Below are positions 1-64,000 of a stretch of 64,000 nt of DNA, in pieces. The notes under the pieces are model-generated. The model did not search any database, was not told where the DNA came from, and saw only the letters and a list, made by a program, of their open reading frames with translations. The stretch is taken from NCBI GenBank assembly GCA_002633005.1, contig NMRA01000350.1, positions 255,642 to 319,641 of the forward strand. Reading direction: 5' to 3'. Source of the stretch: Phoronis australis (lineage: Eukaryota > Animalia > Phoronida). Every line of letters begins with the position of its first letter. Positions within the stretch are counted from its first letter, which is position 1. The translations under genes and the position numbers were made by a program.

Positions 1-1065
1 CAGAAATATACGTAAGTTTAAAATTCATTGCTCGAGACCACACACATAAATCTTGTTGCACAAGGTAAAAGCATACATATATACGCATGTGCAATGAGGG
101 TGTGCCAGAAAGAGTCAACAGTTTTGAATAGCACATGCTTGGCGATAGTCAATCGGAAGAAGACCATCTGTAGTTTACAAGGGGACCGTGTAGTGGGAGA
201 GTCTGTGCGATAAATAGCCATTCATTACACCGGAAAAACGTGCTTGCCCAAGCTTCACTCTCAGTTTCGTGCGCGTCCGGAACGCGGCATAGAATAAAAG
301 TAGGATCCTGTGACGTAATCGTTTTTCATTTACGCTGGCTGTTCCTATTTAGAGTTAGTTCAAACATTACCTTCAGTTTAACTAAGCAAAATGTTTCACC
401 ATAAGATATGAGCAGTTCGCAAATAACAGTTCCATGTGTATTTTCATTTAACTTCGACGGCTATTTTATCGTTGCATCATCATAAATCGTCAATCAAATA
501 AAACTAAGAATACCTTTAATTAAATTTTTTACGAGAGATATTTCTTTAAGGGCAGATTTGATGCGAAACGGTATTACAAAGGGCCGCTAACCAAAAATTT
601 TGAACCTGATTTGGTTTTTCATATAGCCCTACACACCGTGATTTTTGGAACTAACTACGTCCATCATCGGTTGAACTGGCGTCGGTGTCATGGTTGAGCT
701 TTTGCCCAAATTATTTCACCACCTGTCTACCTGCATCTGTGGTAAAGAATTGTTCGCGCGTTTGTCTGAGGCGCTTCCAGGCCTCGACGCTCCAAGTAAA
801 AAAAAAGATTAGACGAGCTGCACACAGGTACTTGGATAACTTTTAAAATAGGGCTAAAATATCGATAACCGGTTTTCGTCTTGGTCCAAGTAGAATTCAG
901 CTACGTGAATAATCAAAGTCTCACACCAATTCCGTGGTCCGTGTTAGCGTGTTCCGCGGTTCAACTCTCTAATGCAAGATCACACGAATTTGGAAATACA
1001 CGTACGCCAGCAGCTTTCCTTGTTCGAAGATAGTAACCCAGTAAAGTAATCAAAAATAGAGAATA

Positions 1066-1793
1066 CTACACGAGTCTCGGGTTTATGACATGGGTAAGAG
1101 ATTTTTCCCATGTCATAAATCTGAGACTCGTGTAGAATTGGTTTTCTCACATGAACCGTAAAAACGATCTTTTTTGCCGAAAAACTTGACGTGTCTAAAG
1201 CATAAACCGCAACTTTTGTAAAAACACGCTTGGGCAATGTAAAGTAATTCAGGTACTTTTTGTTGAAAGTTTTATTTTAAGCTCAACAATTGTAAACTGC
1301 ATTCAGCTTTCGTAGCAAATAAATTAGAATCTAATAAATAGTTTTTGAAGTTAAAATATTAAAACTTAAAAAATGTGAGCAAGATTTTCTCGCGCGTGAG
1401 CACTGAATTGACCTTGAGACAACACAACTAGACAGTCTCGCCGCGTTTCTCAAATTGGGGCTCGTCTCCATTTTAATGAACGTGGATGTGGAATTCGCCA
1501 CCGAAGATGGGTCCGTTAAAGAAGTTGTTTGCATGTCCTTCCGACTGGGAGTACGTACAGTTGCGACACACGATTTGTCAATCATAACCTTTTCAGCTTC
1601 TCGGAATTCCGGCTTTGTTGGGTTGGCGCTCGTTTGGTTGTTTAGTGTTTTGCGGACGGTAAAATGTAAGGCGTATGGATTTTTTACTTTGCACTACTTT
1701 GTGATTCGCCCATGTAATATCAAAAAATACGTATTCTGTGTTATTAGCCAGTCGTGTCTTAACACATTCCAGGTCATGTGAGAAAAAGCTAAC
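1066..1793 (+). mobile_element. Interspersed repeat copy 1 (non-autonomous element with a hairpin at one end, 1066-1135)
   Basis: Matches the reverse complement of 11041-11845 and matches 12781-13223 in direct orientation. Begins with the palindrome ctacacgagtctcgggtttatgacatggg...cccatgtcataaatctgagactcgtgtag. Confidence 0.8.
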
Positions 1794-3601
1794 ATTGGTA
1801 CATGTATTCATTTTCGTAGCCAAATTATTTAAAGTGATTATATGTATAAAAATACTGCTACAGCATCGTATCGAGAAGAAGATGTGGACATCGAGTCACA
1901 TCTACAAGTCTTAACATTGTGCAGGCCTACTCACGATATTCAAGAATTGGAGCTAATGAAAAAAGAGTCCTAGTTTGCTATCGGGTTAGAATCAGACGAG
2001 AATAACGGTCCCTGTGACGACCCGACTGCATGTCGAAGTAGTAGCATTGTCTCGCTATAGCCGCCTGGTGGATCCCGAGCTGGGTGTGGAAAGCACGGGC
2101 AACGGGGCCTTTGTACATGTAGGTCTCGGTGTTCAAACTAATACGTTTACTAGCAATTGATTGCCACTCTCTCGTGCCGCTAACCGAACTAATTCTATTT
2201 TAGCAGTTACTAATGTGACTGTCAGTAGGGTGCTGCAAACCATGGGTAGATAATTACTGACTGACCTATCACGGTGTTTGTTTGGCAAATTTGATTGCGC
2301 AGTGAAATCAAATTCATCTTACCTTGGAGAGCTGTTCAAATCAGCAAAAATAATATTAAGATGTCTCTTAATGAACAGTTAAAATATAATGCTCCTAAGG
2401 ATAATCGTACAGCTTCAATTCAAATCTTGGAATTCAGAAGAGTTATCGACGCGTGCGTACTACGAGTATGACTGTGGACATTACACCGGAAATGGGCGCT
2501 GCGTCGAAGTATGGATCTCCAAACGATTTATTCTCTAAAAGCTACGAGAAAGAAAACGACTTCCTTCACGGGTCAGATCGTTTGTGTGCGTTGGCAGTTC
2601 AAAATCTCCGCTCTCATTGGTCATATCTATACACTGTTTCCGAAAGCACTACTGAGGAGTAGCGCTGTACAAAGTCATATGTCCTGAATTCCTCATGGTG
2701 TCAGACTCAGTGCGCATGCTCTGGCTTGGACGTGCCGTCTGTCATGAATGATCCACTCACTTCTGTGAACAATCCATAACGTTTTGGTTCAGTTGATTAT
2801 CAATCGCAAACCCTACCTAACACAGCTTCTCATTGGGCCATTCGTTAGGAAAATCTTACGCTAACAAGATTTGCAAGCAAGTGAACGAGAAAGTGTGCAC
2901 TGCACCCCAGAATACAGAGCGAAGTCCTCGATTGATGGCGCCGTCACGGATTGGGGGGGGGGGGGGNTGCTAATCATCGACTTGGCTGAAAGTCCTAGAT
3001 GAGATAATTAGATACGGTAGTAAATCAACACGCCTGTTTAGCGTTCTAGTCGAAAACCGAACAATAAATAAAGCAAAAGACCAATATGACTGTTTTTGAA
3101 ATCAAAAGGTAAAAATTAACCGTCTTTGAGTTTTTAAAATCGAGGCATTTTAAGAGAAATTAGCGTATATATTTTCTTCAGTTTCGCGGATAAGCAACGA
3201 GCATTAATTTGAGTATCGATTATGACCGTGTTAGTCACAGTCTGACTTGGGCTTCCTGAGGCGTTGGGGTAACAAAACCTCAAATATTAGCGTAAGATGT
3301 GTGTCATGGTTCTTGAAAATAAAATCTGCCTCAGCGGTGCAGGAATTGATAATATGAATATACTTTAAGATCATAAATTTGCGAAAGAAGTCTTTTAACT
3401 TACACATTTCGAAGCAGTAAAGTCGGGTGAGATTCTGACTGTTAAAACAATCAAAGCCGAAGTGGGACGGAGGTTAATATCTTACTTTAGAAGACGCTTT
3501 ACCTTCCACGTGTCCTACTTACAACATCGCACCGGATATAAATCTTAAAGATCATTTCCAGTCCACGATCAGATCATTATGAGGGTGTTTTGGGGGAACG
3601 T

Positions 3602-3950
3602 TATGTGAGTGATGTGAGCCTGTGGGGTGTTGTGAGATTCTGTGGGAAGTGTGAGCATGTGGGTATTGTGAACCTGTGGGTGTGTTGTGAGGCTGTGAAG
3701 GTGTTGTGAGCATGCGGGGTGTTGTGAGCATGTGGGGGAGTTGTGAGCATGTGGGGTGTTGTGAGAATGTGGGGTGTTGTGAGCATGTGGGTGNGGCATT
3801 GTGAGCCCGGTGGTGTGTTGTGAGTCTTTAGGATGTTGTGATCATATGTGGGGTATTGTGGGCATGTGGGATGTTGTGAGCCTGTGGATGTTGTGAACCT
3901 GTGGTGATGTTGTTAGCTTGTCAGGTGTTTTGTGTCTGTGGAGTGTTGTG
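3602..3950. repeat. Degenerate ~18-bp TG-rich minisatellite (tgtggggtgttgtgagca)n
   Basis: Tandem units are directly visible and explain the spurious His/Thr/Pro-rich ORFs. Confidence 0.9.
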
Positions 3951-6159
3951 GCCCCTATACACTTCCGTACCTCATACTTGTACGTTCGGCATTAATGACT
4001 TCACTAAACATTACGTACCGAAGTTACTGGCAAAGATTCGCGACGTTTCGTTGGATAAACAATCCTAAGAAGCCACGGGACTTTTGGAATCCCTAGGCTA
4101 TAACCGCAAAACTACGTGACATTCCTTGTCCATACACATTAGCCAATGGCGTTAACCATTAAGGTAAGAGTTGCCTTGGGAATCGATACGTTTATTTTCA
4201 CCCTTTCGCTGTTTTGATGGATTAGCCCACTGAAATGAATGACACGAGCATATCCACTTTATAGTCCCTGAAGTCCCTAAATTTGCATCCCAGCGATTTT
4301 GCGTCATTAACAAATTCAAAGCAATGTCTTAATGAATTTCAGCATATTCCTGCAGACGTCAAACAGTGGCACAGGAACCGATCCGATTCATCACTGAGAC
4401 AGACTCTTAACTTGAGAAATTAAATGATCCTCAAAGTGAATCAGTGTAGTCATCTAGCACTAAGTTCCAGATATAAGGGATGTATTGACCTTTGATCTTA
4501 TTCTAAAAGGTCTTGTGATATCTTTTAAGTTGTCACAGACCTTTAGGTGCGACAATTCTCTACGAGAGTCCTCCGAAATATCCGTTGTTGATGCGGCTGA
4601 CATGTACTGAGTTCAAAGTTCGATCAGCGGCAGATAAATATTGACGCGCATGGCCAAGGTACGTGTACATAGCGTGAGGGTGGAATGTTGGCATACTGTA
4701 ATTGGTTCTCCTAACATGGTTTCAAACAATTCCGTGGTTGCGTCTCTAAATGACAGCTACTCGTACGTCTAAACCCATGCACCCCCGTATCATCAGAACC
4801 AAATCCTTAGTACAAATTCATATGATGTCGGCGCCACTGAAATCTACACAAGGGCGAAAAATGCTGCATTCACGGTTACCAAACACCAGTCACTATAGCC
4901 ATAATCTTCGCCGGACTCAAATTCATTTGAGGGACTTGTCTCCGGGGCTGGAGCTTTTTAACTGCGTAAAAACATTTTTGGCGCGTGTGTGAGTTTAGGG
5001 ACGCAGACAAAGTATTTTGGCGATGTAGAACCTCATCAATCTAACTTATCGTTTCGTTTCTCATTTATTCAGCTTTTGTGTTTTATCATAAAAGCTTACA
5101 AGTACTAGTTCTTGATTGCTCCTCGTGCAAAAGTGAAATATTTTCAAAGCAATACTTACGTTCTGGAGAACAGCTCGTAAGTATTTAAAAGTTCAATTAA
5201 ATTGTATCAGCCATTTCTGAAATATGATATACAGAAATTGGCCAATTTTGGGTGTATCCAATTGTCTTACATAACATTAAGCCTATTGAACTGTTGTTAT
5301 CTGCCTCGATTTTAGTGAATGACTTGCGGCCAACGGCAAGAATTAGAGATTAGTATTAAAAACACAAAAGCATAATGCAATTTGCTATTTTATAGAGGTG
5401 GCCAAAGCGATAAACCTAAGACGTCTACCCCATCCAGCAATAATCACATAATGCGTTTTCGCCAACTAAAACCCAATGCGTCTCCTTTTAATTGATTTGT
5501 ACGACAGTAATGACGGGAAAGCCAAGTGGAGCGCCTACACTTTGATGTTATGATGTCTAGTTCTTGTGAATGCTAGAGCTTCATTGTTTTAGATGGGCTA
5601 ATTGAATGCAGATTGGACTTATTTCTGGAACCGTCTTCGGGGAACACATCTACACGCAAACCGTGTTGTCAAAATTTGTTAGTTGCAGTGATACAGTCAG
5701 AGTTGATCCATTGACGGGTAAAGTATAATGTCGGAAACAACTTTTTTGTGAAAAATAGAAAATTTGAAATGGATACATATGAAAAATCGGTCTCACGTCA
5801 AAAGGCGACACTCAGGCAAAAAAGCAATAGGGAAAGGGAATGCTGTACGAATTTTTGACAAAGCGAGGTGCGAAAAGAGGAATTTGTTGACTCGCTATGG
5901 GCGACATACTACAGCAGAATGTCTCGCAAGTCTCATCGACTAATTCTTCAAAGTTCGTACATCAATACAAAAAACCCTATCGGTTTAGACGTAAATCAAC
6001 GATGGCCAGTGTTACACAACCCCGTGCACTTGTCTCACCGACAGATCGTTATGGTAGTAGGTGTTGACGCGGTCTTCTCAGTGAAATGACGCATTCCGCC
6101 GGTACAGATCGTTGTTTTCAATCAGCAACAGTTACGAGAAACGAGAATTGGGTTTCGGA

Positions 6160-6305
6160 GCTCTTCTGTGATTGGTTAGTTTTTCTCGACGCGCGCGATG
6201 AGATTATTCTTTTCTTTACGACAGTTTCTAGGCTTCGGTCACAACTCTAAAGAGCGGAGTAAGAGAAAGCGGTGTATTTTAGATTCACAGGATATTTTTA
6301 CTACG
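6160..6305 (+). promoter_or_regulatory. Putative distal promoter and non-coding first exon of the nAChR gene
   Basis: CCAAT box (attgg, ~6171), CpG-rich patch and donor CG|gtatgt at 6305/6306, about 640 bp upstream of the acceptor at 6946. The start coordinate is approximate. Confidence 0.4.
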
Positions 6306-6989
6306 GTATGTTTTTCATTTCTCTCATGTTAAAGAATTAGAATATCCATCTACATTTAATTTAATCTTCTGTAATTCAACGTGATCAGCGGCTTATATCT
6401 AGTAAAATAAACAAGTGCGTATAGAAGATTGTCCACCTATAGCTCCACCTACTCTCGAAGTAATTACTTTCAACCACAGGTGAGGCGAATTAGAGGTAAA
6501 TATCCCATGTCTTATTAATATTTGGATGGCATTAAGGGTCATTCTAAAATAACTCAGGTTTTGAAGTCTTGGCGTTTCATCGCGCTCGTACAGACTCCTA
6601 ATTAAGAAGCCCAGCTGGGAAGTCTCGTTTAATACAATGTTATATTCGCGTTTAATCTAAACTTCGGAAATTAGCGTTCATGTTAATTGAAACACCATTC
6701 TTCAGTGAGTTGGTAAGTCAAGAATTAGACCGGTGATCATGATTGATATGTTGTACGGATTATGTAGGAGCCAACAAGTGTCACGTTCAAAAGTACATGT
6801 TGTGCCGTTCACGGAACTGTTAAGCTATCGAAAAAATGAGAACAAATCTCCAAAAAGGAATGGACAAGGAGATGCGTACATGTATATATATGCAGTCAAT
6901 ACATGCAGGAAATTTGTGTGTCAGTAATTGTTGTGTTCTTCTCCAGGCTCCAGTAGAAGGCTACACGAACCCGACCTGAGCACGCTGAA

Positions 6990-7035
6990 ATGTTTTCGTT
7001 TGGTGCCATCTGCGCAGTGCTCTACCTGGCGTCAC
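6990..7035 (+). CDS. nAChR alternative signal-peptide exon 1a (MFSFGAICAVLYLAS-R; exon 6947-7035)
   Basis: Acceptor tgttcttctccag at 6946, aaaATG start, hydrophobic core, consensus donor C|gtaagt in phase 1. Joins 44042 in frame (…LASRGLAISDEKK). Confidence 0.65.
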
Positions 7036-9519
7036 GTAAGTTAGCTGCTTAGACATTTTAAAGTGCAAATAAGTTAAATAAACACGTAATACTGGTTTAT
7101 TCCCCCCAAGTAAACAGCCTCATTTGCTTACAATAGTAGTTTGTGTGTGAATTGATAATACCAAGACTTTCGAGTTGAAATTGAAAAATTGATACTTCAA
7201 CTAGTATATGCGCCATTTCAGGACAACGATATCTTTAATAAGCGAGACTTTTAAAAGCACGCGAATGCATTTATTAAATTCTAGGTATTTCTATGTAAGT
7301 CCAACCGCATTACTTAAGGCAAATTAATTTGTCGGCCGCCTAGTTTCTTTCTACCAGCCTATCTTATGAGCCAATTTGATGATTAAATTTTTGCGCGTTT
7401 TCATCACCAGCTGAATTTTTCATACATGTTCTAACCATGTAAATACCATTCCTAACAAACACGTAAATATTTTATGGTTTTAATATAACAACATGGCCAA
7501 TACGATTTCTGTGATTACACCTGATGTTTCCCTCGGGCAAAACTCAACAGCCCTCACGAACGATTGTCTTCAATCGTTTTTCATAAAAGACACAAATATG
7601 ACGTGGATGGTTAGTAGTAGTCATTTGAGTGCAAACACAGGATTTATCTAATAGCATTTTGCGCATGCGCATCCCTGGGTTAACAACAAGAGTAATTATT
7701 TTGTTGGCACGCTTTTCAATGACGAGTTTTGGTTTACCTTTCTGTTGCCTTCTCCAGAAGAAATAATACATGTACACGTTCTAAAAAAGAAACGAGTCTT
7801 TGCTGGTTATATTTTTATATTTCGTGGGATCCAGGCTCATTAGGAGCAAGCACACGAATGCACGTGTGCATTATGGCTGATGAAAAATGAAGGAATTTCC
7901 AAATTCTTTTCAGAAAAATACGTTAAGCTGCACTAACGATCTTGCTCACTGGAAACAAAATACTTGAAATAACTACGATTGTTAGAATCCAATTTTGACA
8001 ATTCCAAGTTACGAACAGATGAAAGTCACATTGAGGTGACATCGATTCATGTGCTGAGGAAAACGTGCACATCAAATATTTTTGTACTTTGTTTGTCTAA
8101 GTCGGTATAGTTGTTGTTGTTTTAAAAAATCCGTAACAGTCCACCCAACATTATACCTACTCTGGTGTAAGCAGGTACCACTCAATAATTACTATCTGAA
8201 ATTACGAATGAAATGGATAAAGAAAAACGAATACAGATTGTTAGAGGCACCCTTCGTAACCCTGGTACCAGAAAAAAGGGTTGGGTTTGAAATGATTACC
8301 AGATTAATAAACAGTCACACTCATGATATCAACAGAGGCTTGAGTGAGTTTAGATTTATTTCACCCAGCTTACTGTAATTAAATATATTTTAGTGCATCA
8401 CATGTATCAGATTATCTAGAGTATTGCGTTATGCGATGATATATTGGTTTTAAGCTTATTTTTTATTTTTTACTTCACTTGGTATTCCGTTCTGTAGTTC
8501 ATTTTATTCTCCATATGTTTGCATCTTTTTATTTTACGATCGTATTACCTACTGTTGTTTTATCCCTGTTATCAGTTCATTGTCAGGCCGCGCAGTCGTC
8601 TTTCGATTATGAGTATGTGGTAAATTCCTCGGCTCATTTTCCTTCATCCTCTCATTTTCTGCTCTTACGCATTTTAACTTCAGGACAACTTCCTCATTTT
8701 CCACTTACTGTCCCAAACATCAAATTTTACACAATTGATGAAGATCAAAAGCACCGCTCGGTACATTTGGTTTTCAATAGACGCGTATTTATACCGTCTA
8801 TATTCATCTTCTATGCAATTAGTAACATATTTGACGGTTTGGCATTAGGGATCTTTAGTTGGCTCTCGTTCCATCTTTCTCTAGTAAGTCGCTTTGTTAC
8901 GACACCGGTTGATCGATCTTTTGAAGAATGGTGTCTTTGGGAAAGATTAAGGCGTCAGTCATTCTGGAATAGGTTAACTTCTCCCATAATACAATGTAGG
9001 AAGAGAGAGAGATTGTTTGCCAATACATTGCTGCGCTGGAGAGGGATTACGTACTCATTTAAAATTCCAACTCTTCACTGGAACGTAAGACTCTCATCAA
9101 CTTGCGCACACTTGATTCTAGGATCCAATATAAATGTCAATACATTTTCAATTCCAACTTGACTACAGAACATGGGGAAAACTTGCATGTCCGATATCAT
9201 TTGCAATATTGTTATTTCCTTTAAATGAACGAAAGTGAGGTTGTCGTATATACGTATTCCTATACCGTCTGCTCTCGCACGTTCGTGTCGAAGTAGTTTA
9301 GAACTAGAATGGAATGACGATGATGCGTATTTATTTATTTATACTCCAGAGACATCACAGAAAGAAAACATTAGTCATGACCTAGCAAAAGAAAAAAAAA
9401 GAAATAAGAACATAAAATGAGAAGACAATACACTGTATCTAGGCAACGAAATAAGATAGCAGATACAATGTATGAACAAGTTTGGGTTGTTCAATACTGT
9501 ACTCCACAGTGAAAACGTT

Positions 9520-10130
9520 TGAGCTAGTCTAGATTTAAAGAGACCCAAATTGTTAGAGATCTTTTAGGTTTTAAAGTACTCCAATGAATTCCACAGTTTG
9601 TGTGTCCACCAAATCTCAAACTATTTAACCGCATTTACTGGTATTACACGAGGTATATTCAGTACTATATTGGTTTTTAAATCATAGGGAGATGATCTGC
9701 GAGTCAACATATCAGAGGTACACGTATAAGTGAGAACATAACTATGTTAAGTGATTTATGCATGAATCGAAAACAATATGCCGAAATCGTTTTTAATACA
9801 GGGCTCTGTTTTGGGAGAACATCATTATCAACATGGAGATCATCAACATTAAAACCGTCTCAAGAGCATACATGTATGATCTTTCAGGCTTGTCACGGTT
9901 GGTCTTGTTTATAAAATGCCAGATAGTGTCACAAAACTGGCTATAAATTAACGCTTGAAAAATTGTGACAGTTAAATCATGGGTTAAAAAATATTTGAGT
10001 TTACGTAGAATAGCAAAGTGTTTAGCCTTTCTCTTAATAGCATTATCGATGTGTCCATCAAAAGTTAATGACTTTGTTTTTAGCTTTCTTTTGGCATTTT
10101 TGTTCTTAGTAAGACAGTTAATTCTACTGA
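9520..10130 (-). mobile_element. Degenerate 3' fragment of a non-LTR retrotransposon (CR1/L2-like RT C-terminus)
   Basis: Minus-strand translation DGHIDNAIKRKAKHFAILRKLKYFL…IFQALIYSQFCDTIWHF…, followed by NIPRV…KLWNSL. This resembles LINE ORF2 C-terminal motifs and contains frameshifts. Confidence 0.7.
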
Positions 10131-11040
10131 ACACGTGATTCCAATTGTTCTGCATTATTTTCGTTCTCGACTTGATCAGATAGATTTATTCCTTGCAAAC
10201 AGTCCTAAAAATCTCCAGTTTTAAATATAGTAAAAGTGTCTGTAAATGTTCTAAAATCTGATTTTGTTAAACATGTACTTGTCGCATGTATGCGCACATT
10301 TAGGCTCATGCGCCTTGGTTTGAAACTTTTCCTGTATCTCCAAAACAGTTGAGATAAACCAAACATGAAGGGAAGATTGACTGACCGGTTACAAAATGAC
10401 AGGTGTAGGCGTGCTTTCAATTTAAGATAAATAAACACGCTACTAACAAGCGAATACACATTACGGAAACCTAACTGCGACAAATGTTTACACTACATAC
10501 CTACACTAATCTTTGAAGTTGAAGCTTACTATTACTGAACACCTTTGAATGACAATTCACGAAACCACACATTGCAAAATCTTAAAAATCGCAAAACACA
10601 TTGCGTGCACGAAGATCTTTTATGTAATCAAGTTTTTGTGTTTTTAAAAGAAAAAATGCAGTTTTAGTCTAGATTGCAATGACTTCTACAAACGTGATTT
10701 TTTTCGCACACACCCTAAAAGCTCTTCAGTATTTCCATATCCATCAACTACAACTACTGATTTGTGATTATCCGTCCTCTACAGCTCGAGAACTCGGCTG
10801 TCAAAAACGAAGACGTCGACATACTAACTGAAAAAATCAAAAATCACTATTTCAGGTCCGTATTTGTCGCTGACAGACTTTTTGCAAGTCTTATTTCCCG
10901 GAACATTTTCCGGGATAGTTTCCTTCCAATTTTTATTCGAGTGAATACAGCTAATAATTTCAAAACACGTGCATTCGTACATTTGCAGAAATCGGAAAAA
11001 ACACGCAAAAAGACTCGTCTATAGATAACAGAACCATAAT

Positions 11041-11845
11041 TCCCATATGACCTGGAATGTGTTACAACACGACTGGTTAATAACAACGAGTACGTATTTG
11101 TTGATATTACATGGGAGAATCGCAAATCAGTGCAAAGTAGAAATATATACGCCTTACATATCGTCTGAAAAACACTAGTGGCAACAACCAAACACGCGCC
11201 GACCAAACAATACCGGAATTCCATGAAGGTGACAAGGTAATGATTGACAAATCGGGTGTCGCAACTGTATGTACTTCAGTCGGGAGAACATGGAAACAAC
11301 TTCTTAAAAGGACCCTAATTGGTGGACGAATTCTTACGTTCATTCAAAGGAAGACGAACACCAACTCAAGAAACGCGGTGAGACTGTTGAGCTGTGCTGT
11401 CTCAAGTTCAATTCAGTGCTCACGCGCGGGGAAGCCCTGCTGTCTGTTATTTATAAACATTTGTTAAATTTTAATATTACAACTTCAAATACTATTTATT
11501 AAATTCTAACTTCAACATTTGTTACGATAGCTGAATGCAGTTTACAATTGTAAAGTTTAAAATAAAACAAAAAGTAACCGAGTTTACTTCACCTTGTGCA
11601 AGCGTATTTTTACAAAAGTTGCGTCATGTGGTCGAAAGTTTTAGACACGTCGAGTTTTTCGGCAAATACGATCTTTTTATGGTTCAAGTGATAAAACAAA
11701 TCCTACACTCGTCTCAGGTTTATGACATGAGTAAAACCTCTTGGAAATTTCGTCAAATCCCCGAGGCTTGCTGAGGGATTTTGATAAAATTGTGACGAAA
11801 TTTCCAAGAGGTTTTGCCAATATCAGAAACCTGAGACGAGTGTAT
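11041..11845 (-). mobile_element. Interspersed repeat copy 2 (inverted), hairpin at 11703-11845
   Basis: Reverse-complement similarity to 1066-1793, with a longer internal palindrome. Confidence 0.8.
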
Positions 11846-12780
11846 AATTTGCTATTTATTCCTAAGTTTTGCATGAGCAAAATTAGGTCAGTGAAAGTTA
11901 CGGCAATCGGCGTTCAAAATCACCTCTTGGAAACATTCGTTCACGTGACTTGTGACAACACACACCAAACTGTAGCTTTTGTTTACGTGACCATTAAAGC
12001 TTTCCCTCAAGTCATTTTTGTTATTGCATTAGTCATGAGTTACAATTCACGAAAACGCGAATGCACTGTTGTCAACTGATATGCCAAGTGGCCTTTTCGT
12101 GCCATATTGCGTCACCTTTTAAAAGAACACAAAACGAGCAAGGCCGTTAAAAGAGAACTCGTAAGGCTCAAGGTGCTGTTGTCACGGGACCTCAAGTTCT
12201 TAAAAATCGCAGCGTGCATTGTGTTCTAGCCTTAAAGTCGGGCACTTTACCTGACTTCTATGAGAAAGCGAAAATTTGACGTGCACCGCTTTCTATTGCA
12301 TTTTTTCACACAGCCGAGGGTATCAGAGTATACAGAACACCAAATTGTCCGTAATAGTTTTTATTTCGGGGTTTCATCAACGGCAAAGCTTACTCATTAG
12401 CGGCGTTGATGGCTATTTTTTCAAGTGCCATGTGGGACTGATGTCAGCACGTAAACTTCCGGTGACATCACAGACAACTTGGTAAAGTGTAAACAACTTG
12501 ACAAAAATAACACTCGTCACTTGCGTGACCAGAATTAAAGCACGGGTTCACTGTAACATGGTTTTAGTGCGATTACGACAAACAGGTCATCACGAGCAAA
12601 TAAAAGATTGATACCGAGACTCAAAATTCATCGAATGAATGCACAGATTAGCAAATGATTCGCGCGAAAGATTATTGAGGCACGCGCCATCCGATATCGC
12701 AGAATGCATGTTACAATTTGAATTATGAATCATACCAGCAGTTCGTGGACGCAAAAATGCAAGATCATACCTAGAGATTC

Positions 12781-13223
12781 CTACACTCGTATCAAGTTGA
12801 TGACATGGGCAAAACCTTGTGGAAATTTTATCACAATCCTGAGGCTTGCCGAGTGATTTTGACGAAATTTCCAAGAAGTTTTGCCCAGTTCATAAACCTG
12901 GGAGGAGTGTAGGATTTGTTTTCTCACCTGAATCATAAAAGCAATCATTTTGCCGAAAAACGAGTCTAAACCTTTAAACCACATGACGCAACTTTTGTAA
13001 AAACACGCTTGCGCAAGGTAAAGTAAACTCAGTTAGTTTTTGTTAATTCCAGCATTGTTTGGTTGGCGCACGTTTGGCTGTTGGTATTAATATTTTGCAG
13101 ACGAAAAAATGTAAGGCGTATGGATTTCTACTTTGCACTACTTTGTGATTCGCCCATGTAATATAAAAAATACGCACTCAGTGTTATTCCTCAGTCGTGT
13201 CGTTGATGTGAGAAAAAAGTTAA
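12781..13223 (+). mobile_element. Interspersed repeat copy 3 (internally deleted), hairpin at 12781-12912
   Basis: Direct similarity to 1066-1260 and 1615-1793; the middle ~350 bp is missing. Confidence 0.8.
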
Positions 13224-16019
13224 CGAAATATTGCCATGCCTAGCAACCAAAGCACGTGATCACACTAGATAGTTTTGCTTAACAAGTTTTTTGGATGACC
13301 TCAGTGATGTTTGCCCTTGTTGAGAGGGCCAGCCTTCCTTGCTGAGTTACTTGACGTCATATTTACAACGAATCACGAGTGAGAAGTGATTGGACTCATC
13401 TAGTCTTTGTTAGGAAACTAGTCTTTCATGTTACAAACAATGATTATCTATCGGATTATCTTTCATTGCGTAATCACACAAGCCGGTGTTCTAGTTCCTA
13501 CACCTTAATTACATCACAACGAATCAAGCACTCTACTCAACTCTACTCTTAATTTCTCATGGCCGACTACTCGCTGATATCAGTTATGAGGACGGTCTCA
13601 CTAAACTTTGGTTAATACACCGCCATAGAAGATTGATTTCGGGTTGTTGCCATGGGTAACAACGTCTCATAGAAAGCAGCCTTGCGCTTAAAGTCTAGTA
13701 AAATTCTCCAAACCGTTTATTTGCCATACGCTTGAAGATAAAATATGCATGAATAATTTAACCGAATTATGCAGTGCATGTTTACCCAACATTGAAGGTT
13801 TGCATAGATAAATATGATAAAAAATCTCTCATGAACTCGTATGATTAAACAGCGGTGGCAAATTTACGTAGCGATGCTGTGTCGTCATGGAAAAGGTTGT
13901 GTAACACCATTGAAAAATGACCATATTTGGCTAACTACGAAACCTCATATCTCAATAATCGTTTCTCCGATATGAAACTCTCAGATATTATGCTTATGTG
14001 CACCGTTCTTCAAAATGTTAGTAAGGAGTGTATTAAAGATGTTCAACTTTTGCATGAGGTTTCAATCAAAAACAGCACTTCAATAATTTTCATAAAAAAT
14101 CTAAAATTGCACAAGACGAAAACAAAACGATATTATAAAAAATAATAAAAACGTTCTGAAACCTGACCTTGAATAATTATGTCAAATAATATTTGACCAC
14201 GTCATTGATACCGTTGTATTGCTATCAATGTACCTTCCTGTCTTCTTTGTTTTGTTTACAAAAGGCTTCAGTAGACACGTACACGTTATCTAACTCATTA
14301 CAAGTGGTGATAATCAAATTCTACTTTCACAACTGGTTTGAAATCTACAGGTATTGGTTAAAGGCTGACTTGGCAATAAGACTGCAGGTCCTGCATGCAC
14401 TCAAGCTTAATTGTTTTAAGTATTACTTTTCAAGAGATGAGCGAGTAAACGTTTCACCAGACCAGGTATAACCGAGATTACTGCAACTAAAAATCGAGTA
14501 AAAGAATTGCATGCAAAGGGTCAACTAGTGCGCGGCGTTCTTGAATACGAAAAAGAAGCAAACTTAAAGCCGTTTACAGATGTTTAGATAAACCGTCATT
14601 TGATGTCAAAGACCCAACTTTCACATGTGTACTTACGCACCAAAACAGAAATCGGTTACAAAAAATCCTCTGGAGTTCGCTTGATTTACATGTAGTCTAC
14701 TACGTTGGCGTCTAAAACTAACACGCCGTGACAGGCAGTAATGGGCCTAGACTGAATTAGCGACTAGGATAGACATTTTTCCTAACGTTAGTAAGGAATA
14801 AGAAGAGACTAATTTTATAACAGTAAGTGTCTTCAGTCAAAACATGTTTGTGGCAGAAGGCGCGAGTTAGTTGCCTCTTTAAATGTATTCTAAAATAGCT
14901 CTTTTTGTTTCTATGCACTTCCGAAGATTTTATACATTTTCCTTGAGTAAATTGAATATTTCACAATCCTATGTGGGCCGACAACAAGCATGTTCTAAAT
15001 CTATACTAGTATGTCTTGTTGATTTATCCCGGATTTGAACTTGTTTGAAAGTTTCTGGCTCAACGATCATGAACCACTGAGAAATCAAACTGTGCTATAC
15101 CAAGTACATGTAATTACGAAAGTTATACAAGTACGGCGTTCACACGACGTTCAATCAAAAAGCATGCATAGAAGCGAACGCCTGAACTGACGTTTGAAGA
15201 AATTCGTACGCACGTTAGTCTGGTCTGCCTTCTTAACATTCGTTCCGCTATCAGAACGTGATAGGACACCATTTTCTAAAAAACGACTATCTGCCCTTTG
15301 ACCAGGTTCCCCATCAAATCTGAATGTGGTATTTACCAGAGCGCTGGGTTTATGGACGTCGACGGCATTAGTGCGGTATATCGTCAATGGGATTGCGTAA
15401 AGATATTTCAGTTTCCCCAAGGGAAATTAGCAAAAAGTTTCTTAAGTGAACTAGTGCCAAGTCGAGACTATTTTGGTCCGCGTAGTCATTAAGTTTCTTT
15501 ATATTAGATTAGGTAATGGAGTAGGTATTTAAATGGACATTATTATCGTTAGGTCGAAAAACATATTTTTGGGAGTCGATTGTTGGCCGGAGCTATAACA
15601 AACCAAAAATGAGGTATGTTTTTGTGATCTTATTACAAATCACCAATTCTCGCCGTTACCTGCTAGACATTTGCCAAAATTAAAGCCGATGACTTCAAGT
15701 TTACCATAAACACGCTGAAAATATTTGAGTGCGATTTCTTTAAGTAAGTAGAGTGCATGAATGTGGCCGTGCAAGTTCTGGGTTTGATTCCGCGCAGAGA
15801 TTGATCACAGAAATTTTCCTTACTAGTAATGCCACTTAAATGTGTTGTCGTAAAATATGACAGGACTGTAGTGCTTAGTGATTGGGTTGCGGACTCAGAT
15901 TTGTGAGGCCTGTGTCCGAATCTGGGCTCGCTGGAGCCCTTTGCTTAGTCATGAATGTTCAACGAATATGCGCCAAGAGCTTTCCTCCTGTAAAAACAGT
16001 ACTGGGTACAGTACGGACC

Positions 16020-16214
16020 GGTGGCGCCGCACACGGAAAACACTTTCTGTCTGGTAGCGGCATCTATTGATTGAGGCGCGATTGACAAGCGTAGTCACTA
16101 TACAGCGCCACTCACTCTGAGCATAGAATTCCAGCCCAGGGCTGGAGCTCTATGCACTAAGGAAGAAGGCAGAGACAACACACAGGCCTTCGAAAACTTC
16201 TGCCGATTTTTAAG
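16020..16214 (+). promoter_or_regulatory. Putative internal promoter and non-coding exon
   Basis: GC/CpG-richer patch followed by donor AAG|gtaaac at 16214/16215 and then AT-rich intron-like sequence. No phase-1 coding frame. Confidence 0.3.
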
Positions 16215-19200
16215 GTAAACGCTTGGATGTTTTACTTTACCAATTAAATATGTTAATGGTTTTTGATTTTAATCATTGAGTTCATTATAAGCGTGTTTAA
16301 CATTTTAATTCCGTCGTAAGCTTTTTGCGTCACATAAAACCGTTCGCACAAGTTGAAAATTGCACACTTTCAGACACAAAACGTTACTTGTGTATTGATT
16401 TGATACTACAGATGCAAGTCTATATCAATATTTACAATATTATGAATTTAAACTTGAAAATTTGAATATTATCGCAAATTACTAGTCTGCATGCGCATTC
16501 ACGAAATGTCACAGATTTGACAATCCCAAGTTGTTTGGCTTCTCTAGTCAAATATATCAGCCAAACCGATAACAGCAACAGCCCCAACTAATACATGTAG
16601 TTGGTTCCCAGGGTTGATACCCGACGTCAACGACGTCTTGTGAAGTCTAGAGTGTCTGTAAGGCTAAGGCCAGTGGCCGGGTATGTCCAACCCAGAATAT
16701 ATATGTATGCGCGCATCCCAAACCCGAGATTTATGGGAAGTTGCCTCTTGAAATTGGAACTGTAATGAGCTGCGATAGTCGTATCTCTGCTTTTGGCATC
16801 TTAGGCGTGATTACCCATCATAACCAATAAAGCTAACTAGACATCACACACCTGTAACTGCAACATTGCTAGACTGACTGAGATATAAGTTTCATTAACT
16901 TCTCATCTGAATTGATCGTCCCAATTTCATTTTCCAAATACACTGCATACGTGCTCCCTGTAAAAAAGACCAATGATTGTACATGATATTGGTGGCTGTA
17001 GACTTAAACACAGTTTTACAGCATAATTCGAATCCCGGAGTGAAATTCGATTACATGTAACTAAAACATCAAACGCCAAAGTTTGTATTTACCATACATT
17101 TCGTTGATTTGACTTTTTACTGAAGTCTCTACGTCTGTTCAAAATTCTGCATTATGATTGCTTGTTGTTTCATACCATGGGACGACAATCCAATTATTAC
17201 ACAGGATATATTTCCCTGTCCCGAAATTTGCTAGTGAGTGCTCAATTGCACTTTCGGTTTTTAAATGTGCGAGTTATTTGAGACGACTTCAACTACGTGG
17301 TAAATCTTGATTGACCTTTTTTGGCCTGTCAATTTCCTATGCTTTTGGTAATTTAAAACATAAACTTTCTTTAACGCTTTGGTAGGTTTGTCTGAAAATC
17401 ACACTGTGCCTGAGGACAAACGTGTCTCAGAATCTTTGTTCACCATTGTCTACCGTACGCGCATAGTCTAACTGTTCCCCCAATGCATTCAACAAAATCT
17501 ACAAATTTGAAGGTGCTTTCTTGAAAACATCGTTGGAGCAAGGACGTACGACAATGTTCACCAGCCACCGACTAGAATCTAATGCCATGCAATAGGTGGC
17601 GCTCAATGCTTCATTGGAGATGCTCTGTGTCACAACGCCCTAGGTCCAGATAATGACACAAAGGCATAAATCCGTGTGAGGACATCAATCGGTGAGCTGC
17701 CTTGGTTTGAATGAAAAAAAGGATTCTGAATCGTTTTACATACGTGTGGCGTTTTATTTGACTCCCTTCGACGCGTATGGAATCATGATTCAAATTAGAC
17801 CGTTCTTGTCGATGACGGACACATTTCATTAATTTTTCGTTCGCCATTCCGCTCCTTTCTATTTTATTTACAAACAAAATCGACGCTGCTGAGTTTTGCC
17901 TGCTGCTTCGTAATAGCGAATTTCAATGAATTACGAGGGTCTGCGTTGAAGTTGACAGTTTAAGTTAGCCTTTAGCTGAACCAAGAGCAATATGTATAAT
18001 GTACAAGCCACATGGGCGTTTCGGCATTCCTCAATAGATGGAGCAGTATACTTGCCGGTACCCGGAATGTATTTCTTTGCCTCGCATCCGTTCTCCATGA
18101 GCATTAGGGTATGGTAAACACACCTGAAATCTCGTCAACTGGTGCATTTAAACTATTTGAACACGTGCCCAATTTCCAACCTTTTGCTGTAAACCGAGTG
18201 TGTCCCTTTAAATACGCATCCAAATCATACAGGCTGCGTTCAGTAACGTTAGGACTTAGGTGTGCTTTGTCAAAAATTACTAAATGGCCTAGTTGTGATG
18301 TACTCTAGATTCTAATGTTCAAAGAGTGTGGGTTCGAGACTAGGCGTATCTCACCAGCAACCAATCAGAATTTCTGAATTTAACTTCCATCTGTTATTTA
18401 ATGAGAAGCCATGTTACAAGTACATGATTCTCTTTGTTACCCGTCGTCGAGAACACCTCGGGAACGAAAATACCCGAGGTGTTCCGGATTACTCTAGCAA
18501 CACCAAAAGCAACGACAGGTTGGGGTGTACATTGGATATTGCTGTGTTCTGCCCTCAAAATTACGAATTTAAGATTTTGACTGTACATAAATATATCTTC
18601 ACAAAATTGGTAGAGGATCGTTTCTAGTCTCAACAACCTAGCTGGTTCTTGAAGACATCTGTAAGGACATTTACTGTCTATGTTTCAATGTCAGATAACT
18701 AAATTAGACAGTGAGTAATTGTATAAATGATTGCACATCAATTTAATTACTCGTGTAATTAGTCTGGCTAATCGGTCTCCGCCAGGATATAAATTAGCTC
18801 TGACTTATGGGCATAACGTATTGAATGGAAGGCCAGCAGCGCGACTTGCCCCAGGTGGGCGGTTAATGTCAAAACTTGCAGCGTTTGAAGCTCATGCATA
18901 TTGTTGGCCATTGAGGTGAAGGAGCGCTTGCAAACTAGGATAGGCAGTTACTGACATGAAACCATTTTGACGCTGGTGAAAATGACTTATCGCCGATAAT
19001 TTACGAGCATAATTTGCCAGGTATTTCCTCCTACCGGCACCTGCACATTAATTTGCATATCAACAATAATGCGTTACGAGGTCTCTGTGGATTTCGCTGC
19101 AACCTGTTTATAGCTCGCAAAAAACGCATTGCACATGAGATTTAATTGCCGCTGAGTCCAATTTTGGAAATATGATCACGGCACTGTTCATAATTTGGGT

Positions 19201-22200
19201 TAAACTGTCAAGATTATATTTCCTGGGTAGGTGTTATTTCAATCAACTAATATCTTAATCATTTACGGTCTTATTTAGTCATTACACAGAACGATTTACT
19301 TCAGTTTTCTTGAACGGTTAAAGTGAAACTGTAAGAACTAAGAGACGAATCACCACTTTAAATGTATTGTTTGTTTCTTACTGTAAAGAATTTATGTTCA
19401 CAAGAATTACGTTACAGGATACAGCCAAAGAAATATGAATAATGAAACATAATAAATCATCCACGTAGATGTTTGCATTTGCTCTTAATTGCCTTACTGA
19501 AATAGATGCAATATACCTCATACGCCAGCGTTTACGGTTTGCGGTGGGTGAAATATTCGTCATCCAGGGCAGCTGTTGCCGGCTGGAGATTTCAGTGTCC
19601 TGAGTGTACGTTGTCTTATTTCAGTGGTTGGTTTTATTCTGCTTGGGATGACCGGCATCCCACGATCCATTGTATTGTGACGCATCCATTGATCATACAG
19701 GAGTCCCAGGTACTAAGAGAATCTTGCCAAATCGCGATATCTCACGGAATCTTGCGAGACGTTGCTTTTCTATGGAGGTATTAGCGCTAGGAAGGACAGA
19801 ACAGTCCTCACTGGTGTTTGCCTTTCTTCACTCTGTCAAAGAGTATATGCAAGGAATGAAGGGTTTGAGTCATTTCACATCACAAGCCCTATAGGTGAGC
19901 AAAGAAACTTTATTCTCACTTGTATTTGTATCCCTTTCACTCCTACTGAAAAGCGAAGTACACTAAGAAAAAAGGAGCAAGAAACACAAACTCGACATTT
20001 TCATCCCAAACCCCAAACATTAGATTCTGAAAGGACATTTCCTACCAATTCCAAAACTGTGGTAAACAAGTACCGTCAACCGAATATTTTTTTGTAAATT
20101 TGGCTTGTTTGAGGGCTACCTGAAATCGCAGCCACTTTCTCAGTAGCTATACCCAGCAATTCACAGGGGCCGCCATCTTGAAAAAGAATGCAGCTACAGC
20201 CGAGCAAGTGATATTTTTTCATTCCCAAATTGTTCACAGCCCACATTCACTGAGCCTACACGAATTGCTTACCTATAAATGCCCCCAAGAGTAGCCCACC
20301 CCTAGATTTTAAGATTTTGGTACTGCAAATTGGCCGCGGCTGCAGCCCAGCTGTGCAGTAGGCCTACCACCTTATTGAACTCTACCTAGAAGTTTTTCCA
20401 CCATTTTGAATATCTAATTAGATTGGGTAATGCCAATACACATACGTTTCCCATGGAAGTTAAGTGATGAGGGAGAAATATTTGTTGAAACCAATACTGT
20501 TTTTGAAGAAATTGACCAGACTGTCAAAAAGTAGCATTATGGCATTCCCATAATATTGAGGATTGTCACAAACTTTAGCGTACTTATTTTGACAACAACG
20601 TGCACTGATTTTAAGGGTGAGAATTTTGGCGCTGTGGTTTGAGCTCCGGACTCCCCATAGGAGACCCAAGTTCGAATCTTGGCTTTTTTGAGCGGAGACA
20701 ATCGAGCTCTGTTCAAAGGTGCCTCCTGCTCCTCTGAGCTCGGTCTTACTACAGTGAATATACATGCATGCAAGGGAAAGAATGAGAACCTGTGCTCAAA
20801 TTTTAAAATTTTTAGGGCACATTCAATTTGTCGATGATACTCAGTAATATTCAGGAAATTGCAGGGGCCCCGATTTCACAAAGTCCACGTCGGGGTTAGT
20901 ATTCATACTGCTAGTAAGCCCTAAATACAAAGAAAAAAAACAAGCCTATAAATAATTTCAGTTAATACTGTGGGGAATTGTTGCTATCCTCGGTCACGCC
21001 GCCACCCGGGACCAGCGAAGCCGTGATACCTGGGATAAAAGCAAAGCCTGAATCTTTCTATGTACAAAGAATCCTAGTGTTCACGCACCAACCGCAGCAA
21101 TGTATTCCGAAGTGTTGTTTCCTCCAGTTACTCGCTGTTTTAAACTAAATCTGTATTTCATTGTTGGACCCTTTACAGAGCAGCGTAAAATTGGCTTATT
21201 TACTCTATACCTAGTTCTGCTGATACGCATGCACTACACAGGGCAAACTCAAAACCGCGGACTCGTATGGAGGCTGTGAAAACATTAACAATGAAATGCC
21301 AGTAGATCCGTCTCAAGATAACTTTACTGCTACGGAATACATAGAGAGTCCCGGGAATCTGGGAAAAAACCTTTTTAGCGGAAATGCTGAGTTATAGATG
21401 GATATTTTGCGAGAGCGTAACTTGAATTATATAAAGCGAGTAATTATAGCTCGTTTGAATCAAACATTTATCGGAGACTGGTACGTTTTCACGCGAAGGC
21501 GTTCTTTCATTTCTTCATTGTGTGAATTATTGAGAAGAATTGCCGCGGTAGTCTCAAAGGGAAGAATTTGTTTCAATAATCTATGATCGGTATTTATCAC
21601 ACGCGTCTCGTTGTACCACCGTTGGTGTCGGCTCTTATATGGGGTTGTCGCTTTTTAAACGCACTCTGCTAACAGAATGGGAGGTGAAGAAGCAAACCTG
21701 CACTAACCGCTTCACAGTGGTCACTTGCGTGAGGCAACCTTTCCATAGATGAGCCACCCAGTGAACAGGTGTATCACAGATCCCAGACGGGGGGGAGGGG
21801 GCGTAAGATAGAAGTAACGTTTTAGTTCCCCGTGGATGGGTGGGCGGAGGTTACCGACCGCTGCTAATAGCTTTCGGTACGACGATAAGACTGAAAACTG
21901 AAGACTGCCTCGACAGTACGTTCAAAAGTCTACTCAAACAAAACGTCCTACGTAACGGGTATAAAAAAATCGACAGCGCGCCTTAGCGTTAATAAAATCA
22001 AAATACGAATTGCTGACGAAATGTGGCGAATAAATTTTGACAGAAATTATTTTGCCGGACTCGGGCCCGCAGTCGATCGGACAGAACAACGAACATGCAA
22101 CATCAAATTATTGAATAAAATCGCTATACAGTTAGAATATCTTGACAGTTAAAATGCGAAAATATGGAAAATATGGAACACTTGCCATTGTGCCAAATGG

Positions 22201-25200
22201 TTTAATATAAATATTAATGAATTAAAGTAAAACGAATAATTCCCATTTAGTCAGAAATATTCGTAGGGTATACGCTGCTAGCCGGCAGAGCCGGACTGCC
22301 TGGCCTGCCGTGCGCGGTATCTGTGCTCCGCGGGGCAAGATGAAAACATTAATTAGCTACCCCGCCCTGAATGAGTGAAATTCCTGTGACAAACAGATTA
22401 AAAAATACTGCGTCATGCTCCTAACATTGCAATATTTTACCATCGCCGACATTCAGCTCATTAACTAAAATTTACTACAAACCCCCGCCCCGGTTTGCGG
22501 CGCGTAATTTTTATATTTAGACAACATAGGTACATGTATATATTGTAAGTACTGCATGGTTCCTTAGAATTTCTTCAAACCATATTTAATAAAACCTTTG
22601 CTTCTAGGACTTTAATGAACATCGAAGTAAACGGTTGGTGACGCTGTCGTAGTCATCGAAGTTATCGCATGCTAAGAGTTTTTCAATGTGACAATTTGGG
22701 AACATTTACATGTGCTAAATGACATTAAACTTATTTTTAAATCGATTGGTTGTTATTAGAGCAAAATATAAGCACCTATTAGTGACGACACTACCCTGTA
22801 ACTGATGACGATAACAGTGGCACCTGGCGATAACTTCGATTGGACCGAAGTTGGCCGTTCATACTGCACCGTCGTCGACGCTGCGTTATTAAATCCACCT
22901 GTTAACTGCGGTGTTAAGTGGAGCTGTTAATTGCGATCCACTACCGGAATTAAGCGTTCATACTGACCGCAACTCCCCAAACCATCGACGCGTCGACGTT
23001 AGTATAAAAGGCCCTTATATGTCTTGAAACGTTAGCAGCGTCGCAAGCTGGTCGCATAGAGATCACTAGATTGGTTCATCCTTTGTTCACTTGTTATAAT
23101 AAAGATAATGAAAAGCATTTATCGCTAATTGTCTGATGTCCACCCAAGCTACGATATCCATGCGACCCAACAAATTAAAACAATGGTAGTGTCCCACATC
23201 TGATAAACATACGACGCGCTTGCGCCCGTCGCATGGATGTCGCAAGTTAAACAATCCGGCGGTATTTGCCATGGGACAGTCTATGCAGTCAGTATACCCG
23301 TGGGGAGTCCGGCTACAAAGCAAGGGCGCTTTCACTCACACCAATCTCTTCTGTGAACAAATGTGCACTTTTTTCTCAACACCTGCACGAAAATTTTGCT
23401 TTTGCCATAAACATAAACCTCATTTCGTTTATTGTTAACAACTGTTCGTACTGACAAGAAAAATGTTCAACTGGAATTAGATGTGGTTCGTGAACAAAGA
23501 AGTTTGTTCGCTAAAATTCATTGAAGTGTGTCAGAGATGAAGTTCAGTACGAGAAAAAATGTTCACGAGAAACAACGCTGTTGACGAAAACACCGGTGGA
23601 TTCCGTGAGGAAGGCCCTACAGCATTACCCAGTGAAGCAAAGGCGAATTCGAGAACTTTGGCGAGTCCGTAGTGAACATAAAGTTGACGTGTTTTGCTTG
23701 AAATGCGTGACGAACGAACCCCAGATTTTATCAATTCCTTTAAATCACGCTACCAATTCCATGGAATTGTGCGGTTATCTTTTAATTAACTCGCACGTCA
23801 TTTTTATTAACGTAGTTTATGAAACGAAAAAACAAATGGTGCTAATATGTAACCACAGAAGACCGCCGGACAGCAATTTCAATTAAGCACTAAACCAAAA
23901 ATCGATAGCTCCCAAGATGCTAACGTTTTTCAAACTGATAACACTTGATGAGAATTTCTACATGAAGACCTTAATACACAGGTCTCAAGAGCTTCCTTGA
24001 ACTCTGGTTCGAGAAAACGTACGGTTAGCGAACGCCTAAAACAGTGATTAACCTACATGTAAGTCGTTTGCCTGCGTGTATTTCAAACACCAATCAATTT
24101 AAAGAACATCCGTACAGTTCATTTGTAGAACTTCTTTGCCTTCCAAGATTCTACGAGTGCCGGCCATGCCNAAGAGTGGCGTCAGTCCCGTAACCGACGT
24201 TGTTGGTAGGACTACTGTGGGAACATCTCATTAAAATTGGCGGTTTGAATATTTGAATGAAGAAAATACAAAACTGAAGTGATTCAATTAAACCCCGTTA
24301 ATTAGGAGTTGAACGGTACATGTCAGCCAAGTATTATTGACTTATTGGCCAAATAGGTGATATGTAGGCCCTGGAAAGGCAAACAGAAAACTGGTGGTGA
24401 TCGTTTCCAGGCAAGTCACGCAAACCGTCCGATTTTGCCTCGAGAAGTAAGACCGTGGGTCCACACTTGGAGAATTTTACTAAAACACTGTATACAGTAA
24501 GTCTGAGGACGGAAATGTGAATTTGGGAAACTCCCGGTGTGACTTGAGGCAGTAAATTTACGTAACGTCAGCCAGCCATTGATAGCGTGCCACTCCAAAG
24601 CATTGATTATTGACGCTAGCAACCTCACATGGCTTTGTTGTGTTTACTTTTTAATAACTTATGAGCACCTGACTAACTACAGCTTGTTTTGTTTTGCCAA
24701 TGCAAACCGCAAGACAAAGCAAATGTTTTCCCGAATGTATAATGCTCCCCGTCTGTCTACAACTCGTCCTGTTCCTTAAATTAGCGCCCCACGGCGCATA
24801 GCTTAGAAAATAAATGTCCCCTTGTACATAAACACGGATAGCACGTAGCAAAGAGTCTCACATTTTCCTACCAACAAGCGTCTCGATGTAATACTTAGCT
24901 AAATGTATTGACACTGAATGAGTATATCACTCCGTTCTGCCTATCGGGATTTAACTCAGTGAATAAAATTATATGAAACTTGTATTTCCAGTAGCCATCA
25001 TCACCACATTTAATCTGACATGAACAGCACTGTTTATGTTACATTTAAAGTGACATTATAGGCGATAAAGGTGGTTTGTTTTAGATCAGCCTCAGCGAGG
25101 TATGGAATTTGCTCCTTCCCGGTCACAATCTGATGTTCTGTTGGCGGGGCTACACCCAAGTCGATAAATGTAAGATTACGTTGGGAGTATTTGAGTGGTA

Positions 25201-25874
25201 AAATCACGGACCATCATTTTTGCAATGTCCGGCAGATAACATCCAGTTAGTAAAATCACAGAAACAAACGGCTCTAGTCAAAACCAATAACTTTAAGAAT
25301 TCTCTCCCGTCCACCAATAACCTCATTAATGTATTTTGGGTGTGAAACCGATAACGTTCCTTTAGCGTACGTCACATTTTAGAAGTGAATAGTTTTAAGT
25401 CACCATTCAGCTGCTGGGATTTTTTTGTCTAGCAGATTCAAAATCTCACAAACACACTCCAGTGCAAGCGGAAACCCACTGATATTAACATATTCGTCTG
25501 CATTTTAGGTAGATCTAATACTATTGGTCGATTTTTATTTTTACCATATATTTTTAACAATATCACGCTTGGCCACTGGTTCATTGAATAGCTTTAGTTA
25601 CTCAGCCCTGTTTGCGCATAGCCCGTGACCGCTTCCAAAGACAACGGCTTGCCGAGTTTAATCGATATCACCTTTAACTGATTCAATAAACGTTATTGGA
25701 CGGAGGCACGTGATCTATTGAGAACTCGCCACGAATTATGCCCGCTAAAGAACGAAGGTTTACGCTGTAATAGGAAATGCTACGATTGACCCTCCTCACT
25801 TAGCTGAAGATTTCCTTAGGACACTATGTGAGCATCTTTCAAAACTCAAGAGTTCACTGAGCCCAAGGTTTACC

Positions 25875-25941
25875 ATGCAGACATCCACTATTGTGTGTCT
25901 CTCGCTTTCGTTAGCCTCGTGGACTCCTTCGACTTGTTCAG
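25875..25941 (+). CDS. nAChR alternative signal-peptide exon 1b (MQTSTIVCLSLSLASWTPSTCS-G)
   Basis: accATG Kozak context, uncharged and hydrophobic peptide, strong donor CAG|gtaagg in phase 1, candidate acceptor cctcctcacttag at 25803. In frame with 44042. Confidence 0.6.
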
Positions 25942-28900
25942 GTAAGGTGCGCGTTTTTTTAGCTATGTAAACTTCTATTTTAGTCTCACGGGAATTACTT
26001 CATTCACTGGCACATAATTACATTACCACAATGGGGTGTTGGTGACGTGAAATGTTTCTACTTGTATATTAGACGAACACGTGTCGAGTTATACTTAATC
26101 GAGAAAATTGATTATTCTTCAGTAATTATCATCAACATTACCCAAAGTGACTAGAGGCTCCCAGTATTTTATTCAAAGACCTATTGCTGCTTCTGTATCT
26201 ACGCGAATTAGAATATTTGTGCATTTCGTCACGAAATTATCGATATTTAACGCGTGCATTATGAATTAGTTTTTCATTTGATATGGAAATATTCATGCAT
26301 GCGATTTTGGTTTGTCATCAACCCCTGTCCGAAAACCTGAAGTAGGTAGACACTTTTGGCTAGCATGCACACAAACGTTTTGTCTTGTGCTTATAACGGC
26401 TTTACTTATTTCATATGTGGAATGAGCGTTTGGCAAGAGGTTTAAAAGACATGCTCTTAAAAGTCACTGGCTAAATCTCATTTTAGAAGTCAGCATACTT
26501 AGCTATACAAACCATGACATAGGTGAATACATGCCGGGATAGAAAACAAATTTCACTCTCAAAAGGCCATCTTGGGCAGGACAAGGCTAAGCATGCGCAT
26601 CACCACCTGAAAGGAAAGACAGACCTTCCGACTATCGTTCCTTTCATTTCAGTTTCAGGTACAAGTACAGGTGACCTCGATTCTTGTTAGTGATTGAAAC
26701 CAATTGCTATGACTGGAGGGAATTTTTATTTTAGTTTTGTGTGACGTGTTAGCTCATTTGATGATGTTTTCTTCAAACATTAACTGGACAGGAAATGTTA
26801 CCTTAGCATTTGGCAGAAATTGAAATGAATTTTAATAACAGAAATGCTTTCATTTTACCAAATTCCCTGGTAACTGCGTGGCAAATACACCCCTGTCTCT
26901 AGCTCATATGGTTGAATTTCCGTCCTCATTTCTGGGTCAAGAATTGGAAGGCATAGACAAGGAGCTGTCGCTATGCGACGTACTTGAGGAGATGATGGAC
27001 TTTTAGGTAGCTGAAAGTACATGTATTATAATAAAAACATGGTGCAAAACGTCTTCAAGCAGGCACTAGGTCATGTGCAAACCCTCTCCTTGTAGTGTAG
27101 ATGCACACGCACACCTCGCATCACCCACTCATCTCGCTCTTTCATTTCATTACATTGACAAAACACAAAAACAAATTTTCTGAGATAGATGTTTATTTTT
27201 TAACATTTGTGCTGTACCCCAAGTAACCAATCACCAATTTTTGTGACGCCATAGTTGGGCAATTACGGTTACGTTAGACATACCATTGATAATGCATTTA
27301 GTTGAACCAAAGTATTATGAATAACGAACCAATCATACTCGCGAAACATTCGTTTTTCACTCTCATCACTCTCATGAGTGTTCGTGGTCTTGCATGAGTT
27401 TTGCTTTTCCACGAGCTTCTTGCGCCTGCACGGCTCGGCGACCAATCACTTCAAGTGAAAACATTTTTCTGGTCTACATGTACACGTCAACCAGTAGGTT
27501 CCATCCACTCTTTGTGTTTGATGATCTCACGACACAAAGATTTTGCTCTACGTTGCGGAGTAAAGTTATTATGTTTTCACAAGACTGTATACTGCTGAAG
27601 AGAATATAGAAAAGTGCGCGATGTAGTGGTGGAGCAACCACGATAACTAGATACTCAACTCGATCTGAGGTGTGACGGTTACGTGGCTAACTCGTTCTGT
27701 TTGAAAACCCTCTGGAAACCTGAAGAAGCTTGTTTCAATAGAAGTTGCCATAGTGACAATTAGTCCTCTGACCTAAGTGGAGTCCACGATTTTAATGGTG
27801 TTACCACGAATTTCCACAAACGGCTTGAAAAAATACGTGCTCCAAACAAGTGGTAAATTTAACATATCTTTTTGTAAAATTCAATACTTAGCGGAGGTGT
27901 ACAAATTGACGTAAAGAATGTCCCAGCTTCTGCCACTGCAAATCAAAGAATACACACAGAACACAATTGTCCGGCTTACGTCACGCCGCGTACAGTTGTG
28001 AAAAATCTATTACTTTCACTTGCGTCAATATTTGTGTAGTATATAATCCAATTAATAAATATGAACTCGGTGCCTACTACACATTGCTTTTCCCAAGCCC
28101 ACAGTCACGCTACGCATTTGCCAATCTCTGTGTCTTCACATACTCGATTGGTATCAAGACATCGAAAACTCCATGCTGGGGAAAATTAGTGGTTTTACAT
28201 TACTTCGGATCGTCTAAGGCTGTTCTAGCCGATACTGAGGGTTCAATTACCGAATATGGCCCCGCCGTCATTGAAATGCATTATGGGATGTTACAATTTG
28301 ATATAAAGCTGAACACTTTTTAAGAATTTAAGTGAACAACTCCTACTATATCTAGTCAGAACATTACAAAAACAATTACATAAAATAGCAAGCATCGAAT
28401 GGATACTTAAATTTTTAGCAAATGTTTTGAGTAATGGAGACACTCCTCATCTCATCACGCTGAAGTCAAATCTTACCGCCTACTACGCCAGGTTGCAGCA
28501 GTGACAATAAGAGATTATCAAAACTACGACCCCATCTGGGTTGTCGGAAACTGCCGCTTAGAAGTATACTGGAATGTAACTACCAAGACAAGTGAAACGA
28601 TGACGTTCAGTTATGTGGCAACGGGTAGAATAAAACTAGTAGACACCCAAAACATTTTGATTACAGCCTTATACATTGGAAGGAAACGGTTGATTAATTA
28701 CTGCCTGAGTAAAAATTAAATGATACATTCACACTGTAACAACAATGATGCTTGTACTAGTGTATGGGGTTCGAATAATAAAATAACTTGAGCACTTGTA
28801 CAATACGTTCAACAGAAGTGCCGCGGTATACCTCTGTGTATATTGAAAAACCCACCCAACTACGGGCACATAAGGAGTCTAAGCAAAAAACGACTATTAG

Positions 28901-31415
28901 TGATGAGAATTTCTAAAAGGGAGTGAGTAAAGTTATGAGTGGGCAAAACTGGGCGAAAATGAGGGAGAAAGTGAAACCATGGAAGTGAGCTATTAGGGGC
29001 AATATTGAACAATTAGTTTAGAATCAACAATACAGAAACAAAGGACGTCTAGAATCAGTTCTGCCACACATAGTTGCAATAGGTTCATTTGACTGAGCTG
29101 CAAAAAAGAATCTTAGTCTTTAGGTTTTCCGTCATCCATATTGGGTGTAATTGGTATGAGAAATTGTACACAGCCGAGGCGGCCAATTTCATCATTCTGG
29201 AACAGTTCGACAAAAGCGTTTCGTAGAGGATGTAAAATATAACCGGATACGTAATGTTGGCAATATTCATGAAAATGAGGACAGATTAGAAGCGCAAAGT
29301 ACATAGGATGTCTTCAACTGAAATGTCAACAAACCTGTATTTATTCATAGCTAGTGCACAAAGTTTTACTTCTAAATTTTCAATACTTTATTAAAAAGGT
29401 ATCTTTACTCATGAAATTCCGTTTGAAATTAGCTGCAATGATTTGTCAGATAGTTTCGTATAAGGTTGCCATGGCATCACTGGTAAGATGTATTTTTACA
29501 AGACAAAAAGTTACAAGTTTAGTGGGAAGCCCCAGGTGCGAGCCATGGTCGGACAGTTTAAGAAAACTAATAATTCTCACTTATGCAATGTTGCAGATGT
29601 TTTTTGTGCGGAAAACCAGATATGTTTATATATATCCACTATCATGTCTATTGGATTGACATGTAACAGAACCTTGTCCTTGAATTGAAACAATTTAAGA
29701 TCGGTTTGGACTGAAAGAAATTCCTCATTAGTGATAGAGTGAAGTTTTAATAAAAAGTTATAAATAATAAGCGGTGATTTCGAATTGGGTCCTGGGCTTC
29801 TACCAAAAGAATATCAGACAGGTCTTAATGATTATGGAGGTTGGGGTTGTTCCTAAATCACCACCATGCCATGCAGTTTGATCTAAAATCAGGTACTAGG
29901 TGAATATTATTAACGAATGTGTCGTAAAAGCTCTCAACACCATCACATTTACGCGCTCACGCACTCAAAATGAAGACCAAACACAAGCATATAACTGCCT
30001 TTATCTTCCACCACGATTCGTTCTTCACCCGTCCTAGTTCTTGAACTTGATCTCATTCTGTTTTGCTAAAAGTTTGTACTGAGGGGACGACCCAAAGATG
30101 GGTTTGTATAATCGTCTGCTACGAATTTAGTTAAGAAACAAAATTATGTTGAAACGATTCCGTGACGCCAATTTCTACTGCAAATTCTCACCAAGTCCAA
30201 TGCGATTTGCGATAACGTAAAACTCTTACTTAACTCTGACTAGATTTTACCTAAGATTCATCATTCAACAGCCGCCAGCAATTAATGATCTTTGACAAAC
30301 TGCAATCATTCGTTACAGACCGACAATCAGGCCTATTCACTCATTCACTCACGGGGATATCATTTTAAACGGCGTTGTTCTTCAGTGGCAAATTTGCTCC
30401 TGTTTCTAATCACGTAATTGTGCTAAACTTCGTCATTCTTCGATTTTCTCTTTGAGAGTCACAAACCTTTTAGTTTGAAAAATTGAGGCAATGAACTTGA
30501 GCGACATTTCACTAATGACGGAAATAGTATTGAAATCCGATTATGGGAGAAACTTGAACAAACTGCGATGACAGTAAAACAGTTGCACAATCACATTTTC
30601 AAGGGCTGCAGGTCGTTAGCTATTAAAACCAAAGAATGTTTTCTACTTTACGTGTACAATGTGTTTGTGTCACGTTACTTAAGTTACTGTATGGTCCTTC
30701 AAAGCTGCCTAGTGTAGCCAACTGCGCCTAATACAAATGAATCGACTTCGATCTTGTTTTCATAAGTCACTAATTGAATGAATACAACACAGTCTAATTC
30801 GGTTGAGAGAAAAGTTTTATTGACTGAAAAGCACGAGTACAGTTGGAAATTACCATTTATGCTTGGGGACTTCACTTCATTTAGTGCGAAAAGGAAATAA
30901 TTGCCACGTAAATGCTCAACCAGGGTCATAGTATTTTGATTTCAATCACAAACATGGTGACAATGACGAAAGGGGGAATGGGGAATAATGATGATGATGG
31001 AGATGAAATTTTTGGCTTGAGTCGTCAGTGATGACGATAACCATGACAAAAAGGAAGTACAGTATCTGAAAACGATGATGGCAATGACGATGATGACGAG
31101 AGCTGTGATAATTATGTCAGCTGTGATAGTGATGACGATGATGTTGTTGGCGGTGTTTACAATGGTGGTTATATTGATGAGGAAAAATGATAGCGGTGTG
31201 ATTAAGGCGTTAGCGGCGGTGATGAGGAACTCGGATGAAGTAGGTGGTGATGATATTCAGTTGTAATGGCAGAGGTGATAGTGACTGTTTTGTTAATAAT
31301 GATGAAGATGGTTGCGGTGGTTGATGATGACCGTAATGATAGGAGTCTTGGTGATAATCATGACGCCGATGATGAAGGTTGTTACGATGATGGTGGTGAT
31401 GATGATAATACTGAT

Positions 31416-31726
31416 TATGATGCCTATAATGGTGACGAGTGGTGATGGGGATGATGCCTATAATGGTGACGAGCGGTGGTGGGGATGATGCCTATAATGG
31501 TGATGAGTGGTCGTGGGGATGATGGCTATAATGGTGACGAGCGGTGGTGGGGATGATGGTTATAATGGTGACGAGTGGTGGTGGGGATGATGCCTATAAT
31601 GGTGACGAGTGGTGGTGGGGATGATGCCTATAATGGTGACGAGTGGTCGTGGGGATGATGGCTATAATGGTGATGAGTGGTCGTGGGGATGATGCCTATA
31701 ATGGTGACGAGTGGTGGTGGGGATGA
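31416..31726. repeat. 34-bp minisatellite, about 9 copies (gatgatgcctataatggtgacgagtggtggtggg), within a GAT-rich low-complexity tract from ~30985
   Basis: Period of 34 is directly visible (for example 31450 and 31484). Confidence 0.95.
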
Positions 31727-32304
31727 TTCTGAAGATGTTGATGTTAATGGCTGTGACAGTGGTATGAGAATAATTGAAACGACTAGGAACAACTGCGGAT
31801 CAATGGGTTTCAGTTTAATGTGAAGCGATCGTTGAAGTTCTTATTCGGTACATAATCACAGCAAGTGACCGTGTAAAAAGCACGAATGACTTATTGGTAA
31901 TCGACTCTTAACAAAAATACAACACCATTAACAAAGAACCTACACTCTCATGCCAATTCATGTATTGAATTTGTTCGTAATAGGTTACAATGGGTCAGTT
32001 GTTTTAGCCTTTGTAGGTGCATTGATGTTTGTTGTTGTAAAGATAATATGTGATTGTTCTTGTATTATGTACGCTTTGTAGGTCGCAAATAATGCATGTC
32101 CCTATGATTTCCGGTGTAGTACACTTGTCCGCTATCTAAATTGCAAATCAGGTGATGAATATATGGATTGAGCTTTTCACGTTATTTGAGGGGAAGCCAG
32201 AGAGCTTTGCGAGAACCCAGTCTTGCAAAACAATCGTTTTCAATGTATTTTGGAAGCCCGTTCCAGGCATTCATACTCATGCTGTAGATGAGCCAGGTTT
32301 CTTT

Positions 32305-32628
32305 CAGTGGCGGATCTAGGATACCATAAGGGGGGAGGGCCAACATGTTGCCTCGGACAATTGGGCAAAGCGCGATGGTATGCTCAGGCGCCCGAAAAGT
32401 TGGCGGGGACCGGCGATGCGACCCTGGTACCCCCAAAATCTATCGGTGGACTAAAAACAAAAAACCCAACACGATTATGCCTGAGCATCCCCTCCCCTTC
32501 CTTGTCCGCTGCCATTCCTTGTTGGTAATGACATCCCATATTTCCGCACGCTTCACGCTGTTGCTGTTTAATTTTACTTGCACCAGCCAGGGGGGAGCGG
32601 GCCCCCTGCCCCTCCCTAAATCCGCCAA
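32305..32628. mobile_element. MITE, CAGTGGCGGAT…ATCCGCC family
   Basis: Imperfect terminal inverted repeats and a GC-rich interior. The same end sequence occurs at 36050 and 53723. Confidence 0.7.
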
Positions 32629-35169
32629 CAAAAGACTTTTGTTCGTTTTAACCCAAGTAGGCGAGGCTCGAATACCGAAATTAGCCAGATTTTACCATTT
32701 CGATACACTCGGACATAGTTCAATTTCATGTGTGCTTTGTGCTCAACCATGGACTATAATACACCACCGCCAATTTCGGAGTAAAACTATAAAAGATCTG
32801 TAATGTTACTTTTAACCACTAGTTGGCGCTCCACCTGCCATTCGCTTGGACGCACTAAAAAGCCAGACAACACTTCATCAAATCTGCAACATTTCGTGAG
32901 TCCGCGCTCAGAATAAAGTAGTCCGCCCAGTGGATGTTGAAATTTCAAACTTGAAATCCCAAAAATTGTAAAATATGCTATAAGCTTGCAATTGCAGCAA
33001 CGTATCAATACCCCAAAAATGTTTTGTACGGTCTGTAAATGCGCTATTTCTTAAAGGAGCATGCCACCCAAAAAACAACCTAATTTGTATCAATTTAGAT
33101 CGAGTAGTTCTACTCCATAGCGACACGCATTGTTGCGTTACCTGACACTTGACGGCAGACGGAGGTGTTGAAATTATCCAATGACGTCATCGGTTTCACA
33201 CACCGTTTGTTCAGCAGTTCACAACACGGGTTACTGATGTCAGCTCATCATTTGAAGTCATCGTTTAACACCAATAAATCATCAAACTTCGATGTAAAAT
33301 CCTTAAAAATACACAGAGTTCTTATAAAACGTGTTGTTTTATTTCGCACTTACGGATTTATTGGTATTTGGACACACCATAGCCTACAAAGTTCGGCAGG
33401 CCAATAAGGTTCCCGCGTAGCAGGAGTCTGGGGTGTGTTCGGAGATAATTTCGAAGTATTTTCAGTGATATACACCTAGATCTGTATTGTTTAGATTTGT
33501 GATTTTTTGAGTTCTAAACACAAAACGCTTGTTATCCTGGCCAATGGCTCAAAGCCCGATCAGGCCCGTCGCGGCCAGCCGGATTGACTCGTTATCCCGG
33601 CCAGTGGCTCGGAATCTGGTCAGACATCACGAACGTAAACCAGCCAAAGTACAGTGGAAACTGAACTTCCAGTCAAGGAAATACTATACTAGTGAGCCAA
33701 AGTAATGTGCAGGTGATTATGAAGGCCACTGACACCGGAGATGTTTCACGGCCTCATACTTGCTATTTACAGCGTACATTTCATTCTTCACTACCATGAG
33801 CCACTTCCTAAGCATTTCGGACTCTCGAGGAAGTAAAAAAACGATATACCCGCTTTCCTCGCAGCTGCTTATTCGCACATGCGGGAACGATGCACTGCAA
33901 TATAGCCGCATTCACTCTGCATATGAACCACTGACGTCGCTAGCGTCGTTTCTCACTTTCCTCACAGGTTAACGCGACACCTCTTGGCAAGGCAAGATCG
34001 ACCTTATGCGAGGCGATGTGGATATAGATCGACTAAGACGGCAAAAAAGACTAATTAAATCAGGTGGCATTCTCCTTTAAGGTGTGCAACTATTGGAACC
34101 GGTCTCATGTGACACAAAATATTCGAGGAAACTTAATAATAAATAAGATTCAGTCAAACAAGTCACAGGCGCATTCACATAACAGGACAGCAGTTAGGAC
34201 ATCTGGAATAAAAATGACGTAGTTGTCGTTAAAATGTCTCCCTATTCGCCAATTAAGGCACATTTTCGTTCCACTCGCCGCTCCTTATAAATAAACTGGC
34301 CTTGAGAGTGGATTTGGGTTGATTCCGTCAGTTGATGTTATTGTTTAATATATGCAGTTGGAACCAACAGTCGCGCGCTGGTTGTCAAACGTAGTTACTG
34401 TAGTCGTGACCAAAGTCGTCGAGTTAAAGAAAGAAAGGGGTAATCAACCATTTCAACAACTCACTACAACGTGAACTATTATATATATAGCATACCAGCC
34501 TTATTTACGAGAGGCGATGACGAAAGCACCGCTGTCTGATTCCTTGCCTAAACGCTAGATGTCGTAAAGACTGTGAAAGAGTCTGGCATTGATGTAGCCT
34601 CTTTCCAGCCTCCAGCGCGAAGTCGGTTTCACGGAGGCACTGCCCGGTCTCACTGCCTCCTCCAATGCTATACATAACGCCTAGACTCTGGAAGCAACTT
34701 TCCGACAGATTACAACAATGTGGTACCACAACTTTTTAAAAGAATTCTGGGTTGTTTGAGGGGGGTTTGAAGAAAACGTTATATACAGCGGAACGTAGGT
34801 GATCTTTCTCATTACTGACGTGTTCACAAACACAACCAAATCTATAGGCGGTGAACGTAGCCGGCGGCTACATTACTTCCTTCGTGCAAGCCGGTAGTTA
34901 GCGAGTAAAAGTTCATGACTGTATTCGTCTTCTTGTGTTGAATGTCACGTGAGTTGAGTTGCCTTGTGACATGTAGGTGTCGCTCAGTGCTGCACATTTA
35001 CCAAGGATCTGTTGTCTAACGTTTCAGATTGTGCACCGAGCTGTTTTCTAATGCCATAAAGAAGATTTTAAATTTCAATTAGAAAACCAGAAAATGAAAA
35101 ACAAACGTTGTTCAGAAACGCTGGACAAGAACACCGTCAGTTATGTAAATGTGTAAAGCGAATTTCAAA

Positions 35170-36948
35170 CTGTACCAATCGACTTGATGGCAAACATCGT
35201 CTTCCTTGATCGTTTTTTGGGGATGAAAACGCGCAGTAACCACTGTTTGCGTATTTTAGGAAAACGTGTAGTAACCACTGTTTGTGTATTTTTGGAAAAC
35301 GCGTAGTAACCACTGTTTGCGTATTTTAGGAAAACGTGTAGTAACCACTGCATCGGGCCTGCGCTTTTTCTTATTTAACGTTCCAGCTGTGTTTCTTTAG
35401 TGTTCAGTAAGTGCAACAGCTAATTAAGTCGTTCTTTTTACCAACCACATGCGACTTGTCTGATTAGCATCGATTTTCAGATTAAAACCGCACCATGATT
35501 AGTCTTGCTCCGATGTCGCGAGCATGTAGACTTAATGTTCCATTTTAATTTCTGTTCGCAGTACCTGCTATTAGACGCTGTGGCACAGGGGTACTTTATT
35601 TTACAAGTCCTACGGTGACGTACCTCCAATGCGACCACTTTTTGTGCGGAAAATGGAATACAGTTTTGATCGATTAATACATGTATTTATACGATAAGGT
35701 TAAAAAAGTAAAGAAAATTGTTTGTTGCGCTACAAACTGACGTTTCATTAGTAATCTCGGGAGGGGGGTTGGGGGAATGGCATTCGGGGGAATTAGGCAA
35801 TGTATGAACATTTCTTCCCTTCCGTCGCGCTCCACTTTTCATTATTAAGGCGATAACGCACCCGAGTGACGGAATTGTTTTTGAATTTAATTTTGTTCAT
35901 AGCTGCTCTGTCTGTCAATGTATGTTTTCATTTTGTCCTGATTTAAATAGACTTGGATTTTGTCACTTGTTCTTGCTGTTTTATCCCAACGAATTGAAAA
36001 ATATTTTCAGTAAATGGTGCTTACATCTGGCAACGCAGTTGTTTTTATTCAGTGGCGGATCTAGGATATCANCTGCACCAATCGACTTGATGGCAAACAT
36101 CGTCTTCCTTGATCGTTTTTTGGGGAGGACAACGTGCAGTAACCACTGTTTGCGTATTTTAGGAAAACGCGTAGTAACCACTGTTTGTGTATTTTAGGAA
36201 AACGTGTAGTAACCACTGTTTGTGTATTTTTGGAAAACGCATAGTAACCACTGCATCGGGCCTGCGCTTTTTCTTATTTAACGTTCCAGCTGTGTTTCTT
36301 TAGTGTTCAGTAAGTGCAACAGCTAATTAAGTCGTTCTTTTTACCCACCACATGCGACTTGTCTGATTAGCATCGATTTTCAGATTAGAACCGCACCATG
36401 ATTAGTCTTGCTCCGATGTCGCGAGCATGTAGACTTAATGTTCTTTTTAATTTCTGTTCGCAGTACCTGTTATTAGACGCTGTGGCACAGGGGTACTTTA
36501 TTTTACAAGTCCTACGGTGACGTACCTCCAATGCGACCACTTTTTGTGCGGAAAATGGAATACAGTTTTGATCGATTAATACATGCATTTATACGACAAG
36601 GTTAAAAAAGTAAAGACAATTTTTTGTTGCGCTACAAACTGATTTTTCATTAGTAATCTCGGGAGAGGGGTTGGGGGAATGGCATTCGGGGGAATTAGGC
36701 AATGTATGAACATTTCATCCCTTCCGTCGCGCTCCACTTTTCATTATTAGGGCGATAACGCACCCGAGTGACGGAATTGTTTTTGAATTTAATTCTGTTA
36801 ATAGCTTGTCTGTCTGTCAATGTATGTTTTCATTTTTACCTGATTTAAATAGACTTGAATTTTGTCACTTGTTTTTGCTTTATCCCAGCGAATTGAAAAA
36901 TACTTTCAGTAAACGGTGCTTTCATCTGGCAACGCAGTTGTTTTTATT
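35170..36948. repeat. ~880-bp direct tandem duplication (35170-36049 and 36073-36948), each copy containing a 35-bp tandem array
   Basis: Near-identical copies separated by a 22-nt MITE end and an N at 36072. Confidence 0.95.
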
Positions 36949-39260
36949 TTATCGTAATTTACATATATTTTTCTTGCTCGGCTTTCAAATATCCTAAAAC
37001 TATCAGTTTTCTAGCAAGGATCGTATTCCTTCAAAATATCTGTAAATACAAGTTGAACTCATATATTTTCAATATATTTAACCAATGCAAAAACGGATTG
37101 TATTCAATAGATACTTGGATACTGCACATGACAGTGTTTTTACATCAAAGACGTGATTTTAACGGGGATCCATGTAACATCTACAGTGTAAACTTTGCTT
37201 TTGTCGACGTGACGGCGCGGTTTTCTCCGTGAAGAATCGCGATTAAAAATCACGGTCACGTGACTACAAACGTTCGAACATTATGCTTTATGCATACATC
37301 ATTTTTCTGTGGTAATCAGAAATTTCAAAATATGTGGTTTTATGGACGAAAAGGTAACACCAGAAAGCGTATTGGTTATTTCAAGCAAGATATTCTTTCC
37401 AAAAACGTTGGTGTCCTTTTCGTTCCCCTTGATGATCATCGTTCCCTGTGGTTAGCTACTAGTAGCAAAAAGTCGTTCACATAACTCATTTAGAGATTTC
37501 TAGTCTATTCTAGAACACTTTTATTCTGCTGGGATTCGCTATGTGCTCCACCTCGAGTCGTGCACTCATCTTGTACTTACGCGATTTCATTTGACACCTA
37601 TAGATGGAGCGCCGAAGAATCTCAATCCTAATCAATATTTGAATCTTGTTTTAAAAGTACCGCAGACTTGATGTACAAGTGTCTTGCGTAACTTAACGGT
37701 TTTGTGTTGTTACACAGCGTATACTGAATAACAGTCTCGGTGATATACATACGAGGAACTAAAGTCACATTAACGTGTATAAAAGAAGTTTTCTGCGATC
37801 ACAAGGTAACCGCTCCCGGATCAATGCACTGCTGGCGGAGTTAACTCCCACTCGTTTACGTAGACCGTATTTATCTGGTCATAAAATCATTGGGAGCAAA
37901 TGACTGACAGCCAAAGGTGAGAATAATTGCAAGAAAATCGCAGAAGCATCACAAATTTTACTATTTTCTACCCCTGCTCAAAGTTAATAACATTAAGAAG
38001 TCACTCCCATCCAACAATATTCGCCAAAACCCATTTCGGCCCGAAAACCGAGTGTGCAAAGGTAATTTTTTAATACTTTAATGAGACAAACTTGGTAAAA
38101 ACAGGAAATATGCATTGTTGAAATTTACAATAATTAAAATCAATCATCTGAAATACTGGTTTGTTCAGGTACAATCGATTATTGAAAGATTAATTATTAA
38201 TTCTTCACTCCTTTTTCTCAGCGTAAGTGTTAGTAAGTCATTCCCGCAAAGTGTTTAGACTAATAAATGTCTGGTTTCCTGGGGCTATTGTTTCAACAAA
38301 GAAGGGACATTTGTAACGGTATACACTTGTGCGGCACATAAAATATCAATTTCGATCAATATGTAAAGTGAGCAGTTAGATGATTTCTTTGGTGATGACA
38401 AATTCATTGAAAAGTGGCGTGCACAAAACTATAAGCCCCTAAACCCAAACTCTTGTCGTTAACAAAGACCAACTACTGACATAGTTGATTGCAGTGACGT
38501 TGAATACCAGTATACCTCCAGAAAAATCTTTTGATATGGATATAATGTTTTGTAACTTTAAGTTAACTTTTGTTCAGAGCAATGAACATAAGACTTGCAT
38601 GACTTTAACAACAATAAGAAATGAAGTGTCATTCGAATCGATTTTTGAAGTAGGGTTCATTACACGGATTAAAAATTGGCCATTTTTCACATGTTGTACC
38701 AAAGAACTGATTGTGAAAGAGTTACGTTACTGTACTTGTCTACAGCGCATCAACCTGTGTAATCAGTTTTAGTGCCCCATCAATGCGTCATAACCAGCCC
38801 GAGATCCCAACAAAATCGCAAAGAAATTCATACATGTAGAACACTGCACAAAGATTGCTAAGCGATTTTCTTTGGGGTTTACTGTTAACTTAGTACGTAG
38901 GAGGGTGAAATCAAGAATTGGACAGAACATACTCTATCTTGCTTGCGCCAGCTTGAAAATTAACATGAACATTTAGCATCGACGATTTCAAAGTCATAAT
39001 TGGCTTGTAAATTGTAATTCGCTTTCTACGATGCACGCTTTGGGCGCGAAGTAACTTCGTAACTTGTTATGTAGCTGGGAAATAATTTATCGATTAATTC
39101 TCAGAAGCAGGTGCATTTAAAGTGAAACTCAATAGCTGCAGAAGTTACTTTACTAATGTGTTGAAGCTGAGTTAGGGTGTGAGAATAAATAAATAAATCA
39201 CAGACATTGTTTCGTAATAGATTTGAATGCATTAACAGAATCACATATTTACCCCAGGAC

Positions 39261-39640
39261 CCGGGGTCTAATCTTTCTACTCGGAATCGATCTAGAAATA
39301 ATTATTTTTTGACCTGTCACGTTTTACTTTAATCATTAGACAAGTGTCTTTTTATGTGCTGGAAATTGTTTTTGTTTACGCTGATCAGTGTCTAATTCAA
39401 ACTCACAATTGATGACTGTAGATTCGATCTACAAACTCAAATGAAAACGTCAAATTTCGAGTAGTGAAATTTCAAATTTAGATTTGAAACTTATCGCGTT
39501 ATTGCTGGGGCCATCACGTGTAAGCTAATATTAGACAGCCATCCGCCTAAACCAAAGTCTACTCGACCACAGAATAATACACGCTTATCTTGAGTTCGTT
39601 CAAAGGTGGAACGGAAAATATCTTGCGAGTTCTATTTCGA
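39261..39640 (+). mobile_element. Degenerate MITE-like repeat, related to 50835-51191
   Basis: Shares the gtctaatct…tactcg.aatcga.ctag start and the ttatct.gagttcg…gtggaa.g.aaaat segment with the 50.8-kb copy. Confidence 0.5.
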
Positions 39641-40823
39641 CTACAAAAAAATAGAACGCAGTCCCTGGATAAGAGTTCACGCAGCATTACAGAGATACAC
39701 AAAGATCATGTTACAAGGCAACATTACAGGATGAGTGAATAGAATCTTGGTCCCGCGTTGTCGAAAGTCGTACGCGTGAGTCGACGTACGTAGCTAAAAC
39801 GTTCCTACACACGTGATTTCAAACGTGACACCGTTCTTTTAGAGAAACAAAACGCTGCTGCTAAGATAACTTATACGTTAGAGTTGATGTGAAGTGTGTA
39901 AGTAAAGTATCAAAAGTAAAGGGTAAGGCAGTCTTATACTACAACTACTGAGGTGTACGAGCTTTGATAGACTGTGCCGTGAAGTACTAATGGTCGTACG
40001 ACCTGTCGTAGCACAGACTTTCGCCGACATGTGATTGTGAAGGCAACGCCGTGGTCAGTGAGAAAAGACACGTTCCTAACGTAGATTTCACCTTAGTCGC
40101 TATTTAAATATTTGACATCCGTTTTGATAAATCACTTTAACAACTTCGTGCCTGTAAAAATATAACCTACGGCGATATTGCGTACAAGTACTTTCGATAT
40201 AACAAGCCAAACTATCTGGAAGTTTAAAAGTACAAAACTATCGCATAATCAGCAAACTTACTTAAGATCGGTCTTGTTATTGATTACGATGCTCATTATT
40301 CATTAGGGTCGTTTTTACATTAATAAACGCATTAATCACCGTCTGTTGATCAAAGACGTCGTTAATATAATTAGATGAAGGAGTCGGCTAGTGGACACAG
40401 ATTAACTTCTTGAAGCAAATACTTAGTTGGTCCGTCGACAGTTCTGCTGACGTCCACCATTTCGTTGTTCAGTTTATTTTTAATGGACGAAATTCTGGTC
40501 GATTATGTAAAGTCAAAGGGGGTATTCTTAATCGCCAAGCCGCACAATCGATGTGAGGCTGCCGCAATGACGCTTTGATTTCTTAGCAATCGCAACTCAA
40601 ACAGGAGCTACGTCTTTCTCTAAGGACTGTCACGGTGGCATGGCTGCTCATTTTCAGCACGAGGCCGTTTTATTCCAACTCAGGATGCAAGTACCCAGAG
40701 AGCGCGTCTTTAAACGTTCCAGAGATAAAGGCCTTGCTTTGTGGCACGATTTTAACTACGGTGTGCACAGTTCGGAATGACTGTTGCGTGACTTTTGATG
40801 ATGACTTCGACAAACCTCCCCGG

Positions 40824-40875
40824 ATGGAGATGGATGCCGTCATTATGCTAACTATGCTCGTCATCGGATGTCTGG
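40824..40875 (+). CDS. nAChR proximal signal-peptide exon 1c (MEMDAVIMLTMLVIGCL-G)
   Basis: Hydrophobic signal-like peptide with donor TGG|gtaata in phase 1. In frame with 44042, giving a 1461-nt CDS (486 aa). Confidence 0.75.
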
Positions 40876-43800
40876 GTAATATGTTCACGCAATTACTACA
40901 ATTTCTGTTCAAGAAGTCCCACACACGTCTGTACATGTACATTTTGATTAGTCAGTTCTGTTGCCGTGGCGTATTCTCTTACAGTGCTGAAATGTTAGAC
41001 TCGCTCAGTCGAGTATGCTGAAATCTAGGAATGAAAATTTGTTCTTGCCGAGTGTCATATTCAAATTGTCTTCCCGTTTCATCAAATGAGCTTTGCGAAC
41101 AAACGTGCTCTTGGTGAAGCATTTTTTCAAAGTTCGTTTATGAATGCTGTTTTGTTGGTCTTCCTGTTCAACTAACGTGTCGGCACAAGTTTTACGCGTA
41201 CGCGTTTTACGTGACGTTATCTTCAATTTGAGTAAATAGACGAACTTGTAACATTTTCTAATATTAGAAAAGGAAAAATTCAATCAGCGTTTGCTAAAAA
41301 ATCATCATTCATTTGTGAGCATACCTTTTCCACGTCGGTCTCGTTAAAAACTCCGTTGAGGGAACGCAAACCAGTTTAGTGAAAACACATTTGTATCCTG
41401 GATTTTTAAAAACGATACGTCCACACTATTTACAGTGTAGTTTAAACCTGGGAATCTATGGTGGTGCACCAAGAAAATGGCCACCAATGAAAAAATCTTT
41501 TTTTATCTGATTAATGTTTACATAAGGCATCATTCGTGATGGAAATGACGTTGCCCGCTAAAAAACTACTGTATATCCTTGAACGGAATTCGTTTTATTG
41601 GTTATAGAATTAAAGCGAAGTTAAATTGCATTTTTGTGACTGATCATCTCCGTTTTAGCAGTTGCAGTGCTCAAAGCAATTTTATAAAACGAGGTTATGT
41701 GTTTTGATGAATTTGTTTTGCAGATCCTGTGTCCTTGTATTACAGTCAAAATGCCTTGTAAAACACGATTACGTGTACACTGTAACAGTTCTTCAACCAC
41801 GAGCAGAATGTATTTAACAAAGCTACTGAACAGTTGTCTTGAAGAATTTCCTCTAGCCTGTTTATACACGCACATAATTGTTTGAATGAATATTATATTT
41901 ACTAGATTCCACAAAGTTATGTGTTGAAAGATTCTCTAATTTCAATACGATCCCAATGCAAAGTACTGCCTTGCCAGTTATAGACTGGATTTACAAGCGT
42001 AAAGTCCAAATCAGTTAAGGAAAATCTTTGAACTGCTGCCTCGTGTCAAAGCATTTTTACTTTTGTGCTGAGGCTTCTTACAGTAGTTCTTATGTTTATT
42101 CATAAAATATTATAAACCACTGGAAAATTCTTAAACTTGAACTTTATTTGTCGATAGCAGTGTGCCTAATGTTGATTTTTCTCTTTACTTTTTTCAATTG
42201 TGTTCCATTTGAGGTAAAATATATCCTGGCTGATAACAGAAATCGAATTTGTCTGTTTTTCTTGCTCGTCCCCATACATGTACGCCTTTGATGACTAAGA
42301 AATCTTGGAGCAAGGAGAAGAAAATAGACGATTCGAAATTTCGCCTTTTTTCTACGAGCGTTGGACAAGTGCTATTTAATACTGAACTGTCGGGAAGGCT
42401 TTCTTCAAATTAAAGAAGATTTACCGAACACTCTGCCCCACACCCACGAAACTTCTGGCTCAGTGACTGTCAGGACCTGACTAGCACAAACTAGGAAGGT
42501 GTCTACTTTTTGACAAGCTTTGTTTGTTTCGAGATGGGAGAATAAGGTTGACTGCTTATGAATAACTGCCTGCTTGCTTTAATGCGTTGCCGTGCGTTGG
42601 GATTGCTCGGCTTAGACCGGTAATTAGATATCTCATCCCCATCAAGGAAGTTTATACAGTTGAGGTACTACGATGAATAGAAGACGGAGAGCATTATACA
42701 GATTTTCAAACACGAAAACGTCCAGTACACGTAAGTCATTTTTGATGACACTTAAAGTTGCTGGGTCCGAGTACGACAGCTAAAATACAAATTAAACCAT
42801 TATGTGTAAGCTATATACATCGAAACGAATCAGGATCTTTGTCCTTGGTCCAAAAAAAAAAAAATTAAAACCGCGTGTCCTTTAATTGGGATCATCGGAA
42901 AATCGGATCCGCGATAATCTTTAGAGAATGATAAGACACGGGGCATTAGAGAGACCTTTGTGTCCGAATGAAAGATCTTAAAATAGTTAATTTGGATTTT
43001 CGCGGTCTTTTACACCAAATTTTGGTTAAGTAACTGCAGCAGTTAATGACTATGAGGGTACACCTCACGCTAATTACATGAAGATAGAAAGATGCTGATG
43101 GTCCTTTAAGTTAACGAAAAGTGGCGGACATGTGTCGATAAATAGACTTATTTTAAAAATATGATCACCATTTCTCTTTGTGAGAACTTCCAAGACACCT
43201 TCACCAGATTCACCACCAGAGTCCGCTAGCGTTGACATCGATTGTGTATCTCAGATTGATAGCGGCGCTGTGAAAAGTTAGTTTATAGCCGTTTTTGGAG
43301 GGTACGAAGTCCCAATCGCAATGGCGACCATCGCTTGCTAAAATGTGTTTCATAATGATATCCAGCGATCTTCATTCATAAAGTGATGGCGAACCAGTTT
43401 GCTTACTGGTGTTATCCCGAGGGCTCCGAGCCAGAGCATTGGATTTTCGGGCACTCGATAATTTAGTCTCAAACTGAGGCGCAACCGACAAGCACGTTAA
43501 ACTGCGCACCCGCAACAAATTATCCATCCTTATATCATAGGTTGTCTGATGTACTGGGAACTTTCTGGTTGTAGTGCTAGTCCCACGCACTGTTGTACAA
43601 TGAGTATATAAGCAAACAATAAACTACTGCTATTCGCCACCTGGTCTTTAGACTGCTGCATCAACTCTTGACGTAACTGGTACATGAAAAGTAAATTAGA
43701 GAATCTGAAAAAGTCTGCTGACGTTGCGTTTATTAACAAAATTGGAAAGCAACATGGACGCCAAATGCAGTCTGTGGACGGCATTTTATCTGCTGCGATA

Positions 43801-44041
43801 TTTTGGCAGAGGGTTTCGCTTTCACTTTTTACCTAGCACTTCTGTGAGAGCACATTACAACCGTTGGAAATGACTGTGCTCGACACAAACAGTTTTGCAA
43901 AAGAAAGCGAGCCAACAAAATTTTATCTGCCCTTACAGCGCAATTTTCTACATCAGTTCTGTACTTTCAAGTTTTCAACCGTTTATATCTTTCTGCTATG
44001 CATGCAATCCATGAACATGGAAGTAATTTCAAACATTTCAG

Positions 44042-44235
44042 GTGGACTAGCGATATCTGACGAAAAGAAACTTATTAAGAAGCTGATTGGTGAATATCAG
44101 AATGTGGGACTGGTCGGGCGACCCGTGAAGTACTCGAAACAGACCATGAATGTCACATTCGGTCTTGCTCTCATACAAATTCTCGACTTGGACGAAAGAA
44201 ACCAGGTGCTCACTGCTAACTATTGGAACAGAATT
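44042..44235 (+). CDS. nAChR alpha subunit, first constant exon (GLAISDEKKLIKKL…GRPV…LIQILDLDERNQVLTANYWNRI)
   Basis: Cys-loop receptor N-terminal helix, RPV motif and loop D Trp. Boundaries tttcag| and |gtaagt, phase 1 to phase 0. Confidence 0.95.
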
Positions 44236-44415
44236 GTAAGTCCCTTTGGAACTCTGAGATGGGATGTCTTAATAAATGATAATTTGCCTCTTTGCCACTA
44301 CTGATTGTTAAGCACGTTGCGCATGGGAAACTAGGTGGAATGGAAGGAAAGCAACGGAAGAGTTAATTTTAGTCACGTGAAAATCTTAACACCTATTAGT
44401 TTTGTTGGAAGCACT

Positions 44416-44596
44416 TAAGTCTTGTCAGCACGCCATCTGTTGGTCACATCACTTGACCTAATGAATATAAGTCTGAAAAGATTTCTGCCCCCCCCCCGAC
44501 CGGGACTCAAACCCAGGACCTTCTGCTAACCGTGCAGACGCTCTAGCAACTGAGGTCACGTGATATGGCCAACAGATGGCGTGCTGGTTTGACTTA
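44416..44596. mobile_element. Inverted-repeat element enclosing a degenerate tRNA-derived (SINE-head-like) sequence on the - strand (~44497-44554)
   Basis: Arms at 44416-44459 and 44553-44596. The interior reverse complement ctcagttgctagagcg-tctgc acggtta gcaga-aggtcctgggtttgagtcccgg has A-box, anticodon-arm and B-box resemblance. Confidence 0.65.
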
Positions 44597-45207
44597 TATG
44601 TTTGCTGCACATTTTCCTCGCCAAATTGAGATTAACATATTCACATACAATGTTAGGTTTATTCAAAAATAAACCAGTGACGTATGCATATTGACAGATT
44701 TTAATATTGCCATTTAACCAATTGTGATCCTTTTGTGTTTTATTTATTCTTTATCTTCAATTCCAATATATTCGCACATGCTAAATACAGATGTGTTTCT
44801 ATTAGATTTTGTTGTTCACTAATTCGTGTGAGAGAGAGAAATATCAAGATTTTGGCCAGCAACGCAAGCACGTAAACCAAAATCAAAAAGGCTCACCATA
44901 TACGTTTCATTGCTGCAAAATTGGATGTCGGTGGAACTGCTCTTACCGAATTAGTGAGTTGCCCTGACTGGATTTTTTAGCTTTGATATGCTCAAGAAGT
45001 GCGAAATATCCGATCAAAATGTTTAGACTTTTACGTCGAATCCGTCTCTCCTTGGACTTTCCATTCATGTTTAAGTGTCACCGTAAGGGCATGCAATGAG
45101 GCATATGTTCCTAAATTTTGCTGCACACAAGAACAAGATGGCTTCACAGAAAAGTCCTGATATTAGGTATCATGACTATACAGAGTGTCCAATTGTTCTA
45201 ATTTCAG

Positions 45208-45317
45208 GGTTGGCACGATTATCTGCTGCGATGGAACCCTGAAGAATTTGGAGGTGTCTCGGAGGTCCGTGTACCACCGTCATCCGTTTGGCTCCCTGAC
45301 ATTGTTTTATACAACTA
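45208..45317 (+). CDS. nAChR exon ([37 protein letters not shown]), loop A
   Basis: WxD..L.W.P..FGG and WLPDIVLYN motifs, tttcag| and |gtaaga boundaries, 110 nt, phase 0 to phase 2. Missed by the ORF track. Confidence 0.96.
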
Positions 45318-46183
45318 GTAAGAGACTCTTATACAGGTTATACTTTTAATGCGCCTGATAGCCGCGTTCAGTTGCGGAAACTAATTTTGATTAATGCCAC
45401 TTAATGTTATGGTCTCAAATTGTTCCTTAGTAAAAGCAGACATGATTAGATCGTTATTGGTTACAGTGTGTTGTTTTATTCGACGAACAAGGTCTCGAGC
45501 ACAGCCACCTGCCGGTTCTTTGCAAAATCTAAAATCAAAACTCAACTCGTGAGTAAGGAACTATATGAGACCGATTTCATGGCGATAAGTGATCTGGATC
45601 AAAATTTAGTGTCTTCGATGGGGCGTGTATTTGCTGCCGCGTTTTTGTCACTGCAACTATAAATCAAAGTCTACACTTTCACTCATATATCCTGATCGCA
45701 TCAACGAAGCGGACAGACAATGACGACAGTTCACCAAAAAAGGTAAAATCATGCCAAACCCAAGGAGAGAAGAAATAAGTGAAAAAAATATCAGTGGTCG
45801 CATAATGAAACAAAATTAGACCGGACGCTAGGGCATATCAGATCAAATTGACCTCGGGGTAGTAATGCCCTCCGTTCATCACTCTGCGGATGGGACAGTA
45901 TTTTGCAAAACAAAGATTTTGGGATTAATCCATATTTCCATGTGTATAGTGTTTTCTCTGTAGTGTATTTGGGTGTAATAGCTGATATCCAAACTTCCAT
46001 TTGGTAACATGTAACGGGACTAAGGGTATATTACACATTATACTAGTTAGGATTATGGTACTCAACTGACCAGCTTGATACAAGGATATGGAGAAATACC
46101 TATGGCTTGCATGCGGTTTCTTGTCTAATTTCCGCTGCACCACTTTTTGCTGCATCGGCGTTTTAGCTTTGATTTGTTTTCAG

Positions 46184-46635
46184 TGCCGACGACCGCTTGA
46201 AGGAGTATCGGGATGCCATGGTCGTCGTATCGTACACCGGTGACGTAATGTGGATACCCCAAGCGATCTACAAAAGCTCGTGTCCCATTGACATAAAGCA
46301 CTTCCCTTTCGACGAGCAGAATTGTAAATTGAAATTCGGAAGTTGGACATATGACGGTTTTGAAGTGGACCTTTTCTTTGAGAACGACGAAAAGATAGAC
46401 TTAACGGAGTACGTTAAAAGTAATGAATGGAACATTCTCGAAAGTCCAGCTGTTAAGCACAAGGACTTTTATCCCTGTTGTCCAGAACCTTTTGTGGACC
46501 TAACATTCTACTTGAAAATCAAGCGGAAGGTGGCGTTTTACAATTACATTCTAATTCTTCCTTGCGTGCTTTTATCGTCTCTCACGCTGGTGCTGTTCTG
46601 GCTGCCGCCGGAATCTCCCGCCAAAATGCAGCTAG
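46184..46635 (+). CDS. nAChR exon: Cys-loop, loop B, loop C (YPCC), M1 and start of M2
   Basis: CPIDIKHFPFDEQNC, GSWTYDG, vicinal cysteines YPCCPEPF, M1 and …LPPESPAKMQL-G. Phase 2 to phase 1. Confidence 0.98.
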
Positions 46636-48562
46636 GTAAGTGATTTAACCAATGCATGTTAATCAGTGATATACATGTACTGCTCCCTTGTAGTTAGTGC
46701 ACTATAAAACAACTCCTGAGTGGTCGCAAATAAGGAACGAGGACGTCAGATAAAGCTTTTATAATTCGTGATAGGCCACTCAGGGCTCTTAGAGAGTTTT
46801 TGATTGGGCATGTACCGCGAAACGCAAAGCTGCCTATTTGGATGGCTTTATTCCCTTTGCTTTGTTTAATTTTGACAAAATTGCGAATAATTCAAGCTCA
46901 GCAAAGAAATTCCACGTTCCAAAGTGTCAAAATACCGTCGCCTCAGCTAATTGTCTCGATGGAAGAACAAACGCACATAACCTTGGTGCTCGAAATCCGA
47001 AATGTAGGGTCAGCTTATCTCTCTGAAATTCATCATACGTACTGTAGAGTGTACAGCAATCATGTCCAAGACCAGATACCTCTTTGGCGAAGAGTGGTTG
47101 GTCAACTGTTGCATTATTTGTTGTCTTTTGGCTTTGGCCTTCGTGCAGGCTACGGATTTCTGTCTGTGATTTCATGTTTTGACATATCTTCAAACTTGTA
47201 GCATTAGTCTGACTTCTAAGTCATCCGTGAGACTGATTTTAGCCAAAAGTCAAAAGACTCTTCGAGAAATAGCCTCTAGGTGGTTTCAATGTACTGACAT
47301 GTATTACTACGTTGAACTAATCACATCAGCGGAAGTTAAATATTAATGGTGGAGTCTGCTCTTAAATGAGTCTTTATGCTGGCAACGAATATTTCAACGG
47401 TTATTGGTTGTTGGGCAGTTTGCTGGCCACTCGCAACCAGGCCACATACATGTATTGTTAATATCGCAATTTACAAACCATTGTGCGTTTGGCCGGATTG
47501 TTCGCGAAAGTCACGCAGCAACCTTCCTGTGAAGACCTTAACCACCTCACTGTCGACACCGATAGAGTGGTGTGCCCTTCATGGAGTCTCGGTTCTCAAT
47601 GAGTCGTCATCTACACCTTAATTGCCTATGTACTGTCAGTAATTAGGCTTGGCACTGACGAAACAAAAGCCAGTGAGGCACTTGATGTACACCTAATATT
47701 GCTACGCGCCATTCAAGGGAAACATTCTTAAAGCTGCCATTTATTGATTACCCGACTAGACTCCATTGAGGTGCTGAAATCAACAGGGGAGAGTTAAGTA
47801 ACGCTAGGACGTAGCTAAAATTTATTCAAAACCCTGTGTTCTCAGATAAAATACTGGTAATATGTCACGTAATCTCGCGAAGTATTGCTTTTTAGCAAGG
47901 TCCTAGCGATACCGAAAAGAGGGCAGGAATCTCAACGGTGTTCAGCGCTAGCGAATAGGGAAAAAATGCACTGCATTGGGCGAGTTGATTTTTGTCTATA
48001 CTAATGGAGGTAGCCACATTGAACCTTTAACCTATAGCACCCCATCGGTGTGCGAGATGTGCAGATGAATTTTCTCTATTTTTGTTCATGTAGCTCAGTG
48101 GTCGATGCTAGGGGGCGCCATGCATCCAAATGGTATATTTCTAACGTATTTGTATAAACCATTTAGTATGTAGCACGTATTTCACGATTTTTGATGTTCC
48201 CTAGATAACATTTTGTCCCGCTTTATCCGTTTTTCAGCCATATTGGAAACGTTCCTGGATATCTTTGAAAGAAAAAAAAAGAGAAAAAAGCAATGATTAA
48301 TACGAACAACTGCATGTTAAAATTTGCTAGGCATCCTTTTTAATAATGAAACAGCCCACAAGACTATACTAACTTACCTAGTACAAAGGCGACTGACATG
48401 AGAGTGTAGCATCCGATTGGTAGGTACACGATTCGATAACAAAAGTTGGTAAGCTTTGAGTACAAATCCTCGTAGTACGCAGCAACAGTGCACCAATAAT
48501 TCAGTTACAGCCCCATCACCTCTAACTTTTTAATGACCGGTGGGTCGCTTTATTTATTTCAG

Positions 48563-48649
48563 GTATGAACATTTTTGTGGCGTTTTTCTTGCTATTATTA
48601 CTACTAACAGAAAACACACCACCGGCGTCATCGTCCATTCCTCTTATAG
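48563..48649 (+). CDS. nAChR M2 exon, variant a (GMNIFVAFFLLLLLLTENTPPASSSIPLI-G)
   Basis: 87 nt, tttcag| acceptor, AG|gtaaag donor, phase 1/1, no stops. Confidence 0.88.
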
Positions 48650-48891
48650 GTAAAGTTCGGCTAGATGAAGTGAGCGTAAAACTTACAAACTGGCATGGTT
48701 TGGTTAACTCATCAATCGTTTGCGTGCACCAATGGAAAACAATGTAACACACCGAAAGCTAGCCGTGCCACTTTGTAAACATAGCTCAAGGGTTGCACAT
48801 GTATTTAGTTTTCTATTAGTGAGTGTGTCTGTGTCTCAGTGTGATTTAGTGGAAAGAGCTGTTCGTGATGTTGCCTTGTTTATATTTTCAG

Positions 48892-48978
48892 GGATGAATA
48901 TATTTGTGGCATTTTTTGTCTTATTACTGCTGTTGGCGGAATCCACCCCTCCGGCATCCGCCTCCATTCCTCTTATAG
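48892..48978 (+). CDS. nAChR M2 exon, variant b (GMNIFVAFFVLLLLLAESTPPASASIPLI-G)
   Basis: 87 nt, ttttcag| acceptor, AG|gtaact donor, phase 1/1, no stops. Confidence 0.92.
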
Positions 48979-49397
48979 GTAACTCAACATTAAAATTGTG
49001 TCCCAAATTTATCATTCTGTTCATCTTTCGTTTTTAATTTTCGAGGCATTGTTTTCTGTCGTAATCCAATTATTGCACTTCCTCAGCTACCAATCCGTTA
49101 TTATCGCATGCTCTTCGTATGTTTATCCTCTTTTTCATTGCACCGTTTCACCCGCCGTATTCTTTGGACTTGACATCACGTAGATCGACCACTACCATAG
49201 TTTTCGGAAGTAGTGCACGTTAACATTTTGTTGTAACTGCAAGTATACCTTAACGAATACGTTCAAGTCATCTTTAAATAAAACCAATCATTTAAAATTT
49301 GCTCGCTGCATGTATCATAATTTACTTGATTTGAAATTACTGGATGTTTTTACAAACACGCTTTCCAAACTTAGCTCAATGCAAAATCGATGTGATT

Positions 49398-49658
49398 CAT
49401 GCGCGCACCCAGGGAGGTGAGGGGATGAGGGGGTCTCGAACGAGCCCCACATTTTGCGAAGTGGGCAAAACGATCCGCCTCAGAGAAACAAATAGCCCGA
49501 GGAAACGAGACAAAAGTCCACTAAAAAGGCGCAGACGCACAGTTCACAGTTTTGAAGGTGGTACTCCGTTTTTTTTAGTCTTCCAGCTTTTTTGTTAGCA
49601 AAAGGTCCACTTTGACAGAAATTCGAGCCCCCCAAACTAAAGGCTGGGTGCGCGCATG
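49398..49658. mobile_element. MITE with perfect 15-bp TIRs (catgcgcgcacccag…ctgggtgcgcgcatg)
   Basis: TIRs are directly visible; 261 bp with a GC-rich interior. Confidence 0.8.
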
Positions 49659-50834
49659 TAATTTGCAGAATTAAACGCACACATGTGCATATAAGTTAAC
49701 AAGTGCTGGGTGCACACGTTGAGGATGCTCACTCTGTGGAATCGGAGTTTGGTAATTTCCAAGTGATGTCATCATGTAAATTCGTGTACCGCACGCGCAA
49801 TTTTGTTTGATAATAATTTACCATAACAGATTCTTGAATGAATTCGTACAAACCATCTCTTCATAATAATGTTATGATATGGTGTACTGTACATGTTTTG
49901 ATAAGAATTTATATTAATGGCTGATATTATTGTTCATGCATGTTTGTTTTCAATCATTATCATTTATTTCTTGTCAATGAGAAATGCAAAATGACCAAAA
50001 GATGTTTTCCATGAATGGTGGTATAAATGACAACCACATAGACAGACTAATAATCACTGGAAATCGGACTAGAATGGACTCACATCAGCTAAAATGGGCT
50101 GGACGAATAAATACAGCCCAACCGATATTTACGTTTTGTCATTTAGTGAATCTACATGTACAAACGCTTCAGGACATCATTCATTTCATCAATCTGTGTT
50201 CAGGATGAATTAGTTTTACCAATCTTATTCTACTATATTCTATAAACGAATTCGAGCGAAGGCAACGCGTAAACGAATACTAGAAACTGAATAGTGTACA
50301 CCTGCATGTGTAGTCAGTTACATTTTCCGAATCTCTATCTATTTTATTTCCTAAGCTGCACTGTGTAGATAACACGCGTTTGAAACACAAAGTATTGCCC
50401 TCGATGAGATAGCCTTGCAACAATCGAGAAAAAAACTTACAAAGCTGTATGCCACGCCACTTACCATGGGCAGCAGACAATGTCAATTACGTTAGTACTA
50501 CTGATTAGAACGGAGATTTCTAAACAAAGCTAGCATTTTGGGCGTGATCACCATTTGTTTTTGTTTTGAAAGTCACTTGGTTGTATACATATGGGTTGTT
50601 TCTGTTGATTTGAAGTTATGTTGCCCAGTTAACATCCTATTTTTCCTTAAAATCAAAATTATTATCTTGTCTTGCAAACAGAAAAAATAATAAGTAAACT
50701 TGATATATACCAAGGCAAGGTCGCATTTTGCATGAGTGTTTGAAGGATCAATGATTGCGTGATAGTCTTACAGTTTAATCTTGTCACTTCGCTTAGACAC
50801 AATGCCTTTTTCTGTCGACACTCAGTATAAGACC

Positions 50835-51191
50835 CAGAGTCTAATCTCTTTACTCGAAATCGAGCTAGTCGAAATTATTTTTGGCATTTTGTATTCTGCC
50901 CTGTGCTCGAGTACATCATCACTGCTCGCGTGAATAACCTTCTAATCCTAGTTTGCACTTAATAACCCCCGCATTAAACCAAAAAGTTCGAGTCTGAAAT
51001 CGAAGACTTGGAGTTTTTACTCGAGTTTATAACTCGAATCTAGGGGTTACAATTGCAAACTAAGGGACTAGAAACTCGTATGCATAAACCATAATGTTCT
51101 CGCGCACAGAATAATCTGGATTTATCTCGAGTTCGCACAAGAGTGGAATGAAAAATGCAATACTAAGTTCGAGTTCAAAGATTAGAGCCCG
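50835..51191. mobile_element. MITE-like element with imperfect TIRs
   Basis: gtctaatctctttactcgaa pairs with ttcgagttcaaagattagag; a related copy lies at 39261. Confidence 0.55.
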
Positions 51192-51875
51192 GTTCCTGAT
51201 GAGAACGTAGCATTTCTTAGCAAACACATTCACCAAGTATCTTGCTCGTGCTTTCGATATTGTTAGCCGGTGTTGTTTTAAAGGAGTTTGCGTGAACCTT
51301 CATTCAACACTTTGTCTAAGTGCTTGTTTTTGGCACTAAGTTTCAAACTTTTTTTGAAATATTCGATTTAAAATACATGTGTTATTACCATCCCATGAAA
51401 ACATGCCCTTATCATACTCCTGACATGCACAGTTGCGCACTACCGGTATACCCATGTGCATAAAAAGGGGCAAACTGTTGTACCCACGTAAAATCATGGA
51501 ACAAAAATTTTGATAAAAATTTTGAATTGTCGAATTTTTCTGCACACCATCGTTTTAAGCATAAGTTTAAAGAATACAGTCTCCACGTTTTCCTCCATAA
51601 CATACTCCTTAATTTTCTGATCAGACTCAGTAGCAATGCCTTTTTCAATTTTTGTTCGATTTCCGGTCGTGTGCAATGATTGAATTTGAGCTCTGAAAAT
51701 GGATATTTTACATCATTGTATGTACTTTCACACAGCCTAGTTCCATTTAGAATCTCACGTCATAAAGAAAGCATTCGTATCAGTGTGAAATAGCACACAT
51801 TAATCAAGTATCACTTGACCACGAGTTGGAAACATACCTGTGTGTTCAATGGACTTTGTATTCCTCTTCTTTTAG

Positions 51876-51994
51876 GTGCGTACTATTGCCTGAATATGAT
51901 TATGATCGCTCTTTCGACCTTCCTGTCAGTCATAGTAATTCAGCTTTACTTCAGGGGGGACAGGGCTACCAGTCTTCCGAGATGGATAAAGCGA
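51876..51994 (+). CDS. nAChR M3 exon (GAYYCLNMIMIALSTFLSVIVIQLYFRGDRATSLPRWIKR)
   Basis: M3 helix and P.W motif, cttttag| and |gtgagt boundaries, phase 1 to phase 0. Confidence 0.96.
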
Positions 51995-53722
51995 GTGAGT
52001 ATCCACTAACGCGCGTTGATTACCGATTGCTGCGTCGCGAGCACGGTGCTTCAAAAACATAAGCTACATTTCAACAATGCTGACGTCCCGGATTCAACTC
52101 TCCTCTGTTGCGGAGGTAGAAAAATGCATTTTACGATTGGCCTAGTTTTCGAAAGTTAAAGCCACTGTCACGAGTCGGCTAGGTAATTAAAGAACGATTT
52201 GTATCGCCCATTCCTTTTTTAAATTTGTTATGCCTGTATTGCAAGTCACATGTCACAATAAAATTTTAGTGACATCACAATGAAAAATTAATGCTAATGC
52301 AAACTAGCAATTAACACAGAAGCAAATTGCAACTGCTGGCCAAAAACTCTATTGACGAAAGGCAGTTCCGCATAATCAGACATGTTTGTGGTATTCCGGG
52401 AAGTGGCTACTGACATTTACAAATGTCAGTCTCACGCTCCTTAACGCTAGACACTCGAGAACTACATGTGGTGAAAATTGTCATCTGATGAAATCAAAGG
52501 GGGTGTTAACTGACAATTTAATTTTTTTTCTCCGATACAACCTCGCCAACCAATCTCTTTAGTTGCTGCCAATCTGCAAGTGCACGATAGAAAGGCAGCA
52601 AGCATACTCTCGAAGCAATTACCTTTCCCTCGCGTGATCTTGTGTGATCGCCAAAGTCGATCTATGGAAGACGGCAACGCCGAGCTAAAACATTGGCCTT
52701 TTATAGATAAAAAACAAAACAGATGATGTGCAACCCAAGGTTCCAAGTCCCAGGAATCGGATTTAGGATAAATTGTCGTTAGGCACGCGAGAGGGGAAGT
52801 GAAAAAATCCCTTGATGCAACATCTCAGGCATCAAGACTAACTAAATCAGCACACCTTTCTACTATCAACAGTATGCCAACGGGGCGTTTCAAAATACCC
52901 CTTATGGAATTACCTTCTTCTAATAATATTTCGCAGGCTGTTGCGTGACATTTTTAACTAACAAGCTACTGGCCTTAATGGATTCACCCCTAAACCTGGG
53001 GGCTGCTTATAACCCATAGTCATTCTCTGTATAGATCCTTGAGCACAAAATGGTATAAACTTGAAATATTTCGCGAAACCGGCCCAGGCAAGGATTGCGA
53101 CAATAACTGTCGTGTCAAAAACAAGGTACTTCATCTTTATCCAGATACTCGGCCATCAGGCCTGGCTATAGCTAATTGTGCGATGTATCCCGCAAGTAAA
53201 ATCAAATTGAAGAAAACATCCAAACAGCTAACACACGAGTATGTGACTGAATAGTATGTAAAAATTACAATTTGTCACGTTCCCAGGGCAGGGGTGGAAC
53301 ACTTGCCCTAGATGTAGACACTGTTCGCTATACCCTTGTACATGACAGATTATGTATACATTATCTTGTAACTAAAACACAGAGGATGAGCTGCATTTTA
53401 CAGGTGGCTTCTTCTTATATTACTTGTATTTAGTTGAAATAAATTATTTCTCCTATAACAGCTCTTGAGTATCAAAATTTTGAGATTAAAGAAGTGTAGA
53501 AGCATTAACATTATTATTATAGTATTATTAATTCAGTACACAATTCACGAAAGCTGTAAAGTTAGATGTAATCAAATTTATGTCTGATTTGTTTTAACAA
53601 TTGCTACCGACCCTTTCAGTTGTGACAAAAATGTGAAAGCACTGCTCGAGTAAGGTACAATTAATATGCTATTGGTGTTAATGAGCAATGTACCTATCAC
53701 TACCTTCAATAAAGACTATTAA

Positions 53723-53883
53723 CAGTGGCGGATTTAGAGGGGAGCCAAGGGGGCCATGGTCCCCCCTAAGATTCTCCCAGATTCCATTTGGCAGTACGGG
53801 TGTGCGAATGTCTGACGGGCAAAATCCTGGCTCATACTCTGCCTTGCCCCCCCCCCTAACTTAAAATCGTGGATCCGCCCCTG
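53723..53883. mobile_element. MITE, CAGTGGCGGAT…ATCCGCCCCTG family
   Basis: 11-bp TIRs with 1 mismatch, flanked on both sides by attaa; ends 40 bp before the last-exon acceptor. Confidence 0.8.
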
Positions 53884-53923
53884 ATTAACTATATGAATCA
53901 TTCCAACGCTTTGTCCTTTTCAG

Positions 53924-54370
53924 ATTATGGTAGACGGATTGGCTAAGGTGCTTTGCATGGGAGTAGAGAGTCCAAATGATGATTTAAAACTAGAAGAGGT
54001 TAAGTCACTCGAAGACAAGGAGAGAATTTCAAAGGACCTTAAGACAATGCGTCAAAAGGGAAAAGAGATGAAATACAACAAGTATCAGATGGTGGATCAG
54101 ATGGAGAAACTCAACTGTCGTGCCAACGGACGCTACGATGCAACCCCTGACATGTCGCCAATCCACTTTCATCAGGGTATGGAGAGTGACGTAAAAGATA
54201 TACGGAAAGTTCTGCGGCATATTGTTCAGAAAATGAACGAAAAGGAACGCGTTGCAAAAATACAAAAAGAATGGAAGACGGTTGCGTTAGTGCTCGATCG
54301 AATTTTTTTCATTCTTTACTTGATAGCAATAATCGTGTCGCTGTGTACCATATTTCCCAAAACAGGCTAA
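53924..54370 (+). CDS. nAChR last coding exon: cytoplasmic loop, MA helix and M4 (…EWKTVALVLDRIFFILYLIAIIVSLCTIFPKTG*)
   Basis: EW..VA.VLDR motif, cttttcag| acceptor in phase 0, stop TAA at 54368-54370. Confidence 0.96.
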   Translation: MMVDGLAKVLCMGVESPNDDLKLEEVKSLEDKERISKDLKTMRQKGKEMKYNKYQMVDQMEKLNCRANGRYDATPDMSPIHFHQGMESDVKDIRKVLRHIVQKMNEKERVAKIQKEWKTVALVLDRIFFILYLIAIIVSLCTIFPKTG

Positions 54371-57140
54371 TATGCTGATGGAAGTACAAAAGCCTTGGTA
54401 CGGTGAAGGGACAATGTAGCTTCTGATATGTTTGGAGTTATGTTTTATACTTTCGTAGCTTGAGCGAAAGGACTGGCCGTTTGACTTTCGACCCTAGTCA
54501 GTAATTCGTCATTGCTTAAGCACGTCTTCCAAACATACATTAGTTGGAGTCTTTAAAGTTTACCCAAGCGCTTGGACTTGGAAATGACATATATCATGGA
54601 GTTTCACCTATGAAGAGCACATCTTTTAAGGTTATCTGGTCAGTCAAAGCGTCTTTCTCTCATTAAAAGGTGAACATGTACAATGAATACCTGCATGGTA
54701 AACATCAAAGGTAGTCAAGGTGTAACATATCCAAAAATCAGCAGTCTTTTACTGTTACTACATCAACTATGTATACAATATATTGTATTTGCACTCCTGG
54801 GCTGGCGTGCATGGGTAGCAACACTAATATCGCATTATGACATGTCAAATTGATGTGATGAACACTGCACCTGACGTACATGTGTACTATGGAAAAGTTG
54901 TGAAGTTTTATGCAACACAGCCCAGGGACCTTTCTCGTCAAAATTGAACTAGAAATCAGTTTTGACATTTTCTATTCTACTTGTGTACGAGTTCAACCTA
55001 AGTGGCTATCAATCTAATGCTCGAGTACATTATTGATTATGCATATGAACTTCTAGTCCAATTTTGCTCTTGAAGATCTCCATACTTGTGTAAAAACGAG
55101 CAAAACTAGAGATTTCGAATTGCATTTCGAGTGTAAGACTGAACCACGGGTCTAGGTGACTTTTTGAAATTTGTAAACTCGAAATGAAACCATCAACCAC
55201 AAGCTAGGTATGCGTTTCAGAAGACGTAAAAACTAAGTTCGCGAAAGCGCAAGACAAAGCACTTGCTAACACCAGATTCTTTCGCGAAATTCTTGTGTCT
55301 ACTGGACTCGACCTTAGGCTGCGATCGTAAATATGAAAACTAAGTTCGAAAACTCAACATTACTCAGGTTTTGGTAAAGTACTGCCATGTATTACAGGCG
55401 AAGCAGGGATTCACATTACTTGTAGTTTGACTAGCGAGTGTGTTGGAAACGTAACCCTGTTCTCACGTGAAGGTAACGTTAGACTTAATTGTACAATAGG
55501 AGCCTCGGACTGTTAATGGGAAAGATTGGCGTCAAACGGGAATGGGAGACCTTCATATGGGAAGGACGAACTCTAAAATTATAAATCTGGAAGGAGTGAT
55601 AATGAAGGTCAGGGTTGTGATGAGAAGGGCGGCGAACCATTTTTCATTTGACGTTCTGGGATAACGTTATTGTGGCTTCCCGCGGGACTAGAAACATTTT
55701 TGTGGAGATTAGGTTACTTGGAAGGATTTGTTATTTGCATACATGTACTGTTCGCTAACGATCACCCATATGAATTATTGTATAATGTATTTGCATATGT
55801 AGGCCAAAAGTCTTGGAGATTTATAACTCGTCTTGCGACATGTCTGTGATTTGATATCTACTAAAAACCCGACATTGGTGTTGCTGTGAAAAGAAAGCAT
55901 ACTGTGTACATATGCATGAAACCTTTTGGTATGCTTTGATACTTTTGTATAACCCAACAATCTCGTCTTGAAATTATACCAATGAAAAATCTAACCAAAA
56001 TCACATGATCTCATTTAAACTACTCTCCAATGTCTCGCGTCTTTCTAGTGAGATACTAACGAGGTCCTAGCTTTATTGAACTCTACCCTGGTGTGAGTCA
56101 CTGTTTCACTTCCAACACGTAAGTCGTCTGCTCACTTACCGGAAGTGGCGCCTCTTCTGGAAATTCCTTGCTCAAATATCGGAGTTGTGAATCTGTTGTC
56201 TGTGGTGATAGTGACCTCCAACCGTCACTCGAAGTTTGACCGCAAAATTAACCATTCATATAACGTGCAATTTGAAAAAATGCACAAAGCGAGACAAATT
56301 TTAGTCAAGAATTAGAGTTGACGATACCGATCCGAAATCGAACGAAATCCAATTGCTTGAAATAATTTTTTGTTGTATGAACTAGACAAAGTTTCTTTGG
56401 CTTTATGTTCAAGTACACTACGAGTTCCGAAGAAAAGTTTGTTAACCAAATTTGAACTGTCCTGGTTGACCTCAACGTAGGACAAACTAGATCTTAAAAC
56501 CCCGGTGATTGAACTTTTGGTTTTGGCTTGATCTTGCTGTCATCAAGTGCGAGCTTGAATGATGTACTCACCAGTGAAAATAAAAAAAAAACCGTACCAG
56601 AGCACAAAAAGTTACTGAGTTCATATTTAAAGTTGCCGGACCTGAATAAGGCGGCAAAGATTAATGTTAAATCGATTTTTGTTATACATCAAAAAGGATT
56701 ATTATCTTTGACCCGGTATACAAGCTCTCCCCCAAACCGCGCGTCATTACATTCTTTAACAAAAATGAAGCGTTTTTATGAGAAAAATCTGAAACATTGG
56801 CAGTCAAAATGGCTAGTTTTAATTCCAAACATTTAAACGCCATCCCAAAGAGGAAATACAGGAGGTTCAGCAACTTAAATAGAACAGAACATATTAAACT
56901 TTCATTGAAGTTTTCGAGTTCGGAAGTCGGACTTCAGGCCGTGGAATTATAACTAAATTTCATTGAAGTAAAGCAGGAGAGGCGGTGCGTTCCGTAGAGC
57001 AAGATTGTCTGGATCTTGGCGAGGTCAAGCCAGATCATGCACCATTTAGCGAGTGTTCAGTAAGTGAGGTAAGGACTTTTCTAGTCTGGCCAAGCAAAAT
57101 GGCCTCCTCTGAACGCCCACAATTATTGGGCAGTGAGCTT

Positions 57141-57164
57141 GGGGGGGGGGGGGGGGGNNNNNNN

Positions 57165-57195
<31 letters not shown>
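57141..57195. repeat. Poly-G tract with assembly gap (Ns)
   Basis: Directly visible; source of the spurious poly-Pro and poly-Gly ORFs. Confidence 0.95.
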
Positions 57196-57196
<1 letters not shown>

Positions 57197-60100
57197 GGAT
57201 GCCCAATTGCAGAAAATCCATGGCATCCTTTCCAAAAAGGAGGATTTCTCGTCAAAAGCGTCTTTCCTGAGTATCTGGCTTTTCGAAATGCACCCTCAAT
57301 AAATCAATAAAGTACCTGTAAGTACATGTAGTTGAAGTTATCGTGTGCACTTGTGTAGATTATAGGTACAAGAAGTTTATGTCAAGATTTTCACATCGTC
57401 GATTGCACTGATGAATACATATACAATTATATTCGGCGTAAATAACTGTGTGTAATAAACGATGGAGATTACAGACCTCAAAATCAGGCATTTCGTTTTA
57501 CTTAATTTTCTGAAAGTATTATAAGTTGATCTCAAAGAGACACCATTGGTTTTCAGTACGGTGGGAAACGCACATCTTTGGGTGTACTGGTGTATGGGAA
57601 AGACTTCTTTAAGTCACTAGCTTTGACCAGAACTATAAAAACAAAATTCGAACACTGAAAAGGGGACATGTAAAGCTCATAAAGGCGCGAAAACAGTGAT
57701 GCTCCATACTGCTTGAGAGTATTGTGGCATTGTGAGTAAATACAGCGAGATTCGAGTGTCGATTGGGAAGTGGAACAAGAAGAACAATTTCCGTCTGAAT
57801 ACTTTCACCAAACTGGCCTAAGGATGAAGTCGCCTACTAAATCCGGGAGAAGATTGTCATTCAACAACTGACTGGAGGTTTCACTAATCTTGCCTCTGCC
57901 AGTTACAATGCAATATAGGTACTGTAGCTGTTCAAGACAGGGGCAAGATGGTTGAATCTCTTTTGCTTTTTATAAGGGGTAAGGTTTGACATAATTTTTC
58001 TAAGAAAACAATCCTTTTCACAACAGTGGCCGAGAAGCGGCCATTTAAGTTACGGAAAAGCTCTTAACATGTTTTCTTTGCCCCCCATGCAGTTTAGACT
58101 TCCATTTCTTTCACCATTGTTTTCATAGAATGTTTGGAAATCGTTTTCAACTTCTCTATAACATTTGTTTGGCACACCTGCTTCGTCAACATGATCCTTT
58201 TCATTCTTCTCAAAACGTACAGCTTTAAACTTCCAATTAGGCCAATACAGCAAATTTAAAAACCCGACCCCACGTGCCGGTTCCTTTAATTTCGCGTGCC
58301 CTTAATTAAAACCACGATTACTGCACATTATCACGATATCACAAAACCTACAAAGTGTTTTGATGTTATTACGATATTCTTTTGTAGCCTTTCAGAATTC
58401 CATACATACTCTGTCTTTGGTGAAGTGACAGGAATAAAGATAAACGTCTCGACGTTTGTGGAACCGAGACCCTGAATCCACGCATACATTGTACAATCTT
58501 CGATGTTCGGAATTGAACCGGAACCATCTGTTCGTGAAACGAAATTGTCAATTACATTGCAGGCCCGCTTTGTGTTGATTAAACCACAAGTCTATTCAGG
58601 TGAAGATACAAGCGGGGGACTTTTCATACTTGCGTTTTCTAGAATAATGAGAACACGGCGGTGACTTATTGATCCCGACTCAGATTTGGAGAACAAGAAT
58701 TCATTTACGGACTGCTTTACTTAACAGCCAAGAAGCTAAAGTCAATTGAATTTTTATGTTGGTTAACCCAATTATTGAACCGGTTTTGTGATTCGAACAC
58801 CGATTTCGGTATCTCTTTTATGCTCTACATACACGTATTTGTGGAATCATTAGTTTTTATAAATGTAGTTTTTAAATGACACTTTTATATTTTTGACAGA
58901 CTAAAGCTGTTTGTTACATTTTATAACCCTATTCATCCTGCTCAAACAACTCTGGTCTTACTTGGAAACACATTTTGTCGGAAAGATTATCGCTGACCAA
59001 AAGTCTGATGCGTTCGGCTCAGCATTGCGCGTAGTGGCCAGGCGGTCTGGAACTCTTCTGTTCATTGGTTCAAGATGTTGAAATCAGCGTAAATGAGAAA
59101 TTTTTGAAATATACTGTCCGGAAAAACATCAGTCCCGTTCTCCATAAACTTTGATTCTTGAAGCGGTTTAGCGAACACGAGACCGACTCCAAAATAGAAA
59201 CGAAAATAACAAAAACGGCTACCAGGGGGCGCAAAAACGTTGAACATTGGGAAGTTGTGACATGTCAGTAGAAACCTATTTGTCAAATTGTTTAAAATTC
59301 TGTCAAGGCTGGTCCGTAGTCATACCCTCTGACGCGAGCAATGTAAACTGATCGGTTGCAGATAGTTTGGGTGGCAACTAAACAAATGGCTGTCAAAAAG
59401 TTTGATTGTGGGAGTATTTGTTCCAAGTAGGAATACATCAACAGGTTCCTAAGGTGTGCATCTATGTGCAAAAATTTCTTATTGCAACATGACTTAGTTG
59501 GTTTAAGATTATGTAGGTCCTGACTAGCCAAATTTGGCCGATTTCGGAGCATCATGTCTGATCGTCGGGATTCTTATGAAACCTTCGGATGTGATTTATG
59601 CACTTTGATCAAAAAACTTTTAGGAATTGTTTTTAAAATGTCACATCTTTCCAGGAGAGATATGAAAATTGAAGGCATTTAGGATTTCCATGAATAAACC
59701 TTTGAAGTTGCATAAAACGAAAACGAAATGATATTTTAGAAAACCGAAATAGCTTTTTCGATATCTGAACTTGAACATTCTTATCAAATAAAACTCGATC
59801 ATGTCACTGATAACGTTGTTTCGCTATCAAGGTACCTTTCTTTTTGCTCAATTCACGTGACCCACTTAATAACAGATTGGTAAAAAGTCAGAAGTCAAAT
59901 CCTAGAGGTTTCTTAATTTCAGAAAACACATACTTTTATTTATTTAAAATGTGCTATTTTCTATATATCTTGCTAAATTTATATACTTAGTATATGGACC
60001 TACATACATGTTACCTTAATCAGCGGCAGAATTCGCCGAAAAGCTCACTTCTGGCGTATGGAGGGCCTATAGAACCACCGGCAGCGCACGGACCATCCAT

Positions 60101-61092
60101 GTTCACGCGCATTATTCCTTCCGCGAATTAAATCTTAAAATCCACAAACGGACAGAAATTCCGCGCAAAATCACATTTGAAAAATCATAACGGATCTGAT
60201 CTCTTTATCGTACCCCCAATGTTACCATAAGAGTTGCCTCACCTACGATCTGCTAAGAGACATCAATTAGCCTAATCACGTGACTTAGTGGAAAGAGCCA
60301 CTCCATTGATGAGGAGCGTACTGGTGAGAATGTAGTACGGAAAATCCCCAGAGCTAACCATCTCGCATTAAAAGAAATTTAATATATCTCGAAATCGATC
60401 CTTTTCACATTTAGAGAGGATGTTTGCAGCATAGGGAAATGCAAGTACGAAAGTATTACAACACGGCCCTGATATCCTCACATCCTTGGGGACGGACGAT
60501 TTTCGTCCATAAAATATCATTATACTTCATATCATGAAAATGTATAATTCACGAAATGTTTCACAAGAAAACGAAACCCAACAGTGCTAAAAAACAAGGC
60601 ATACACATTAAGGGTATCTTTGGGCTGAGGCATCCCCAATTATTTCCCAGGAACTTACATGTAACATTCACCACTGCTGTGAACTGATAACGGTGGATAC
60701 TCAAAACTGAACTCAGTTTCTAGCTATAAATATATTTAATAACACAAAGCTTAGTTCATGGAATGTTAAAATATTTAGACAAAGTACATTAAGTTTGAAT
60801 AAACAATACAAATAATCACATGCGCACAGTTGTTTAAATTAAGCTGAACATTGTCAATATTGTCTTATGTATATGAGCAAAACAACAATGTGATAAATAA
60901 AAGATAGAGACTACATCATCAGGAAAGACTCCTTGAAGTGAAGTAACATCAGTCAGTAACTGTGCGATTGGGTTCTTCACAAGTTGAGAAGATTATGTTG
61001 AGAAATAGAGATAAACAAATGCCGAATCTTTCGAGTGACTTGTTGTTTGCTATAGCGACATATTTTTCAGTCCAATTTCACAAAAGGAGCAT

Positions 61093-61128
61093 CTATTTCT
61101 TTGGTGCAATGATTCCCTCCAACTGCGT
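61093..61128 (-). CDS. DNALI1: Axonemal dynein light intermediate chain (p28), last coding exon (TQLEGIIAPKK*)
   Basis: Acceptor tttccttttcag, the recognisable DNALI1 C-terminus QLEGIIAPKK, stop TAG. Confidence 0.93.
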   Translation of the reverse strand, partial: TQLEGIIAPKK

Positions 61129-62081
61129 CTGAAAAGGAAATGGAAGGTTTTAAATAATTAAAGTGTGCAGGCAAATCATGCATATTTCTTCTAAATTGCA
61201 TACAATAACTATTCAATGCTTTTTAATTTCAGAAAATATGTTTAATAGACTGAATTAATTTCTATAGCTCCTCAGATAGGTGGTAAAATGCAGTCGCCGA
61301 TGAGTTCCTACATAACCAAAACACTTTTAACTATTTCACGACAAGACCTTGGTGCGTGGCCAAAGCATAAGGCCGACAACTGATCTCAGAAATTCAGAGA
61401 TAAATAGCTTCAAAGAGGGCACAACCATTTTCTGAATGGGCTGAAAACTGCTGGAAGCATACCTCATCCTCAATGAGTCAGAAAAATAGTTCTCAGAAGT
61501 TTCATCAAGTCGAGGAAAATTTGCAAGTTTACAAGAGAGGGGTTTGATAGTGGACAGATACTTTGATAATTATATTCCTCCATCTAGGCTGTAACATGAG
61601 CGTGACCAAGCTGTGACCACCTGAACTCTCTTTTGTATCGTGGCTGCATTTATCACTGAAAAGGGTGGACGTGCACCTATCACAGTTTAAGTAATAGTGA
61701 CTTGTGATCAAGTACCCATCGGCCGTCATCCGTATTATATCTATGTTGAGTGATAAAAGGTCAAGCTAAATCTACCGGACAGTGTTTACAGTTTGCAGTT
61801 TTCAAAAAAAAAAACAGAACAGACTTCCTTACGTCCTTGACAGACTCAGAAAAACTACAAATATTCTCATCAGAACTATTTGGCAGCAGAATCCGATTTT
61901 TGCTGTAATGTATAATTTTTCAACAAGGAGAAGTGAAAAATTTTGATAAAGAGGATGGAACAACACCTGTTGAGAGCTTGTCAAGATTTAGGAAAAATAA
62001 AAATGAGCTTTAGTCGAAAAGACGCATTTTTGCAAATCTTGAATTTCGGCACTGTCCAATTTATTTTGAGCACTATGTTAC

Positions 62082-62246
62082 CTTCAGTTGTTGATTGGTT
62101 CTCTTCAGAAATTGAATCTCTTCAGCGTGTTTCTTCTCCTCAACTTGCCGTTGTTCTGCAGCACGCTTCTCAATCTGCTCACACTTTGTTTTCAATTCAT
62201 TAACTTGTCTCTCCAAGTCCCGTTTATCCTGCTCTAATTCAGCAAT
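62082..62246 (-). CDS. DNALI1: DNALI1 penultimate coding exon (IAELEQDKRDLERQVNELK…EEIQFLKRTNQQLK)
   Basis: Coiled coil with the conserved EEKKH.EEIQFLKRTNQQLK motif, ag/gt boundaries, 165 nt, phase 0/0. Confidence 0.96.
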
Positions 62247-62947
62247 CTGAAACACAAAAAACACGAATCAAAAACTGCGAGACTTCTCTCATGCAAATAT
62301 TCACAACATATTTTTTGCTGTGAAATGGATTTTTACTGCAGGGTCAAATATTATTGACCGGACCACAGAAAACACAACACCTATCAATAAAACGTGCTAG
62401 TCAGTATCTCTCTCTTAAAGGTATTACATTGTTTTGTCAAATTTGAAAAAGTTATCAGTACTGGTATTCAACATTGTGGGAGTTAACAATCAAAAAACCT
62501 GCAGTTCATCAAATTAACAATTCAGATCACGGACCACAAACTATATTACTGGCCTCAACATGTTCCATATAGCCAAATGAGAAGTGGTCTTATGACTGGA
62601 AACAATTTACAACTAGTCACTGCCCGAGATCATACTCAGCATGCAAGCTTGCCTGGCCTTTGAAAGCAATTTTTGCTAAGCCTGGTCTCAAGCAGTAATG
62701 AATTGTTAAGTTATTTCAGTGAACAGAAATCACTCCTAAATTCCTTAAGAGATACACGTAAGTTAAGACAAGCATATGACTGAAACAGTTCGAATCAATA
62801 GTGTAATGGAAGGCAGAGTGAGACACTGTATCAACTTAAAAACACAATGTTTTTTTGCTGGAAACAGTTGTGTCACAATCAGACTATATTAATCTTCTAT
62901 GGAGAAAGGCAAAAAGACTTATAAGTGGGACCAGAACAAATCTTTAC

Positions 62948-63126
62948 CCTCTTTTCCATATCAGCCTTGCCCTGTTCAGCTTGTAGTGCCTTCCTCATAC
63001 CAAACGCCACACTGCTTTCGTACAATGTCTGGTAAGCGGCTATGGTCATCCGAATCTCATCCCTAACCCGTAGCAATAAGAGACCTCGCTCAGCACAATT
63101 GATCGTGACTTGGCGGATGAGTTCAT
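62948..63126 (-). CDS. DNALI1: DNALI1 internal exon ((D)ELIRQVTINCAERGLLLLRVRDEIRMTIAAYQTLYESSVAFGMRKALQAEQGKADMEKR); gene continues beyond the window
   Basis: Highly conserved p28 core recognised by manual translation, ag/gt boundaries, phase 1 to phase 0. Confidence 0.97.
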
Positions 63127-63724
63127 CTGAAAAAAAAATTTAATTGCTTTACATTTTGTATTATAGAGCTGTCAAAAATCTCATGATTGCTTTTTATGTC
63201 TGAAGTGTCCAAATGGATTTTGAGAAAAAAGGTTGGTACTCTTAATGAGAAAACAATAATATGACGTGGGAACAATTTACTATAAGTGCACACTACAGAT
63301 GGCAGCACAAAATTCAAGACTAAGTAAAAATAAATTCCCATCAAAAATGATCAGCATGTCTTGCATGAGATGCGACCCATTTTTCATCATGCATTCATCT
63401 TATGCATATGCAAAATACAATTTTGTAGCAACCTTACTCCAAGACACAGTCAGTCACACAAAAAATGCTTTTCTTTACCAGAGTTGTATTATAAAGTACT
63501 GTGTACTAGTCATCAACCAACAAGCTTCATGTAAAACCTTGAGACCAGGACCTCAGATTTGAGAAAGGCTTCGATTCGGGACTGTTGCAATTCTCAATGA
63601 TCCTACATTGTAATCTATAAGGCCATGATCTAATTTTACATCAAGTTCTGTATTTCTTATTTGCCTTGTTTCTTGAATATTTCCACGGAAACCAATATTT
63701 CACTACCTTGAAACATACCACTGA

Positions 63725-63980
63725 CAGTGGTCATGGTCAACTGAAAAAACAGGGGTCTACAAAAATGACGACAGGGCCTTATATGGAGACAAGGAATTGA
63801 CATGATATTCAGAATTGTTACATTTATTATTAAATATTCCCAGAAAATGCATTCATTCTATAAGGCAATGGCATTCACTATCATGTTTTTACAGTACTAC
63901 GGAATAATATCAGTGGTCATGGTCAACTGGCAAAAACAGGGGTCTACAAAAATGACGACAGGGCCTGATATGGAGACATA
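63725..63980. repeat. ~70-bp direct repeat, period 186 (63725 and 63911), in a DNALI1 intron
   Basis: cagtggtcatggtcaactg…aaaacaggggtctacaaaaatgacgacagggcct occurs twice. Confidence 0.85.
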
Positions 63981-64000
63981 AGGATCTGGCATGATTATTC

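Follow-up and report, generated by a model that had tools for sequence, protein, structure and literature searches.

A gene for an anion-type nicotinic acetylcholine receptor (nAChR) alpha subunit in Phoronis australis carries two tandem copies of the exon that encodes the pore helix M2, here called exons A and B. The best explanation, which we hold with good confidence, is an old tandem duplication of the M2 exon in a gene of the Pro-Ala class, whose two copies are spliced in singly and give two subunits that differ at four positions of M2 and the M2-M3 loop. The pair itself is real and old, and very probably functional. The parts of the gene recognised in the window (the whole 64-kb stretch of DNA analysed) are the following.

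44042 to 44235, + strand: constitutive exon with which the mature ligand-binding domain begins (gene model; Pfam PF02931, E = 8.8e-8)
45208 to 45317, + strand: constitutive exon of 110 nt whose end encodes loop A (WLPD) (gene model)
46184 to 46635, + strand: constitutive exon with the Cys-loop, loop B, the YxCC of loop C (alpha type), M1, and the M1-M2 linker (PF02931, E = 6.5e-36; PF02932)
48563 to 48649, + strand: alternative M2 exon A, derived (L13', T19', E20', N21', S27'; from the sequence and relatives)
48650 to 48891, + strand: intron of 242 nt separating A and B, longer than a steric block needs
48892 to 48978, + strand: alternative M2 exon B, canonical (V13', A19', E20', S21', A27'; from the sequence and 301 protein segments)
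51876 to 51994, + strand: constitutive M3 exon (gene model; RNA depth 1.3-6.3)
53924 to 54370, + strand: last coding exon with the intracellular loop, M4, and stop codon (gene model; PF02932, E = 1.2e-10)

A signal-peptide exon is expected upstream of 44042, where a scan gave no convincing candidate. No other protein genes were recognised within the 64-kb window. A frame of 240 codons free of stops (8440-9162, + strand) begins with a hydrophobic stretch and matches nothing in Pfam. Minisatellites lie at 3603-3950 (18/55-nt units), 31417-31727 (34-nt units), and 35225-36253 (two 35-nt arrays about 900 nt apart). Short inverted-end elements lie in the intron after exon B (49398-49658 and 50831-51195), and RNA reads with unrelated continuations pile up on them, as expected for dispersed repeats.

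Exons A and B are 87 nt each, share the same phase (1/1), contain no stop codons, and lie between intact AG and GT sites (TTTCAG before and GTAA after each exon). Being homologous neighbours, alike in phase and length and with both splice sites preserved, they have the structural features of a mutually exclusive pair. The two are identical at 64 of 87 nucleotides and differ by 13 synonymous and four replacement codons (codon 10, L/V; codon 16, T/A; codon 18, N/S; codon 24, S/A). An earlier note on this DNA had given the same exon structure and counts from the sequence alone, and recomputation reproduced them exactly. A branch-point-like CTAAC motif is found at -41 of exon A. Searches by tblastn and HMM from 95 M2 peptides found exactly two M2 exons within the 64-kb window. 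The repeat formed by the exons is 97 nt long (48557-48653 and 48886-48982) and its likeness ends at the splice sites; the best alignments between the flanks of A and of B span merely 10-13 nt. By the Nei-Gojobori method, A and B differ with pS of 0.76 and pN of 0.09. These values indicate an old duplication with both copies under purifying selection, as the earlier note had proposed, rather than a chance likeness or a recent assembly duplicate. Human alpha7 and the bryozoan homologue P0096 align from M1 to M3 without gaps, placing the K of SPAK at 0', and the numbering 13', 19', 21', and 27' for the four replacements is therefore right.

The product of the gene has Neur_chan_LBD and Neur_chan_memb domains above the Pfam curated cut-offs, a Cys-loop, and four transmembrane helices. 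Exon 46184-46635 encodes the vicinal cysteines (YPCC) of loop C. It also encodes the Pro (-2') and Ala (-1') of the M1-M2 linker, upstream of both A and B; the linker reads SPAK in ungapped alignment with SGEK of human alpha7. The best single-copy matches are annelid, brachiopod, and mollusc subunits (70-74% identical), all of them lophotrochozoan Pro-Ala subunits. With a Biomphalaria protein called "nicotinic acetylcholine receptor subunit type B" the upstream exon shares 65% identity, and with trematode homologues 62-64%. In a tree with a single cation-type outgroup, the window gene is nested among lophotrochozoan Pro-Ala subunits. Its linker, its YxCC motif, and its closest kin thus bear out the earlier assignment to the anion type. 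A chloride-selective nAChR of Lymnaea was reportedly described by van Nierop in 2005. The Pro-Ala motif marks the chloride-type nAChR clade of Lymnaea and Schistosoma, in which, as in the window gene, it lies at the M1-M2 linker and is accompanied by YxCC (Lymnaea chloride nAChR, SmACC-1, and SmACC-2); SmACC-1 conducts chloride (PMC4055736). Judged by these motifs, the window subunit probably belongs to a chloride-selective (inhibitory) acetylcholine receptor. In lophotrochozoans, inhibitory signalling by acetylcholine is likely to run through this chloride-type clade.

The B-type combination V13'/A19'/S21' is the commonest state in the clade, found in 142 of 301 M2 segments of stored proteins, and B is 27/29 amino acids identical to the canonical exon. 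By this count B is the canonical M2 exon of the clade. The A-type combination L13'/T19'/N21' occurs in only three of the 301 segments, all from the bryozoan Watersipora subatra. Exon A is identical at 28/29 amino acids to the Watersipora exon and to the A-type exons of the contig loci L052, L056, and L059. Compared with seven bryozoan-like A-type exons, it shows pN of 0.02-0.08 at pS of 0.49-0.95, with 26-28 of 29 amino acids the same.

Metagenome contigs searched with both exons yielded 79 animal loci, of which 63 have one M2 exon, one has none, and 15 have two or three M2 exons in tandem, open in frame and bounded by AG/GT. In ten of these 15 an A-type exon precedes a V13'-type exon, the same order as in the window; the ten come from about six bryozoan-like taxa when grouped by exon identity (L049; L051, L055, and L057; L052, L054, and L058; L056; L059; L060). 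The recurrence of this ordered pair indicates that it is probably ancient. Among the ten, the flanking exons match Watersipora best in all eight loci that hold them. In a tree of the flanking exons (built without stored proteins P0242, P0086, and P0271 and the short loci L043 and L050), seven representatives, six genomic plus the cDNA-like contig L038, join Watersipora with support of 100/98. The window gene is unplaced among lophotrochozoan orthologues in this tree, and a clade of the window gene with the bryozoan genes is neither recovered nor rejected (p-AU 0.229). Two introns that interrupt the large exon of the bryozoan-like loci are absent from the window gene. Both flanking exons are present in 22 loci, with a single M2 exon in 12 of them, two in nine, and three in one. 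All eight bryozoan-like loci with both flanks are multi-exon, and mollusc-like and annelid-like orthologues with both flanks have a single M2 exon (e.g., L003, L004, L005, and L011). The other five multi-exon loci (L042, L043, L044, L048, and L050) are annelid-like paralogues, with V followed by L at 13' in four of the five.

Trees of the M2 exons, based on 29 amino acids or 87 nucleotides only and excluding the duplicates L051, L054, L055, and L058 as well as L043, in both cases have a branch that sets the A-type exons apart (support 79/80 for amino acids and 87/95 for nucleotides). The window exon A groups with the TENT exons at 95/83*. A pairing of A and B of the window alone is not rejected by AU tests (p = 0.087 for amino acids, 0.154 for nucleotides). 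The duplication would be older than the split of the Phoronis lineage from bryozoans. As for decay in related species, which the earlier note had named as a point to check, the A-type exons are intact and conserved in bryozoan-like loci, and the B-type exons of L052, L056, and L059 are diverged and 6-9 nt longer. All three Watersipora RefSeq isoforms carry the A type. Due to these diverged B-type exons and A-only isoforms, B may be minor in some bryozoans, and A looks dominant in those with a diverged B (L052, L056, L059, and Watersipora). An apparent excess of synonymous conservation in exon A (66/156 identical codons, where the M1 exon has 48/162 and the M3 exon 42/131) was set aside, as window B against locus A gave likewise 43/99. 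L059 (5553-7350) has three M2 exons, two of A type with N or S at the pore-lining 6' and a diverged V13'-type exon of 96 nt.

The earlier note expected A and B to be used one or the other. In relatives this expectation is supported. RefSeq isoforms swap only the M2 exon in at least three of 30 protein clusters, among the members listed (up to 15 in each). The Lingula isoforms X1 and X2 (XP_013418082.1 and XP_013418084.1) differ in eight columns, all inside the M2 exon. The same swap is seen in Octopus bimaculoides and O. sinensis (XP_052824820.1 vs XP_052824821.1) and in Mytilus edulis, M. trossulus, and M. galloprovincialis (XP_071128335.1 vs XP_071128336.1). These isoforms are automatic annotations and not studied cases. 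In the contig L038 an A-type exon is spliced straight to the M3 exon, which the last exon follows, and B is missing. The genomic relatives L051 and L057 (about 90% identical to L038) have B between A and the M3 exon; a B exon in the species of L038 itself is assumed. Some RefSeq isoforms of Aplysia, Octopus, and scallops (P0139, P0296, P0298, P0077, and P0084; e.g., Aplysia XP_035827587.1 and Octopus XP_052824822.1) skip the M2 exon entirely, and may be splicing noise or pore-less subunits.

For Phoronis australis itself, RNA runs X1 to X3 (about 18-19% of each) were mapped to a region that excludes the upstream exon 46184-46635, and the joints of this exon to A and to B, as well as exon-skip joints, fall outside it. 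Depth over the M3 exon is 1.3-6.3 in the three runs, eight reads of X3 are spliced into the last exon, and the consensus of loose read ends matches the start of the last exon with one letter different. Over A and B the depth is at most about 2, and no joint of A, of B, or from A to B is among the joints listed. In X3 the depth is 6.3 on the M3 exon, 0 on A, and 0.25 on B, or roughly one read's worth on B as inferred from depth bins; A has none in X2 or X3. In X1 the depth over A is equalled by that over the A-B intron, which indicates unspliced RNA. The RNA contig run X4 has no depth on any exon.

The sole hint of use in Phoronis is thus the one read or so on B, which would fit an arrangement in which Phoronis puts one exon, probably the canonical B, into practically all transcripts and keeps the other as a little-used or silent relic of an ancestor that used both. 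Watersipora, with RefSeq isoforms of one type only, offers a parallel, and the exon 8 variants of insects are used very unequally (PMC1919356). We nevertheless consider this arrangement unlikely. A silent copy would have decayed, while exon A keeps its frame, its splice sites, and its CTAAC branch-like motif and is conserved against bryozoan A exons at the low pN given above; B, for its part, is nearly identical to the canonical exon. Alternative use of both exons remains the preferred reading, in which one Phoronis pre-mRNA would take either A or B.

How double inclusion would be avoided is a separate matter. Joined to the flanking exons, A or B alone gives an open frame of 469 amino acids, and the two together give an open frame of 498 amino acids. 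A frameshift is therefore ruled out as the enforcer, and exclusivity needs a splicing mechanism. All splice sites are GT-AG. No significant or conserved competing RNA pairing or docking sites were found around A and B. A candidate pair of 18 nt, 83% complementary, in which the A-B intron would bind the first part of the upstream intron, has an energy of -20.9 kcal/mol vs a shuffled mean of -17.9 kcal/mol (p = 0.08), and RNA pairing was set aside, since only one of 36 region tests over nine loci had p < 0.05. For a 10-nt motif that precedes both exons, the window holds no complementary sequence, and TGCATG motifs have no conserved position. In L049 the A-B intron is 63 nt long with its sole branch-like motif at +18, pointing to a steric block of co-splicing in that taxon. 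In Phoronis the choice would be set by splicing factors and not by steric block or frameshift.

An open frame through both exons, with a 242-nt intron that gives no steric block and no significant pairing, also fits frequent co-inclusion of A and B; the resulting subunit, one helix longer, would lack function or act as a dominant-negative regulator. A Dimorphilus gene model (CAD5118373.1, one of 258 segments) strings two M2 exons together, and alpha6 of the silkworm is reported to co-include exons 3a and 3b (PMC1919356). However, no RefSeq isoform with both M2 exons occurs among the listed members of the 30 clusters, and L038 skips B. Given the four-helix fold of these subunits, a fifth membrane helix would flip the M3-M4 topology. 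Frequent co-inclusion is very unlikely. One correction to the earlier note is that the reading frame does not bar double inclusion. That the pair is an assembly artefact (joined haplotypes or paralogue pieces) or a recent functionless local duplication is extremely improbable and largely refuted already, since pS is far above allelic difference, the flanks are dissimilar, and separate assemblies of about six other taxa show the two exons in the same order.

If A and B are spliced singly, both variants would stay anion-selective, because the upstream exon common to both encodes the Pro-Ala filter and each keeps the acidic 20'. The earlier note had listed selectivity among the properties affected by 13', but a selectivity switch between the variants is unlikely on the same grounds, with only V vs L at 13'. 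In the M2 helix, a bulkier residue at 13' and polar residues at 19' and 21' more plausibly shift gating, desensitisation, or conductance. The L13'/T19'/N21' form would alter one or more of these properties, and the variants likely differ in gating rather than charge, as far as the residues tell. Mixed pentamers would also be possible. In alpha7, V251 is one of three residues whose change is needed for anion conversion, and it is changed to Thr (PMC6800317, PMC10941285); V251 is 13' when counted from E258 as E20' in PMC10941285. The natural pair, with four differing positions including 13' in the pore, offers a ready-made probe of upper-pore gating in an anion-selective nAChR.

A and B are identical at 25 of 29 amino acids, and match human alpha7 at 10 and 12 of 29, respectively. 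Insect alpha6 is a cation-type (GEK) subunit, and the window gene is of the Pro-Ala type. The residues shared by A and B are mostly specific to the Pro-Ala clade and absent in alpha7, and the duplication is therefore likely to have followed the origin of that clade. By its Pro-Ala motif the gene lacks the GEK filter of an alpha6 orthologue, and by the comparison with human alpha7 its M2 exons probably do not belong with exons 8a/8b/8c. The A/B duplication is likely separate from that of insect alpha6 exon 8, and the convergence suggested in the earlier note appears likely. Exons 8a/8b/8c of insect alpha6 cover TM2, were duplicated before the insect orders radiated, and are used unequally (PMC1919356, PMC2064938). 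Like A/B, they are an ancient tandem duplication of the TM2 exon in an nAChR alpha gene (about 300 My in insects), with variants unequally conserved and used (PMC1919356, PMC2064938). Both A and B keep the acidic ring at 20', whereas insect 8c replaces a conserved Glu (PMC2064938).

Pore-exon choice itself is thus already known from insect alpha6, and such isoforms exist in automatic annotations. Outside insects, and in a chloride-type clade, a pore-helix exon was duplicated, and both copies persist as splicing alternatives. New here are the link to the bryozoan A/B pair with its distinctive signature and the further tandem pairs in annelid paralogues. No description of M2 exon choice in lophotrochozoan nAChRs was found in the literature searched. 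The searched text of the Schistosoma SmACC report mentions no M2 splice variation (PMC4055736), and the main texts of the surveys PMC13174522 and PMC6896357 leave splicing undiscussed; in PMC6896357 the term comes up only in the title of a cited reference. The earlier note's impression that such a pair was undescribed in the lophotrochozoan anionic clade therefore holds for the papers searched but not for public annotations.

The pairs of Lingula, Octopus, and Mytilus resemble A/B in that a Pro-Ala nAChR takes one or the other version of this exon, with V13' vs L13' in Lingula and Octopus and V13' vs I13' in Mytilus. Unlike A, their alternative exons lack the T19'/N21' signature and may be separate duplications. 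In the tree the Octopus gene belongs to a different clade, one of paralogues, and the Mytilus gene looks paralogous by sequence. A broader reading is plausible, and we advance it tentatively: a single L13'-T19'-N21'/V13'-A19'-S21' duplication would have been inherited by Phoronis and bryozoans as a rare genomic character bearing on how lophophorates are related, and would be one of at least four independent pore-exon duplications (lophophorate orthologue, annelid paralogues, octopus paralogue, and mussel paralogue), most of which toggle V vs L/I at 13'. M2 swapping would then be a recurrent tuner of inhibitory cholinergic channels, to which bryozoans would add a second swappable exon changing the Pro-Ala filter. 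The A-type signature, being common to bryozoans, may serve as a phylogenetic marker.

Other exons of these genes are also found in tandem copies. In the bryozoan-like loci L049 (1914-2165) and L057 (4408-4932), tandem copies of the M1 exon end in ESPAK or ESAAK. The copies are identical at 83/96 and 75/96 nt, and those of L049 are about 50 nt apart. They are a candidate second either-or pair, one that would change the Pro of the Pro-Ala motif. A bivalve-like paralogue, L046 (412-3700), has three tandem copies of the 152-aa large exon (loops B and C, and M1) before a single M2 exon, and Ruditapes and Mercenaria proteins of one cluster differ over the stretch of this large exon; L046 is a candidate for a three-way choice of ligand-binding module. 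While the window has a single copy of the short exon before loop A, two Owenia isoforms (P0012 and P0190; CAH1795658.1 and CAH1795657.1) differ only in this exon, apparently another either-or exon in the clade.
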